Shown here one piece after another: positions 1 to 64,000 of a DNA stretch of 64,000 nucleotides. The stretch spans positions 960,001-1,024,000 of the forward strand of contig CBDFMQ010000002.1 in the NCBI GenBank assembly GCA_965249725.1. Direction: 5' to 3'. The DNA comes from Longimicrobiales bacterium. Its GTDB lineage: Bacteria; Gemmatimonadota; Gemmatimonadetes; Longimicrobiales; Gaopeijiaceae. The stretch's first letter is position 1, and the number at the start of each line of letters is the position of its first letter. Below the pieces are notes generated by a model, which saw only the letters and a program-made list of their open reading frames with translations, made no database searches and was not told where the DNA came from. A program made the translations under genes and the position numbers.

Positions 1-183
1 GTCGTGTTAGGCCACAAGCGTTACATCCTCAGATCTCCGCGGCAAAAGCCACGTAGATCGCGACGTTGGATCTCCAGTGAACTGGACAGCTACCGACTGG
101 CGCTTCCCATCCCTTGCCTCCGGCAGAGGCCGCGAATAACCTGTCTATTCCTAGGCCGACACCCCCCGCCAGGAGGCCGTATT

Positions 184-1707
184 ATGAAGCGCCGCACTTT
201 CCTCCGCTCGAGCTTCGGCGCTGCCGCCGCGGCCACTCTTCCGTTCCCGAATCGCCTCGAGGCGGCTCTTGCCGACTCGGCTTTTCGCCCGGTTTCCAAA
301 GTGCCAGCCGATGTGAAGGCGATCACGGGCGACGGTAGAGAAGTTACGCTGACGTCCGAGGCCATTGCCGACCTGGCCGCGAGGCTACGAGGGAACGTGT
401 TGATGGCCGGTGACGACGGTTACGACGACGCCCGCCGGGTCCTCAATCCGTCGTTCGACAGGCGACCCGCGTTGATCGCTCAGCCGACGGGGACAGCGGA
501 TGTTCGGGTGGCCGTCGACTTCGCGCGAGAGAACGACGGGTTGTTGGTCGCGGTCAAGTGCGGGGGCCACAGCTACTCGGGGAAGTCGACCTGTGACATG
601 GGCATGCAGATCGATCTGTCGGCCTTCCGGGACGTGCGGGTAGATCCGGTCGCCCAACGAGCCAGAGTCACGGGCGGAAGCCTCCTGGGGCAGTTGGATC
701 ACGAAGCCATGGCCTACGATCTGGTCACGCCTATGGGCACCGTGTCGCACACCGGTGTCGGCGGACTGGTAACGGGTGGTGGGTTCGGGCGCTTGGCCCG
801 TCGCTTCGGGCTGTCGGTCGACAACCTCCTCTCCGTGGACGTGGTCACGGCGGACGGCGAGTTCCGGCGCGCCAGCGCTGAGGAGAATCCGGACCTGTTC
901 TGGGGGGTGCGAGGGGGCGGTGGGAATTTTGGCATCGTCACTTCGTTCGAGTTCCAGCTCCATCCGATGCAGCGCCAGGTTTTGGGCGGCCGAATCATGT
1001 TTCCCATCTCGATGGCGCGGGAGGTCCTCACGCTGTACGGCGAGTATGGACCTACGACGCCCGACGAGCTGCAGTTGGACTGTGTGGTCGTTCTGCCGCC
1101 TGGGGGAGCACCCGGAGTCGCGGGATTCGGCATCTGTTACTCCGGGCCCCCGAACCAAGCCGACCGAATGCTTGCGCCGATCCGAAAGCTCGGAACGCCG
1201 CTTCAGGACACCGTTCAAGTTGTGGACTACGTCGCGCTGCAACGTTCGGGGGACGTAGACGATTTCAGGGCGCGAGCAGCGTATCTGAAGAGTGGCTTCA
1301 TGCGGGAGATCCCCTCCGGCTTCATATCCGCGGTCGTGGACGAAATGGAGGGACATCCGGATCGCTTGACTCAGGTGGTCCTCGTGCAGGGCGGTGGTGC
1401 CATCGGTCGCGTTCCCAACGGGGCGACGGCGTTCTCGCAGCGTGAGGAGTTCGCCAACCTGCTATGTGTCGTCAATTGGCCGTTCTCGATGGACGGCAGC
1501 GAGCACATCGAGTGGATCCGTGCGTTTTGGCCCCATCTCGAGCCGTTCACACGTGGGTTCTACACCAACGACCTCGACCCCAACGCCACGGCCGACGTGA
1601 TCAACGCCAACTTCCGCGACAACTACAATCGGCTGGTGGCGGTGAAGAACAGGTACGATCCGAAGAACCTGTTCCGCTTGAACGCGAACGTCGAGCCGTC
1701 GGTGTGA
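184..1707 (+). CDS. Tat-exported FAD-binding oxidoreductase (VAO/BBE-like family)
   Basis: Twin-arginine MKRRTFL start after GGAGG; CGGHS flavinylation motif, RGGGGNFGIVT, C-terminal YDPKNLFR BBE motif. Confidence 0.85.
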   Translation: MKRRTFLRSSFGAAAAATLPFPNRLEAALADSAFRPVSKVPADVKAITGDGREVTLTSEAIADLAARLRGNVLMAGDDGYDDARRVLNPSFDRRPALIAQPTGTADVRVAVDFARENDGLLVAVKCGGHSYSGKSTCDMGMQIDLSAFRDVRVDPVAQRARVTGGSLLGQLDHEAMAYDLVTPMGTVSHTGVGGLVTGGGFGRLARRFGLSVDNLLSVDVVTADGEFRRASAEENPDLFWGVRGGGGNFGIVTSFEFQLHPMQRQVLGGRIMFPISMAREVLTLYGEYGPTTPDELQLDCVVVLPPGGAPGVAGFGICYSGPPNQADRMLAPIRKLGTPLQDTVQVVDYVALQRSGDVDDFRARAAYLKSGFMREIPSGFISAVVDEMEGHPDRLTQVVLVQGGGAIGRVPNGATAFSQREEFANLLCVVNWPFSMDGSEHIEWIRAFWPHLEPFTRGFYTNDLDPNATADVINANFRDNYNRLVAVKNRYDPKNLFRLNANVEPSV

Positions 1708-1729
1708 GGGTGTGCCCGTAGTCTTCGTA

Positions 1730-1757
1730 CGTTGAGACGGACAACGGGATCGAACAC
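1730..1757 (-). pseudogene. 5' remnant of Ser/Thr kinase gene (M-F-DPVVRLN)
   Basis: Resembles start MSDPVARLN of the kinase at 7223; lies just downstream of leader repeat copy A. Confidence 0.5.
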
Positions 1758-1767
1758 GGCCACTCCG

Positions 1768-1816
1768 GGATCAGACCGTGGTCAACATCCGAGAGCGGTC
1801 CGGTAGGCGCAAGCAG
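1768..1816 (-). repeat. Promoter-like leader repeat, copy A
   Basis: ggatcagacc..tcaacatcc..gcgcaagcag shared with 7771, 11221, 12721; minus strand reads TTGCGC-N17-GATGTT. Confidence 0.6.
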
Positions 1817-1895
1817 GGCCGTGTCAGGTGCCCGAAACTGAGCAACTCGGCGGGGGCCAGACGATTCGCCGTCGTCGGGACGCACCGCATCCACG

Positions 1896-2360
1896 CTACA
1901 ACTCCGTGGCCGGTTGATCTTCCGCCAACTCGATGGAGTCGAAGCCCAGCAAGTCATCGTGGACAAAGATTTCGGCCTCCATACGTAAAGCGACTGCTAT
2001 GGAGTCGGACGGGCGCGCATCGATGGAGATCACCTCTCCGTGCCGGCGCATGATCATCTCAGCCAGGAAAAGATTCCCATCCAGCGGACCGATGATCACC
2101 TTTTCGAGTTCTCCGTCCAGGCTCTCCAACACGGAGACCAAGAGGTCATGGGTCAGCGACCTGCGGAACTTCTTGGCCGCAAGTTCCACCGCGATGGCAC
2201 TCGCCTCTCTGGGGCCGATCCAAATGGGGAGCACTCGCTCCCCGCCCTCTTCTCTGAGAACAACAACGGGCATGTGGGTCCTCCGGTGCAACCCGACGCT
2301 ATCCACACCGACTTGAACTAAAGCAGCGGAATTGGACCCAAGGCCCGCCTGGCCGGTCAT
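1896..2360 (-). CDS. Bifunctional nuclease family protein (DUF151)
   Basis: LPIWIG..EA.AI, LTHDL, IDARPSDSIAVALR motifs; start uncertain. Confidence 0.85.
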   Translation of the reverse strand: MTGQAGLGSNSAALVQVGVDSVGLHRRTHMPVVVLREEGGERVLPIWIGPREASAIAVELAAKKFRRSLTHDLLVSVLESLDGELEKVIIGPLDGNLFLAEMIMRRHGEVISIDARPSDSIAVALRMEAEIFVHDDLLGFDSIELAEDQPATEL

Positions 2361-2421
2361 TCGCGCAGCCAGACGGCCACCACCCTGTGGACCGGAAGCG
2401 AATCAGGAGGACGTTTGCCCA

Positions 2422-2465
2422 TGCGCTCAAGATATGGGTGATGCTGAGGTTGGGCGATGGCTGGA
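2422..2465. repeat. 44-bp dispersed repeat, copy 1
   Basis: 43/44 identical to 8557-8600. Confidence 0.85.
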
Positions 2466-2554
2466 TGGAAAGACGCGAAGGTGAAAATGCACCAGCTGCG
2501 ATGCGGCATACGAGAGGCAATCAGAGGACTTGCTGACGGGGGATTCGTGCGTCG

Positions 2555-3730
2555 TTAACCGGCATCGAGAGCCGTTTCGAGTGCCCGTAGCAAGGCCTCG
2601 ACATCCTCGGTGTCGTTGTACACGTGCGGTGATACCCGGACGATCCGTCCACGCACGGACACGTGGACGCCGAGCTTCCTGAGTTGAGCTTCCATACGCT
2701 TCGGGTCGGTCTCAGTAGGGAGCCGCAATCCGAAGAGATGGGTAGTGTCCGGCGGTTCGAGGCTTATACCGAGCGCCTCCAGCCGAATATCCCCAAACAT
2801 GGTCTCCGTGAGGTCGGCAATGTACGTCGCGATGTGCGGTACGCCCCACTCAAGGAGTTGCTCCAGCGCAGCAATCAGCATTGGCACGAGGACGAAGTTG
2901 GCGGTTTCGCCCACGTCGTAGCGGGCCGCACCGGCTCGGTACCCATCTTCCTGGCTCACTAGGCCCGAGAAATCGTCGCTTCCGGCCCTGCCGATCCAAG
3001 TCTCTTCGAGAGGTATGCCATCGTCGTACCGCGGCCCGTAGTACGCGGTCCCAATGGAGTATGGCCCAGTCAGCCACTTGTAGGCGGCGCACACAAGCGC
3101 ATCCGGCTGAATCCGCTCAATATCGAAGGGCTCCGCACCAACCGACTGGGTGCCATCGACCACGAGGGCCGCCCCGACCTCGCGAGCCCGCTCACCGATG
3201 CGCTCCAGATCGAATCGTGTTCCGTCGGTCCAGTGAATCGGCCCCAGCGCCACGACGGCCGTATCTCGGTCAATCGCGTTGAGAATCGCCTCGTTCCACG
3301 CCTCAGTACGCATCGCCCCAGTGATGGGCGGCTGTACGTTTCGGATACTTGCCCCGGTGTTCGTACAAACACGTCTCCACACGTGGACGTTCGATGGAAA
3401 CTGCTCGTGGACGGTTACCAGGTTCTGGCCTCGCTCGACCACGGTATTCCGGGCGACCGTGGCAAGGCCGTAGGAAGCCGCTGGGATGATGGCTACGCGC
3501 GCCGGATCCGGTAGGTTTACGAGATTAGCGAAGAGCTGTCGGACTTCATCGCAGCCCGTAAAGAAGTCTGCCGGCTCAATCGTGGTCGGTACCGCCTTCC
3601 TCAGTACCGCTGCCGCTCCGGCGTCCTGCACGCGTTTCGAAAGCGGAGACATGTAGGCACAGTTGAGGTAGTGCAACCCCGCAGGAAGAGAGAAGCGATC
3701 CTTCTGACATGTCAGCGCCGGCCGGCCCAT
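2555..3730 (-). CDS. Class V PLP-dependent aminotransferase-like enzyme
   Basis: YLNCAYMSP, VVDGTQSVG, AAYKWL (PLP lysine), RVSPHVYN. Confidence 0.85.
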   Translation of the reverse strand: MGRPALTCQKDRFSLPAGLHYLNCAYMSPLSKRVQDAGAAAVLRKAVPTTIEPADFFTGCDEVRQLFANLVNLPDPARVAIIPAASYGLATVARNTVVERGQNLVTVHEQFPSNVHVWRRVCTNTGASIRNVQPPITGAMRTEAWNEAILNAIDRDTAVVALGPIHWTDGTRFDLERIGERAREVGAALVVDGTQSVGAEPFDIERIQPDALVCAAYKWLTGPYSIGTAYYGPRYDDGIPLEETWIGRAGSDDFSGLVSQEDGYRAGAARYDVGETANFVLVPMLIAALEQLLEWGVPHIATYIADLTETMFGDIRLEALGISLEPPDTTHLFGLRLPTETDPKRMEAQLRKLGVHVSVRGRIVRVSPHVYNDTEDVEALLRALETALDAG

Positions 3731-3732
3731 GT

Positions 3733-4263
3733 TCACGGCGAAGACCATCTCCTTGTCGGCCGCGGCCGCCAATCGCGGTACTTCAAGTAGGCTGGGTCAA
3801 CACCCTGCTGATGCCGCGTCAACTGATCGCACAGCCACTGGATCCACTCGTCGAATTTCTCGCCCCCTTGCTCCATGCGTTGTTGGCTCGCCCAGACGCT
3901 CATCTTTTTCCACGCGGCCAGGACGACGACTCCCATCAGTTCCCAAACCATGTCGAGAGACGTGATTCGGCGATGCACCATGATACCCACCGACTCGAAA
4001 GTGAGGCTGACGAGCATGGCCGCGTCCTCGTACTGTGGATCCTCGCGCATCCTCTCAGCAGTGACTCCGTCAGGCAGTGAGAGCACAAGCCGAAGCGCAT
4101 GAGCAAACTCGGGGGTCTGGAAGGACCGGGCCAGCTCAAGTGCCGCCATGTCGTACCGTTGGCGACGGAAGTTCGCGAGCTGGAGAACTGCGAACACGAC
4201 ACTACCAAGGACGATTGCGGCACCGATGACCTCCGCGACGTTTGCCAATGTGTTGAGATCCAT
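3733..4263 (-). CDS. DUF4760-like membrane-anchored protein
   Basis: N-terminal TM helix, FESVGIMVHRR, FDEWIQWL. Confidence 0.55.
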   Translation of the reverse strand: MDLNTLANVAEVIGAAIVLGSVVFAVLQLANFRRQRYDMAALELARSFQTPEFAHALRLVLSLPDGVTAERMREDPQYEDAAMLVSLTFESVGIMVHRRITSLDMVWELMGVVVLAAWKKMSVWASQQRMEQGGEKFDEWIQWLCDQLTRHQQGVDPAYLKYRDWRPRPTRRWSSP

Positions 4264-4451
4264 GAGTTCCTCGTCTGTTTGATTGGCTTCCTTCGGCGAG
4301 TTCGGAATTACCTATGCCGGGAATGATCTACCGCCCCGCATACTGCGGCCTCGTGACGGCTTGAGAAGGGGCCGGCGGTCCATGCTGGGAAAACCACCTC
4401 GGACGATCACCACGCCTTCCACGAAGACGCGCAGCCAAGGGACCTGACGGT

Positions 4452-7223
4452 TCAATTCGGCACCCGCTCCTTCAACTCCTCGAAGAAGTTCACGACGACC
4501 GTGAATCGCTCCTGCCCGCCTACGGCGACCGCGGACTGCGCGGCCGGCTGAGCGACCACGATCCGGTCTCCGTCGGGATGTATGTCCCAGTACTCCGGCA
4601 CGTAGTCCCCGGTGAGCACGAGGTCCTCGGACAACACGGCGAAGGTAGGCTCGGTGCGAACTCTGGCTGCAAACAACGAATCGACGGAAGCGTTTACCCT
4701 TCGCCAGTAGTAGATCGTGCCGCCGTCGGGCGACCAACGAGGAAACTGACCACCGCCACTGGAGACGATGAACTCTCGTCCCGCATCGGGGAAGCTCCGC
4801 ACGTAGACGTCGTCGGTCAGCCCTTGATTGGATTGGTAGGCCGCCCAGGCAGCGTCGGGCGAGACCGCGACGTCGTCGAGGTCGGACTCCGACCGGACGT
4901 ATACTGTCGCGCTGGCGTCTGCCGCGGCCGTGGCTATCCAGAGGTCGGAACGACCACCTACCGGCTGGGGACCCTCGAACAACAACAGATCGTTGACGCT
5001 CCAGGCGCGGACGTCCTGGGAACGGACTTCCGTCAGAATCCGCTCCTCTGGATCAGAGCCGTTCACGGTCCTAACGAACAGATCCCTCTCCTCTGTACCG
5101 TCCCGATTCGAGCTGAATACGATTTGTGTACCGTCGGGCGACCAGACCGGGTAGCGGTTTTCACCTTCTGAGGTGAACCGGGCCGGCGTGGTGCCCATCT
5201 CGACGCTGTAGATGTAGATGTGCGCATTGCCCGGTACGCCGCTGTAGTAGGCGATGGAACGTCCGTCGGGTGACCACCGAGGGGTGCCGAACATCCGTGG
5301 GGTGAGGGACAGCGTATCGGCAGCGCCGGACAACTCCGCGACGACAAGGACTTGTTCATTTGGAGCAGCGGAGGTCACGCCCCCCGAGCCGTACACCAAC
5401 GTGCCGGTGGTCGAGAGCGAGTAGTGAGCGCGATCGCCTCGTCGAAGGTCGACCTCGTCCAGCACCGGCACTGCCGCGCCAGAGACCTGGAGCGCTTCGA
5501 GGTCGAAGGGAACGGCCCACAGCCCACCGCCGGAGTGTGCGAAAAGAATGTGCCCGGTTTCTAGATAGATCGGGTCGACGCCCTCGGGAATCAGGGTATG
5601 CACCGAGTCTGTCTCCAGATCCAAGACACCGATCCATTGATCCCCGGACAGCCGTGCAAATGGGTCCGACGTTGCGGTGGCACCCCCACTGTTCGTCACG
5701 AGTATCCCTTGGCCTCCCGGCAGCAGCCGGGGGTGCAGCACCCATCCGGCGCCTTCGAGGAGGGGCTCGGGCTCACCACCGTTCTCGGACACACGAAAGA
5801 GACCTTCATCAGCACGGAACACTATCGTGCCGTCGTCACCCCAGTGCGGGAAGACCGGGTTGGTGAGAACCCCGCCCCGCAGGACAGTTGATGGCGAACC
5901 TCCGTCGAGGGAGACCTTCAGGAGCGGGTCCTGGGCGGCCTGGGCCGCCCCAGACAACTCTCGGTACACGATCCACTCGCCGTCGGGCGAGAAAGCGGGA
6001 TACCGCGCGTTGTCGGTGCCCGGTACGGGCCGGAATTGCGCCTCGCCCTCGCGTCGAAGGTAGAGGCTGCCTCCGGCGGCAGTTGGGTCGCTCGCAAACG
6101 CGAACGCGGAGCCGTCCGGCGATATGATAAGGTCTCCATTCTGGTCGACGGCGATTTCGCCGAGGTCCAGACTCAGGCTAAGGGATACGGGCGTGCTTTG
6201 CGGGGCACGCACAACCCAAAGCGACACCGCGGCTACGGCGGCGACCGTGCCCATGAGCAGGGTGGCGATGGAGCGGCGGTCTCGCAGCCATGGTCGAGCC
6301 GCTCCGGTGAAAGGGGAGACGGGGGCCGCCAGGGCCTCAGTCGGCTGACCCGTGCCCGTCGGACTCGACCGGGCTTGATACGAGAAACTCTCGTCCCCGA
6401 GTGCCGTCGCGAACTCCGCCGCGCTCTTGAAGCGGTCGGCGGGCAGCTTCTCAAGTGACTTCGCCAGGGCGGCACCGACGTTGGCAGGCACGGTCCTTCG
6501 CTCGTTCGTTATCGACGGTGCGTCCGTCGTGAGAATCTTTACCAGCACGGATTGGGCGGTAGTGGCCGAGAAGGGCGGCTGCCCGGCGAGCATCTCGTAG
6601 AGCACACAGCCGAGGGCGTAGACGTCCGACCGCGGGTCAACGTCCCGGTCGCCCGTGGCTTGTTCGGGGCTCATGTAATGTGGAGTGCCCAGGCTGAGTC
6701 CCGTCTCGGTGATCCGTCCAGCCCCGGCTTGGGCAACGGCCAAGGCGATCCCGAAGTCGGCGATTAGCGGCTCGGCCTGCTCGCTCAACAGAATGTTGGC
6801 AGGCTTTATGTCGCGATGAACGACGCCGTGCCCGTGCGCGTAGTCGAGTGCGCCCGCGACCTTCTGCGTGATGGCGACCGAGTCCTGCACAGCGAGTTGC
6901 TTCTCGCGGTCGATGCGCTCCCTGAGTGATTCCCCTTGAACGTGGGGCATCACATAGAACAGGAAGGAGTCGGCTTCGCCCGAGTCGTGTAGCGGCAGGA
7001 TATGGGGGTGCGTGAGGTTCGCCGTGGTCTTGATCTCAGCCAAGAACCGTTCCGCCCCGACTACCGCAGCCAATTCGGGCTTCAAGACCTTCAGCGCGAC
7101 CTTGCGCTCGTGCTTCAGGTCATCGGCCAGATAGACCGTGGCCATCCCACCTTCGCCTAACTCACGCTCGATGGCGTAGCGGCCTTCGAGGGCGGCGTTC
7201 AGGCGGGCGACGGGATCGGACAC
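4452..7223 (-). CDS. Hanks-type Ser/Thr kinase with TM helix and TolB-like (PD40) beta-propeller
   Basis: GEGGMATVY, VALK, HRDIKPAN, DFG, GTPHYMSPEQ; repeated W/FSPDG motifs. Confidence 0.95.
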   Translation of the reverse strand: MSDPVARLNAALEGRYAIERELGEGGMATVYLADDLKHERKVALKVLKPELAAVVGAERFLAEIKTTANLTHPHILPLHDSGEADSFLFYVMPHVQGESLRERIDREKQLAVQDSVAITQKVAGALDYAHGHGVVHRDIKPANILLSEQAEPLIADFGIALAVAQAGAGRITETGLSLGTPHYMSPEQATGDRDVDPRSDVYALGCVLYEMLAGQPPFSATTAQSVLVKILTTDAPSITNERRTVPANVGAALAKSLEKLPADRFKSAAEFATALGDESFSYQARSSPTGTGQPTEALAAPVSPFTGAARPWLRDRRSIATLLMGTVAAVAAVSLWVVRAPQSTPVSLSLSLDLGEIAVDQNGDLIISPDGSAFAFASDPTAAGGSLYLRREGEAQFRPVPGTDNARYPAFSPDGEWIVYRELSGAAQAAQDPLLKVSLDGGSPSTVLRGGVLTNPVFPHWGDDGTIVFRADEGLFRVSENGGEPEPLLEGAGWVLHPRLLPGGQGILVTNSGGATATSDPFARLSGDQWIGVLDLETDSVHTLIPEGVDPIYLETGHILFAHSGGGLWAVPFDLEALQVSGAAVPVLDEVDLRRGDRAHYSLSTTGTLVYGSGGVTSAAPNEQVLVVAELSGAADTLSLTPRMFGTPRWSPDGRSIAYYSGVPGNAHIYIYSVEMGTTPARFTSEGENRYPVWSPDGTQIVFSSNRDGTEERDLFVRTVNGSDPEERILTEVRSQDVRAWSVNDLLLFEGPQPVGGRSDLWIATAAADASATVYVRSESDLDDVAVSPDAAWAAYQSNQGLTDDVYVRSFPDAGREFIVSSGGGQFPRWSPDGGTIYYWRRVNASVDSLFAARVRTEPTFAVLSEDLVLTGDYVPEYWDIHPDGDRIVVAQPAAQSAVAVGGQERFTVVVNFFEELKERVPN

Positions 7224-7238
7224 GGGTAGCTCGACGGG

Positions 7239-7517
7239 CTAGACCACAAATTCCTTGTCTAACACGAAGACCTTCACGGTCTCGCGTTTGACCCCATCGT
7301 GGGCCATGGCCTCGGCCGTCGCGGGAGAGTCCAAGATGCTCATGTACGTATCTAGGTCGCTGGCATCGAGGCAGATAGCCACTTCGTTCCCCTCATTCGT
7401 CGCGATGCCAATGGGTCCTGATACTGTCTGGCTCCTGAACAGGTCACCGTGGGTTCGGAAGCCTTCCTCCCACTTCACGAGGTCTTCAACTTGGGCTGTG
7501 ATGACGATCCTTGGCAT
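7239..7517 (-). CDS. Small hypothetical protein
   Basis: 92-aa ORF MPRIVITAQVEDLVKWEEGF with GGAGG upstream; probably co-transcribed with the kinase. Confidence 0.7.
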   Translation of the reverse strand: MPRIVITAQVEDLVKWEEGFRTHGDLFRSQTVSGPIGIATNEGNEVAICLDASDLDTYMSILDSPATAEAMAHDGVKRETVKVFVLDKEFVV

Positions 7518-7587
7518 CTCATGCCTCCTTCGTGGCCTGAGTGATTCGGGCAACGGCCTTCCAATGCTGCGGTCATGTGGGATACCT

Positions 7588-7639
7588 GATCAGACATGGC
7601 CGCAAGATGCGTCTAGGGTGTGGGCGGCGGCAAGCAGAA
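7588..7639 (-). repeat. Promoter-like leader repeat, diverged copy B
   Basis: gatcagac...gcaagcagaa ends conserved; minus strand TTGCCG-N18-CATCTT. Confidence 0.45.
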
Positions 7640-7656
7640 CCCCGCGAGCCCTTAGC

Positions 7657-7743
7657 TCAAGGCCCCATCCCAGGAGTCGCCGTTCGCTTTACGACCTTCT
7701 GATACCATGCCCAGAATCTCGTGAACCATTTCTTGAAGACCAT
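7657..7743 (-). CDS. Putative 28-aa Trp-rich cationic peptide
   Basis: MVFKKWFTRFWAWYQKVVKRTATPGMGP; GAGG RBS; follows leader repeat copy C. Confidence 0.4.
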   Translation of the reverse strand: MVFKKWFTRFWAWYQKVVKRTATPGMGP

Positions 7744-7770
7744 AGCACCTCATCACTCGACAACGACGGG

Positions 7771-7825
7771 GGAGGATCAGACCGAGACCAACATCCTATC
7801 CGCAGGTCGGGAAGCGCAAGCAGAA
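7771..7825 (-). repeat. Promoter-like leader repeat, copy C
   Basis: ggaggatcagaccgagaccaacatcctatccgcaggtcgggaagcgcaagcagaa, near identical to 11230 and 12730. Confidence 0.85.
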
Positions 7826-8105
7826 GCGATCCTCATTAAGCGCCGTACTACACGAATAGGACGTGACCGTCCTCCGATCTTGCCAAAGCCGTCCGGCAGA
7901 GTCTGGTCAACTACTCCTAGGGACGTCACGCCGCGAAGCGGGAACTCCATCTCCCTCGAGTGGCAGAGCGAACGATGGCGAGGGTAGTGGGAGCCCCTGA
8001 GGAGAACCGCCTACCCGCCTGGCCCCGCTTCTGAACTGACACTATGATGCGTGGATAGTCTTGACATCGGTCTCGAACACCCCGCTGTGAGCCAGGGAGT
8101 AACCC

Positions 8106-8534
8106 ATGCTGATTGCTAGGCTCGTGGCGCTCATCGAGGAGCACGCAGACGAGTTGACAGCTCAGTTGGTTCGGAAGATCCGCGAAGATCCGCGTACGAG
8201 CGAGTACCGCCGGTTCGACGAAGCCGAGCTTGGTAGACGAGCACACGATGTCTACGCCCACTTGGGCCGTTGGGTGGAGCGGACCTCAGAGGGCCGTGTG
8301 GAGGAGGAGTACTTTCGGCTGGGAGCTACCCGCCGGGCAGAGGGAATTGCACTGTCTCAGGTGGTCATCGCTCTCCTCCTGACACGTCGCAATCTCTGGC
8401 AATTCGTCGATTCGTTAGGCGGGGATACGATCTTGGAGCTTCGCCAGCAGTTGGATCTTGAGTTGCTCGTCGTTCGGTTTTTCGACCGAGCGATTTACCA
8501 CACGGTGAGGGGCTACGAGTCCACATCCCAGTAG
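8106..8534 (+). CDS. RsbRD N-terminal-like all-helical protein
   Basis: LIEEHADEL, LGATRRAEGIALSQV, FFDRAIYHTVRGYE; GGGAG RBS. Confidence 0.6.
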   Translation: MLIARLVALIEEHADELTAQLVRKIREDPRTSEYRRFDEAELGRRAHDVYAHLGRWVERTSEGRVEEEYFRLGATRRAEGIALSQVVIALLLTRRNLWQFVDSLGGDTILELRQQLDLELLVVRFFDRAIYHTVRGYESTSQ

Positions 8535-8556
8535 GTACTGCGAGTAGCCATACGCG

Positions 8557-8600
8557 TGCGCTCAAGCTATGGGTGATGCTGAGGTTGGGCGATGGCTGGA
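8557..8600. repeat. 44-bp dispersed repeat, copy 2
   Basis: 43/44 identical to 2422-2465. Confidence 0.85.
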
Positions 8601-8679
8601 GGGGACTGATGCGGGGGCGGCGATAGGCGGGACGAACTGCATCGGCCCGTCACCTCAAGGGCTCGAAGGTGCGCTTCGC

Positions 8680-9495
8680 TTATGATGCCCATCCGTCGTC
8701 CGACTCCATGGCCTCTGTCGCGTCCCAGAAAGGCTTCCCTAGGAACTCGGCCAATTCACGGGCGTCTTCCCTGACCCTCTTCAGATTCCAGTGATCGATC
8801 ACGGCGATGCGCGTGGCGTCGGCGAGGACCAGGTTAAGCTCGTAGCTGTAGGAATTGCTGTCCCATCTTCCTCGCACCCACTCGGGTATGACCTGTACCG
8901 CGTAGATCGAGTCGAGCGACACCGGGGTATCCTCATCCTCCCGTAATGAGTACGACGGCTCCCCAGGGCCATCCCTGTACTCAGATCGACGCAGGTCGAA
9001 GACGTGCAACGTCAATAACTGACTCAGCCCTCGAACTGAGCCGATCACCAAGACCACGCCGGTGAGAAGGAGAACGAGGCGCAGGTCCCGGGCGGGAGAA
9101 GGCCCCACGAGCATGAAAACCGCGATCACCACCCCTAGCACGCCGGCACTACCCCAGAAGCGTTTGGAGCCGGTCGTGGCCACGAACTCCAAGCGCTTCG
9201 GCGACCGGTGCACAAGGCGGTGGGTCCGGTAGCCCGAGCCCCCTGCATTCGCGGGACCCCACGAGGTCTCGATCGCGACGGGATCGCCCAGTGTGGTCGG
9301 GTCGAACGGAGGGGGCCCCTTCGGTTCCATCCCGTAGAACCAGGAGCGGAACCGCAAAAGAAGAGGCTCCGGCGCTTGCGTCTTGTCCCACTCACCGTTC
9401 CGACGCCCGTACTTGCCAGTTGCGAGGGCCAATGCAACCGTGCCGACAAGTATCGCCCACCACCACGCTCGGATGAACTCAGTTACGGCTTCCAA
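8680..9495 (-). CDS. Hypothetical membrane protein, probable cassette gene
   Basis: Three hydrophobic segments, YSYELNLVL..G/A.R motif; starts ~25 nt after a GTTAGGC core site. Confidence 0.7.
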   Translation of the reverse strand: MEAVTEFIRAWWWAILVGTVALALATGKYGRRNGEWDKTQAPEPLLLRFRSWFYGMEPKGPPPFDPTTLGDPVAIETSWGPANAGGSGYRTHRLVHRSPKRLEFVATTGSKRFWGSAGVLGVVIAVFMLVGPSPARDLRLVLLLTGVVLVIGSVRGLSQLLTLHVFDLRRSEYRDGPGEPSYSLREDEDTPVSLDSIYAVQVIPEWVRGRWDSNSYSYELNLVLADATRIAVIDHWNLKRVREDARELAEFLGKPFWDATEAMESDDGWAS

Positions 9496-9517
9496 ATGAC
9501 TCTCTCTCTCGTGGTCC

Positions 9518-9610
9518 GCCTAACGAGCTTCCGATTCCCCTACGCAATCTACCATGCAACTGGCACTCCGCGGGCCAGCATTAAGGCTGACAACTGAATC
9601 GGGCATGGGC
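9518..9610 (-). other. Degenerate attC site
   Basis: GTTAGGC core on minus strand at 9524-9518, CGATTC/GAATCG inner arms; the other R box has decayed. Confidence 0.35.
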
Positions 9611-9779
9611 GCACTCGGGGATCAGAATCCCAAACGCCAGCAGAATCGACCCCACGATCCGGCGACAACCTGCACCGGGTGCCCCTAATGGGTAACCTCC
9701 TGCAGGAGCCGATGCACTCGACGGAGTTCGGTCTCGAGTTGAGCCGCGTTACGGCGGGCGATCCTGTTCAGTGTTGTCC

Positions 9780-9879
9780 GCTCAACGGATTGCGATTCTG
9801 TTGCGCGACCAAGATGCCGACCGCAAGCGGAGCGCGCGAGCTAGGTGTCTACCGCGACTGCAGCAATCGCTTGTTAGGC
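9780..9879 (-). other. Integron attC site (100 bp)
   Basis: Minus strand GCCTAAC-AAGCG-ATTGCTGC...ACAGAAT-CGCAATCC-GTTGAGC; imperfect palindrome with an extra base in L''. Confidence 0.85.
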
Positions 9880-9937
9880 AGCCGGCGATCGACTATGCTT
9901 TTTGTGTAATTACGATGTGCTTACCGGAGGTATTGGG

Positions 9938-10186
9938 ATGAAGGCCAAGATTGTGCAAATCGGAAACTCCAGAGGGGTCCGAATTCCTAAGCCCTTGCTC
10001 GAGGAGGCGGGGCTAGAGGATCAAGTGCAGCTAAGAGTGGTCGAAGGGGGAATAATGATCGAGTCAGAGAGGGCTCCCAGAGCCGGATGGGCCGACGCGG
10101 CGGCGATGGCGCACCAACGCGGCGATGATGCGCTACTTGATGATGCTGTCGCAACGCGATTCGACGAGACTGAGTGGGAATGGTAG
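9938..10186 (+). CDS. mazE: AbrB/MazE-family antitoxin
   Basis: KIVQIGNSRGVRIPKPLL, C-terminal EWEW; GGAGG RBS; GTAATTAC palindrome at 9906-9913. Confidence 0.9.
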   Translation: MKAKIVQIGNSRGVRIPKPLLEEAGLEDQVQLRVVEGGIMIESERAPRAGWADAAAMAHQRGDDALLDDAVATRFDETEWEW

Positions 10187-10518
10187 CGCAGCAAGCAACG
10201 GTGCGACGTGGAGATGTCTTCCTTATCACTCTAGATCCCACGACTGGGCGGGAAATCAAGAAGACCCGCCCCTGCCTCGTCCTGTCTCCGGAGGAGTTGA
10301 ATAGGCATCTCAGCACCATCCTCGTGGCGCCGATGACGACCGGAGGGCACCCCTACCCCTTCCGGGTCGCCTGCCGCTTCCAAAAACGAGACGGATTCGT
10401 GGTTCTGGATCAAGTGCGTGCCGTCGATGCTCATCGACTCGTCCGTAAACTCGGCCGTCTAAGCCCACAGGCAACGACAAGCTCACTCAGCATCTTGAGG
10501 GAGATGTTCTCCGAGTGA
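10180..10518 (+). CDS. mazF: PemK/MazF-family toxin
   Basis: RGDVFLITLDPTTGREIKKTRPCLVLSP, VAPMTT, LDQVRAVD; overlaps antitoxin. Confidence 0.92.
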   Translation: MVAQQATVRRGDVFLITLDPTTGREIKKTRPCLVLSPEELNRHLSTILVAPMTTGGHPYPFRVACRFQKRDGFVVLDQVRAVDAHRLVRKLGRLSPQATTSSLSILREMFSE

Positions 10519-10529
10519 GTCTGGAGGCT

Positions 10530-10607
10530 GTCTAACGAACTGTGATTCACCTCACTGCGTTCGGTGGTCTCGGCGTAGAGCAAACCGATCTTCGTAATCA
10601 GTACGGC
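10530..10607 (-). other. Degenerate attC site
   Basis: GTTAGAC core on minus strand at 10536-10530, complementary (10/11) to the far end of the MazEF cassette; TGATT/AATCA arms. Confidence 0.5.
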
Positions 10608-10685
10608 GCCTCGGCTCTGTTGCGCGGCTAAGATGCGCGTCTTGGCTTCTGCGAGATCAGAGCGAGAGCATGCTACTCGCGGCTA
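10605..10685 (-). repeat. attC-derived remnant lacking R boxes
   Basis: ctgttgcgcggctaagatg matches the attC interior; first 38 bp recur at 14149-14186. Confidence 0.5.
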
Positions 10686-11027
10686 CGCCCGCCAATCGAC
10701 GAAGACTTGATTGGGAGGAGGAGGTCCCTGCGAAGCATCCATCCCGTGAGTACCGATGAGGATCGTCTCGGCGAACCAACGATCAAATGGCTCATCCGAG
10801 TTTAGATACCTCGAAACGACACTACTTGGGTCATCACCTTCCAGGTAAACGACCACGTAGTCTCCTTCGGGTGTTTGCTGGAGGCTTACCACCTCACGGG
10901 TCAGACCCATACGCTTACGCGACTCCTCGAATTCAACCCTGCGAGGGCCAGTCATTTCTGCTGCGGCCTGCTTCCAGGCTTCGGTTGTTCCAGGCAAGAG
11001 AGGTGCGGCGAAGGTTGTGACGGCCAT
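10683..11027 (-). CDS. Hypothetical protein (possibly dimeric alpha/beta barrel)
   Basis: 114-aa ORF with AGGAG RBS. Confidence 0.7.
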   Translation of the reverse strand: MAVTTFAAPLLPGTTEAWKQAAAEMTGPRRVEFEESRKRMGLTREVVSLQQTPEGDYVVVYLEGDDPSSVVSRYLNSDEPFDRWFAETILIGTHGMDASQGPPPPNQVFVDWRA

Positions 11028-11212
11028 GTGAAGCTCCTGCTTGATGAGCTTACCACCTCACGGGTCAGACCCATACGCTTACGCGACTCCTCGAATTCAA
11101 CCCTGCGAGGGCCAGTCATTTCTGCTGCGGCCTGCTTCCAGGCTTCGGTTGTTCCAGGCAAGAGAGGTGCGGCGAAGGTTGTGACGGCCATGTGAAGCTC
11201 CTGCTTGATGAG
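10884..11212. repeat. Perfect 164-bp tandem duplication
   Basis: 10884-11048 repeated at 11048-11212; covers the RBS and first ~47 codons of the gene. Confidence 0.95.
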
Positions 11213-11220
11213 AGGATGTC

Positions 11221-11284
11221 CTCGGCATCGGAGGATCAGACTGCGGTCAACATCCTATCCGCAAGTCGGGAAGCGCAAGCAGAA
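11221..11284 (-). repeat. Promoter-like leader repeat, copy D
   Basis: 64 bp near identical to 12721-12784. Confidence 0.85.
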
Positions 11285-11289
11285 CCTGC

Positions 11290-11333
11290 CCAAGCCAGAG
11301 GCTCACCGCGACTGCAGCAATCGCCGGTTATGC
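11290..11333 (-). other. Half attC site (R''-L'' arm only)
   Basis: Minus strand GCATAAC-CGGCG-ATTGCTGCAGTCGCGGT, then runs into the leader repeat. Confidence 0.75.
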
Positions 11334-11355
11334 GGCGCGCCCGGTGAGTCGGGGG

Positions 11356-11836
<481 letters not shown>

Positions 11837-11919
11837 TCAGTAGTACTCGCGGCAAAAGGGCACAGTCGGGTGTTCCAGTCTATAGAATCCGGAAGTCAGA
11901 GTCGATTCTTGCCAGCGCC

Positions 11920-12019
11920 GCATAACGGATGGCGATTCTACTGCGCGGCTAAGATGTGGATCTGACGCGAACGACGCGAGCCAGATGTCTACTGCGACTG
12001 CAGCAATCGCTTTTAGAAC
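11920..12019 (-). other. Integron attC site, R'' mutated
   Basis: Same family as 9780 and 62196; ends GTAGAAT-CGCCATCC-GTTATGC; R'' reads TTCTAAA. Confidence 0.8.
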
Positions 12020-12160
12020 GCCGATCGTTAACGCCCATCTCCGACGGCGGGAGCAATCGTCTGCACGAACTAACCCGAACTCTCCCGCACGGCCTTGCCC
12101 GACATAGATGCCCACCTGAGTGGATGCTACTCAAACCTCGCTGGGACTTCGAGCGACTTC

Positions 12161-12553
12161 TCAACCCCCACGCCCTCGGCTCGGAGGACGCTTTCCTCGA
12201 GGCGAAGGAGGTGGCGGAGGCGGAGGCTTAGCCTTTCCCCCCACCGTGTCACGGCGGCGTGTGGGGGCGGTTGCTTTTGTGGCTCCATCGTCCACGAGGA
12301 CGGCTGCGTCTCCTTCTGCTATCCGATCGGCGACCGAGTCTAAGCGCTCCTCAAGAGCGGAGACTTCCTCGAGGAGCCGCTCCCCCCGTCTCCGAACGCC
12401 GCGAGGGACTGTGCCCTTAGCCTCGCAGGCGCTCCGCTCAGCGATGTACGCCGTGAGTCGCGCCCTGAGGGCGCTCCGCTCGGCCATGTGCGACGAGCTC
12501 TCGTCCAGGGCTTTCTGGGCACGATCCCAAACGCCGCCGTCGTCCGTACTCAC
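12161..12553 (-). CDS. Hypothetical protein with coiled-coil and Pro-rich tail
   Basis: 130-aa ORF, GTG overlaps upstream TGA; no family recognised. Confidence 0.4.
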   Translation of the reverse strand: MSTDDGGVWDRAQKALDESSSHMAERSALRARLTAYIAERSACEAKGTVPRGVRRRGERLLEEVSALEERLDSVADRIAEGDAAVLVDDGATKATAPTRRRDTVGGKAKPPPPPPPSPRGKRPPSRGRGG

Positions 12554-12711
12554 CGATTTTCCTCACGTTTGAGGACCTTTAGCACGACTTTCCCTTCATC
12601 GCGTAGGTCATCAGCCAGGTACACCGTAGCCATCACACCTTCACCAAGCTCACGCTCAATAGCATAGCGTCCTTCTAGTGCGGCATTCAGGCGGGAGACT
12701 GAATCGGACAT
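12550..12711 (-). pseudogene. Truncated Ser/Thr kinase (53 aa)
   Basis: MSDSVSRLNAALEGRYAIERELGEGVMATVYLADDLRDEGKVVLKVLK, paralogous to 4452-7223, then stop. Confidence 0.9.
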
Positions 12712-12720
12712 CGCTTCTTC

Positions 12721-12784
12721 CTCAGCATCGGAGGATCAGACGGAGACCAACATCCTATCCACAGGTCGGGAAGCGCAAGCGGAA
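12721..12784 (-). repeat. Promoter-like leader repeat, copy E
   Basis: Near identical to copies C and D; directly upstream of the kinase remnant. Confidence 0.85.
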
Positions 12785-12849
12785 TGTGGATCTGAAGCGA
12801 AGTGCGCGAGCCAGATGACTACCGCGACCGCAGTAATCGCTTGCTAGGA
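12785..12849 (-). other. Partial attC site (R'' to centre)
   Basis: Minus strand TCCTAGC-AAGCGATTACTGCGGTCGCGGTAG...CAGATCCACAT aligns to the 11920 attC. Confidence 0.75.
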
Positions 12850-13596
12850 GCCCGCGTTCTCGTCGTCGCTTCGTTCCCCATACCACAGCGCCAGTTTATC
12901 TCGATCCCTCAGCACCTTGCGTCCGCCCATGACAATCTGGGTCATTGTGCGGAACATGCTCAGCGTAGAATGGGCACGGAGCTTCCGTCCAGACGTGATC
13001 ACGTGTTCCCGAAGGATGACGAAGTCGCCGATTCGGCCGAGGGCTCGACTGAACCCGATTTCTTCTGAAGCGAATAGGCTTTCGTCAAAGCCGCCGGTGG
13101 CTCGGAACGCGTCGCGGGTGCAAAAGACGAAGCAGCCAGCGGCAAAGCGCCTAATCCTGAATATCCAGAGGATGACGGGAAGTAGGACCCTGGCATAGAA
13201 TGGGACGCTACCCTCGAACACGACCCGAGCCCCACCTCCGATAGCCCCGGATTGCACGGCTGCCGCGGCCGCCTGGACGGTCCGGGCGGGCACGAAGGTA
13301 TCGGCATCGACAAACACCAGGAGTTGGCCCTTGGCTTCGCGTGCTCCGGCGTTGCGCGTGGCGGCGATCTGTCGGTGTCTCACGTGCACGACCCTCGCCC
13401 CAGCCGCAGCAGCAAGATCGGCGGTACCGTCCGACGACTCGTCGTCCACCACGATGACCTCGTAGTCTGTACCCGTCGCTTGCCCGGCAACGTGGATCGC
13501 CTCGAGCGTCGCAGGGAGGAGCCGCTCTTCGTTGAAGGCGGGAACGACGAACGAGATCACACAAAAAGATTCCCCAACGGATTGCGACAGGTCCAT
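12844..13596 (-). CDS. Glycosyltransferase family 2
   Basis: SFVVPAFNEE, VIVVDDESSDGT, RNAGA, FVDAD, GGFDE, TSGRK. Confidence 0.92.
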   Translation of the reverse strand: MDLSQSVGESFCVISFVVPAFNEERLLPATLEAIHVAGQATGTDYEVIVVDDESSDGTADLAAAAGARVVHVRHRQIAATRNAGAREAKGQLLVFVDADTFVPARTVQAAAAAVQSGAIGGGARVVFEGSVPFYARVLLPVILWIFRIRRFAAGCFVFCTRDAFRATGGFDESLFASEEIGFSRALGRIGDFVILREHVITSGRKLRAHSTLSMFRTMTQIVMGGRKVLRDRDKLALWYGERSDDENAGS

Positions 13597-13608
13597 AGTC
13601 GTACCGGT

Positions 13609-14118
13609 TCAGGGCTCACTACTGATTAGGAGGTCCCGCTCCGACCCACTTGATCCCGCAGGCAGCTCCGAAGGGCTCCGCTTCGCCAGCGAAACGGTCG
13701 CGGCTGCTAACCCCGCGGTAACGGCCCCGTAGGAGACAGCACCTGCACCAATGGCAATCAGCTGAACGGCGATGGGGATACCCAACCCGCCTGCGACAAC
13801 CCCGACCCCCTTCAGGCTCGCCACCACGATGGCGCCCACTAGGGCCACAGCAGCCCCGGCGACCAAGCCCCACAATGCGGCTCGGTTGGGGGTCAACTCA
13901 TCGAGGGTTCGCCGGCCTTCCATCACCGACAAAAGACCGCCGAAACCCACTCCGAGGACAAGCCCGGTGACCCCCATCGCGACACCGAAAAACAGAGCCG
14001 AACTCCAGAACGAGCCCGGGCTCAACACCCCGAGCGTCGTACCGACGGCACCAGTGGCGATACCCCAGATGGCCCCGATCCTGAGGGCGGCTTTCAACTT
14101 CCTTATCAGGCTTCCCAT
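13609..14118 (-). CDS. Hypothetical multi-TM membrane protein
   Basis: Four Gly/Ala-rich hydrophobic segments. Confidence 0.7.
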   Translation of the reverse strand: MGSLIRKLKAALRIGAIWGIATGAVGTTLGVLSPGSFWSSALFFGVAMGVTGLVLGVGFGGLLSVMEGRRTLDELTPNRAALWGLVAGAAVALVGAIVVASLKGVGVVAGGLGIPIAVQLIAIGAGAVSYGAVTAGLAAATVSLAKRSPSELPAGSSGSERDLLISSEP

Positions 14119-14148
14119 CGCTTTTCCTACCGACTAGCCTCTCAGTGT

Positions 14149-14186
14149 GGCGCCTCGGCTCTGCTGCGCGGATAACATGCGCCTCT
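14149..14186 (-). repeat. attC-derived 38-bp remnant
   Basis: Matches 10605-10642 with 4 mismatches. Confidence 0.6.
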
Positions 14187-14422
14187 GAGGCCATCCACGC
14201 GAGCCTGTGAGTCGTATCCGCAGCCCACTACGCAACCCAGCGAGCCGGCCCCATTCCGTGCCAAGCGTGCCCTTCCACCTACGTAGTCCCCGTCCGCCCG
14301 CTACGTAGTTCGCCGTAGGGAAGCGCGTCCTCTGAATCGGCATCTTTGGCTCGTACCAACGCAATGAGAGCCACACTGTGAACCACAGCTTACGCACAGC
14401 GTGAGCGCACAGAGGAGGAACC

Positions 14423-14839
14423 ATGTCAGCAACGAGCCACGGATTCCCGAGCCACTACACCCGCCGACTGGTCAGGCTGCTATCTCTCTTCTTCGCGCTG
14501 GGGCTTGGGGCTTGTACCTCCTGGCAGCCCATGTCTGTCAGAGACATCGGGCCTTCGCCCCATCCTGATCGTATTAGGGTGACTACGAACGATCGGAGTG
14601 AGATGGTCGCCAATGCGCGTATCGTCGATGACACGCTCCGGGGCGACATCCGTTCCAACACCGGGAGCGTCGGAGGGACAATGAGTGTTCCTCTCAACCA
14701 AGTCAGAAGAGTCGAGAGGTCCGGGTACGACGGAGGCAAGACGAAGATCGCCGCGGGGATTATCCTGGCTCCGGTGGCCCTATTCCTCTGGGTAGCCATG
14801 GAGGCGTTGGAAGACTTCTGTCTTACGGATGCCTGCTGA
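14423..14839 (+). CDS. Hypothetical lipoprotein-like protein
   Basis: GAGGAGG RBS, LGAC lipobox, C-terminal TM helix. Confidence 0.65.
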   Translation: MSATSHGFPSHYTRRLVRLLSLFFALGLGACTSWQPMSVRDIGPSPHPDRIRVTTNDRSEMVANARIVDDTLRGDIRSNTGSVGGTMSVPLNQVRRVERSGYDGGKTKIAAGIILAPVALFLWVAMEALEDFCLTDAC

Positions 14840-15004
14840 TGGTGGATCCGAACTACATGGCGACCTGGGAGGAAAACGGTGCCACGGCCAACTGGGAAGT
14901 CGAGGGGACGACCCTGACGCTCAGCTTCACGAACGGGTTCCTCGATGGCAACGCGGCAACGTTCCGGCGGCCTAATTAGGGGCTAACGACGGAGCGCTAG
15001 TCGC

Positions 15005-15352
15005 TCAATCGCGGCCGAACGACAGCACACCGCTTCGGATCAGCAGCGATACCACGAAGTCCCCGAGCTGCTCACGAGCCTCGCTCTCACCCATGGTGCC
15101 CGCCCGCACCTGGGTCAGCACCCCCTGGATCGCCGCGCGGTGGGCGTCCATGGTCGAGACATCGACCGTGGCGTCGCCCCCGCCCAAGCCGCTCGCGGCC
15201 ACAGTGGACGTCACCATCTCCCGTGGCGGAGGGATCATCACATCCCCTGCGACCTCCTGCCCCGCGGCTCGACCGGGAAGCACCAGCGCCCCAGCGATCA
15301 GCCCCACCGCGGCATAGGGTCTCGGTCTCACCCTCAGCGTCAGCGCCCGCAC
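15005..15352 (-). CDS. Hypothetical exported protein
   Basis: Signal-peptide-like start; abuts upstream gene. Confidence 0.55.
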   Translation of the reverse strand: MRALTLRVRPRPYAAVGLIAGALVLPGRAAGQEVAGDVMIPPPREMVTSTVAASGLGGGDATVDVSTMDAHRAAIQGVLTQVRAGTMGESEAREQLGDFVVSLLIRSGVLSFGRD

Positions 15353-16150
15353 TTAGAACTCCACCGCCACAGCCGCACCACCGAGGAGACGGGCACCGTC
15401 GCCGGAGTATCTGGTGAGATCCGCGGCAGCCACAGAGAACGAAACGGCTACATCGCCCACCTGAAACGACCTACTCACGCCCGCATGGAGGTTGATCCCG
15501 CTCCACTCCACGATGAGGTTGAGGTCCTTCGCGACCTCCAGGGCCGCGTTGCCGAAGATCCGCGTGCCCGTTTCCCGCTTCCCTTCCGATACGTCCCGTT
15601 CACTCGTGTTGGCGAAGCGTCCAGACCCGACTCCAGCGCTCAGGTGGAGACGGCCCACCCCGGGACGGGGCGATGCTACGCCCTGGACGACGTGGCTGAC
15701 CACGAGATAGACGGTCTCGCCCAGGTCGTCCACGAAGGGACCGTCCGTCAGCAGGCTCCCGCCACCGACCGCGATTGCGGTCCCGTGCCCGAGATAGCGG
15801 TGCAGTTTGAACGAGTAGGCGTAGTTGTCGAACTCACTGAGGTCGGAGACCGTAACTCCAAGCTGCACACCGACATTGAGCACGGGGTCCCCTAACCCGA
15901 ACCCGAGTCCCACCACACCGTCGGAGGACGGCAGCCAGGGATTCCGCTCCGATACGCCGACACCGGCGAAGGCGGCCCCGTAGGCTGCACCCCATCCGGT
16001 GGGAGTCATCACCGACTTGGCGCCGGCATTGGGCAAACGGAGGCTCATGAGCCAGTCGGGCACCTCTTGGGCCTGGCCGGCAACGGGAAGGTACACAAGG
16101 CCTGCCAGCATCACGGCGTACCGAGCCGCTGCGCCTATCCCGCGCTTCAT
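15353..16150 (-). CDS. Hypothetical outer-membrane beta-barrel-like protein
   Basis: Signal peptide AQA, amphipathic strands, C-terminal Phe. Confidence 0.6.
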   Translation of the reverse strand: MKRGIGAAARYAVMLAGLVYLPVAGQAQEVPDWLMSLRLPNAGAKSVMTPTGWGAAYGAAFAGVGVSERNPWLPSSDGVVGLGFGLGDPVLNVGVQLGVTVSDLSEFDNYAYSFKLHRYLGHGTAIAVGGGSLLTDGPFVDDLGETVYLVVSHVVQGVASPRPGVGRLHLSAGVGSGRFANTSERDVSEGKRETGTRIFGNAALEVAKDLNLIVEWSGINLHAGVSRSFQVGDVAVSFSVAAADLTRYSGDGARLLGGAAVAVEF

Positions 16151-16171
16151 GGACGTCGTACGACCACCCGC

Positions 16172-16567
16172 CTAGTGGTCCGTCGAGTAATACCCGGCGA
16201 TGTAGGCCTTGAGAACAGTCTCGAAGTGGGGCGTACCGGGCGTAGACCGCAACCCGCCGGTCCCGTGCTCTCTGAGTCCCGCCGCCACGTCCTCGAGAAC
16301 CACGGCCATCTGCTCCGGCTCGAGATGCACGCCGAAGCCCATTGCCTCGTGTTGGGCGGATCCATCCATGCCCACCACGACGCCCCCCTCGTCCTCCATG
16401 GGTTCGTCGGGCGAAATGAGCGCATCGCGGAAGCTGTCACGAACGAGGGGTTCGTCCGGAGAGATGAAGGCCTCCTCGGGAATCTCGGTGTCGTCGGCCA
16501 CCTGCCCGTCCTGATTCGTCGACTGGGCCTCTACCATCTCGGACTCGGTTCCTGCTTCGTCGCTCAT
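16172..16567 (-). CDS. Hypothetical acidic protein
   Basis: 131-aa ORF with GGAG RBS, internal ISPDEP repeat. Confidence 0.6.
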   Translation of the reverse strand: MSDEAGTESEMVEAQSTNQDGQVADDTEIPEEAFISPDEPLVRDSFRDALISPDEPMEDEGGVVVGMDGSAQHEAMGFGVHLEPEQMAVVLEDVAAGLREHGTGGLRSTPGTPHFETVLKAYIAGYYSTDH

Positions 16568-16650
16568 GCGTGATCTCCGACCGACTGCGGGATACTGCGG
16601 CTATCCCAGCCAATATAGGCCCGTTGCGGGCTCGTAAACAAACGTATTCC

Positions 16651-17271
16651 TCAGAGCACGAACTCGATCAAGACGAAGCCCAGAATCACCAGGAGGCCGA
16701 ACACCCACGTGAGGAGGTTGAAATACCGGTCGATAAAGGCGCTGATAGAGGGCCCGAACCGATAGATGAGCCCGGCTATCACAAAGAACCGCAGCCCGCG
16801 GCTCAGAACGCTCGCAAGAACGAACACGGGGAAGTTGATAGAGAACACGCCCGCCGAAATCGTGAAGACCTTGTAGGGAATCGGCGTCAGCCCGGCAACG
16901 AAAACTGCCCAGAAATCCCAGCGCAGATAAAGGTCCTGCATGCCCGCGAACGCCTCTGGTGTCACGCCGGGCACATAGCTGAAGAAGAAGTCGGACACCC
17001 CCAGCCAGAGGAGCGCGCCGATTCCGTACCCGATCATGCCCCCCACGACGGATGCTCCGGTGGCCACCGCCGCGAACCTCAGTGACTTCGAAGCCGCTCC
17101 GAGGCACAGCGCCATGAGCAGCGGATCCGGCGGAATGGGAAACACCGACGATTCGGCCAGCGCCAAGAGCGCCAATGCGGGCATGCCGTAGGGAGTATCC
17201 GCCCAGTGCAGCACCCAGTCGTAGAGCCTCCGGATGGGTCCCGTGCGCCTCTCGGCAACAAGAGAGGTCAA
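16651..17271 (-). CDS. YqaA/DedA (VTT domain) membrane protein
   Basis: AESSVFPIPPDPLL, AGLTPIPYKVFTI, SRGLRFF; TTG overlaps pcm stop. Confidence 0.88.
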   Translation of the reverse strand: MTSLVAERRTGPIRRLYDWVLHWADTPYGMPALALLALAESSVFPIPPDPLLMALCLGAASKSLRFAAVATGASVVGGMIGYGIGALLWLGVSDFFFSYVPGVTPEAFAGMQDLYLRWDFWAVFVAGLTPIPYKVFTISAGVFSINFPVFVLASVLSRGLRFFVIAGLIYRFGPSISAFIDRYFNLLTWVFGLLVILGFVLIEFVL

Positions 17272-17954
17272 GCGCCCGCCTCCGGCTGCTCCGACGACCA
17301 CGCGAAGCGGCCGAGGAGCGGCACGAACGTGCACTCCCCCTCGATGACCTCCTCCTGGATTTCGCCGTCCACTCGGCGCACGAGGATCAGCTCCTGACTC
17401 TCCTTGGATCCCACCGGAATCAACATCCGGCCTCCTTCTCCGAGTTGATCCAGGAAGGCCTGAGGAATGGACGGGGCCGCCGCCGAGACCACGATGACGT
17501 CGAACGGGGCGTACTTCCGCCATCCGATCGTCCCGTCTCCGACCATGAGGGCCACGTTCTTCTGCCGGAGGTCGTCCAGGGCCACGCGAGCACGCGCGGA
17601 GAGTTCACGTACCCGCTCCACGGAGTAGACGCGGTCGGCCGTGAGCGCCAACAGGGCCGTGAGATATCCACTTCCGGTACCGATCTCGAGGACCGTGTCG
17701 TCCCCCGTCGGCTTCAGAACGGACAGATAGAGTGCTTGGAGCGACGGCTGAGACGCCGTCTGGGAGTAGCCGATGGGAATTGGAGCATCTTCGTACGCTC
17801 GCGGCCAAACCCCCTGCGGCAGAAAGAGGTGACGCGGCACCTGATCGAAGAGTTGGAGCACCTCGAGGTCGTCGATCCCCCGCTCCCGGATCTCTTCGAT
17901 GAGCTTGCGTCGATACCCGACGAAACTCCGGTCGTCTAGAGGCTCAGCTGCCAC
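17268..17954 (-). CDS. pcm: Protein-L-isoaspartate O-methyltransferase
   Basis: VPRHLF, VLEIGTGSGY, FVPLLG; follows surE. Confidence 0.95.
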   Translation of the reverse strand: MAAEPLDDRSFVGYRRKLIEEIRERGIDDLEVLQLFDQVPRHLFLPQGVWPRAYEDAPIPIGYSQTASQPSLQALYLSVLKPTGDDTVLEIGTGSGYLTALLALTADRVYSVERVRELSARARVALDDLRQKNVALMVGDGTIGWRKYAPFDVIVVSAAAPSIPQAFLDQLGEGGRMLIPVGSKESQELILVRRVDGEIQEEVIEGECTFVPLLGRFAWSSEQPEAGA

Positions 17955-18685
17955 CCGCGAATCTCCTCCAGAAGCCTGTAGTTGGTCAGATCCAGGTGCA
18001 GTGGCGTAACCGACACGTACCCCTCGTGCACGGCTCCGAAATCCGAGTCCACATCACCACTCCACGTGACCTCGCCTCCACCGATCCAGTAGTACTCGTG
18101 CCCCGATGGGTCGAGCGCCCGTGTGAGGCTGTCACTGTAGCGACGCTTGCCCAGGGATGTGACGCGAATGCCCTTCACATCGGCAGGCTCTACCGGCGGG
18201 AGGTTCACGTTGAACAGGGTGTCCTCGGGAAAGTCGTCCTGTCGTACGATGCCTCGAAGAAGGTCCGTGAGCAGGGGCTCCCAGGCCTCCAGGCCCTCGT
18301 AGGCCTCACCCGCATACGAGATCGCGATGGCCGGTATTCCAATCACCGTGGCTTCCATCGCCGCGGCGACGGTGCCGGAGTACAGTACGTCCTCGCCCAT
18401 GTTCGGTCCGTGGTTCACACCGGACAGACAGATATCGGGCTTGCGGTCCAGAAGCTCGTTGACCGCCAAGATCACGCAGTCCGTCGGCGTGCCATCCACG
18501 ACCAACGTACCGTCGGTCGATCGCCGAGCCCGAAGTGGGTGATGCAACGTCAGGGAGTGGCTCGTCGCGCTCTGCTCGCGATCGGGGGCCACGATCGTCA
18601 CATCGCCGAGGCTCCGTGCCGCGGAAGCCATGACGCGGACTCCTAGAGCGAGGTAGCCGTCATCATTGGTGCAGAGGATCTGCAT
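17936..18685 (-). CDS. surE: 5'/3'-nucleotidase SurE
   Basis: TNDDG, GTPTDCV, YSGTVAAA, SVTPL. Confidence 0.97.
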   Translation of the reverse strand: MQILCTNDDGYLALGVRVMASAARSLGDVTIVAPDREQSATSHSLTLHHPLRARRSTDGTLVVDGTPTDCVILAVNELLDRKPDICLSGVNHGPNMGEDVLYSGTVAAAMEATVIGIPAIAISYAGEAYEGLEAWEPLLTDLLRGIVRQDDFPEDTLFNVNLPPVEPADVKGIRVTSLGKRRYSDSLTRALDPSGHEYYWIGGGEVTWSGDVDSDFGAVHEGYVSVTPLHLDLTNYRLLEEIRGWQLSL

Positions 18686-19056
18686 CAGGACGAGAGTCGA
18701 CTCGGCGGAGCGGTCAGCACCTCTTTCAGGTGACTCAGATCCTTCTTCATCCCGCCCAGGAACTCGTGGTCTACCACATCCTTCTTGCCTTCGGCCATCT
18801 CTCCACGCTGTCGCATCTCGATCAGTTTCTGCCGGGCCCCGTCGATCGTGAACTTCTTCTCGTAGAGCAGATGTTTCACCAGGAGCACGAGCTCGACTTC
18901 CTTGGGACGGAATACTCGGTTCCCCGCACGGTTCTTGGTGGGGTGCAGCAGCTCGAACTGCGTCTCCCAGTAGCGGAGTACATGAGGTTTGAGGCCGGTG
19001 AGCTCGCAGACGTCACCGATGGAGTAGTACTCCTTCTTCGCGATGGGTTCATCCAT
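18685..19056 (-). CDS. MerR-family transcriptional regulator
   Basis: YYSIGDVCELTGLKPHVLRYWE. Confidence 0.9.
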   Translation of the reverse strand: MDEPIAKKEYYSIGDVCELTGLKPHVLRYWETQFELLHPTKNRAGNRVFRPKEVELVLLVKHLLYEKKFTIDGARQKLIEMRQRGEMAEGKKDVVDHEFLGGMKKDLSHLKEVLTAPPSRLSS

Positions 19057-19080
19057 CTTCGTTCCCCTGTCGTTTAGGGC

Positions 19081-20088
19081 CTAGTACCACTCTTCCGGCT
19101 TGGGATCGCGCTCCATGAGGTTCTGGAGCGCCTGCCTGGGTTGGGTCCCCAACACCAGGATCCCGTAGACCTCGGCCGCGATGGGCATCTCTACCCCGTA
19201 GCGTTCCGCGAGATCGTGCACCGCTTGAGCCGTCTTGACGCCTTCGGCGACGGCCGTCATGTCGCCGAGGATGGAGTCGAGCGATTCTCCTTGTCCGAGG
19301 CGATACCCCACGGTGCGGTTTCGACTCAGCGATCCGGTGCAGGTGAGCACCAGGTCGCCCATCCCGGCGAGCCCCGAGAAGGTGGTGGCTTGGGCTCCCA
19401 TGGCCACGCCCAGCCTACGAATCTCCGCCAACCCGCGTGTGACGAGCGCGGAGAGGGTGTTGTGTCCAAAGGCCAAACCGGCGGTCACGCCGGCTCCCAG
19501 CGCGATGACGTTCTTCAGGGCACCACCCAGCTCCACGCCGATCACGTCGGTGCTGGTATACACCCGGAAGTAGCCCGTTTGGAAGAGCTCCTGTACCTGG
19601 AGGGCCGCGTCCTCTGAGCGGCTCGCGACCGCCACGGCCGTCGGTGCTTCTTGAGCCACCTCGAGGGCGAAGCTGGGGCCGGAAAGCGCGCAGAAGTTCT
19701 CCATCTGAGTGGGTCTCAAGACACTCGAAAGGACCTCGTCCATACGCCTGAGCGTGGACGTCTCGATGCCCTTCGAGGCGCTCACGACGAGCACATCGTC
19801 CCTCATATGGGGCTCCGCCTCGCTCATCACGGAGCCGACGAACTGGGACGGGCTCACCGACAATACGACCTCCGCCTCGGCCAGCGCGGTCTCCAAATCC
19901 GCGGTGCACTCCAGATTCAGCGGGAGCTTGATGTCGGGAAGATAGGTCCGGTTCTCCCCCAGCCCCTGGATCTCCTCGGCGACCTCGGGTTCGTAGGCCC
20001 AGAGGCGTACGTCGCAACCCTTCTTGGCCAGGAGGGCGGCCAGGGCCGTCCCCCAGCTTCCCGCTCCGATCACCGCGACCCGCTTCAT
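19081..20088 (-). CDS. gpsA: NAD(P)H-dependent glycerol-3-phosphate dehydrogenase
   Basis: GAGSWGTALA, LSGPSFA, GALKNVIA, GDLVLTC, SRN. Confidence 0.97.
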   Translation of the reverse strand: MKRVAVIGAGSWGTALAALLAKKGCDVRLWAYEPEVAEEIQGLGENRTYLPDIKLPLNLECTADLETALAEAEVVLSVSPSQFVGSVMSEAEPHMRDDVLVVSASKGIETSTLRRMDEVLSSVLRPTQMENFCALSGPSFALEVAQEAPTAVAVASRSEDAALQVQELFQTGYFRVYTSTDVIGVELGGALKNVIALGAGVTAGLAFGHNTLSALVTRGLAEIRRLGVAMGAQATTFSGLAGMGDLVLTCTGSLSRNRTVGYRLGQGESLDSILGDMTAVAEGVKTAQAVHDLAERYGVEMPIAAEVYGILVLGTQPRQALQNLMERDPKPEEWY

Positions 20089-20732
20089 GCCGAATCCCCT
20101 TCCCCGGCGGACGGAGCCGGAGGCGATGCCTCGGCCTTCCTGAAGCTGCTCTCCTCACCCCTCATCAATCGACCGATGTTCGAGCGGTGTGACCACATCA
20201 CGAAGACGGCGAGGCCTGCGGAAAACCACACGGTGGTGGTTCCGCCCTGGTGAGGCGTGAAGTAGACGACGGCAGGCAAGACCACGGCCGCGGTCAGCGA
20301 AGCGAGCGATACGATCCGCGTCGCCAGCACCGTAACCATCCAGACCGCCAAGCCGCCGAGGAGGGCAACCGGCGCCACCGCGAGGAAGACGCCTCCTCCG
20401 GTGGCGATCCCCTTCCCGCCCTTGAAGCCGACCCAGAACGAGAAGACGTGTCCGATGATGGCCGCGCCACCGTACGCCAAGGCCCACGCCCACGCGACGT
20501 CTCCACCGATCTGTGGGAAGTACCAAGCCGGGAACCAACCCTTCAGGACGTCGACGATGATGACCGGCAACGCCGCCTTCCAGCCCAGCACCCGGTAGGT
20601 GTTCGTGCCTCCCAGGTTGCCGCTTCCCTTGGTCCGCAGATCGATCCCATACACGCCCTTCGCGACCACGTGACTCGTGGGCGTCGCGCCGGCCACGTAG
20701 GCCAGTGCCAGAAGCACGTATGGGTTCACCAA
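20085..20732 (-). CDS. plsY: Glycerol-3-phosphate acyltransferase PlsY
   Basis: GSGNLGGTN, FKGGKGIAT, HRSNIGRL. Confidence 0.95.
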   Translation of the reverse strand: MVNPYVLLALAYVAGATPTSHVVAKGVYGIDLRTKGSGNLGGTNTYRVLGWKAALPVIIVDVLKGWFPAWYFPQIGGDVAWAWALAYGGAAIIGHVFSFWVGFKGGKGIATGGGVFLAVAPVALLGGLAVWMVTVLATRIVSLASLTAAVVLPAVVYFTPHQGGTTTVWFSAGLAVFVMWSHRSNIGRLMRGEESSFRKAEASPPAPSAGEGDSA

Positions 20733-20734
20733 GA

Positions 20735-22051
20735 TCAGTTCTCCCTGAAGCGGATCCGGATGGGACTTCCCATGAACACCCAGCGATCTCTGAGACTGTT
20801 ATGGACGTAGCGAATGTAGTGTTCGGGCAGGGCCTTCGGGAGATTGACGAAGAAGATGAAGGTCGGAGGAGCAACCGACACCTGAGTGCCGTAGCGGATC
20901 TTGATCCGGCGACCGCGACTGTGCGGGGGCGTCTGATGACGCAGCAGGCCCGCCAGAGCCTCGTTGACGTCGGGAGTCGCGATTCTCCGGTGCCTCTCCT
21001 CCTGCACGTCGAGGATCATGTCGAGCGTCTTTCTCACCCGCTGCCCAGACAGGGCCGACGTGAAGATCACCGGAATCCATTTGAGGAACGGCGTGCGCTC
21101 GTGGAGATCCTTCTCGAACTGCGCAGCCGTCATGGTGTCCTTCTCGACCAGGTCCCACTTGTTCGCCACGATGATGACACCGGCTCCGGACTCCCAGGCC
21201 TGCTCGGCGACCCTGAGGTCCTGTACATGCAACGGTTCCGTGGCGTCGATCAGCACCAGACACACGTCGGCCTCGCGCACCACCTTGCTGGTCCGCAGAG
21301 CCGAATAGTATTCGACCGAGTCCTTGACCTTCGATTGCCGGCGGAGCCCCGCGGTGTCCACGAACACGAAGGTCTTGCCGTGATACTGGAGCGGAGAGTC
21401 CACCGGATCTCGGGTCGTACCCGCCACCTCGCTCACCACAACCCGGTCTTCATTGAACAGGCGGTTCACCAAGCTCGACTTACCCACGTTCGGCTTTCCG
21501 ACCACGGCCACGCGGATCACATCCTCGTCCTCTTCCACCTCCTCGGGTTCAGGCAGGTGCTCGACCATAGCATCCAGCAGGTCACCGGAGCCCTTCCCCG
21601 AAATCGCGCTTACCGGAAGCGGATCGCCCATACCCAGGCTCCAGAAGTCGAGGTGGCCCTGGTCTCGAGGCAGGTTGTCCATCTTGTTCACGACGAGCAG
21701 AACCGGAGTGCCGCTCTTCCTCAGAATCTCGGCTAGACGCTGATCGAGGGGGTGGACCCCCGCCTTGCCGTCGACGAGAAAGAGAATGGCGTCGGCCTCG
21801 GCGACCGCGGCATACGCTTGCTCTCGGATGGCCCGCTCCAGCGGCTCGTCGCTGCCCTCGATCACCCCCCCGGTATCCACCAGGAAGAAGTGGTGACCGG
21901 CCCAGTCGGCCCGGCTGAAGTTCCGATCTCGGGTCACCCCGGGTTCGTCGTCGACAATCGCGACCCGCCCGCCGATCACCCGATTGAAGAACGTGGACTT
22001 GCCCACGTTGGGCCGACCAACGACAGCCACAACGGGCATCCCCCTACTCAT
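20735..22051 (-). CDS. der: Ribosome biogenesis GTPase Der
   Basis: Two GxPNVGKS/DTxG/NKxD GTPase domains. Confidence 0.97.
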   Translation of the reverse strand: MSRGMPVVAVVGRPNVGKSTFFNRVIGGRVAIVDDEPGVTRDRNFSRADWAGHHFFLVDTGGVIEGSDEPLERAIREQAYAAVAEADAILFLVDGKAGVHPLDQRLAEILRKSGTPVLLVVNKMDNLPRDQGHLDFWSLGMGDPLPVSAISGKGSGDLLDAMVEHLPEPEEVEEDEDVIRVAVVGKPNVGKSSLVNRLFNEDRVVVSEVAGTTRDPVDSPLQYHGKTFVFVDTAGLRRQSKVKDSVEYYSALRTSKVVREADVCLVLIDATEPLHVQDLRVAEQAWESGAGVIIVANKWDLVEKDTMTAAQFEKDLHERTPFLKWIPVIFTSALSGQRVRKTLDMILDVQEERHRRIATPDVNEALAGLLRHQTPPHSRGRRIKIRYGTQVSVAPPTFIFFVNLPKALPEHYIRYVHNSLRDRWVFMGSPIRIRFREN

Positions 22052-23333
22052 GTGCCGTCGCTTTAAGCGTGCCAAGGCACTCCAGCAGCTCGTATCCGGT
22101 CACCACCTCTGCCGGTGCCAGCGCCGCGCGGAGCTCCTCAATCGGAAGGCTGTCGATGAACAGGTCGTCGGCATTGAGCGCTTCTGCCGGCAGCAGAATG
22201 ATCTCGTCTTCGTGCGTGTCACCCACAGCCCGTTGGATGTCCCGACCTCCGAGAAGACCCGCGACCGTCACGCTCTCTCCGTAAAACTCGTTCACCACGC
22301 CGACCACCTGCACCGTGGAGCCGGTGGCGTCGGAAAGCCTGGGCGCCCTGTCACGGAACAGGCCCTCCATACTCAGACCCGTCACGATGCGAATCGTGCG
22401 TCCCGGAATCGCGGGTGCGTAAGGAAGTCCCCTCTCGAACTCGCGCACGAACCGGTTCAGGGCTCCCACCCCGTTCTCGGTCAGGGAGCCTTCGTCGTAG
22501 TACTCGTCGTCGGGAAAGTCACCGCCCGCGATCAGGTACATCTCGTCCGCGGAGTAACACCATCCCCGGCCCCTCTCGCGTAGGGCCTTCTCCCTTACGC
22601 GATCCACCTGGCCGATCGCCGTGACGGCCTGTTCGCGAGTCAGCAGGGAGACCGGGCGCCCCAAGTTGTACTTGGTGAGCCCCACAGGTACCACGGACAG
22701 CGATCGCACGCCCTCCCCGAGGTCGTAGAGATCCGCCATGGTCCGGTCCAAGTGCTCTCCGTCGTTCCAGTCGGGGCACAGCACGACCTGGGTGTGCACC
22801 TCGAGGCCGTTGTCGAGCAGGTAACGAAGCTGCTCCATGATGAGCCCGGCCCGGTTGTTCACGAGCAGGCGTTCGCGCACCTCGGGTTCGGTGGCATGCA
22901 CGCTCACGTAGAGCGGGCTGATCCTCTGCTCCACCAAGCGCTCCATGCCCTTGGGGCCCACGTTGGTGAGCGTGACGTAACTCCCGTAGGTGAATGAGAG
23001 CCGGAAGTCGTCATCCCTGAGCCACAGCGTATCACGCACGTCCTTGGGATTCCCATCGATGAAGCAGAACACGCACTTGTTTCCGCATTCACGAATCGTG
23101 TCGGGGGCCGGCACGATACCGACCGGCTCGCCGGGCTCACGCTCGATATCGTAGAATACCGAGTCCCCCTCGGGATTCACGGTCTCGAGTTCAAGCGCGC
23201 TGTCGGCCAACAGGAAGGTCAAATCGATGCCGTCGCGGACTCGCTGCCCGTTGATCCGGACGATACGTGTCCCGATCTCCAGGTGGAGCTCGTCTGCAAT
23301 GCTGCCGGCTTCGATTTCTGCGATGCGTACCAA
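22044..23333 (-). CDS. PDZ + radical-SAM-like DUF512 protein
   Basis: CGNKCVFC, DDDFRLSF..GSYVTLTN, ENGVG; start inferred. Confidence 0.85.
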   Translation of the reverse strand: MVRIAEIEAGSIADELHLEIGTRIVRINGQRVRDGIDLTFLLADSALELETVNPEGDSVFYDIEREPGEPVGIVPAPDTIRECGNKCVFCFIDGNPKDVRDTLWLRDDDFRLSFTYGSYVTLTNVGPKGMERLVEQRISPLYVSVHATEPEVRERLLVNNRAGLIMEQLRYLLDNGLEVHTQVVLCPDWNDGEHLDRTMADLYDLGEGVRSLSVVPVGLTKYNLGRPVSLLTREQAVTAIGQVDRVREKALRERGRGWCYSADEMYLIAGGDFPDDEYYDEGSLTENGVGALNRFVREFERGLPYAPAIPGRTIRIVTGLSMEGLFRDRAPRLSDATGSTVQVVGVVNEFYGESVTVAGLLGGRDIQRAVGDTHEDEIILLPAEALNADDLFIDSLPIEELRAALAPAEVVTGYELLECLGTLKATAHE

Positions 23334-23468
23334 AGGAGGGGGCCTCTGTCGGGAGGGAGGTCGGAACCATAGGAATCTCAACAAATTCGTCCAATTATGG
23401 TACAGGCCGGATGAAATCGTTCGGTAACGGCAGGAACCACCTGGGGAGCAATTGCGTAGATTGGGCAC

Positions 23469-24866
23469 ATGAGCACTGAACGAGACCGAACAGACCAGGA
23501 CCGGGCGAGAGTGTGGCGTAACGCCGCGCCCCTCGCTGCGCTCCTCGGTGTCCTCCTGTCTGCGGGGTGCGGCGAACAGGTCGATCAGATTCGCAACGAG
23601 TTCCGCGATCTGACGCCACATGAGGCCTACTTCGAGTCTCTTCGGGCCGTCGGTCTCTCCGAGACCGCGCTGGGTACGGCCTGGTCCGAGGCGGCCGCTC
23701 GCTCCCTCGACGAAGCGCCGACCGTTGGTCTTCCCTACGAGGAAGAGGGATTCCTCTTCCCGGAGTCTCCGGGGGCCCGAAGCTACCTGGTGGAGCTTCG
23801 GCGCGGTCAGCGGCTCTCTCTGGACGTCGAGTTGGACGGCGATGGCCCCACTCGGCTTTTCCTGGACATCTACCGCATGCAGAGTGATTCGGGGCGGGCT
23901 CCCCTTCCTGTCCTGTCCTCCGACTCGGTACGGGGCGCGGTGGACTATGTAGCCAGTCGCCGTGCGAGCTACGTGGTACGCCTGCAGCCGGAGCTCCTGC
24001 GTGGCGGCCACTACCGTGTCGTCTTGAGGGCGGACGGTTCGATGGCCTTCCCGGTGGAAGGGCGCAACACGCGCGCCATCCTCAGCGTCTTCGGTGCGGA
24101 CCGCGATGCCGGACGACGACAGCACCACGGCGTGGACATCTTCGCACCTCGAGGCACCCCGGTCTTATCGGCCACTCCCGGTCGCGTCTCTCGCGTTCAG
24201 AACACCGAGATCGGTGGCAAGGTGGTTTGGGTACGTGATTCCGAGGAGCCCAACTCGGTCTACTACGCCCACCTCGACAGCCAGGTGGTGCAGGCCGGCG
24301 CCAAGGTGACTCCGGGCACCCTGCTCGGGTTCGTGGGCAATACGGGCAATGCCCGCACCACGCCTCCGCACCTCCATTTCGGAGTGTACCGGCGACGTGA
24401 GGGACCGGTAAACCCCTATTACTACCTCTTCAAGCCGTCACAGGACCTGGTGGCGACCACGGCCCCCGTGGATCACCTCGGCTCGTGGACCCGCACGGTA
24501 AATCAGGGAATTCGCCTGAGAGGCGGTCCGAGCCGCCGAGCGGCCGTCGTGGCCGAACTCGAGGAGCACACGCCGGTGCGTGTACTGGGTGCTGCCGGTT
24601 CATGGTACCGGGTCCGGCTGCCCAACGGCCAGGTCGGGTTCGTGGCCGCCAGGCTGACCGAGGCCGTGAACGAGCCGCTCCGCAGCCAAGTGGTGGCGCA
24701 AACCGCTGCCTTGGTGAGCGGCCCGAGTGAGAGCGCCCCGCTCATGGAGGCCGTCGAGGCCGGCACCGGTGTTTCGGTGCTCGGCACCTTCGATGGCTTC
24801 CTGTATGTGCAGTCCCCGGGCGGAAACACTGGCTGGATGGCCAGCGAGCCCACCACGTTCCCCTAG
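23469..24866 (+). CDS. M23 peptidase lipoprotein with SH3-like domains
   Basis: Lipobox AGC, HHGVD, YYAHL, PHLHF. Confidence 0.9.
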   Translation: MSTERDRTDQDRARVWRNAAPLAALLGVLLSAGCGEQVDQIRNEFRDLTPHEAYFESLRAVGLSETALGTAWSEAAARSLDEAPTVGLPYEEEGFLFPESPGARSYLVELRRGQRLSLDVELDGDGPTRLFLDIYRMQSDSGRAPLPVLSSDSVRGAVDYVASRRASYVVRLQPELLRGGHYRVVLRADGSMAFPVEGRNTRAILSVFGADRDAGRRQHHGVDIFAPRGTPVLSATPGRVSRVQNTEIGGKVVWVRDSEEPNSVYYAHLDSQVVQAGAKVTPGTLLGFVGNTGNARTTPPHLHFGVYRRREGPVNPYYYLFKPSQDLVATTAPVDHLGSWTRTVNQGIRLRGGPSRRAAVVAELEEHTPVRVLGAAGSWYRVRLPNGQVGFVAARLTEAVNEPLRSQVVAQTAALVSGPSESAPLMEAVEAGTGVSVLGTFDGFLYVQSPGGNTGWMASEPTTFP

Positions 24867-24897
24867 GGGAGCGTCCTCCTTGGAAGGGAGGGTCTCC

Positions 24898-26022
24898 TTG
24901 GACCTCCGCGATCGGCTGGAGGCGGCCCAGGAGCGGGGTGAACTCCCCGCGATCATCGCCCGGCACAGAATCGACGGCCCCGGCTCTACGTTGGACATGC
25001 GGGAATTCCAGCAGGGACTCTGGCGCCCTCCGACCTGGCCCGACGACCTCGACTCCGATCCTACCGCGGCGTGGAGCGCCGATCTTCCGCGCACGATTTG
25101 CCTGACGATCGACACCGGCACGCGGATCGAGGCGCATCCGTTCGAAGCAGGCCTGATCGCCGTCCGCTCCTCTGAGTACGACACCCAAGTAGTGGGTCGC
25201 GCCGGGCAGGTCGCCGCCACTCAGGAAAACTGGTTGGTCAAGGCGATCGATGCGTTCGGCCTGAGCGGGGTGGCGTTTCATCTACACAGTCTGCGTGCAG
25301 GGCTGTTGTCGGCGGGCCTCGGCGGCTCGGCCACGGCAATGACGGCCGTGTGCCTCTTGGCCAATCGGTTGGCTGGGGACCCCATGGACGGCCCCCAGAT
25401 CGTCGGCCTCGCGTCCCGCCTCGAGCAGGACCTCGGTACAAGCCTCACCGGCACTCAAGAACAGTCCAACGTGGTTTGGGGTGGAGTCATGGACTACGTG
25501 TGGCTCCCGTGGGGAATTCCCGGTCAGCCTCGGCAAGGGCTCGGCACGTCGGTGCGCTACGAACTCGCTGCGCCGGACCGGTACGAACAGCTCTCGGAGA
25601 GGATGGCCCTCTTTCACACCGGCAAGACCCGGTTCAGCTCCACGGTGAACGAGACCTGGTGCGGCATGCTTCGCAACGAAGAGTCGTTCCCCAAACTGAC
25701 GGAGCTTCCGCGATATGCGTACGAGTATCGGGAGGGTCTGCGCTTGGGTGACTGGCCGCGCGTGATAGAGAGCATCCGGGGGTACAGGCAGATCCGGATC
25801 GATCTGGTGCCCCCCTACATGGCCGGAGCCGAAGAGCTGGCGGAGCACGTCGCAACGCAGGGTGCGGAAGCATTCCCTCTGGGAGCTGGAGGTGGGGGCA
25901 GCGTGTTGGTCTTCTCCCCCGATCCCGGCGCGCTCGACATCCTGCGCCCACAGCTGACCGGTAGTTACGACGAAATCCCCTTCAAGCTGATGCCTGAAGG
26001 GCATGAATTCGTGCACTGCTGA
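24898..26022 (+). CDS. GHMP-family sugar kinase-like protein
   Basis: SAGLGGSA, TGTQEQ, GAGGGGS; start inferred from GGAGG. Confidence 0.75.
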   Translation: MDLRDRLEAAQERGELPAIIARHRIDGPGSTLDMREFQQGLWRPPTWPDDLDSDPTAAWSADLPRTICLTIDTGTRIEAHPFEAGLIAVRSSEYDTQVVGRAGQVAATQENWLVKAIDAFGLSGVAFHLHSLRAGLLSAGLGGSATAMTAVCLLANRLAGDPMDGPQIVGLASRLEQDLGTSLTGTQEQSNVVWGGVMDYVWLPWGIPGQPRQGLGTSVRYELAAPDRYEQLSERMALFHTGKTRFSSTVNETWCGMLRNEESFPKLTELPRYAYEYREGLRLGDWPRVIESIRGYRQIRIDLVPPYMAGAEELAEHVATQGAEAFPLGAGGGGSVLVFSPDPGALDILRPQLTGSYDEIPFKLMPEGHEFVHC

Positions 26023-26029
26023 GATTGGC

Positions 26030-26049
26030 CGACGGGCGGTCGCCCGTCG
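26030..26049. terminator. GC hairpin between convergent genes
   Basis: cgacgggcg-gt-cgcccgtcg; no U tract. Confidence 0.4.
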
Positions 26050-26067
26050 CAGGATCCCCGGAAGGCT

Positions 26068-26379
26068 TTAGATCAGGAAGGGTGCGACCAACCCCGCCGT
26101 CGCCACGACCGCAAACCACATGGCGGGACGAGCGAACCAAGGTCGGAGTTCCCTGCGTACGTCAGTGAGCCGATGGGGATTGAGGGCGATGGCCATACGA
26201 CCTTCCTCATCCTTCTTGCCGTCGATGAGGCGGTCCTTGAGCAGAACGTTCACGGCCTCCTGATACTTCGTGGCCTTACCGCCGTACCCAGGCAGAGTAC
26301 TCGGCCGCGTATACCGTCCAGCGCCGTCGTCCTCGTGAATCTGATCCAGCGTTTTCAGAATGGTCTTCCGCGGTGACAT
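26068..26379 (-). CDS. Hypothetical protein with C-terminal TM helix
   Basis: 103-aa ORF, GAGGGG RBS. Confidence 0.65.
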   Translation of the reverse strand: MSPRKTILKTLDQIHEDDGAGRYTRPSTLPGYGGKATKYQEAVNVLLKDRLIDGKKDEEGRMAIALNPHRLTDVRRELRPWFARPAMWFAVVATAGLVAPFLI

Positions 26380-26522
26380 GTGCCCCTCATGGTCCAGTTT
26401 ATCGTCAACCCGTCCACACTACGAGATCTTAGTCCCAGAAGTTTTGCAGGTTCCAAGATCTTAGACGGCAGGGCCTCGGGATCGGTTGCAGAGCCATACG
26501 CCGGCAGCCCTGGGACACCCGT

Positions 26523-27650
26523 TTAGAGGCCCCAGACCTCGCTATCCGGGGCGAACGTCATCCAGGCGAACCAGAATGACACATAGGCGTCTCGGACCTG
26601 CTGGAGCGCCTTCCCCTCCATCGCTCCCGAGAGTCCTGCACCGGCCAGGCTCCATTCGCTGCCCGTCTCTACATCGTAGTAGCCGCCGTCTCGGACCTCG
26701 AACGTCAGGCTCTGGCCGTCGACGGAATTCCAGAACGCGAGGGCCGACTGGGCGTCACCACTCCAGAACACCACGACGGGGTCTCCCTCGACCGTCTCGT
26801 GAACGACTTCCGGCTGATCCAGATGGAGGAGGCCGAAGGGAAAGACGATGCCTCCGCCTGATGCGAAGGGAATGCCCAGTACGCGTTCCTTCGGAGGACG
26901 ACGGTCGTCGAACGCGGGGTTGGGATAGATGGTCCCCTCGTGTAGACGCTCGTAGGCGCCATACGGGTACGCCTGATAATCACGATCGAACCCCGTGGTG
27001 CCGGAGATCACTTTCGTCTGCGGGTGAAGCCTCACCCAGGTGCCCCACTCCACCTCGACCGACGGGTACATCTCCAAAGCATGCCCGTCCCGGGGTCCGC
27101 ACCGTGCCTGCCGCATCATCTGCGGCCACAGCGAGGTCTCTCCACCGCCGGTTCGGTCGTACATGATCAGGTTGTTGTTGAACAGCAGGCCCGACACCCC
27201 GAACTCGACCCCTTCCGCCGAGGTCCGATCGAAGGCGATGCTCGATCCCGTGAGGGGACAGTACGTCACAGAGAGTTGAGGCTCGAGGTTGTTGAAGTTC
27301 ACGATCTCGTGCCACCAGAGAATGTTGTGGGGAATCGCGATGTACTCCCCGTTCACCTCGATTCCGATGATCCGGTCGTCGGGTCTCAGGTACGTAGCGT
27401 CGGAGTCCGTCGACTGGACAAGCACGGGATCCGAGAGCGCGGGAATGCCGTCCCTACCGACGCCGCCGGAGTAGATCTGCCCGTCGGGAATGCTGCACAG
27501 CCCCACCTCCTCGTACCGGACCCCCAAGGTCCCCGGGAAGAACGGTTCGTCTCCGCCGGAACACGCGAGGGCCACCATCGTGCTCGCGAGAACCACGACG
27601 CGGCGCAAACGGCGGAGTGGTGAAGACTTCGTTGTGGGACGAACCGCCAT
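26523..27650 (-). CDS. DUF3179-family lipoprotein
   Basis: DGIPAL, WHEIVN, VTYCPLTGS, FGVSGLL..NLIMYDR, FWFAW; start uncertain. Confidence 0.85.
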   Translation of the reverse strand: MAVRPTTKSSPLRRLRRVVVLASTMVALACSGGDEPFFPGTLGVRYEEVGLCSIPDGQIYSGGVGRDGIPALSDPVLVQSTDSDATYLRPDDRIIGIEVNGEYIAIPHNILWWHEIVNFNNLEPQLSVTYCPLTGSSIAFDRTSAEGVEFGVSGLLFNNNLIMYDRTGGGETSLWPQMMRQARCGPRDGHALEMYPSVEVEWGTWVRLHPQTKVISGTTGFDRDYQAYPYGAYERLHEGTIYPNPAFDDRRPPKERVLGIPFASGGGIVFPFGLLHLDQPEVVHETVEGDPVVVFWSGDAQSALAFWNSVDGQSLTFEVRDGGYYDVETGSEWSLAGAGLSGAMEGKALQQVRDAYVSFWFAWMTFAPDSEVWGL

Positions 27651-27767
27651 CGACTCGACCTGGATCAGAAGGTTGGCGTCAGGACTCTCTGAAACGAACC
27701 CGTCCACCCCTTGATCCAGTTCCCATCCACTGACCAACTCCCGAGCGCCAACCCCAGGGTCCGTCGG

Positions 27768-28183
27768 CTATGCGCCGTATGCCGACCCGCTGTCGGGCTC
27801 GATCCAACGACCCAGCTCGTCCTTGACGGCCTCCACCAGTTGCCCGAAGTCGGGAGGTTTCTCCAGATAGCGCCGCGCACCGAGGGAGTACGCGCGTCGG
27901 GCGAGTTTGGGATCGGAGGACGCCGTGAAAATGATCACCGGAATCTGGGAGAGCGCTCATCGTGCACGAGCCATTCCAGGATTTCCATACCGTCGGCATC
28001 AGGCAACGACAGGTCTAGTGTAATCAGGGCCGGAGCCGGCTCTTCCACCAGATAGGCACGTGCTTCTTCGGCACTGAACGCCACTTCGACCTGAGCGTAG
28101 GAGAGTCCTGTCGAGAAGACCGCCTCGATCAGGAGTACGTGATCAGGGTTGTCCTCAATCACGAGAATGGTCGCGTGGGTCAT
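27768..28183 (-). pseudogene. Single-domain response regulator with 1-nt frameshift
   Basis: ILVIEDNPD, LDLSLPDADG, then IPVIIFTAS...YLEKP in another frame after ~27952. Confidence 0.85.
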
Positions 28184-28322
28184 GGGGACCGGGTGTCCTC
28201 GGTTGGAGCCCATCCCCGGGGGGGCCTACTTTAAAGCTAGTAACCACCGGCTGTGGGCGCCAAAGGTCTCTTCGGCCACTGCGTCCACCGTCCGAACGCT
28301 CCACATACCGTACTGGAAGACG

Positions 28323-28568
28323 ATGAGCCCATACATATCGCAGGATCGTCGTCGTGAGATCGACGACGAAGGCGCGGCACCGAGCAACACCGGAGAACTC
28401 ACCTACGCGTTGTATCGGGCTTGTATCGACTACCTGCCCTCTGAGGCCCGCTACGCCGACTACGCGGAGGTCATGGCCGCCCTCGAATGCGCGAAGCTGG
28501 AGTTCTATCGCCGGCGAGTGGCTCCATACGAGGACACGAAGATCGCCGAGAGCGGCGACGTGGTCTGA
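28323..28568 (+). CDS. DUF6899-like small protein
   Basis: PYI...GELTY...ALECAKLEFYRR.VAPYED.KI...GDV pattern. Confidence 0.7.
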   Translation: MSPYISQDRRREIDDEGAAPSNTGELTYALYRACIDYLPSEARYADYAEVMAALECAKLEFYRRRVAPYEDTKIAESGDVV

Positions 28569-28684
28569 CCCCATGCTGTAACCCCCGCCGGACATGGCAA
28601 TAGCGGTTTGAGGCTTGGCGGAGAACCCAGTACTTTCCGGCCGGACTCTGTGGTAGAAGAGATGACCTTCCTTAAGGAGTCGAG

Positions 28685-29365
28685 TTGAGATCCCTCCTGT
28701 CCTTCTCGTCCGTCGCAGTTGTGACGGCACTCACGTTCGGTTGTGGAGGTGGGTCCGACCCGACCACGGTGATCACCCCGCCCCCTCAGGCGGACGATGC
28801 GCCGCCACCACCCCCCCCGACAAATATCATTGCTGCGGATTCGTTTGACGTAATCCCGTCGGGCGCGGTGGACTTCGACGATCCCGCTTTTCTGATATCG
28901 CGTGAGAAGCTAGGGACCGTGCCTGCCGGGGTGGTGCCGGGTGCAGGAAAGTTGCTGGTCCTCTCGTTGAGAGACCTGAATGATCCGAACCTAGTCTGTG
29001 GTGGGGGGAGCTGGAGTGATGCATGCTCCAGCATGGTTGTACTGGAGCAGGAAGGGATCGAACCCGGGCGGCGTCCCGGAAGGGTCGAGTTAAGCCTTAT
29101 GAGTGGGCGGAAGACCTGGTACCCACAGGCAGACACGGTCAGCTTGGCTGAGGAGCCTCCGCCCGGCTGACCCGTTTTCCAAGTGGGCGGGTCCGCCCAT
29201 CGGTGGAGCGTGTTGCTCGATGACGACATCAGGCCGGGCACGGACTTCGTCGTACGTGTGACGGTCGGAAAGGCTACTGGCGCCCAGACCAAGGTCGGGT
29301 GGCAGCTCTCGATCGAAGAGCCGACGGTGGCGGCCGCGCCGGGCGAGGGTCACGACGACTGTTAG
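28685..29365 (+). CDS. Hypothetical lipoprotein, candidate selenoprotein (in-frame TGA at 29168-29170)
   Basis: AAGGAG RBS, FGC lipobox; the frame stays open 64 codons after the TGA; SECIS-like hairpin follows. Confidence 0.6.
29171..29210 (+). promoter_or_regulatory. Candidate bacterial SECIS element
   Basis: GTGGGCG-GGTC-CGCCCAT hairpin starting 13 nt after TGA, lower stem TTCCA/TGGAG. Confidence 0.55.
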
Positions 29366-29381
29366 AGCTTTCTCTTGTCAA

Positions 29382-29454
29382 AGCGGGCGACCGGACTCGA
29401 ACCGGCGACCCTCAGCTTGGGAAGCTGATGCTCTACCAACTGAGCTACGCCCGC
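29382..29454 (-). tRNA. tRNA-Gly(CCC)
   Basis: GCGGGCG acceptor stem, CTTCCCAAG anticodon loop, GGTTCGAGTCC T arm; CCA not encoded. Confidence 0.97.
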
Positions 29455-29486
29455 GAAGGGCGTAATCTATACGGGCCCTAGGGGCC

Positions 29487-29522
29487 AAAAAAGGCCGGGC
29501 GCCCCATGGGGACGCCCGGCCT
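29487..29522 (-). terminator. Rho-independent terminator
   Basis: AGGCCGGGCG...CGCCCGGCC stem followed by T6, after the TPR gene. Confidence 0.85.
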
Positions 29523-29547
29523 CGATTCTGTTCGGCAGGCCGAGGTT

Positions 29548-30933
29548 CTAGCCGACGACCTCGTAGCTGTAGCCCATCACCGCACGCTCCGTGTCGATCA
29601 CGACCTGGAACTGCTGAGCCACATCCACCGGCGGCACCGGAACGGCAACTTCCTTAGATCCTAACTCGGTCCCACCGTCATCATAGAAGTGGAAGAGTAG
29701 CGTAACAGACCCTCCCTCTTCGAGCAGCTTGTTGGTCACGGTGCCCAAGACCCGGCCTCCGTCACCTCTCGGCTGAAGCTGGAGATCGTCCACCAGGAAG
29801 TCCATCGACTGCATTGCCGCGAGGATCGGCCCCACTTCATCGCTACGTCCCAACTGGGAGAGAGCTCTGAGGTGCATCTGATAGGCCAAGTAGTTGCGCC
29901 CGTCCATGTCCATCAGCTTCTGCGAGTAAGGGAGCTGGCCCTCATAGTTCTCCGTGAGAGCCATGGTCTGCACGAGGTTCTGAAGAGCGTCCCTGTACAT
30001 CGGCGCCCGCTCGAGCACCTTCTCGAACGCTAGGGTGGCCCGATCGTAGGCCTCGGCTCCGTAGAGCGTCACGCCGGCGTTGAAATAGTCGAGGGCGGAC
30101 GCATCGTTGCTCTCGAGGATCTCGTCGTAGATGCCCAGAGCATCCTCGGCCTGACCCGACTGCCCAAGGGCGATCGCCAGGCCGCTTCGCGCCCGGTCGT
30201 TGTCGGGATCCTGCTCGAGGATCTGCCGGTAGATCTCCACAGCCTCGTCTGCGCGATCGGACGAGCCTAGGATCTGAGCCAGGTTGGCCAGGGCCATGGG
30301 CCGGAAGTCGTCCATCCAGTTCTGACGAGTAACTTCGTCTCTCGGCCTCGAGTCGGGAGAGTCGATCACGGCGATCGCAGCCTGCCAGGCATCGATGCTC
30401 GCATCGGGCTGGCCCGAGTTCGCATAGGTGGCCCCGAGATTGAGATAGGCCTCCGGGCGCCTGTCGAACATCACGTTGGCGAGCCCGAACTGCTCTAGAG
30501 CGCCGTCGGTGTCTCCCGCGTCGAGTGCCGCGATGCCTTCGTTGTAGAGGTCGATCCAACCGTTCTCTCGGAAGACCCCGGTCCCGCCTTCACCGTCGAA
30601 ATAGTCGGGATAGAGGGCCTCGGCCTGGTCGAACGCACTGTCGGCCGCCATGTACTCTCTCAGCCCTAGTCTTGTGACACCGAGATGCAGATATCCGGTG
30701 GGATTCTCGGGGTCCCTCTGGATAGCCTCGTATACGTCCTCGAGGGCGTCTCTGTAGCTTTCGTCCGCCAGTAGCTGGTCCTCGAGCCCCTGAGCCTGCT
30801 GCAGCTTGATGGCGACCAATGCGTTCCGGCTTTCCATGCGAGGCTCGTTCGCCGCGGGTTCTTGAGCCGAGGCCGAGGTCGGCGCCAGGAGGGCCGTGAT
30901 CGCAACTAGGGATAATGCCGCACGGAGGTACAT
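29548..30933 (-). CDS. Exported TPR-repeat protein
   Basis: Signal peptide ASA, multiple TPR motifs, beta-rich C-terminus. Confidence 0.85.
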   Translation of the reverse strand: MYLRAALSLVAITALLAPTSASAQEPAANEPRMESRNALVAIKLQQAQGLEDQLLADESYRDALEDVYEAIQRDPENPTGYLHLGVTRLGLREYMAADSAFDQAEALYPDYFDGEGGTGVFRENGWIDLYNEGIAALDAGDTDGALEQFGLANVMFDRRPEAYLNLGATYANSGQPDASIDAWQAAIAVIDSPDSRPRDEVTRQNWMDDFRPMALANLAQILGSSDRADEAVEIYRQILEQDPDNDRARSGLAIALGQSGQAEDALGIYDEILESNDASALDYFNAGVTLYGAEAYDRATLAFEKVLERAPMYRDALQNLVQTMALTENYEGQLPYSQKLMDMDGRNYLAYQMHLRALSQLGRSDEVGPILAAMQSMDFLVDDLQLQPRGDGGRVLGTVTNKLLEEGGSVTLLFHFYDDGGTELGSKEVAVPVPPVDVAQQFQVVIDTERAVMGYSYEVVG

Positions 30934-31067
30934 CCGATGTCTCCTGATAGAACGAATCGTGTATAGACCGCGTAATTTAGAACTGCCGCGAAAAAGCGGC
31001 AATCCGCCCCGCCAATTTCCATGAGTTATACTGCAGGATTCCCTGTGTGTTTCACGCGAGAACTCTC

Positions 31068-32885
31068 TCATTGCCCCAGGTACGTGAGCACGCGCGTCGC
31101 AAGAGTGTCGCTGAACCCCGGGAGTCGGGCGATTTCGTCGGCGCTTGCCGACTTGACTCCTTTGACGGAGCCGAACCGGGTCAGGAGCAGCTTTTTCCTC
31201 TCCGGGCCGATGCCGGGAATCCGTGAGAGATCGCTCCGGACGGTTCTCTTCCGGCGAAGCTTGCGATTGTACGTCACCGCGAACCGGTGGGCTTCATCTC
31301 GGATCCGCTGAAGCACATGCAACGCCTTGTCCCGCCGCCCGAGTCGGAAAGGCTCGCTTCGCCCCGGCCGATAGACGAGTTCTTCCTTCTTGGCGAGCGA
31401 GGCCAGAGCGACATCGGTCACCCCCAGCTCGGCCAGTGCGTGCTGCGCGGCCCCCAACTGCCCCTTCCCTCCGTCGATCAGGGCCAGGTCCGGAAGCGGT
31501 CGGCCCTCCTCCACCCGACGGCGGAAGTAGCGACTGACCACCTCCGCCATCGACCGATAATCGTCGTTTCCCCAGTCCCCCTTGATCCTCATGTGCCGGT
31601 ATTCGGCCTTCTTGGGCTCGGCATTCTCGAACACTGCGGCGCCCCCCACCGTCTCCGTGCCCTGCGTGTGGCTGATGTCGAAGCACACCATGAGGCGAGG
31701 CACGACCTTGAGATCGAGACGGTCGCGAAGGTCGTAGAGGACCTCGTCGGCCCGATCCTGCACCCGCTCCGTTGATGTGAGCCGATCTTCCAGGGCGTGG
31801 CGAGCGTTGTCACTCGCGAGCTCGGACAGGCGCTTCTTGGCTCCGCGCTGCGGGACGAGAAGCGTCACCTTCCGATCGGCCTCGTCCAGGAGGATCTCCT
31901 CCAGGAGCGCCATGTCGTCGAACTCGGACGGAATCAGGATCTCCTTGGGGAGCTGCTGGGCCCCCGTCGTGCCCCGACCGAGGTAGTAGCGAGACGCAAA
32001 CGTGGTGAGGAGGGATGCATCGCTCTCCTCCGTGATCTCGGAGAAGCGAAGCGTGTCACGGCCCAGGAGCACGCCCCGCCGGATCCGCATCACGACCGCG
32101 GCAGCGAGTTCTCCGTCTCTGGCCAGACCGACCACGTCGTAGTCACCACCCCGGAGCTTCTCGACTCGCTGCTGGCGGGCCAAGGAATCCAATGCGGAGA
32201 CGGCATCACGCAGGCGCCCCGCACGCTCGAACTCCAACTCGACCGAAGCCTCCCGCATCCGTTCTTCCACCCGCTGCCGCACATCCTCGGTCTCGCCGTC
32301 CAACACCTTGAGGATCTCGTCGATCATCGCCCCGTAGGAGGCCTGATCCTGATAACCCACGCATGGGGCCAGACACCGTCCGATGTGATAGTCCAGACAT
32401 GGCCTCTCTGGCGCCTCGCGGGGCAGGTCGTACCGACAGGAGCGCACCGTGTAGAGTCGTTTGATGATCTCCAGCGCATCGCGCATGGACCCGACGGAGG
32501 TGTACGGCCCGAAGTATCGGGAGCCGTCGTCGTTCAGCTTGCGCGTTACGAAGACGCGCGGAAACGGCTCCCGGGTGGTCACCTTGATATACGGATACCG
32601 CTTGTCGTCACGGAGCTGGATGTTGAAGCGTGGCCGATGCTCCTTGATGAGATTGGCCTCGAGGATGAGTGCCTCGGCTTCCGAGCCGACGACGATCGTC
32701 TCGACGTCCTCCACATGCCGCACCAACTCCTGCGTCTTCAAGGACTTGCCGGAGCCCCGGAAATAGCTTCTGACGCGCGATCTGAGGGACTTCGCCTTGC
32801 CGACGTAGATGATCTCGCCTGATGCGTCCCTGAAGAGGTAGACGCCGGGACGGGTCGGAAGCCCTCTGAGCTGATCTTTGATCAC
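31068..32885 (-). CDS. uvrC: Excinuclease ABC subunit C
   Basis: GVY...IIYVGKAK GIY-YIG, FDISH, IDGGKGQL, RDEAHRFA, HhH. Confidence 0.98.
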   Translation of the reverse strand: MIKDQLRGLPTRPGVYLFRDASGEIIYVGKAKSLRSRVRSYFRGSGKSLKTQELVRHVEDVETIVVGSEAEALILEANLIKEHRPRFNIQLRDDKRYPYIKVTTREPFPRVFVTRKLNDDGSRYFGPYTSVGSMRDALEIIKRLYTVRSCRYDLPREAPERPCLDYHIGRCLAPCVGYQDQASYGAMIDEILKVLDGETEDVRQRVEERMREASVELEFERAGRLRDAVSALDSLARQQRVEKLRGGDYDVVGLARDGELAAAVVMRIRRGVLLGRDTLRFSEITEESDASLLTTFASRYYLGRGTTGAQQLPKEILIPSEFDDMALLEEILLDEADRKVTLLVPQRGAKKRLSELASDNARHALEDRLTSTERVQDRADEVLYDLRDRLDLKVVPRLMVCFDISHTQGTETVGGAAVFENAEPKKAEYRHMRIKGDWGNDDYRSMAEVVSRYFRRRVEEGRPLPDLALIDGGKGQLGAAQHALAELGVTDVALASLAKKEELVYRPGRSEPFRLGRRDKALHVLQRIRDEAHRFAVTYNRKLRRKRTVRSDLSRIPGIGPERKKLLLTRFGSVKGVKSASADEIARLPGFSDTLATRVLTYLGQ

Positions 32886-32907
32886 GGACCGTTCCCATGG
32901 AGCAGGT

Positions 32908-34557
32908 TCACTGGGACCCGCGGTCGCCTCGCAGCAGTTCCCGCAAAGGAGCCCCTACTCCGAGACGCTCACTAGCCACCAGATAGGTTACACCGAACAC
33001 CAGCGCGGTGGCCAAAGCGAGGGCGGGCTGTAGAAGCCAGGGGGCGGAGTCACCAAGCAGTCCCGTCAACAGCCCGTCCCGCCGAGGCACCGTGGACCCC
33101 AGCACCCACTTGGCCAGCACACCGGCCAGAGCCGCAACCGTGCCTGCGACCAGCAGACGCGACCGCACACCGGAGGCCGGTCCGTGAGCGCCCAGAGCGC
33201 GACCCAGCCGTCTGCGCAGCATCGCGTACTCCAGCCATGCGGCCACGGAGGCTCCCAGAGCCAACCCCACCGCCCCGTAGCGGAGCGCTCCCGATCCGAA
33301 GCGGTCGAGCGGAAACATCAGGGACACACCGATCACGAGAGACACCACCACCCTCAGGTAGGCCATGCGGGCCGGCGTGCGGGTATCGCGCAGCGCATAG
33401 AAGGCCGTGGAGAGAACTCTAGACCCCGAGGACGCGAGCAGACCCAACGCATAGGCGGCCAGGACGGCGTGCACGACCGGTGTATCCGTGGCGAGGAAGC
33501 TCCCCCGCTGATAGATGCCCCCGATGAATAGATCGCCCAACAGCACGAAGGCCAATGTGGACGGGATCAGGAGGAAGTGGATGCGCTCGAGTGCCTTCGA
33601 GACCTGGGCCGCCAGTTCCTCGGGCGGTCGGGCCCGCTGCCGGGAGAGTTCGGGCAGCTCGGATGCGGCGATGGACATAGCGAACAGTGAGATCGGCAGG
33701 ACGTAGAGCGTCTGTGCGTAGCCCAGGGCAGCGACGGCTCCCTCGACCAGCAGCGCAGCGAGGAACACGTCGAGAAGACTCCCGATGTTCACCACTCCCC
33801 GCGCAGCCACCACCGGTACGAAATTGCGAACGGCCTCCGCGACACCCGATGCCGTGCGGTTCAACGACAGCCGGAAGTGTGACAATAGAGGGATCACGAA
33901 AGGAAGCTGTACGGCCAACTGCAGGATTCCCCCGGCGAAAGCTCCCCAGGCCACGGCCACCAGGAGCGCCCGATCCGTCCAGCCCATCCCGAAGCCCAAC
34001 CCGACGATGGTGATGAGAATGGCCCCATTCCACGCGACCGGCGCCACGTAAGACACGAAGAACCGTCGGTGGCTGTTGAGGATGGCGAGCGCCCATGCCG
34101 AAATCACGAGCACCGCAGTCATCGGAAAGAGGATCTGCACCATGGTGATGGTCAGGGCCAGCTTCTCGGGGTCCCAGCGGAAGAAGAAGACCGGAACCAG
34201 GACCGGTGCCAGAACGACCCCCAACAGCGCTGCACCGCCGGCCACCACCATTAGAATGCCGAGGACCGCTCCCGCGAAACGGCCCGAATCCTCTTCTCTG
34301 CCCTCTTCCAGGAACTCCGCGTAGACGGGGATGACCGAGGCGCTCAAGGTCCCTTCCCCCAACAGATTCTGGATGACGTTGGGCGCCTTCAGAGAGACCC
34401 GCCAGACGTCGGCCAGCCCCGTGTTGCCGAAGAAGTACGCGAAGATCACATCGCGCACGAACCCACTGATCCGACTGAAAAAAATGCCCGCACCGACCAT
34501 GAAGGCGGCACGGGGACGTCGGCCCGAAGTGGGGTCGGGGCTACGCGTCTTGGTCAC
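32908..34557 (-). CDS. murJ: Lipid II flippase MurJ
   Basis: SRISGFVRD, LLGEGTLSAS, FYALRDTRTP; many TM helices. Confidence 0.93.
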   Translation of the reverse strand: MTKTRSPDPTSGRRPRAAFMVGAGIFFSRISGFVRDVIFAYFFGNTGLADVWRVSLKAPNVIQNLLGEGTLSASVIPVYAEFLEEGREEDSGRFAGAVLGILMVVAGGAALLGVVLAPVLVPVFFFRWDPEKLALTITMVQILFPMTAVLVISAWALAILNSHRRFFVSYVAPVAWNGAILITIVGLGFGMGWTDRALLVAVAWGAFAGGILQLAVQLPFVIPLLSHFRLSLNRTASGVAEAVRNFVPVVAARGVVNIGSLLDVFLAALLVEGAVAALGYAQTLYVLPISLFAMSIAASELPELSRQRARPPEELAAQVSKALERIHFLLIPSTLAFVLLGDLFIGGIYQRGSFLATDTPVVHAVLAAYALGLLASSGSRVLSTAFYALRDTRTPARMAYLRVVVSLVIGVSLMFPLDRFGSGALRYGAVGLALGASVAAWLEYAMLRRRLGRALGAHGPASGVRSRLLVAGTVAALAGVLAKWVLGSTVPRRDGLLTGLLGDSAPWLLQPALALATALVFGVTYLVASERLGVGAPLRELLRGDRGSQ

Positions 34558-34819
34558 CGGGCGGAAGCGCTTCGGAGGTTGGTCGCTCCGTGAGCAGCTT
34601 GTTCAGGAACTGGCTCTCTTCTTCGAGGCGACGCACCTCGGAGGTCAGCCGCTCGAACTCCCCCTCCAGATAGGAGAGCCGCTCCGCTGTCACCTCATCC
34701 GTACCAGAGCCCAGGCTGCGCCGCTCGAGGCGTCCCGCGATAGCCCGTCCTACCGGCGAATCCAAAACGATCGCCAGAATGGGAATCAACAGAACCAGGA
34801 CAAAAATGAGTTGAAACAT
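34541..34819 (-). CDS. Hypothetical protein, TM helix plus coiled coil
   Basis: 92-aa ORF in operon. Confidence 0.7.
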   Translation of the reverse strand: MFQLIFVLVLLIPILAIVLDSPVGRAIAGRLERRSLGSGTDEVTAERLSYLEGEFERLTSEVRRLEEESQFLNKLLTERPTSEALPPGDQDA

Positions 34820-34830
34820 GATCTCTGAAA

Positions 34831-36486
34831 CTATCCCGTCCCATCGGTCAAATCTACCTCGAAGCCATCTACCAAGGCGTCGATGAATCCGTTCCCGTAG
34901 CGGGTCAGATAGTACAGCGGATTCAGGACCCTCTCCTGCGGTTTGCCATCCGGAAAGAGGTGCAGGTGGGCCTTTTTGAGCTGTGCCAGGCCGATTTCGT
35001 TCTCGCGCTTCACACTCTGCACGATCTTGCGTTCAACGTCCTGGAAGGCGGAAAGTGCGGTGTTCCTGGCGTGGGTGACCGGACCCTTGAGCGTGGGATC
35101 GATGTTCCGGGCCGCCTTCATGAGCTCTCCGGAACCTTCCGAAACGGACCCCCTCAGCTCTCCAAGGGCGCGGCGTACATCCCCGGGCACCTCCTCGCGG
35201 GCGATATCGGAGGCGATTTCATGATACGGACGCCTGAGGTCGTCCGGCTCCAGGTCGAATTTGTCGAGGACCTTCCGGATCTTCGCTTCGACGACCGTCA
35301 CGGCATGCCTCGGAAAGAGTACCGGCATTCTCATGTCGTGAGCCTCGTAGAGGCGCTTCAGTTGCCCGTAGTACGCCAATTCTCCAGGCCCGGCCACATA
35401 GCTGACGACAGGAAACACCGTGCTCTCGACTAACGGGCGGAACAACACGTTGGGGCTCAAGGCGAGAGGATCTGCTTCGACGCGGGCCCTGATCTCATCC
35501 GACGTCACGGTCTCGCCGGAGCGATGCAGCTCGAAGCCTTCTGGATGCCGGTACAGCCGCTCCCGACCCTCGGGGCCCTCGAGAAAGAGGTTCACGCCAC
35601 CCTCGAGAATCGGCGCCTGGACCCCATGGCCAGCATTCTGGAGCTTCTCGGCGTCCTCTCGGAGGATCTCTTCGTGGGCCTCGGCGTTCTCGAGTTCCGC
35701 GAAGAGTACGTCGTGCGAAGCGGCCTTCAGAGAAGGGTTCGCCGCGTCCGCGAAGAGAACACCGAGCGGTTCAAAGAAGTTTGCAAGGACCGCTCGAAAG
35801 CCGTCCGCCAGCGTCGCACCGGGCTTATATGCATCTCGAACCAACTCGATGTAGGACCCGCTAAACTCTGAATTGGGAAGGAGTTCCGACACCTCAGCAA
35901 CCAAGCTTTTCACCTCGGCCCCAAGGGGCACGCGGTGGATGGCACGATTGGCCGATCCGGGGTCGGGCGCTCGCACACGCTTCAGTTGGTTGGATCCGTC
36001 GATCAGGAAAGTGTGATCCGATTCCTCCCAATCGTGGTCCTCCGAAGCGATCCAGAACACCGGCAGAATCGGTCGATCGAGGAGCGCCTCGAGGCGTTTC
36101 GCCAATCGAACGGTGGTGAGCCCTTTGTACAGAGAGTACAGAGGTCCTCCCATGAGCCCCGGCTGCTGACCCGTGGTGACCATGAGGCCTGAACCCTCTA
36201 CCCAACGGTCCAGCCGTTCCTGACCCACGCCACATCGGGTCTCCATCGCCTCGAGGGCCCGACACCTCGCGTCCTCGTCGAAGCGCCGATCGATGCTCTC
36301 GAGCATCGCCTTGTACGAGGCGGGGTCCTGCCAGGGGCCGTTGAAGTACTCCGAGGCTGCCGGATCACCCTCGATGTATGCGTTCACGAAGGGAGAGCCA
36401 GCAGGCCTCCTTATCAGTAGCTCGAGATTCAGGCTGCCCTCCGGGTCGGAATAGTCCGACAGAAGACCATCATCGGGGTCCATCAC
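34831..36486 (-). CDS. bshC: Bacillithiol biosynthesis protein BshC
   Basis: VTTGQQPGLMGGPLY, FWIASEDHD, SPNVLFRP, GPGELAY, PQER. Confidence 0.93.
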   Translation of the reverse strand: MMDPDDGLLSDYSDPEGSLNLELLIRRPAGSPFVNAYIEGDPAASEYFNGPWQDPASYKAMLESIDRRFDEDARCRALEAMETRCGVGQERLDRWVEGSGLMVTTGQQPGLMGGPLYSLYKGLTTVRLAKRLEALLDRPILPVFWIASEDHDWEESDHTFLIDGSNQLKRVRAPDPGSANRAIHRVPLGAEVKSLVAEVSELLPNSEFSGSYIELVRDAYKPGATLADGFRAVLANFFEPLGVLFADAANPSLKAASHDVLFAELENAEAHEEILREDAEKLQNAGHGVQAPILEGGVNLFLEGPEGRERLYRHPEGFELHRSGETVTSDEIRARVEADPLALSPNVLFRPLVESTVFPVVSYVAGPGELAYYGQLKRLYEAHDMRMPVLFPRHAVTVVEAKIRKVLDKFDLEPDDLRRPYHEIASDIAREEVPGDVRRALGELRGSVSEGSGELMKAARNIDPTLKGPVTHARNTALSAFQDVERKIVQSVKRENEIGLAQLKKAHLHLFPDGKPQERVLNPLYYLTRYGNGFIDALVDGFEVDLTDGTG

Positions 36487-36968
36487 GATCGTGCGCCCCC
36501 CTTATGGTATGGCTCGTTTCTCAGAATTGTCCCGGCGCGGTACAGCTGCTCTGCCAACACCAGGCGTGCAAGCTCATGCGGAAGAGTGCCCGCCGAAAGG
36601 GCCAAGGTCCGATTCGCACGCTTCAGCACGCTCGCACCGAGCCCGAAGGCACCGCCCACGACGAAGGTCACCTCAGGAACCGAGCGTAGGGCCAAGTTTT
36701 CGAGATACCGGGCGAACTCCACCGAGTCCATCGCGTTTCCAGTGCGGCTCAGGGCTATGACCTCGGCCCGATCGCCCACCTGCTTCAAGATCGACTCTTC
36801 CTCTGTCTTCACGGCCCGCTGTGCGTCCCCCTTCCCCTTCCCGCCCGTACCGGAAGGCAGTTCGATCACGCGCAGCTTCCAATACCGCTCGGCCCGGCCC
36901 TCATACTCCTCGATCGCAGCCTTCAGGCTGGACCCGGCTCGCCCAATCACGACGACGGTGATCGTCAT
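36483..36968 (-). CDS. rlmH: 23S rRNA pseudouridine1915 methyltransferase
   Basis: VGGAFG, TLPHELARLVLAEQLYRA...PYHK. Confidence 0.95.
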   Translation of the reverse strand: MTITVVVIGRAGSSLKAAIEEYEGRAERYWKLRVIELPSGTGGKGKGDAQRAVKTEEESILKQVGDRAEVIALSRTGNAMDSVEFARYLENLALRSVPEVTFVVGGAFGLGASVLKRANRTLALSAGTLPHELARLVLAEQLYRAGTILRNEPYHKGGARS

Positions 36969-37969
36969 CTACCCTCCAACGCTTGCCCAACGAGGGCCAT
37001 CACCTCATCAAGGCCGGACTCCCAGCTCACGCGCAAACCTAACACGTAAGTCGTCGGGAGCAGGCTCGAGAACTCCCTCAGCTTGACCGCGTCCTTTTGC
37101 GTGACCACGAGAGGGCGTCCATTCGCTTCCTTCACGATCCTCTGCACGTCGCCCCGGCGGAAATCATGGTGGTCCGGAAACGCGAGTATGCTTACGGACG
37201 CACGGGTCTCCTCCTCTACCATTCTTCCAAACAGCTCGGGCTCAGCCACACCCGTCACGGCGAGGAACGCGTCGCCCTGCGGCGCTGATCTATGTGCCCC
37301 GGCGAGATCGGTCCATTCCGCCGCCTCGAACGCCACGTGGCCCCGGACTGCTACGACTCCCATCTCCTCGGCCACCCGATCGGCCTGTGCGCGGCTGGCT
37401 ACCTTCCGCGTCACCACTACAACGTCGGCGCGGTTGAGTGAACCAACCCCCTCCCTGAGGCGTCCCCTCGGCAGGAGCGCTCGGCGTGTGCCGTGTTCCG
37501 CAGCGACCAGCACGATGTCGACGTCCCGTCCGATGGCACGATGCTGGAACCCATCGTCGAGCACGGCCACATCGGCACCCCGCTCCGCCGCGAGGGCGAC
37601 CCCCCTGAACCGGTGGGCGTCGACGACCACGATCGCGTCGGGGTTCCAGGCCTGATGCAACTGCACCTCATCCGATCCATAGCCCCGGGTGACGAGGGCG
37701 GGACGCCTCCCCATCTCGGCAAGACGGGCGACCAGCCAACCTGAGAAAGGGGTCTTTCCCGTGCCTCCAACGGCCAGGTTCCCTACGGAGAGCACCGGGA
37801 TCGACGGTTGGTTCGTCGGTAGGATTCCGAGGCGGTACCCCTGGTTCCTCAGGCCGATCACCACGCGATAGAGCAGCTCCAGGGGAAACAGCACCGCGCC
37901 GCCGATCAGACCCGGCAACCCGGCTTCTCCGCTCCACAGCCGCCGCAGCCAGGTGCGCAGGCTCCTCAT
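36965..37969 (-). CDS. lpxK: Tetraacyldisaccharide 4'-kinase
   Basis: SVGNLAVGGTGKTP, LDDGFQH, FPDHH, TQKDAVK. Confidence 0.95.
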   Translation of the reverse strand: MRSLRTWLRRLWSGEAGLPGLIGGAVLFPLELLYRVVIGLRNQGYRLGILPTNQPSIPVLSVGNLAVGGTGKTPFSGWLVARLAEMGRRPALVTRGYGSDEVQLHQAWNPDAIVVVDAHRFRGVALAAERGADVAVLDDGFQHRAIGRDVDIVLVAAEHGTRRALLPRGRLREGVGSLNRADVVVVTRKVASRAQADRVAEEMGVVAVRGHVAFEAAEWTDLAGAHRSAPQGDAFLAVTGVAEPELFGRMVEEETRASVSILAFPDHHDFRRGDVQRIVKEANGRPLVVTQKDAVKLREFSSLLPTTYVLGLRVSWESGLDEVMALVGQALEGR

Positions 37970-38619
37970 ACCCGGTCACCGACCCGCACCGAGAGATCCG
38001 CGAGGGTCTGCGTCAGACTCCGGATGACGTCCTCGACCTCTTGATCACCGGCGTCGCGGCCGATGATACAAGGGGCACCGTACGCTACCCGGACCGTGGA
38101 AAACGGTCGCGGAATCAGAAACCGGTCCCAACTGTCGGCCCGCCAACCCGCGCTGGCACCCACACCGATCGGAATGAGCGGGAGGCCCGTCATGCGAGCG
38201 ACCGTGATGGCGCCGGGCTTGAACTCACGATTCGGGCCCCGGGGTCCGTCGGGGGTCACCGCCAGGTCATGACCACTCCGGGCCGCTCGGATGAGCCCCT
38301 TCAGGCCGCGCACTCCGCCTCGAGTGCTCGATCCGCGCACGGTTCCGAAGCCGAAACGCTCGAGGATCCGTGTGATGTATTCGCCATCACCGTGCTCGCT
38401 GACGAGGACCACGGCCCGCTGTCGCCGGTGGACGTGGACCAACGGAAGAAGACGCCCGTGCCAGAAAACGAAGATCACCGGCGTCCCGGCATCCCGGAAC
38501 GGCTTCAGATGCTCTTCTCCCATGGTCTGGAGCCGAACGGTCAGGAACAGTGACCCCACCAATCCCTGGCCCAATACGCCGGCCGCGGAGTACCGAAGTC
38601 CCGAATTGTCATAGCTCAC
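37966..38619 (-). CDS. DUF374 acyltransferase (LpxJ-like)
   Basis: FWHGR, VSEHGDGE, VRGSSTRGG, TPDGPRGP, SWDRF.IP.PFS. Confidence 0.85.
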   Translation of the reverse strand: MSYDNSGLRYSAAGVLGQGLVGSLFLTVRLQTMGEEHLKPFRDAGTPVIFVFWHGRLLPLVHVHRRQRAVVLVSEHGDGEYITRILERFGFGTVRGSSTRGGVRGLKGLIRAARSGHDLAVTPDGPRGPNREFKPGAITVARMTGLPLIPIGVGASAGWRADSWDRFLIPRPFSTVRVAYGAPCIIGRDAGDQEVEDVIRSLTQTLADLSVRVGDRV

Positions 38620-39767
38620 GTGCCCATCACGATCTGCCCGGCCAGATCCGCCACACGTCGGGCCGCGCCGGGTTCGCCCAGCGCTCCACGAATGCGGCCG
38701 AGGCCCTGCACCATCCGCTCTCGCTCGCCGGAGTTCAGATCGAGCAGGGGACGAAGCAAGGAGGCGAGGTGATCCGGCGTGGCTTCCCCTTGCAGTACCT
38801 CCGGAACGACGTCCTCTCCCGCTACGAGGTTGGCCAATGCAACCCGGTCGACCCGGACCAAGCGACGGGCGAGCCAATACGTGAGCGGGTGCGTCCGGTA
38901 CACCGTAACGAAAGGAGTGCCCCGGAGTGCCGCCTCGAGCGTGGTCGTCCCCGACTTCACCAAGGCGGCCCGGGAGTGGGTCAAGAGACTGCGGGCGTCG
39001 TCCACCACGGTAAGGTCGGAGTCACCGAACCCAGAGACGGGAATGGACGACGCCTTCGCCCAGACCAACTGCAACTCCGGCGTCGTCTCCTGCGATCGTC
39101 TGCCTGTAGCGAGGAAGAGGTCACGATGCCGCCGGAGCTCCTGTGTACGGGACCCCGGGAAGAGGGCCACGATGGGCTGGTCGGGGTCCAGTTTCCACCG
39201 CTCACAGAATTCCCGCCGGTCCGGCTGCGGTACGCCTTCCTCCAGCAGAGGATGACCCACGAACGTGACGCGGGCTCCCGCTGCTTCGAAGACCTCGACC
39301 TCGAACGGGAGGATCACGGCCAACCGGTCACAGTCCTCCGCGAGGCGCCGGGCTCGGCCGGGCTTCCATGCCCATACCTGCGGTGCGATGTAGTAGAGAA
39401 CCGGGATGTTGCGGCGCCGTGCTTCCTTGGCGATCCGGAGGTTGAACCCCGGGTAGTCGATGGGTAGAACGAGATCGACGTCACCACGATCCAGAAGGGC
39501 CAGAACCCGACGTTCCAATCGGTAGAAAAAGGGTAGGTGCGTAAGGACTTCTGCGAACCCCATCACTGCGAGGCGATCAAGACCCTCCAGCACCTCGACG
39601 CCCTCGGCCCGCATGGCGTCGCCTCCCAGACCCAGCAGGCGGCACCCAGGCCACCGGGCCTTCAGCTCCCGAGCGACTCCCGCTCCGTGCTGGTCACCCG
39701 AGGCCTCCCCGGCGAGCATGAGAATCGTGGGCGTTGCGTTACCCACGGAGCCCTCAGAATCCGACAC
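38616..39767 (-). CDS. lpxB: Lipid-A-disaccharide synthase
   Basis: AGEASGD, IDYPGFN, YYIAPQVWAW, PGSR, SGTTTLE. Confidence 0.96.
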   Translation of the reverse strand: MSDSEGSVGNATPTILMLAGEASGDQHGAGVARELKARWPGCRLLGLGGDAMRAEGVEVLEGLDRLAVMGFAEVLTHLPFFYRLERRVLALLDRGDVDLVLPIDYPGFNLRIAKEARRRNIPVLYYIAPQVWAWKPGRARRLAEDCDRLAVILPFEVEVFEAAGARVTFVGHPLLEEGVPQPDRREFCERWKLDPDQPIVALFPGSRTQELRRHRDLFLATGRRSQETTPELQLVWAKASSIPVSGFGDSDLTVVDDARSLLTHSRAALVKSGTTTLEAALRGTPFVTVYRTHPLTYWLARRLVRVDRVALANLVAGEDVVPEVLQGEATPDHLASLLRPLLDLNSGERERMVQGLGRIRGALGEPGAARRVADLAGQIVMGT

Positions 39768-39888
39768 CCAAGTACCAGATTACAATGAGGAGGACGACCA
39801 ACAGGAAGACGAGCTGTTTCGGCGGCAGCCCCTTCTTCTTGTCGATCCAGTTTTTCTTCCGGTCACGCCTTACGCGTATCAGCGACAT
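39754..39888 (-). CDS. Putative 44-aa single-pass membrane protein
   Basis: MSLIRVRRDRKKNWIDKKKGLPPKQLVFLLVVLLIVIWYLGVGF fills the gap between the oxidoreductase and lpxB. Confidence 0.6.
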   Translation of the reverse strand: MSLIRVRRDRKKNWIDKKKGLPPKQLVFLLVVLLIVIWYLGVGF

Positions 39889-40894
39889 AGGTCTCGATGC
39901 GCTCCTCGATCAGTAGGGATATCGCAAGGGCAGAGCGCCCATCCTCACCGTCCACCGCCGGTGTCCCCCGCCCTACGACCGCGTCAGAGAAGTTCTCCAG
40001 TTCCTTGGCCAGCGGCTCGGCGCCATCGCCCTGTAAGGGAATGCGCTCCACGAGATCGGCCAGTCCACCCTCGGGCAGGACCTCGAGGTCCGGTCCTCCC
40101 GAAAAGAGAGGCAGATTCTGCTTGAGCCTGAGAAACTCACCGGTTCCGTCGGCGAGGTTGAGGCTGAGATACCCTGACTCCTGGAAGATCCGGAGCTTTC
40201 TCATCCGCTCCGTCGAGACCCGGCTCGCCGTGAGGTTCGCCACCGCTCCCCCCTCGAACCCGAGCCTCGCGTTCGCAATGTCGATGCTCGGTGTCAGAAC
40301 CGGAATCCCGGTGGCTGCGATGTCGATTACAGGCTTCCCCACCAGGCTCTGGACCAGATCGACATCATGGATCATCAGGTCGAGCACCACCGCCACGTCG
40401 ATGCTCCTCGGAACGAACGGCGCGAGCCTGTGAGACTCGATGAAGAGAGGAGCCTGAAGGAAGGGCTCCGCGGCTCGAATGGCCGCGTTGAACCGCTCAA
40501 CGTGCCCCACCTGGACGATCGCACCGCTCGCGGCGGAGGCCTCGAGCATGCGGTCGGCCGCATCGAGCGAAGGGGCCATCGGTTTTTCCACCAGAACGCC
40601 CACGCCCTGTGTCAGAGCCGCAACGGCCGCCGCCTCATGCTCTACGGTGGGCACCGCCACTACGATCCCGTCTGCCTGATCGAGTAGGGCCTCCAGGCTG
40701 GAATGGACCTCGACTTCCAGCTCACCACCCACCTCGCGGGCTCGGTCGGAGTCGACATCGTAGATGCCCGCCATCCGCACACCGCCGAGGGAGCGGAGAA
40801 TGCGAGCGTGGTGATAGCCCAGGCTCCCAACCCCTGCGACACCGATCGCGGGAGACTCCAGGGACGACCCGCTAGGTCGTGATGCCACGCTCAC
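39863..40894 (-). CDS. Gfo/Idh/MocA oxidoreductase (GnnA-like)
   Basis: GVGSLG, LVEKP, GHVERFN, DLMIHD; located between lpxA and lpxB. Confidence 0.85.
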   Translation of the reverse strand: MSVASRPSGSSLESPAIGVAGVGSLGYHHARILRSLGGVRMAGIYDVDSDRAREVGGELEVEVHSSLEALLDQADGIVVAVPTVEHEAAAVAALTQGVGVLVEKPMAPSLDAADRMLEASAASGAIVQVGHVERFNAAIRAAEPFLQAPLFIESHRLAPFVPRSIDVAVVLDLMIHDVDLVQSLVGKPVIDIAATGIPVLTPSIDIANARLGFEGGAVANLTASRVSTERMRKLRIFQESGYLSLNLADGTGEFLRLKQNLPLFSGGPDLEVLPEGGLADLVERIPLQGDGAEPLAKELENFSDAVVGRGTPAVDGEDGRSALAISLLIEERIETYVADTRKA

Positions 40895-41687
40895 TGTCCC
40901 GGATGAAGGTCAGGAGGTGTCTTACCTCGGGAATCTGAGCGACCTCGGCCTCTGCTTTGGTCAGCGCCTCGGAGAGGTTGAGCTTGGACTGGAAGAGCGT
41001 CCGATAGGCCTGCTTCAGCGCCTTCTTCACATCCTCGGACACTCCACGCCGCTCCAGGCCGACCGTGTTCAGGCCATAGAGTTTGGCGGGGTTGCCCGCC
41101 ACCCTGAGATACGGCGGAATGTCCTGTGGGATGCGAGACCCGCCCCCACAGAACGAGTGGGCGCCGATGCGCACGAACTGATGGATGGCCGTCACACCGC
41201 CGACGATCACCCAGTCTTCGATGATCACGTGACCTGCCATGTTCACGGCGTTCGAGAGAATGACGTGATTCCCGATCTCACAGTCGTGGGCCACATGGAC
41301 GTAGGCCATGATGAGGCAATCGCTGCCGACCACCGTCTTGCGGGAGGCCCTCGTGCCCCGGTTGAGGGTGGCATACTCGCGAATCACCGTGCGGTCGCCG
41401 ACGTAGAGGTGCGATGCCTCGCCCTCGTACTTCAAGTCCTGTGGATCCGTGCCCAACACCGCACCCTGTTCGATCTGGCACTGCTCGCCGATCGTGGTAT
41501 CCCGCTGCACCAGCACATGGCTGGCTATGACCGTCCCGTTTCCTACGGCCACGCCCGGGCCGATGATCGAGTACGGCCCGATCACCACATCCTTTCCCAG
41601 GCGAGCCCCCGGGTCCACAATCGCCGTCGGGTGGACGTCGACGTCGGTGCCGTCGCCCCCCCGATCACCCCAGTGTGTATCGCTCAT
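40872..41687 (-). CDS. lpxA: Acyl-ACP--UDP-GlcNAc acyltransferase
   Basis: Hexapeptide repeats, PQDLKY, HVAHDC, HQFVRIG. Confidence 0.96.
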   Translation of the reverse strand: MSDTHWGDRGGDGTDVDVHPTAIVDPGARLGKDVVIGPYSIIGPGVAVGNGTVIASHVLVQRDTTIGEQCQIEQGAVLGTDPQDLKYEGEASHLYVGDRTVIREYATLNRGTRASRKTVVGSDCLIMAYVHVAHDCEIGNHVILSNAVNMAGHVIIEDWVIVGGVTAIHQFVRIGAHSFCGGGSRIPQDIPPYLRVAGNPAKLYGLNTVGLERRGVSEDVKKALKQAYRTLFQSKLNLSEALTKAEAEVAQIPEVRHLLTFIRDSERGITT

Positions 41688-42967
41688 CGATCCATTATCC
41701 TCGCCATCAAGTCCGCCTGGGCCACCACCTTGCCATCCACACGTCCCACCCCTCGGATCTTGCACACGTTCCTGCGGAACTGGACCATCTCGACCTCGAA
41801 TACCAACTGGTCACCCGGAATGACCGGCTTTCTCCACTTCACCTTATCCAGTGACATGAAGTAGACGACCTTGTCCTCCGGGTCGGCCACGGTATCCATC
41901 AACAAAAGCCCGCCGACCTGCGCCATCGCCTCGATGATCAACACGCCCGGCATGATGGGGTGTCCCGGAAAGTGCCCCTGAAAGAAGGGCTCGTTGATCG
42001 TCACATTCTTGATGCCGACGATCCTCTTGCCCGACTCGAACTCCAGAACCCGATCCACCAGCAGGAACGGATACCGGTGGGGCAAATACTCCATGATTCG
42101 TTCGACTTCCACGGGGTACGTTGACCCTCCCTTCTGCGTATGATCTTTCAACGCCTTGGCTAGAGCGATGTTCCCTTGGTGGCTAGGCCTCTCCGACACG
42201 ATGTGTCCCTGAACCCTCCCCCCGATCAGGGCCAGATCACCGATCAGATCACCGACCTTGTGGCGGAGGAACTCGTCGTCGAACCGAAGGTCGTCGTTCA
42301 TCACGCCGTCGTCGTTCAGGACGATGGTGTTGTCGAGCGAAGCCCCCATGGCGAGTCCCCGGGCTTGCAGCGCCTCCGCATCTCGGTGGAAGCCAAACGT
42401 GCGTGCGGGTGCAATCTCGCTCAGAAAGGCCTCTTGGGTGACGTCGAAGGTGCCGAACTGGCGGCCGATGACCTCGTGCTCGAAGTCGATGGTGGCCGAA
42501 ATGCGTAGGTCTTCTGCCGGGGACGCCACGTAAGAGGCCCCCGTCTCCACACTCACGGTGACCGGTTTCGTGATGACTCTGACCTCGGCGGGCTCGTCTA
42601 GGTCGACGGGGCCCGTGTCCAGGATGGCGTCCAAGTACCGCTGAAAGCTGCCGTCGAGAATCGGCGGTTCGGGACCACTGAGTTCGAGAATGGCATTGTC
42701 GACACACGCCGCCGCCAAAGCCGCCATGACGTGCTCGACCGTGAGGACCGTCACGTCTCCTGTCCCCAGGCTCGTCCCCAGATCCGTCCCGACTACGTGG
42801 TCCAGGTCTGCGGGCACCTCGGGTGAACCGTCCAAGTCGACGCGCCGAAAGCGGATCCCGCCGCCTTCGGCCGGCTTCATCGTCAGCGTCGCGGGCAGTC
42901 CGGAGTGCACACCGATGCCCTGCAGGGCTCTCTCGCCGCCCAATGTGCGCTGTTTGGGACAGTCCAT
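41684..42967 (-). CDS. lpxC: Bifunctional LpxC/FabZ
   Basis: GIGVHSG, TVEH, RHKVGD, then [15 protein letters not shown]. Confidence 0.95.
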
Positions 42968-43096
42968 GCAGCGGGCCTCGCCTTAACAGGCCGCATCGCT
43001 CGCAGCCCCGTCGTATTGGATCCCCTCGGGCTAGCTGAAGCCGTTCAGGGGTGTCGCAGGTACAGCGGAAAACATAACGAGATTGAAGAGACCATT

Positions 43097-44155
43097 CTAT
43101 TCGGAGGCTTCTTCGGCTCGGCCCAACTCCAGGGCCCTCTCCATTCGCCGCACGCGTTGACGGAGTTCAGCGAGCCGGTACATCGCCGCCGTGGCCTTGT
43201 GGAAGTCACTGATGGGCCTGGCGGGGTAGCCGGCCACCGTGTTCCCAGCGGCCAGGTCCTCTGTGACGCCGGCCTGGGCCGCCACCCTGGCTCCGTCCCC
43301 GACTACGATGTGATCCGCGGCGCCCGACTGCCCTCCCCACATGGTTCCGGCCCCGATCGAGGTCGAACCCGCGACCCCGACCTGGCCCGCAAGAAAGCTG
43401 TCCGGGCCCACGCTCACGTTGTGGCCGATGTGGACAAGGTTGTCGAGCTTGGTTCGGCTGCCGAGCTCGGTGCGGCCGATGGACCCCCGATCGATGCAGC
43501 TGTTCGCGCCGATCTCGACGTCGTCGCCGATCACGCACAGACCCACGTGCGGGATCTTCGTGGGTCCGTCCTCACCCGGCGTGTATCCGAATCCATCGAC
43601 GCCGACACGTACACCGGAGTGAAGCACGACTCGCTCACCGACCAGCACCTGAGGATAGAGCACGACGTGGGGGTGCAGGACGGAGTCGGCTCCGACCCTC
43701 GCGCCCTCCCGTACCACGACGTGCGAATGGAGGGTGACCCGGTCACCGAGGACTACTCCGTCCTCGACCACGACGTAGGGGCCCACACTTACGTCGGCCC
43801 CGAGTCGCACCCCTTCGCCGATCACGGCCGTGGTGTGGATGCCGGGCCGGTGGGGCGGGTCGGGATGGAAGTGGCCCAAGAGTACCGCCATGGCCTGGCG
43901 CGGATCCTCGACGACCAGACGATTCGGCACCTCTGTCGCCTGCGCGTCCAATTCCTCGGAAACCAGGAGGGCGCCCGCTTCGGTCCGTGACAGCGCATCC
44001 ACGTATCGGTGATCCGCCAGCAGCCCCAACTCGGTGGGTCCGGCGTGACCGAGCGTAGCGATCCCGTCTATGGGTAGGTCGACATCACCCACGGCACGTC
44101 CGCCCACGAGCGACGCCAGATCGCCCAGGGTGTGCTGCGGAGGGCCGGACGCCAC
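43097..44155 (-). CDS. lpxD: UDP-3-O-acylglucosamine N-acyltransferase
   Basis: DGFGY, IGANSCIDRG, KLDNLVHIGHNV. Confidence 0.96.
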   Translation of the reverse strand: MASGPPQHTLGDLASLVGGRAVGDVDLPIDGIATLGHAGPTELGLLADHRYVDALSRTEAGALLVSEELDAQATEVPNRLVVEDPRQAMAVLLGHFHPDPPHRPGIHTTAVIGEGVRLGADVSVGPYVVVEDGVVLGDRVTLHSHVVVREGARVGADSVLHPHVVLYPQVLVGERVVLHSGVRVGVDGFGYTPGEDGPTKIPHVGLCVIGDDVEIGANSCIDRGSIGRTELGSRTKLDNLVHIGHNVSVGPDSFLAGQVGVAGSTSIGAGTMWGGQSGAADHIVVGDGARVAAQAGVTEDLAAGNTVAGYPARPISDFHKATAAMYRLAELRQRVRRMERALELGRAEEASE

Positions 44156-44158
44156 GGA

Positions 44159-44680
44159 TCAGCCTCCTTGGGCCAACCTCTGAATCACGGTGTCCGTCAG
44201 GTCCAGCGCTTCGTCGGCCGCGATCAGGCCTCCCGCCGAGACGTCGAAGATGAAGTTATAGGACCCTTCTTCGCGTATGGTCTGGATGATGCTGTTGATG
44301 CGCTCCATGATCGGCGCCACCAGCTCTTGCTGGCGTCGAGAGGCCTCAGTCTCGATCTCCCCCATCCGAACCTGGTACTGCTGCTGCTTGATCCCGATCT
44401 CTTCCTGCCGGCTCCGTCGGACATCAGGGCTCAACGTGACCTGTTGTGCCTGATACCGATTCATCAATTCGCCGATCTCGGTCTCCAGAGCCTGAAGCTC
44501 GCTCTCGAGAGGAACCATCTCCCTCTGGAACTGCTCCTGGGCGGCCAGGGCAGCGGAGCTCTCGGCGACGATGGCCGACGAGTTGATGTAGCCGATCTTG
44601 AGGCCACCCTGTGCGGTCTGTGCGCTGACGGGGACACCCGCGAGAAGGAGGGCGCACATGGAAAGAAATACTCGTCGCAT
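44159..44680 (-). CDS. skp: OmpH/Skp periplasmic chaperone
   Basis: Signal peptide, KIGYIN, coiled coils, DLTDTVI; between bamA and lpxD. Confidence 0.9.
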   Translation of the reverse strand: MRRVFLSMCALLLAGVPVSAQTAQGGLKIGYINSSAIVAESSAALAAQEQFQREMVPLESELQALETEIGELMNRYQAQQVTLSPDVRRSRQEEIGIKQQQYQVRMGEIETEASRRQQELVAPIMERINSIIQTIREEGSYNFIFDVSAGGLIAADEALDLTDTVIQRLAQGG

Positions 44681-44697
44681 AGTTTGGTACTCCCTGA

Positions 44698-47136
44698 TCA
44701 GAACCCGCCGCCACCGAGATTGAAGTGAAGCTGCCAACCGGGCTCCGGCTTGTCGAATCCATACGCGTAGTCCAGCCCGACCGGACCGAACGGTGTGACC
44801 AACAGAATCCCGATGCCCGCACCCCGATTCAACCGGCTCGGGTCCATCTCACGGGGATGACGCCAGACGTTACCGGCATCGAAGAAGAGCGACGCAGAAA
44901 GCTGGGCTCCCATTCGCAAGGCGAGCTCGGTGGTCATCGAGTAGAAGGCGGTACCGAGACGGTCGATGTCTAGAATCTCTCTGGACCGCTCCGCGAAGTA
45001 CCCCTCCGGCGTTACGGTCGTCTCGTCATACCCGCGAAGCTGCTCACCGAATTGGACTCCACCCATCCAGAACCGCTCGAAAGGAAAGGCCTCGCTGTTT
45101 CCCTGAATGGCACCCGTTCGAAGCGTCATTCCGAGCGCGAACGTGAGGCCCGAACCCGGCTGGTTCGGATCACCACCCGCGACCCCGACCGGAATCCACC
45201 AGGCGCCCTCGGCGGTCGTCTTGACGAATCGCCCGTCACCGCCCAGAGGCCCACCTGTAAGATCCAGGTTGAACGCCTGTCGCCCACCCACCGTCGGGAA
45301 TAGCGGGTGGTTCAGGGTCGAGCGCGTGATTCCGAAGGAAATCGTGCTCTGGGTCGCGGACGGCCGGCCGAAGAGCGACTGGTCGGACTGGGCGCTCTGG
45401 AGGGTGTATTTCGTCCGAGACAGGCCGTACCCGGCGAACAAACGTGTGAAGCGCGCGCCGGGAATCGGGAATCCGAAGCGGAGACCGACCCCTGCCCGCT
45501 TCCGACGACCCGACTGGAAGCTGATGAAGCGATCACGAGCGTTGAACACGTTGAGCGAGCCGCTGACGAGGCTCTCGCGGATCCCGGGATCGGAGTAGCT
45601 GAGAGTCTGGTTGTTCGCGAACCGTCCAAAATCCCACCGCACGCTGCCGGACTTGCCCTTCCCGAACAGGTTGGGCTGATCATAACCCACGAAACCGGCC
45701 ACCCCCGTACGGCCACCCACCGACGTGCCGAAGTTGATCGCTCCGGTGGGTTTTTCGACCACGTGGAAGGTCACATCGACGTCGCCATTTTGGTTGGGCA
45801 CGATGGCCGGGAACTCCATGGGCGCGTCGAAATAGCCGAGTGAAGAGATGCTCTGGTAGCTCTGAATGACACGTTCCTGCGAGTACACGTCTCCCGGGAG
45901 AACGAAGATCTTGTCCCGGATGACCCGCTCATACGTGTACTCATTGCCATCGATGTCCACCCTCGCGATATACGCCTGTTGGGCTTCCCGAATCGTCCAA
46001 CCCACGTTGACCGTCGCGGGCTCGCCGGGCTGTGCCGGATTGCGATTCACGTAGGGAACGATCTGAGAGTAGAGGTACCCCTCGTTCTGGTAGAGCGCCG
46101 CCACTTCCGCCGTAGCCGCCTGGAACGCGACGGAGTCGAAGACCGGGAGCTCGTCCTCGCCGAGAACGGTCGTAAACAAACCCGCGTCGTCCGGCTCGAA
46201 GTACCCCTCCAGCCGATCCGTGGCGAACTCCCGGTTTCCGGTGATGGAGAAGTCGGCGAGGTGATACTCCGTCCCCTCATCGACCGTCAACTCGATACGC
46301 GTCTTGCCGGTGGTCGGATCGATGACGAGCGAATCACCCAGAACCTGGAAGTCCAGATAGCCTCTCGCGGCATAGTAGGCCGGGAGGTGAACCGCGAGAT
46401 CCTCATCGAGCTTCGCACGGTCGTATGAGCCCGGACTCCACCACCAGAACCCCTCTGATTTCACGGACATGGCGCCTCTCAGGGCGCCATCGCCGAATAG
46501 CTCATTCCCCTCGAAGACGACGTCGGCGACGGTGATTCGGGTGCCCTCGGTCACGTCCAGGTAGAGCAGGATCTCCTTCTCGCGGTTCGTGATCGGCTCC
46601 TTACGCTCGACAATGTCGGCGAACGGAATCCCTTTCGAAGCCAACTTGGTGCGGATGTAGTCCTTCGCCGCCGCGATCCTCCCGGGCGAATAAGGCAAAC
46701 CCGCCCGGACCCCGGTACTGTCACCGACCTCGTCGGCGTCGGCATTCTCCAAGCCCCGAAAGATCACGTTGCGCACGAGGTCCTGCTCTTCGAGCTCCCA
46801 CACGAGTGTGACGTGGTCCCCGACGTTGCCTTCGATGTGGGCGGTGATGTCCGCGAACTGCCCAGATGCCCACAGATCCTTGGCGGCCTTCTGGATGTCG
46901 AAGATGGTGTAGGAACTGCCTCGATTGATGCCCGACATCGAGATGATGGTGATCTCCGCCAGGCGCACATTGCCCTGTACCGACACCGAATCGATGAGAA
47001 TGGGCCCAACGGAGGTGTCCTGCTGTGCCTGGGCGCCGACCGGGAGTGCGAGCACGATCAACAGGGCCGCACGCACCCAGAGCGGTCTCACGGCCCTGAA
47101 AATCGGTTTGAACAGGGGTCTGGCTCCGCCCGTCAC
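44698..47136 (-). CDS. bamA: Outer membrane protein assembly factor BamA
   Basis: POTRA domains, NLFGKG, LRGY, C-terminal HFNLGGGF. Confidence 0.95.
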   Translation of the reverse strand: MTGGARPLFKPIFRAVRPLWVRAALLIVLALPVGAQAQQDTSVGPILIDSVSVQGNVRLAEITIISMSGINRGSSYTIFDIQKAAKDLWASGQFADITAHIEGNVGDHVTLVWELEEQDLVRNVIFRGLENADADEVGDSTGVRAGLPYSPGRIAAAKDYIRTKLASKGIPFADIVERKEPITNREKEILLYLDVTEGTRITVADVVFEGNELFGDGALRGAMSVKSEGFWWWSPGSYDRAKLDEDLAVHLPAYYAARGYLDFQVLGDSLVIDPTTGKTRIELTVDEGTEYHLADFSITGNREFATDRLEGYFEPDDAGLFTTVLGEDELPVFDSVAFQAATAEVAALYQNEGYLYSQIVPYVNRNPAQPGEPATVNVGWTIREAQQAYIARVDIDGNEYTYERVIRDKIFVLPGDVYSQERVIQSYQSISSLGYFDAPMEFPAIVPNQNGDVDVTFHVVEKPTGAINFGTSVGGRTGVAGFVGYDQPNLFGKGKSGSVRWDFGRFANNQTLSYSDPGIRESLVSGSLNVFNARDRFISFQSGRRKRAGVGLRFGFPIPGARFTRLFAGYGLSRTKYTLQSAQSDQSLFGRPSATQSTISFGITRSTLNHPLFPTVGGRQAFNLDLTGGPLGGDGRFVKTTAEGAWWIPVGVAGGDPNQPGSGLTFALGMTLRTGAIQGNSEAFPFERFWMGGVQFGEQLRGYDETTVTPEGYFAERSREILDIDRLGTAFYSMTTELALRMGAQLSASLFFDAGNVWRHPREMDPSRLNRGAGIGILLVTPFGPVGLDYAYGFDKPEPGWQLHFNLGGGGF

Positions 47137-49616
47137 GTCTTGCTCTGTGAGGCCACGGCCAAACTCAGCGCCTCTCCGTCGTCGGCCACATCGACGACGA
47201 TCTCGTCACCGGCCGAGAAATCCGCCGTCAGGATACGCTCTGAGAGGGGATCCTCGAGATACCGCTGGATGGCCCGCTTGAGGGGACGCGCCCCGAACTT
47301 TTCGTCGTAGCCCTTGCCCACGAGGAAGTCGATGGCCTCATCCGAGAGGGTCACGCTCAGTTCTTCTTCGGCCAGACGCCCGCTGATGTCCCTCAGCAGG
47401 ATGTGGACGATCTGTCCGATCTCTTCGCGGCTCAGGGTGTGGAACACGATCGTGTCATCCACCCTGTTCAGGAACTCCGGATTGAACGCCCTCTCGATCT
47501 CGGCGCGTACCTTCTCCTGCATCACGTCGTAGGACGACTTGGCATCGTTGTCATGGAACCCGAGGCTTCCACCTTTCGAGATATCGCGACCACCCAGGTT
47601 GGAGGTCATGATGAGCACGGTGTTCTTGAAGTCGATCACGCGCCCGTAGTTGTCCGTGAGATGCCCTTCGTCGAGCACCTGTAACAGGATGTTGAAGACG
47701 TCGGGGTGGGCCTTTTCGATCTCGTCGAGCAGCACGACGGAATAGGGCCGGCGACGCACCGCCTTGGTGAGTGCTCCGGAATCCTCGTAGCCGACGTAGC
47801 CCGGAGGCGCGCCGATCAGTCGCGAGACGGAGAACTTCTCCATGTACTCGCTCATGTCCACCCGGATCAACGCGTCACGATCCGCAAACAAGAACTCGGC
47901 AAGCGCTCGGGCCAATTCGGTCTTACCGACCCCGGTGGGACCGGAGAAGATGAACGAACCGATGGGGCGGTCTGGGTCCTTCAACCCGGCCCGGCTCCTC
48001 CTGATGGCCCTGGCGATGGCGGTAATGGCGTTGTCCTGGCCCACCACCCTCTTGTGAAGCTCCTCCTCCATGTGGACCAGGCGATCGGTCTCGGCCTGCT
48101 GAAGCCGGGTGACCGGAATACCGGTCCAGCGGCTCACGATGAAGGCCACGTCCTCGATCGCGATTTCTGGGCGATGGCGCTTGCGCTCCTCTTCCCAGTC
48201 GTCCTGCTCGGCCCGGATCTTCTCCTGCAGCGCTCTCTCCTCGTCGCGGAGCTCGGCAGCGCGCTCGAAGTCCTGGTCGCGAATCGCACCTTCCTTGCGG
48301 TCGGCGATCTCGGCCAACTCGTCCTTGAGTTCCTCGACCTGAGGAGGAGGCACCTGCGCGGCGATCCGAGCCCGGGCCCCGGCCTCGTCGATCACGTCGA
48401 TCGCCTTGTCGGGAAGGAACCGATCCGTGATGTAGCGATCCGAGAGCTTGGCGGCCTGCTTGACCGCATCATCGGGAATGATGACCCGGTGGTGCTCCTC
48501 GTAGTGCGTACGCAGGCCCTGCAGAATGTCGACCGTCTCGTCCACCGAAGGCGGATCGACGATGACCGGCTGGAAGCGACGCTCGAGAGCACCGTCCTTC
48601 TCGATGTACTTCCTGTACTCGTTGAGAGTCGAGGCCCCGATGCACTGCAGTTCGCCCCTCGAGAGCGACGGCTTCAACATGTTGGAGGCGTCGATGGCTC
48701 CCTCGGCGGCCCCTGCCCCCACAAGCGTGTGCAACTCGTCGATGAACAACACCACGCTCTTGTTCTGCGAGATCTCGTTCATCACCGCCTTGAGACGTTC
48801 TTCGAACTGACCCCGGTACTTGGTACCGGCGATCACCGCAGCCATGTCCAAGGCCAATACCCGGTGGTCCTTCAGGGAGTCGGTGACCTCGTTACGGGAG
48901 ATCAGCTGCGCGAGCCCTTCCACGATGGCGGTCTTGCCGACGCCGGGTTCGCCGATGAGTACCGGGTTGTTCTTCTTCCGGCGGCAGAGGATCTCTACCA
49001 CCCGCTCGATTTCGGTAGCACGTCCAATGGTGGGATCCAGCTTCCCCTGACGGGCCAGGTCGGTCAGATCTCTGCAGAAGTGATCGAGGGCCGGGGTCTT
49101 GGACTTCTTCTCGCCCTTGCCCGTCGGCGGTGTAGCCGGCGCTCCCCCGCCGATACCGGCCGGCTCGGAGGGCCCGACGTCCGACCCCAGGACCTTGAGA
49201 GTCTCGGCGCGGGCCTCTTCCATGCTGACGCCGAGAGAGTTGAGGACCTGGGCGGCGATGCCCTTTTCCTCCCGCAGGAGCCCGAGGAGCAGATGCTCCG
49301 TGCCCACGTAGGAGTGATTGAGCTCGCGGGCTTCGGCCATCGCGAATTCGAGGACTTTCTTCGCCCGGGACGTATAAGGCAGCTCCCCGAGCGCGATCGT
49401 CGCCTTACCCTTCTTGACCGACTCCTCGACCTGATCGTGAATCTGATCGAGATCCACGTTGAGGTTGGTGAGGACCGCAGCGGCCACACCTTCACCCTCC
49501 CGGATGAGTCCCAGGAGTATGTGCTCGGTGCCCACATAGTCGTGCTGCAGCCTTATGGCCTCTTCCCGGGCCATGGCGAGCACTTTTCTGACGCGATCGG
49601 TAAAGTTGTAGTTCAT
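47133..49616 (-). CDS. clpC: ATP-dependent Clp protease ATPase subunit ClpC
   Basis: Double Clp-N, two AAA+ modules, UVR middle domain, LGF loop. Confidence 0.96.
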
Positions 49617-49628
49617 TCTGTCCGTTGG

Positions 49629-50750
49629 TTAGCCCTGAGTCGAGCCGTTCTCTCCAGTGTCCTCTTCGGGGGCCGCAGCCCCCTCCGTGGCGAGGATACG
49701 TCGCACATAAGCCGCCCTGTGAGCATCACACTCCGAGGGCGGCAGGTCCCGTCCAGCCGCCTGCTCCAAATGGGCAGTCTGGGTAAAAATCATCAATTTG
49801 TTCAGCGTATATACCCGAAGTTCCTGGAGGAGTTTCAGACCCACCCCAAGCCGAATCCCTGACAACAAATTCATCAATTCCTCAAATGAAAGCGACCTCG
49901 CGTATCTCAAGAGGCCATACGCACGCCAGATCTTGTCCTCCGTAACCTGAGGAGCGTCCCTCAGCAGCACCTGGCGTGCGTGGCTTTCATACTGGATCAC
50001 CTGGCGTGCGATCTTGTCGAGATGTTCGACCAAATCTTCTTCACTCTTACCCAACGTGGTCTGGTTCGAGATCTGGAAGAAATTGCCCACCACTTCGGAT
50101 CCCTCACCGTACAGACCCCGGAAGGTGAGGCCGACCTGCCCCAGCCCCTGCAGGACCTTCCCGATCTCCTTGGTCAGGACCAGCCCCGGAAGGTGCACCA
50201 AGACGGACGCACGCATGCCGCTCCCGACGTTGGTCGGGCAGCTCGTCAGAAAGCCGAACTCGTGGTGGTACGCAAAAGGCAGTTCCTGGCCCAATTCCTC
50301 GTCTAGGCGATCGGCAAGATTCCACGCCTTCTTGAGTCGCAGGCCCGACACCAACCCTTGAATCCGAAGATGATCCTCCTCGTTGATCATGACGCTGAGT
50401 GGATCTTCCGAGGCCAGCAGTACCCCCGTGGCACGAGCCGGGCCCGTCTTCACGTCGCCGAGGAGCTCGCGAGAGGCAAGGCGTCGTTCGAGCAGGATCC
50501 TCCGGCTCCGATGATCGAGCTCGAGCAGCTCCAGCAGCGTGGACCCGCTCAGCAGGCCGACCTTCGCGGCGGCGCGCTTGGTCTGTTCGAGTACCGCCTC
50601 CCGATCGTTGACCCGTGCCCTCGGCCCGAACGCATGTCCCTGGAGATTTCGGGCAAGCCGGACCCGCGTCGAAAGCACGACATCGGAATGGTCTCCGCTG
50701 GCATCCAGCCAACCGAGCCCGTAGTCGGGAAGCGCCGGTAGGTGTGTCAT
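49629..50750 (-). CDS. mcsB: Protein arginine kinase McsB
   Basis: STRVRLARN, NEEDHLR, LTSCPTNVGSGMRAS, FQISNQ. Confidence 0.95.
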   Translation of the reverse strand: MTHLPALPDYGLGWLDASGDHSDVVLSTRVRLARNLQGHAFGPRARVNDREAVLEQTKRAAAKVGLLSGSTLLELLELDHRSRRILLERRLASRELLGDVKTGPARATGVLLASEDPLSVMINEEDHLRIQGLVSGLRLKKAWNLADRLDEELGQELPFAYHHEFGFLTSCPTNVGSGMRASVLVHLPGLVLTKEIGKVLQGLGQVGLTFRGLYGEGSEVVGNFFQISNQTTLGKSEEDLVEHLDKIARQVIQYESHARQVLLRDAPQVTEDKIWRAYGLLRYARSLSFEELMNLLSGIRLGVGLKLLQELRVYTLNKLMIFTQTAHLEQAAGRDLPPSECDAHRAAYVRRILATEGAAAPEEDTGENGSTQG

Positions 50751-50757
50751 GTCGGAC

Positions 50758-51282
50758 TCAACCCCCTGCCGGTTCCATGGTACGGATCTTATCCCTGAGT
50801 TCCGCCGCCCGTTCGAAGTCTTCCGAGTCCACGGCCCGCTGCAGCTTGTGCCGCAGCACCTCGAGCTGCTTCTCCATGTCGGACGCCGCCGGATCGGGCG
50901 GAAGGTAGACCTTGCCCACGTGTTGGGTGCTGCCATGCACCCGACGGAGCAGTCCCCTCAAGTAGCTCTCGAAGGTGGTGTAGCAGTGTGGGCAGCCCAG
51001 GCGGCCGGCCTCGCGGAAGTCGTTGAACGTGAGTCCGCAGAACGAACACGATCCGAAGGACTCGGCGGGCTCCTGAGCGGAGGGCTCGTCACCGAGCTGG
51101 GCCAAGAATCCGGTCAGTGGAAGGTTGATCGAATCATCCGACCCCTCGACGCCCTTGGCGGCCGCACACTTCTCACACAGATGAGAGGTCGACATCTCAT
51201 CGTTCTCGATCTGCGTCAGGTGGACTACGGCGTCGCCTGATCCGCAGATCTCGCAGACCTCGCCGGATTCTTTGCTTTCCAC
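50758..51282 (-). CDS. mcsA: McsB activator McsA (UVR domain)
   Basis: Four CxxC motifs, [20 protein letters not shown]. Confidence 0.93.
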   Translation of the reverse strand: MESKESGEVCEICGSGDAVVHLTQIENDEMSTSHLCEKCAAAKGVEGSDDSINLPLTGFLAQLGDEPSAQEPAESFGSCSFCGLTFNDFREAGRLGCPHCYTTFESYLRGLLRRVHGSTQHVGKVYLPPDPAASDMEKQLEVLRHKLQRAVDSEDFERAAELRDKIRTMEPAGG

Positions 51283-51287
51283 CGTCT

Positions 51288-51989
<702 letters not shown>

Positions 51990-52004
51990 ACGCTCGAGTC
52001 CCCT

Positions 52005-53270
52005 CTACTCATGCCGGATCGCATCCACGGGCTGAAGCCTGGACGCCTGGAAGGCCGGATAGATCGTCGCCGTAAGCGCGATGAGGATGCTGATGCCCAC
52101 GATCATGGCGATGTCGGTCGCGTGGATCGAGATGGGGAGTCGATCCACGAAGTAGACGTCAGGCGGAATGCGAATGATCTCGTATGTGTCGACCAGCCAG
52201 GCAAGCGAGAGGCCGAGCGTGGTCCCCATCGCGGTCCCGATCACCCCGATCCAGAGGCCTTGGAGAATGAAGACCCGCAAGATCCGACGATCAGTCATAC
52301 CCATGGACTTCAGGATCCCGATTTCACGCGTCCGATCAACGACCACCATGACGAGCGTGCTGACGATGTTGAATGCCGCCACGACGACGATGAGCGTTAG
52401 GATCAGCCCCATGGCGAGCTTCTCGAGCTTGAGCGCCGAGAAGAGGGCGCGGTTCGTCGTACTCCAACTCACCGCGTAGAAGTCGAACCCCAACATGTCC
52501 TGGGTGGCCAGAGCCACCGCCGAAGCCTCATCCGGATCGTCCGTCCGGATGCCGAGCCCGGAGACCCGGTCCTCGTCCAAGATGCCGAGCTGATCCTGGG
52601 CAGCCTCGAGCGGCACGTAGATGTTCTTCATGTCGTAGTCGTACATGCCGGTGGTGAACGTGCCGGTCATCTCGTACTGCCGCATGCTCGGTGTGGGCAT
52701 ACCCATGACGTCCACCGTCAGATTCTCGAACGAGATGACCGTGAGTGTATCTCCCGAGAAGAGTTGCATGCGGGCCGCGAGGCGGCTCCCCACGATCACC
52801 GCCGGAAGTCCAGATTCGGTGGACCCCAGATCGTGGATCCCCTCCTGAATGCGGGCCTCCATGTCCGTGACGGGTGGCCCGTCCGGGTCGAGAGAGACCC
52901 CATACAGGTCGGCCGGCTGAGTGTATCCGGACCTGGAGACCGTCACGCTCGTGACCACGAAGGGCGCCACGCCCGAGACCCCTTCCACCTTACGGACTGA
53001 AGCGATCACTTCACGCCAATCGTCCATCCGAAGACTACTGCCCATCTGCTGCACCATCACATGAGGGGACGACTCGAGGATCTTCCCCATCAGGTCCTCC
53101 TGCATGCCGGTCATCACACCGATGACGATGACGAGGGCGCTGACCCCCACCGTCACCCCACCCAAGGCGATCCAGGTAATGAAGGAGAGCAGTCGCCCCC
53201 CGTGAGCGGACGACAGATAGTGGCGGGCGATGTACCACTCGAGACCGCCCGAGGACCGGCCCGGCATCAC
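52005..53270 (-). CDS. Lipoprotein-releasing ABC permease LolC/E
   Basis: VAAFNIVSTL, REIGILKSMG; upstream of lolD. Confidence 0.92.
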   Translation of the reverse strand: MMPGRSSGGLEWYIARHYLSSAHGGRLLSFITWIALGGVTVGVSALVIVIGVMTGMQEDLMGKILESSPHVMVQQMGSSLRMDDWREVIASVRKVEGVSGVAPFVVTSVTVSRSGYTQPADLYGVSLDPDGPPVTDMEARIQEGIHDLGSTESGLPAVIVGSRLAARMQLFSGDTLTVISFENLTVDVMGMPTPSMRQYEMTGTFTTGMYDYDMKNIYVPLEAAQDQLGILDEDRVSGLGIRTDDPDEASAVALATQDMLGFDFYAVSWSTTNRALFSALKLEKLAMGLILTLIVVVAAFNIVSTLVMVVVDRTREIGILKSMGMTDRRILRVFILQGLWIGVIGTAMGTTLGLSLAWLVDTYEIIRIPPDVYFVDRLPISIHATDIAMIVGISILIALTATIYPAFQASRLQPVDAIRHE

Positions 53271-54793
53271 TCGTCTCGCAGCGTGGGAAAGAGGATCACG
53301 TCCCGGATGGATGACTGATTGGTGAGCAGCATGGTCAGACGGTCGACACCCATTCCGAGTCCCCCTGTCGGGGGCATGCCGTACTCCATCGCACGGATGT
53401 AGTCCTCATCGATGGGATGCGTCTCATCGTCTCCGGCGTCCTTGAGCTTCACCTGGCCCTCGAAGCGCGCGCGCTGGTCGAGCGGATCGTTCAACTCGGA
53501 GAAGGCGTTGCAGATTTCCTCTCCGGCGATGAACAGCTCGAACCGCTCCGTCAGATCCGCATGCTCCCGGTGTGCCTTGGCCAGAGGACTGATCTCCTTG
53601 GGATGGTCCATCACGAACGTCGGCTGAATCAGGTCCGGCTGGACCAGTGCACCGAACAACTTGTCGATCAGCTTACCCCAGCCTGCGCCATCCAGTTCGG
53701 CAATGTCCAGCTTCTCGGCACGCTCCCGAAGATCCTCGACCGAAAGCTCCCGCACATCGGCACCCAGAGCCTCGGAGAGAGCGTCCACCATCGAAACGCG
53801 TCGGTACGGACCAGCGAAGTTGATCTCGTGTTCCCCATACACGACGTCGGTCGATCCAGTCGCCACCAGGGCGACCCGGGTCAGCATCTCTTCGGTGAAG
53901 TCCATCAGGCCGTGGTAATCGGTGAAGGCCTGATAGAACTCGAGCATGGTGAACTCAGGATTGTGGAACCGATCGATTCCCTCGTTCCGGAAGTCCTTGG
54001 ATATCTCGTACACGCGTCCCAGCCCGCCGACGATCAAACGCTTGAGATAGAGCTCGTCGGCAATCCTCAGATAGAGAGTCCGGTCGAGTGCATTGTGCTT
54101 CGTGACGAACGGGCGGGCGGCGGCTCCACCGTACAAGGGCTGCAGGGCCGGAGTCTCGACCTCCAGGAAGTCGGCCTCGTCTAGGAAGGCGCGGAGCTCG
54201 GAGATGATCTTGGCACGTGCGCGAAAGACCTCTCTCACCTCCGGATTGACCGCAAGGTCCGCATACCTTTGCCGGTAACGCATCTCCGTGTCCGTGAAGC
54301 CGCTGAACGTCGTCCGCTCACCCGTCTCCTCGTCCTCTTCGGTCTTGCCGAGAGGCAAAGGCCTCAGGGACTTCGCCAGCAGCGTCCACTCCTGCACCTG
54401 GATGGTCGTCTCGCCCGTGCGGGTCCGAAAGAGAACTCCCTCGACGCCGATCCAGTCACCCAGGTCCAACAGGTCCAGCTGCTCGAAGTTGTCGTCTCCG
54501 AGGACGTTGTTGCGGAAATAGACCTGAATCTGTCCAGAGCGATCTTCGACGTGGCCGAACGCGCTCTTGCCGTGGCTTCGGTAGCTGAGCATGCGACCGG
54601 CCACGGAGACCCGGGTCCCGTGCCCTTGCTCGTTCAACGAGCCGGCGGCCTCCTCCTGCTCGAACTGGGCCGACGCGTCTCGGGCGAGGTGAGACCGATC
54701 GTACCCGTAGGCATAAGGATGCAATCCCTTCTCGAGGATGGCGTCCAGCTTGTCCCGACGATGCCGGCGGACCTGACTGAGGTCGTCGCTCAC
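53267..54793 (-). CDS. lysS: Lysyl-tRNA synthetase class II
   Basis: RYRQRY, GGAAARPF, FRNEG, YGMPPTGGLGMG. Confidence 0.98.
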   Translation of the reverse strand: MSDDLSQVRRHRRDKLDAILEKGLHPYAYGYDRSHLARDASAQFEQEEAAGSLNEQGHGTRVSVAGRMLSYRSHGKSAFGHVEDRSGQIQVYFRNNVLGDDNFEQLDLLDLGDWIGVEGVLFRTRTGETTIQVQEWTLLAKSLRPLPLGKTEEDEETGERTTFSGFTDTEMRYRQRYADLAVNPEVREVFRARAKIISELRAFLDEADFLEVETPALQPLYGGAAARPFVTKHNALDRTLYLRIADELYLKRLIVGGLGRVYEISKDFRNEGIDRFHNPEFTMLEFYQAFTDYHGLMDFTEEMLTRVALVATGSTDVVYGEHEINFAGPYRRVSMVDALSEALGADVRELSVEDLRERAEKLDIAELDGAGWGKLIDKLFGALVQPDLIQPTFVMDHPKEISPLAKAHREHADLTERFELFIAGEEICNAFSELNDPLDQRARFEGQVKLKDAGDDETHPIDEDYIRAMEYGMPPTGGLGMGVDRLTMLLTNQSSIRDVILFPTLRDE

Positions 54794-54806
54794 TGTGACT
54801 CTAGCT

Positions 54807-55920
54807 CTACTTTCCAGCGCCCTGTGAGGCGAATTGTTTGAGGAAGGTCTCGATGAACGGGTCGAGGTCGCCGTCCATCACTTTACCGACATCCGCGATC
54901 TTCAGATCGGTGCGGTGGTCGTTCACCATCGTGTAGGGTTGGAAAACGTAGGATCGGATCTGGTTACCCCACCCGATCTCGGTCTTCGTGGCCTCCAGAA
55001 TCGCTTTCTCCGCCTCTTGTTCCTCGAGGGCTCGCTCATACAGCGCAGCCTTCAACATCTTCATGGCCGTCGCACGGTTCTTGTGCTGGGAACGCTCTTG
55101 CTGACAAGAGACGGCGATTCCGGTGGGAAGGTGCGTCAGCCGTATGGCCGAGTCCGTCTTGTTGACGTGCTGGCCACCGGCCCCCGAAGCCCTGAACGTG
55201 TCGACGCGCAACTCCGACTCGTCGATCTCGATCTCGATCTCGTCATCCACGAGGGGATACACGAACACGCTCGCGAACGACGTGTGACGCCTCGACTGGG
55301 CGTCGAAGGGTGAGATCCTGACGAGCCGGTGCACGCCCTTTTCGGCCTTCATGTACCCGTATGCGTGGTCTCCGACGATCTCGAGCGTCGCGCTCTTGAT
55401 TCCGGCCTCTTCGCCGGGCTGTAGATCGAGGACGTTCACCTCGTACCCACGCCTCTCGGCCCACCGGGAGTACATGCGGGTGAGCATCTCTGCCCAATCC
55501 TGTGATTCCAGTCCGCCTGCGCCCGGATGAACGGTGAGGAGGGCTCCGCGGTGATCGTCCGGACCCTGCAGCATGGTTCTCAGCTCCAAGGTCTCGATCG
55601 GGGCTTCGAGGCTCTCGACCTCGGTGACCAGTTCGGCTTCGAGCTCCTCGTCCTCTTCCGCCTCGAGCAGCTCGCTGAGTTCGGCCAACTCAGCTCCCTT
55701 GCCGTCGAGGTCATGCCAGGGGCTGACCCAGCTCTTCAGTCGGTTGGCCTCGGCGATTACCTCGCGAGCTTTGTCCTGGTTGTCCCAGAACCCGGTCGCC
55801 GCCATCTGTTTGTCGAGCTCGGCAATTCGAGCATCCTTGGAGGTGACGTCAAAGATACCCCCGGAGGTCGGCGATCCGGCCACGGAGCTCTTCCAGACGC
55901 TGCAGTGCTTCCTTGCTCAT
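54807..55920 (-). CDS. prfB: Peptide chain release factor 2 with programmed +1 frameshift
   Basis: MSKEAL...RGYL then CTT-TGA-C at 55854-55848 with upstream GGGGG; SPF and GGQ motifs. Confidence 0.97.
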
Positions 55921-55958
55921 GATGGGCGGTCACGCCTGACATTTCGTGGGATGTGCGA

Positions 55959-55986
55959 GAGGGGCCACCCGAAAGGGCAACCCCTC
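55959..55986 (-). terminator. Stem-loop after zinc-ribbon gene
   Basis: GAGGGGTTGCCC-TTTC-GGGTGGCCCCTC; weak U tract. Confidence 0.45.
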
Positions 55987-56036
55987 GACCGCGCAAATAT
56001 ATTCGAGCCCAACAAGGCCATCAACAGATGGGTGAG

Positions 56037-56855
56037 CTATCCTTCGACGTCGAAGACGCTCTCCCCGTTGGCAAGCAGCTCGTTGAGGGCGTCGTTGAAG
56101 AACGTGCCCTGGGTGATCACGTCGGGATCGACCTGGTCCTTGTATTCCTTCCAGGACTTTTGGATCTCTTCGCTGAATACTTGCACGAGCGTGCCGGAGG
56201 CCAGCGCCTCTGTATGCTTGTCCGGGTTGTAGGCGATGAGATCGGAAACAAGGCTGCGAGCGAGGCTCCTCGCCTTGTCCTCCGGGGTTCGCTTCCCGAA
56301 CTGGATCGGCGCTGCACTCGGTGCCGCCTCGGCCGGTGCCTCGGCCACCTCTCCGACCGGAGCGTCCAGCTCGATCGCTCCGAAGTCGTCGGTCGGCGCC
56401 GGCCCCGCCTCGACGGGATCCGCTTCATCCGCCTCGGTGGTGATCGACCCGAACGAAATCTCACGTTCACCGAATTCATCGGCTGTCTCGGTGGCGATGT
56501 CGGCAACCACCTCCGCGTCGGCACCGAACGAGCTCTTTACCTCATCCGGCACCTCGACCTCATCCAATTCGACCACCGGGGCTTCAACCGACGCCGACGG
56601 GTCGGCCACTGGGGCTTCAACCACTGGGGCTTCAACCACCGGGGCTTCAACCACCGGGGCTTCAACCACCGGGGCTTCAGCCACGGATGCTTCGGTATCA
56701 GCGAACGTCGACTCGGCAGCAATCTCCTCCGGTTTCTCAACGGCGAAGATCTCGGGACAGGCACTGCACTGCGCTCGCACGCCCCCCTCGGGGATCTTGT
56801 CGGCGTCCACCGGGAAGGTGGTGCTACAGGACGGACACGAAACGGTGATGGTCAT
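56037..56855 (-). CDS. Zinc-ribbon (MJ0042-like) protein with acidic linker
   Basis: CPSC...CSAC N-terminus, VVEAP repeats, ARSLARSLVSDL C-terminal domain. Confidence 0.85.
   Translation of the reverse strand: MTITVSCPSCSTTFPVDADKIPEGGVRAQCSACPEIFAVEKPEEIAAESTFADTEASVAEAPVVEAPVVEAPVVEAPVVEAPVADPSASVEAPVVELDEVEVPDEVKSSFGADAEVVADIATETADEFGEREISFGSITTEADEADPVEAGPAPTDDFGAIELDAPVGEVAEAPAEAAPSAAPIQFGKRTPEDKARSLARSLVSDLIAYNPDKHTEALASGTLVQVFSEEIQKSWKEYKDQVDPDVITQGTFFNDALNELLANGESVFDVEG
56611..56685. repeat. 15-bp coding tandem repeat x5 (VVEAP)
   Basis: ggggcttcaaccacy units. Confidence 0.9.
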
Positions 56856-57808
56856 GACTCTTCAACTTCTTCCTTGAGCGGCTGCCGACGGTCCACAGCA
56901 TAGACGGACCCGGGCAGCGACTTCGTGCAGGTCTTCATTTCCGCGGCCAATTCACTCACCTGCGCCGTGTGGGTGAAGGGCTGGATTTGGTTGGTTACGA
57001 CCCCGACAGACAGTGTCATGAGGGGCACTCTACGGATACTACCGCGGCGGTCCTTTCCAAGGAAGTAGCCTGCCCTTCGGTCTTCAACTGTGTACTGGTA
57101 TGGGATCAACTCATCGAAGAGCTGCAGGATCTCGTCACAGCAATTCTCGAGGTACTGCACGTTGACGATAAAAATGAAATCGTCCCCACCGATGTGCCCT
57201 ACAAAGCCGCCGGGCGCCAGACCTCGGACCACGTCACGCAAGATGCGAGACAGAAGCAGAATGACGTGGTCGCCGTGGTTGTACCCGTAGCGATCGTTGA
57301 ATTCCTTGAAATTGTCCAAATCGGCGTAGCAGACGGCAAAATTCTCATTGCTTACGAGGCGCTCGCCGATGTCACGCTCGATCTGCACCGTTCCCGGCAG
57401 ACGAGTGGTCGGGTGGACCGCCACGTCTCGCTGAGCACGGCGCACCACCGACTCGAACCGCAGGCTCTGCTCCCTGTCCGAGCCACTCTGCGAAACGACC
57501 TCGTCGGCGCCGGCGGCCAGGCAGTCCGCCGCGAGTTCGCTCTCGTTCGACGGGATGAGGAGAATCACAGGCACGATGGCCGTGAAGGTATCCCCCTTCA
57601 CCTGTGAACAGAGCTCGAGCATGGGTCCCGGCTCATCCCCACTGTCGAGAACCAGGCACGACGGGAAGGACCGGTTCAGCAGGGCGTTTACCCCATCTGC
57701 ACCCTCCACCACCAGGAGCGTGTACCCGTGCTCAATGCAGAACCGGGTAAGTAGATCCGGTTCTGCAGTCGGGCTCGATGCCGTGTAGACGATCGTACGT
57801 GCGGCCAT
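56852..57808 (-). CDS. Receiver-like + GGDEF domain protein
   Basis: DLDNFKEFNDRYG...GD, HIGGDDF. Confidence 0.88.
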   Translation of the reverse strand: MAARTIVYTASSPTAEPDLLTRFCIEHGYTLLVVEGADGVNALLNRSFPSCLVLDSGDEPGPMLELCSQVKGDTFTAIVPVILLIPSNESELAADCLAAGADEVVSQSGSDREQSLRFESVVRRAQRDVAVHPTTRLPGTVQIERDIGERLVSNENFAVCYADLDNFKEFNDRYGYNHGDHVILLLSRILRDVVRGLAPGGFVGHIGGDDFIFIVNVQYLENCCDEILQLFDELIPYQYTVEDRRAGYFLGKDRRGSIRRVPLMTLSVGVVTNQIQPFTHTAQVSELAAEMKTCTKSLPGSVYAVDRRQPLKEEVEES

Positions 57809-57870
57809 GCCACCTTGGAATTCACGAGTTGGAGGGACTTTTCGAGCTTAGTCCCGGCGCTTGACGCTTG

Positions 57871-59320
57871 TCAACGACGCGCTGGACGGGAATCTACCAG
57901 AACGAAGTCAATAAATCGCTCCAGCTTGTCGACGCGGGATACCCGCACGGCCAATCGGTCTCCGAGCCTGAAGGTCCTGCGTGACCTCTCTCCGACCAAT
58001 CGGTAGCTCTCTTCCTGAAACGCGTAGTAGTCGTCCATCATGCTGTTCACGTGAACGAGGCCCTCCACAAAGACTTCGTCCAGGAGCACGAAGAGGCCGA
58101 ATGAAGTCACGCCAGCGATCGTCCCCGTGAACTCGTCACCGAGGTGCCTCTCCATGTACTCGGCCTTCTTGAGATCGACACTCTCTCGCTCCGCGGCCTC
58201 AGCGACCCTCTCGCGGATGCTGCAGCGCTCCGCCTTCGCCTCCAGCTCTTCCCCACCCCATTGCTCCGGGGCCACCCGCTCCTCGATCAGGACTCGCGTG
58301 ACCACTCGATGCAACCACAGGTCGGGGTATCGCCGAATCGGTGAGGTGAAGTGCGTGTAGTGGGTCGCAGCTAGACCGAAATGACCCAGATTCGCGGGAT
58401 CGTAGCGAGCCCGACTCATGGCTCGGAGTACCACCGTGGATACGAGTCGGCCCTCGGGAGTCCCATGCACCTTCTCGAGCAGCGTCTGCAGCGCCTTCGG
58501 GCCGATCGAACCCTTCGGAGTCGAGAGCCCCAACCGCGCCAGAAACGCCTTGAGCTCCAGCATCTTGTCCTTGGAAGGCGATTCGTGGACCCGGTACAAG
58601 ACCGGGAGCCCGGCATCCTCGGCGCGGCGAGCCATGATCTCGTTGGCGAGCAGCATGAAATCCTCGATGAGGCGGTTGCTCTCGAGGCGCTCCACTCGCT
58701 GGATCTCGACCGGCTCCCCCCCCTCGCCCAGCACCACGCGAGCTTCGGGCAGATCGAAGTCGAGCGCCCCTCGCTCCTCCCGGCGGGCCCGGAGCGCTCG
58801 AGCCAGGCCGGCCAGGTCGGCCAGCGCTTGATCCGTTTGAGGATCGACGGAAAGCGCTCCATCCAGAACGGACTGCGCCTCCTCATAGCTGAGCTTGTGC
58901 CTGCTTCGCACGAGCGTCTGTTCGACGCGGGCTTACTTCACGGCTCCGGAGCCATCCAGCGTTGCAAAGACGGATATCGCAAACCGGTCGACTTCCGGTA
59001 GGAGCGAGCACGCGTCGGTGGACAACGAGTGGGGCAACATGGGAATGACCCGATCGACCAGATACACACTCGTCGCTCGCTTGAGCGCCTCGAGATCCAC
59101 CGGATCACCCGCCCGCACGAAGTGGGTTACATCGGCAATGTGAATCCCGACCTCCATCAGCCCCTTCTTCAGTCGCCGAACCGAGAGGGCGTCGTCATGG
59201 TCCTTGGCATCTGCCGGGTCGATCGTGAAGGCGTGTACGTCCGTCCGGTCGACGCGCCCTTCACCGGGATCGGATCGCAGCCGCGCAACCACGTCGTCCG
59301 CGTACTGTTGCACCCCTCTC
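57871..59320 (-). pseudogene. rnr: Ribonuclease R, 5'-truncated with in-frame stop
   Basis: [31 protein letters not shown]1 domain; TAA at 58933-58935; 5' end replaced by IS3. Confidence 0.9.
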
Positions 59321-60225
59321 TGCCAACTTAGGTGAGACACGGAACGAGTAAAGAATTAGAGTAGGGCGAAGGCAGAGAAACCGAGGATGCTGAGACACCG
59401 AGAGAGAATGGAAGAGAATGGAATCGCCCCACTAACCTGGGAGGGTAAGCGAAGCGCGGCAGCTGCTCCGGACGCGGAGGTGGTAGATAAGCCGACGCGC
59501 CGACGGTTTAGTCCGTCGTACAAGCTGCGGGTCGTCGAAGAAGCGGACCGGTGCACGGAGCCGGGAGAGGTAGGGCGACTCCTGCGACGGGAGGGCTTGT
59601 ACTCGTCGCACCTGACGACATGGCGCAAGGCGGTGCGGAGTGGGTCGCTGAGAGCGCTGTCGAAGAGACGAGGTCGAAAGCCGAGCGAACGGAATCCGCT
59701 GGAGGGGAAAGTGCGCAAGCTGGAGCGCGAGAACACTCGCCTGGAGAAGGAACTCGAGAAGGCGCGCCTGATCCTCGACGTCCAGGGAAAAGTTGCAGGG
59801 CTGCTGGGATTGAGCCTCGAGGACGGGACGAACTCGTGAAGGCGGCCGAGGCGCTGGCCACGTACGTAGGGGTAAAGCCCGCGTGCGATGCGCTCAGGGT
59901 CGCCCGAGCCACGTTCTATCGTCGTCGGAGGCCATCGACCGGGCATCAGCAGCCCCGCCCGACCCCAGCCCGTGCCTTGAGCGAGAAGGAACGAGACAAG
60001 GTCTTCGACACGCTGTGTTCGGAGCGATTCGTGGACCGGTCCCCGGCCGAGGTTGTGGCGACCCTGCTCGACGAAGACGTCTACCTGTGCAGCGAACGTA
60101 CGATGTATCGCGTTCTGGCCTCCCAAGTGCCAGTTCGAGAGCGCCGAGCGCAGCGGAGTCATCCCGAATACCAGAAACCCGAGTTGATGGCGACGGGCCC
60201 GGGCCAGGTCTGGTCCTGGGATATC
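59321..60225 (+). mobile_element. IS3-family element, 3'-truncated copy
   Basis: IRL TGCCAACTTAGGTGAGACAC; orfA 59387-59839; orfB from 59836 cut after WSWDI. Confidence 0.9.
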
Positions 60226-60237
60226 CTTGGTCACCCC

Positions 60238-61621
60238 GAGTTGTGTGTAAAAGTGAGAGGAAGCTCCTCGATGCTTCTGTTAGGCTGCCTTGGCGACCTC
60301 CTTCGGTTCGAGAAGCGTGAGATCCAGGTAGCGACGTTCGCTCCAGACCGCAGTAGTCCTTAGAGCAACCGCAGTGATGAGGCGGAGCGCGCTGGCTCGG
60401 TCGGGGAAGGCGCCGGCGCTCCGGATCCGACGCTTGATCTCGGTGTGCAGGCGCTCGAGGCTGTTCGTGGTGCGCAGTCGGGCCCAGTGGGGCTCGGGGA
60501 ACGCGTAGAACTGGGTGGCGGCCGTGAAGCCCCGCTCGAGCACCCTCATTGCCTCGGGGAGTTCCTTGTGCCAGCGCGCCGTGATCTCGGCCAGGCGCTT
60601 CTTCGACTCAGCGAGCCCGGGGGCCCGGAAGACGGCGGCAACCTCGCGCGCCACACGCTTGCGCAGGCGATGCGGGACCTTGGCCAGCACGTTGCGTTGC
60701 AGGTGGACAGTACAGCGCTGGCGGCGCACCTCGGGCAGGAAGCGGCGCACCGCGGCTGCCAGGCCCGCGTGCTCATCCGCGATCACGAGCTGGACGCCGC
60801 TGAGACCACGCTCCAGGAGTTGCTCGAGGAGCTCCGACCAGCTGTTCTCCGATTCCTCAGGGCCCAGCGTGATGCCCAGGAGCCGGCGGTGGCCGTCCGG
60901 GCCCACGGCGTAGGCCACGAGCGCGCTCACGTTCTCGACCTTTCGGGCCCAGCGGGCATCGAGGAACGTCGCGTCCAGGTACAGGTAGGGGTGGGCCCCC
61001 TCGATGGGTGCACTCCGCAGCGTTTGCACGCCCTCGTCGAGCCGCTTCGCGACCCGGCTCACCGTCGAGCGTCCCACGCGCTCACCCATGAGTGCCTCGG
61101 TCACGTCGCCCATCTTGCGCTGCGACACGCCGCTCACGTAGGCCTCCACCATCATCGCATCGACTTCTTCACTCCTGCGCTGGTAGCGACCCATCACGTC
61201 GGCGGGCGAGCCGCCTTCCCGGCTGCGCGGGACCGTCACGTCGATCTGACCCAGGCTCGTAAGCAGGCGCCTCAGATACGTCCCGTTCCTGTGGCCCTTC
61301 CGGCTGCCGACCCGCTCGAATCGTCGCGCTCCGACCATCGCCTTCAACTCCTCCTCCAACACCATCTCGAGCGTTAGCCGGATCGCGCCCTGAAACAGCG
61401 ACTTCAAATCCTGACGCAGCTCGTCTTGCGTGGCTGGCTCAACTTCGACCATCTTTTCCATGAGGAAGCTCCTTGTTCCGGTTCCGACCTGCTCACGCAG
61501 GCCGGACTCCCGGGTTCATGTGATGATGAACAATTCACAAGGAGCTTCCTCTTTCTTTTCCGGGCTGTCCACCCTCCTCGGACGCCCTCACCCCCTTTTA
61601 CACAATCTTAGTGACACTACC
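60238..61621 (-). mobile_element. IS256-family element
   Basis: Ends share TGTGTAAAA in inverted orientation; outer end GGTAGTGTCAC; encodes transposase. Confidence 0.88.
60280..61461 (-). CDS. IS256-family transposase
   Basis: RNG, VPRSR, LYLDAT, QRCTVH, LRTTNSLERL..EIKRR. Confidence 0.95.
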   Translation of the reverse strand: MEKMVEVEPATQDELRQDLKSLFQGAIRLTLEMVLEEELKAMVGARRFERVGSRKGHRNGTYLRRLLTSLGQIDVTVPRSREGGSPADVMGRYQRRSEEVDAMMVEAYVSGVSQRKMGDVTEALMGERVGRSTVSRVAKRLDEGVQTLRSAPIEGAHPYLYLDATFLDARWARKVENVSALVAYAVGPDGHRRLLGITLGPEESENSWSELLEQLLERGLSGVQLVIADEHAGLAAAVRRFLPEVRRQRCTVHLQRNVLAKVPHRLRKRVAREVAAVFRAPGLAESKKRLAEITARWHKELPEAMRVLERGFTAATQFYAFPEPHWARLRTTNSLERLHTEIKRRIRSAGAFPDRASALRLITAVALRTTAVWSERRYLDLTLLEPKEVAKAA

Positions 61622-61919
61622 GTCCTTGGTCACCCCTACTACGCCAGCGGCTCGGTGATCTCCGCGTGTGGAGGCAGCCGATGACGTCAACAACGTCGAC
61701 TTCTAGTCGGTAGTAAAGAGCGTAGGGGAAGCGGCCGAGGAGAGCCCGTCGCAGCCCGACCGCGATCTCAGGGAAGGCCTCAGGAAGCTCGGAGACAAGA
61801 CCGATGATCTGCTCGAGCGATCGGACGAAGTCATCGCCGAGGCCCGGATGTTGCCCATCGTACCACTCTCGGGCCAACACCACGTCCGAGGCCGCCTCCG
61901 TGCGGAAGCGGACGAGCAC
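61617..61919 (-). CDS. RelE/ParE-family toxin
   Basis: A.EWY....PGLG.DF, RRALLGRFPYALYY, CLHTRRSP..W. Confidence 0.85.
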   Translation of the reverse strand: MLVRFRTEAASDVVLAREWYDGQHPGLGDDFVRSLEQIIGLVSELPEAFPEIAVGLRRALLGRFPYALYYRLEVDVVDVIGCLHTRRSPSRWRSRGDQGR

Positions 61920-61921
61920 AG

Positions 61922-62137
61922 CTACCCAGAGTCTCTCAGGCGGACCCGGACCTCTTCCCACGGAACGTATTCCGCATCGGTGTCAGCCAGTCGACGCTCG
62001 AGTTCCTGGACATGCCATTCGGGGATCGCGACATCTTCGGGGCTTGCCGCGACCGCATCCCAGGCCTCCCCGAGGAGTTCAATGCGCTCGTCGGGAGGCA
62101 GTCGGAGGATCTCAGCTAGGAGAGCTTGCTTCGTCAT
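61922..62137 (-). CDS. Addiction module antitoxin (TIGR02574-like)
   Basis: LPPDERIELL...WD, WHVQELERR, VPWEEV. Confidence 0.85.
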   Translation of the reverse strand: MTKQALLAEILRLPPDERIELLGEAWDAVAASPEDVAIPEWHVQELERRLADTDAEYVPWEEVRVRLRDSG

Positions 62138-62195
62138 GCTCTCAATCTCGACTGTCGACCCCGCCCACGGCAATGTTCGCATGGGTCGAGGTGAG

Positions 62196-62295
62196 GTCTA
62201 ACGGATCGCGATTCTACTGCGCGATCAAGATGCCGACCGCAAGCGAAGCGCGCGAGCCGGATGCCTACCGCGTCAGTAGCAATCGCTTGTTAGAG
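62196..62295 (-). other. Integron attC site (100 bp, intact)
   Basis: Minus strand CTCTAAC-AAGCG-ATTGCTAC...GTAGAAT-CGCGATCC-GTTAGAC. Confidence 0.9.
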
Positions 62296-62436
62296 CGCAC
62301 CCCGCTTGGGTCGGTACTCCACATGATCCAGCCCATCGAAATCTGCATCTTGAGTCCAGAGAGTGGCTGCGTAGCTGAGCGCTGACGCGTAGATGATGCT
62401 GTCCGCTAGAGGGAGCCCATGACTCGCACCGGAGCC
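62290..62436 (-). pseudogene. 3' remnant of VapC/PIN toxin
   Basis: HGLPLADSIIYASALSYAATLWTQDADFDGLDHVEYRPKRGAL*; stop lies inside attC R''; cut by IS3. Confidence 0.8.
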
Positions 62437-62469
62437 TGTCAACGCCAGTGAGACACTCTTGGGAATTAA

Positions 62470-63477
62470 TTAGAGAGCAATCTCCTGTGTCGTGAGGGAG
62501 GGGGTTGGAGGATTGATCCAGACGGCCTCCGGGAGCGGTTTGGGCTTCGGCTCACCGGAGACGAAGCGGTCGGGATGAGCGGCCCAGGCCTCGCGTAGCA
62601 CGGCCTGCCTGCCGGCGATGACCTGATCTGCATTCCCGAAGTGGACCTGTTCGGGGGTCAGCATCGAGATACCACCATGGCGGTGCTCGGCGTTGTACCA
62701 GCGGAAGAACGAGCGACAGAAGGTTTTGGCCTGGCCCTGATCCTCGAACCGTCCAGGAAACGAGGGATGGTACTTCAAGGTCTTGAACTGGGCTTCGGAG
62801 AACGGATTGTCATCCGACACCTGAGGTCGGCTCAGCGAGCGGGTCACCCCGAGATCGGCGAGGAGCTGAGCCGTGCATTGGCTCGTCATCGGAGCTCCTC
62901 GATCCGAGTGCAAGGTCAGGACCTGGGGCTGGACGCCATGCTTCAGGCAACTCTGCTGGATCAGGCGCCCGGCCAAGGCCGAGCTCTCCCGATCCGCCAC
63001 CATCCATCCCACGATGTAGCGGCTGAAGATGTCCATGATAACGTAGAGGTAGAAGTAGCTCCACTTCCTCGGCCCCAGCAGCCGTGTGATATCCCAGGAC
63101 CAGACCTGGCCCGGGCCCGTCGCCATCAACTCGGGTTTCTGGTATTCGGGATGACTCCGCTGCGCTCGGCGCTCTCGAACTGGCACTTGGGAGGCCAGAA
63201 CGCGATACATCGTACGTTCGCTGCACAGGTAGACGTCTTCGTCGAGCAGGGTCGCCACAACCTCGGCCGGGGACCGGTCCACGAATCGCTCCGAACACAG
63301 CGTGTCGAAGACCTTGTCTCGTTCCTTCTCGCTCAAGGCACGGGCTGGGGTCGGGCGGGGCTGCTGATGCCCGGTCGATGGCCTCCGACGACGATAGAAC
63401 GTGGCTCGGGCGACCCTGAGCGCATCGCACGCGGGCTTTACCCCTACGTACGTGGCCAGCGCCTCGGCCGCCTTCAC
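62470..63477 (-). CDS. IS3-family transposase OrfB (DDE)
   Basis: WSWDIT, DIFSR, LHSDRG, DNPFSEAQFKTLK. Confidence 0.93.
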   Translation of the reverse strand: MKAAEALATYVGVKPACDALRVARATFYRRRRPSTGHQQPRPTPARALSEKERDKVFDTLCSERFVDRSPAEVVATLLDEDVYLCSERTMYRVLASQVPVRERRAQRSHPEYQKPELMATGPGQVWSWDITRLLGPRKWSYFYLYVIMDIFSRYIVGWMVADRESSALAGRLIQQSCLKHGVQPQVLTLHSDRGAPMTSQCTAQLLADLGVTRSLSRPQVSDDNPFSEAQFKTLKYHPSFPGRFEDQGQAKTFCRSFFRWYNAEHRHGGISMLTPEQVHFGNADQVIAGRQAVLREAWAAHPDRFVSGEPKPKPLPEAVWINPPTPSLTTQEIAL

Positions 63478-63926
63478 GAGTTCGTCCCGTCCTTGAGGCT
63501 CAATCCCAGCAGCCCTGCAACTTTTCCCTGGACGTCGAGGATCAGGCGCGCCTTCTCGAGTTCCTTCTCCAGGCGAGTGTTCTCGCGCTCCAGCTTGCGC
63601 ACTTTCCCCTCCAGCGGATTCCGTTCGCTCGGCTTTCGACCTCGTCTCTTCGACAGCGCTCTCAGCGACCCACTCCGCACCGCCTTGCGCCATGTCGTCA
63701 GGTGCGACGAGTACAAGCCCTCCCGTCGCAGGAGTCGCCCTACCTCTCCCGGCTCCGTGCACCGGTCCGCTTCTTCGACGACCCGCAGCTTGTACGACGG
63801 ACTAAACCGTCGGCGCGTCGGCTTATCTACCACCTCCGCGTCCGGAGCAGCTGCCGCGCTTCGCTTACCCTCCCAGGTTAGTGGGGCGATTCCATTCTCT
63901 TCCATTCTCTCTCGGTGTCTCAGCAT
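63474..63926 (-). CDS. IS3-family OrfA (HTH)
   Basis: RRRFSPSYKLRVV, LLRREGLYSSHL..WR; GTGA overlap with orfB. Confidence 0.9.
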   Translation of the reverse strand: MLRHRERMEENGIAPLTWEGKRSAAAAPDAEVVDKPTRRRFSPSYKLRVVEEADRCTEPGEVGRLLRREGLYSSHLTTWRKAVRSGSLRALSKRRGRKPSERNPLEGKVRKLERENTRLEKELEKARLILDVQGKVAGLLGLSLKDGTNS

Positions 63927-64000
63927 CCTCGGTTTCTCTGCCTTCGCCCTACTCTAATTCTTTACTCGTTCCGTGTCTCACCTAAGTTGGCAGAGAGGGC

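Follow-up and report, generated by a model that had tools for sequence, protein, structure and literature searches.

A Predicted All-Beta Family of Exported Selenoproteins from Gemmatimonadota, Very Probably Uncatalogued

A 64,000-nucleotide stretch of a Longimicrobiales genome (the window) contains an open reading frame that stops at a TGA and resumes in the same frame beyond it, raising the question of whether this codon ends a small lipoprotein or inserts selenocysteine (Sec) into a larger one, and of what a Sec at that site might do. On the forward strand, the first part of the frame runs from a TTG start at 28,685 to the TGA at 29,168–29,170 and encodes 161 residues ending in EEPPPG; as the first-pass annotation had read it, 64 further codons follow in frame up to a TAG (29,363–29,365), giving a coding sequence (CDS) of 28,685–29,365 for a 226-residue protein in which the TGA is codon 162. 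A Shine-Dalgarno-like AAGGAG (28,674–28,679, forward strand) can be read 5 nt ahead of the start. Hexamer scoring with a genome-trained model gives the frame past the TGA a coding score of +0.37, and the other five frames −1.15 to +0.07. A promoter scan returned no sites, and tRNA was the sole match in an Rfam scan.

Assembly error at the TGA was rejected; contigs from sequencing runs of four studies show no other letter there. Genome-wide reassignment of TGA was likewise rejected: neighbouring genes end in TGA, so the genetic code is table 11, and the sole tRNA with a TCA anticodon detected in the host genome (G000) at the default threshold scores as tRNA-Sec. The same facts argue against insertion of some other residue, such as Cys or Trp, at this codon. 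We consider that reading very improbable, along with the alternative that the TGA truly terminates translation, whether between two genes or in a nonsense allele. A true stop does find some echo in the databases, which hold the two halves as separate proteins. In the first protein search, 10 of 12 proteins (the window's own included) end in PPPG, at the TGA. When all searches are pooled, the family profile matches 51 of 54 database proteins. By our reading, 32 of the 51 stop one residue short of the Sec column, 9 read through, 6 diverge earlier, and 4 are orphaned C-terminal halves. A Pro-rich false match (in G056) and two proteins with unrelated repeats (P0042 and P0043) were set aside.

At the DNA level the picture is uniform. 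A scan of 29 loci found TGA at the column in 31 of 32 motif-anchored copies, and one copy missed by the pattern (L035) also has TGA, making 32 of 33 overall; the exception (L041) still has the TGA, but a −1 and a +1 indel on either side put it out of frame. Many loci are duplicates, leaving 18 distinct 60-nt segments, all with TGA. Homologues range from about 27% to 80% identity to the query, and the alignment is collinear past the TGA. The stop at this one fixed column is always TGA and never TAA or TAG in intact copies, which argues against a true stop, as does the alignment of Cys with it in five clusters; a decayed copy (G125), lost after the first Cys and with its TAG off the Sec column, was left out of the counts. 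These data agree with the criteria for a new selenoprotein family given in bioRxiv 10.1101/2022.07.06.499078, namely at least 10 examples (here 18 distinct segments), a universal TGA, and similarity through the site.

The nine read-through proteins show what else the column accepts. Six of them, in five clusters (P0026, P0027, P0034, P0035, and P0053/P0058), have Cys, with the codon TGC read in the DNA for P0026; the remaining three, counted from the conserved Val, have Thr (P0030), Ser (P0052), or His (P0060). The first-pass annotation had proposed checking whether homologues keep TGA or Cys and stay collinear, which these copies do, and none of the outcomes it named as refuting (absence of Sec machinery, or a non-Cys sense codon or TAA/TAG at the column with no conserved hairpin) was borne out. 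In one genome (G749), a TGA copy that has the hairpin coexists with a TGC copy (P0026) that lacks it, and this pair is a natural control for Sec/Cys exchange. The family tree puts the Cys forms at three separate points among the TGA forms; no direction of change is claimed.

The family is rare, occurring in 9 of 314 genomes of the host's taxonomic family and in 2 of 401 in a sample of the phylum, the host included. No paralogue was found in the host genome, the plasmid collection gave no match to the Cys homologue P0026, and no viral contig had the TGA-plus-hairpin pattern. Several copies have individual histories. Tandem paralogue pairs occur at L028/L054, L044, and L055, both copies having TGA and the same hairpin; L055 is titled Proteobacteria, its genes are nearly identical to those at a Gemmatimonadetes locus, which may reflect a binning error, and selB was not found in its metagenome-assembled genome (MAG). 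At L041 (640–700) the indels let the frame bypass the TGA with the hairpin kept, by assembly error or a real escape from Sec. Three frameshifted database proteins (P0051, P0049, and P0050) have out-of-frame tails resembling the TGA-plus-hairpin segment in another frame; P0051 groups with a divergent clade, hinting that the same selenocysteine insertion sequence (SECIS) extends there. At L026/L050 (G035), a homologue without its first ~70 residues continues, in frame, an unrelated sequence upstream of it, TGA and hairpin being intact; this could be a deletion or a misassembly. The upstream sequence has no Pfam match and resembles a piece of a TonB-dependent receptor.

Just past the TGA lies a bacterial-type SECIS hairpin (29,177–29,208, forward strand). 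Every element claimed for it was found in place: a 7-bp stem, GTGGGCG/CGCCCAT (29,183–29,200), whose first base is the 13th after the TGA; a GGTC loop (29,190–29,193) 19 nt after the TGA; and a lower stem, TTCCA/TGGAG, pairing 29,177–29,181 with 29,204–29,208. The published bacterial SECIS model has four criteria (PMC13188914, section 5), and by hand check the query hairpin agrees with all four as that section gives them (GGUC loop, 7-bp stem, 19 nt, and a folding energy of −16.7 kcal/mol). The proposed likeness to Escherichia coli fdhF is also borne out, the K-12 gene having GGTC 18 nt after its TGA, as does the host's own formate-dehydrogenase-like gene, against 19 nt here. The fdhF stem differs in having a bulged base where the present one has a perfect GC-rich upper stem of 5–7 bp, and the two proteins are unrelated.

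Taken singly, the hairpin is no more stable than shuffled sequences (z −0.6 to −1.7), a point on the side of a true stop, and in a 63-nt window a competing fold beats it. Genome-wide, GGTC-capped stems of at least 6 bp placed 16–24 nt after a stop, with open frames on both sides of the site, follow 12 of 15,849 TGA, 2 of 7,670 TAG, and 0 of 2,121 TAA sites; eight of the 12 TGA sites are one repeated insertion sequence. The strong evidence for recoding is therefore not this single hairpin; it is conservation. Retrieval of the loci used peptide patterns; these constrain the residues and leave the codons free. Among the 18 distinct segments, the hairpin codons are nearly invariant (GTG 17/17, GGC 17/17, GGG 17/18, TCC 17/17, and GCC 16/17), in contrast to the equally conserved Pro after the TGA, which uses three codons, and Leu178, which uses five. 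In a pairwise comparison of 17 aligned genes over 59 conserved four- or sixfold-degenerate columns, the synonymous-difference fractions of codons 167–171 are 0, 0, 0.12, 0, and 0.23, ranking 1–4 and 8 for lowest difference; typical values elsewhere are about 0.6–0.7. In the consensus structure GGUC is closed by a 5-bp stem, and GGGCG/CGCCC is the sole conserved core; neither the outer stem pairs nor the lower stem is conserved among homologues, and compensatory change is seen at two stem pairs, both from L031 alone, in which the loop-closing G-C pair is broken. The hairpin is thus conserved, as the first-pass test required, through near-zero synonymous change and a retained 5-bp core.

The machinery for Sec insertion is present in the host genome (95.8% complete) outside the window, where the first-pass annotation had suggested looking for it: selA (E 3e-168), selB (E 6e-97), and selD (E 3e-112) all exceed curated cut-offs, and the tRNA-Sec scores 68 bits against a cut-off of 47. 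The selD gene has its own in-frame TGA, and four further genes of known selenoprotein type contain one: a formate-dehydrogenase-like gene (C2:161968-163239), two of the AhpC/TSA family (C3:2223595-2223996 and C1:708966-709358), and one of DUF3179 (C2:136667-137320, reverse strand). The last belongs to a known selenoprotein family and has its TGA in a UxxC motif followed by a GGTC-capped hairpin; it is one of nine DUF3179 genes in the host, and the copy in the window (26,523–27,737) has no internal stop. Also noted in this genome were 19 tRNA genes that lie clustered on the same strand within ~2.8 kb (C3:1903222-1906030). Among the 11 genomes bearing TGA copies, 10 have selA or selB; selB was not found in G776, a 1.9-Mb MAG with TGA copies. 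This co-occurrence adds little, because selA is present in 112 of 151 genomes of the host's taxonomic family anyway. On the combined strength of the fixed column, its Cys counterparts, and the frozen hairpin, we infer that the TGA at 29,168 is almost certainly read as Sec162.

The N-terminus of the predicted protein is a lipoprotein-type signal peptide (28,685–28,744, forward strand), recognized by a hydrophobic stretch and a [GAS]C pattern, with Cys20 (28,742–28,744) as the putative lipidation site. The query's T-F-G-C lipobox is slightly off consensus; of 40 family proteins selected because their N-terminus is intact, 39 show a lipobox-like signal by a simple pattern, which upholds the earlier prediction of an exported lipoprotein. 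A Pro-rich, low-complexity tether (about residues 21–46; 28,745–28,822), without secondary structure in the model, leads to a predicted 11-strand, all-beta, jelly-roll-like domain (about residues 47–212; 28,823–29,320). The AF2 models (mean pLDDT 83.8 and 85.6; pTM 0.75 and 0.84) contain no helix of four or more residues. Four of the predicted strands are encoded past the TGA, so the 161-residue product would be an incomplete fold; a true stop would cut the beta-sandwich before them. Two larger lipoproteins also have the domain, as their C-terminal module: P0062 (386 residues) ends at the Sec column, and P0052 (473 residues) has Ser there and a weak DUF4382 match (E 0.03).

The first-pass annotation proposed the upstream pair, Cys105 and Cys114 (LVC...DAC; 28,997–29,026, forward strand), as possible partners of the Sec. 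This did not stand: the pair is invariant in 23 of 23 alignment rows, including a form without Sec or Cys at the column, and is present in the other two such forms. Since both residues persist in Sec-less forms, they probably pair with each other in a structural disulfide. The C-terminal Cys226 (29,360–29,362, forward strand) is the better candidate, as it tracks the Sec column: among the 16 distinct TGA copies whose tail is complete, 10 have a tail Cys (eight of them 64 codons after the U), as do all five Cys clusters, but none of the three non-Cys forms does. Five TGA copies of one clade lack it and have H-x-H tails instead, to be counted as one event given the single clade; G210 has TGA, yet neither tail Cys nor His tail. 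A His near the tail Cys is not universal. If the strands follow canonical jelly-roll order, the strand list by itself would place residue 162 at the pole from which the tail exits, opposite the 105–114 loop; AF2 tail pLDDT is 49–72. From these patterns, Cys226 is probably the partner of Sec162.

What such a pair might do was considered in three ways. Sec162 may be a redox catalyst outside the cytoplasm, acting on peroxides or disulfides, with Cys226 resolving a selenenylsulfide. A distal Cys on a flexible tail that tracks the Sec/Cys column suits this, and section 7 of PMC13188914 holds that uncharacterised selenoproteins are mostly probably redox proteins. Against it, the all-beta models contain no thioredoxin-like fold and the query has neither CxxU nor UxxC, so that it falls outside the thioredoxin-fold group; the His-tailed clade and G210 retain Sec without a resolving Cys; and no conserved reductant partner lies nearby in 14 loci. 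We judge such catalysis possible but somewhat doubtful. Alternatively, the selenium–sulfur bond could have a purely structural part, stapling the tail to a beta-sandwich that binds ligands, such as a carbohydrate- or peptide-binding module. Non-catalytic jelly-roll modules from proteases and glycoside hydrolases come nearest in fold (Z 5–7), the domain is fused in larger lipoproteins (P0052 and P0062), and three forms do without both Sec/Cys and tail Cys, all of which a staple would allow. Retention of UGA and a frozen hairpin over 27–80% identity though Cys is tolerated suggests instead that selenium chemistry matters, and the tail lacks a Cys for such a bond in 6 of 16 TGA copies; a purely structural bond is unlikely.

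The reading we prefer is soft-metal binding by Sec together with the tail Cys or His. A His can replace a metal ligand; it cannot replace a resolving Cys. What tips the proposed role toward metal is the presence of His in the tails of one clade and, in P0060, at the Sec column. The case stays weak given the single origin of the His clade and the lack of a conserved metal-handling neighbour, and with no conserved neighbours at the 14 loci, no transporter or metal operon backs it. We therefore put soft-metal binding at a little short of an even chance. In the corresponding mechanism, SelB on the GGUC-capped hairpin 19 nt downstream would bring Sec-tRNA to UGA162, yielding the 226-residue protein; this would be exported by its lipoprotein signal and anchored at Cys20, the Pro-rich tether holding the domain out. 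The soluble part would be one beta-sandwich closed by the Cys105–Cys114 disulfide. Sec162 would lie just ahead of a core strand, and the flexible tail may bring Cys226, or the His-x-His of one clade, to it, so that outside the cytoplasm a site of Se plus S or N could bind ions of soft metals (Cu(I), Hg, or Ag type).

The gene is the only occupant of an 809-bp accessory islet (28,571–29,379) between a DUF6899 gene (28,149–28,568, forward strand), which is not conserved beside homologues, and tRNA-Gly(CCC) (29,382–29,454, reverse strand), whose 3′ end the islet abuts. The 809 bases are skipped in related-strain contigs from runs X3 and X7; the site is empty in a genome of the same genus (G093), and in G035 it holds a different insert of ~1.1 kb, that genome's own homologue lying elsewhere. 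No integrase was found within the insert. Single small genes for exported proteins thus insert repeatedly at this spot (L083 and L084), a hotspot flanked by the DUF6899 gene and the 3′ end of tRNA-Gly. A conserved operon was rejected: no neighbour recurs at 14 loci save in duplicates of one region, and a PpoB2 copper-chaperone gene (near L054) and a MerR gene (near L055) each occur at a single locus. Toward the end of the window (about 59,900–63,400) are multi-copy insertion sequences with two transposase-like ORFs and a partial inverted copy; from their motifs we take the two ORFs to be IS3-like and IS256-like. Tentatively, the family may be an undescribed all-beta one in which a mobile tail, through a Cys or His 64 residues away, clamps the Sec of an exported beta-sandwich, forming a surface site for soft-metal capture, and which would spread as a one-gene islet and as a module of larger lipoproteins.

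The first-pass annotation recognized no selenoprotein family in this protein, and the comparison with catalogued families agrees. None of 30 members matches a family in Pfam or NCBIfam (June 2026; NCBIfam release 20.0) at E 0.01, the query (P0001) matches none at E 0.1, and PHROGs gave no match. New bacterial selenoprotein families are reported regularly, 119 being listed in 2026 (PMC13188914, Table 1), and none of these fits by name, motif, or model, where a few rows cite CDD or PANTHER models and the scan covered Pfam and NCBIfam. Section 7 of PMC13326102 treats known selenoprotein families only. A literature word search also found none; words cannot match sequence, and a groundwater deep-Sep survey (ref 66 of PMC13188914), a paper on ‘novel selenoprotein neighborhoods,’ and BSepDB Table S2 could list it. 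The family thus very probably is uncatalogued. It adds a selenoprotein family cut at TGA in the databases (32 of 51 relatives) from Gemmatimonadota, a phylum for which the literature search found no selenoproteome paper. Sec, Cys, His, Ser, and Thr all occur naturally at its site, and one genome has Sec and Cys paralogues together, which offers a ready comparison of the benefit of selenium outside the cytoplasm.

Among the closest parallels in biology are SaoX, SaoB, and SaoC, described in bioRxiv 10.1101/2022.07.06.499078, which are likewise exported or lipoprotein selenoproteins known from TGA-truncated database entries, and whose authors propose that converging Cys and Sec side chains may form a metal site. 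SaoX and SaoB have ABC substrate-binding folds, whereas the present protein is predicted to be all-beta; the three Sao genes lie in a conserved nine-gene neighbourhood, whereas the lipoprotein gene here stands alone without conserved neighbours, and no NCBIfam model matches its product. A similar-looking P-G-U motif occurs in the VPGUxxT thioredoxin-like selenoprotein (NF041383; PMC13188914, Table 1), but the present protein has no NCBIfam match and no thioredoxin fold in its model, and the G before the U is not conserved. In overall topology the domain is like jelly-roll modules (TPP II domain 3lxu, subtilase/furin C-terminal domains, CBMs, GOLD, and PirA), the best match having Z 6.9 with an rmsd of 3.8 Å over 111 residues and 9% identity. 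With the best Z values at 6.8–6.9, below 8, and no Foldseek match at E 0.001, this likeness is one of shared arrangement only, and weak matches do not show that the fold is new. The best E in a sequence search of the PDB was 0.16, and the match to copper-binding CorA (4bz4; E 0.01, TM 0.26–0.31) is not significant. The proposed design of the Sec site matches none of the short Sec motifs of the families in Table 1 of PMC13188914. As new families appear regularly, the recoding is unsurprising; it is canonical, and the novelty is in fold and site, which are unusual among catalogued families (the hypothetical ones compared by name, motif, and model only). Characterised selenoproteins are mostly thioredoxin-like according to PMC13188914, and the present family contrasts with that norm in that its members are predicted to be exported all-beta lipoproteins whose Sec probably has its partner far along the chain.
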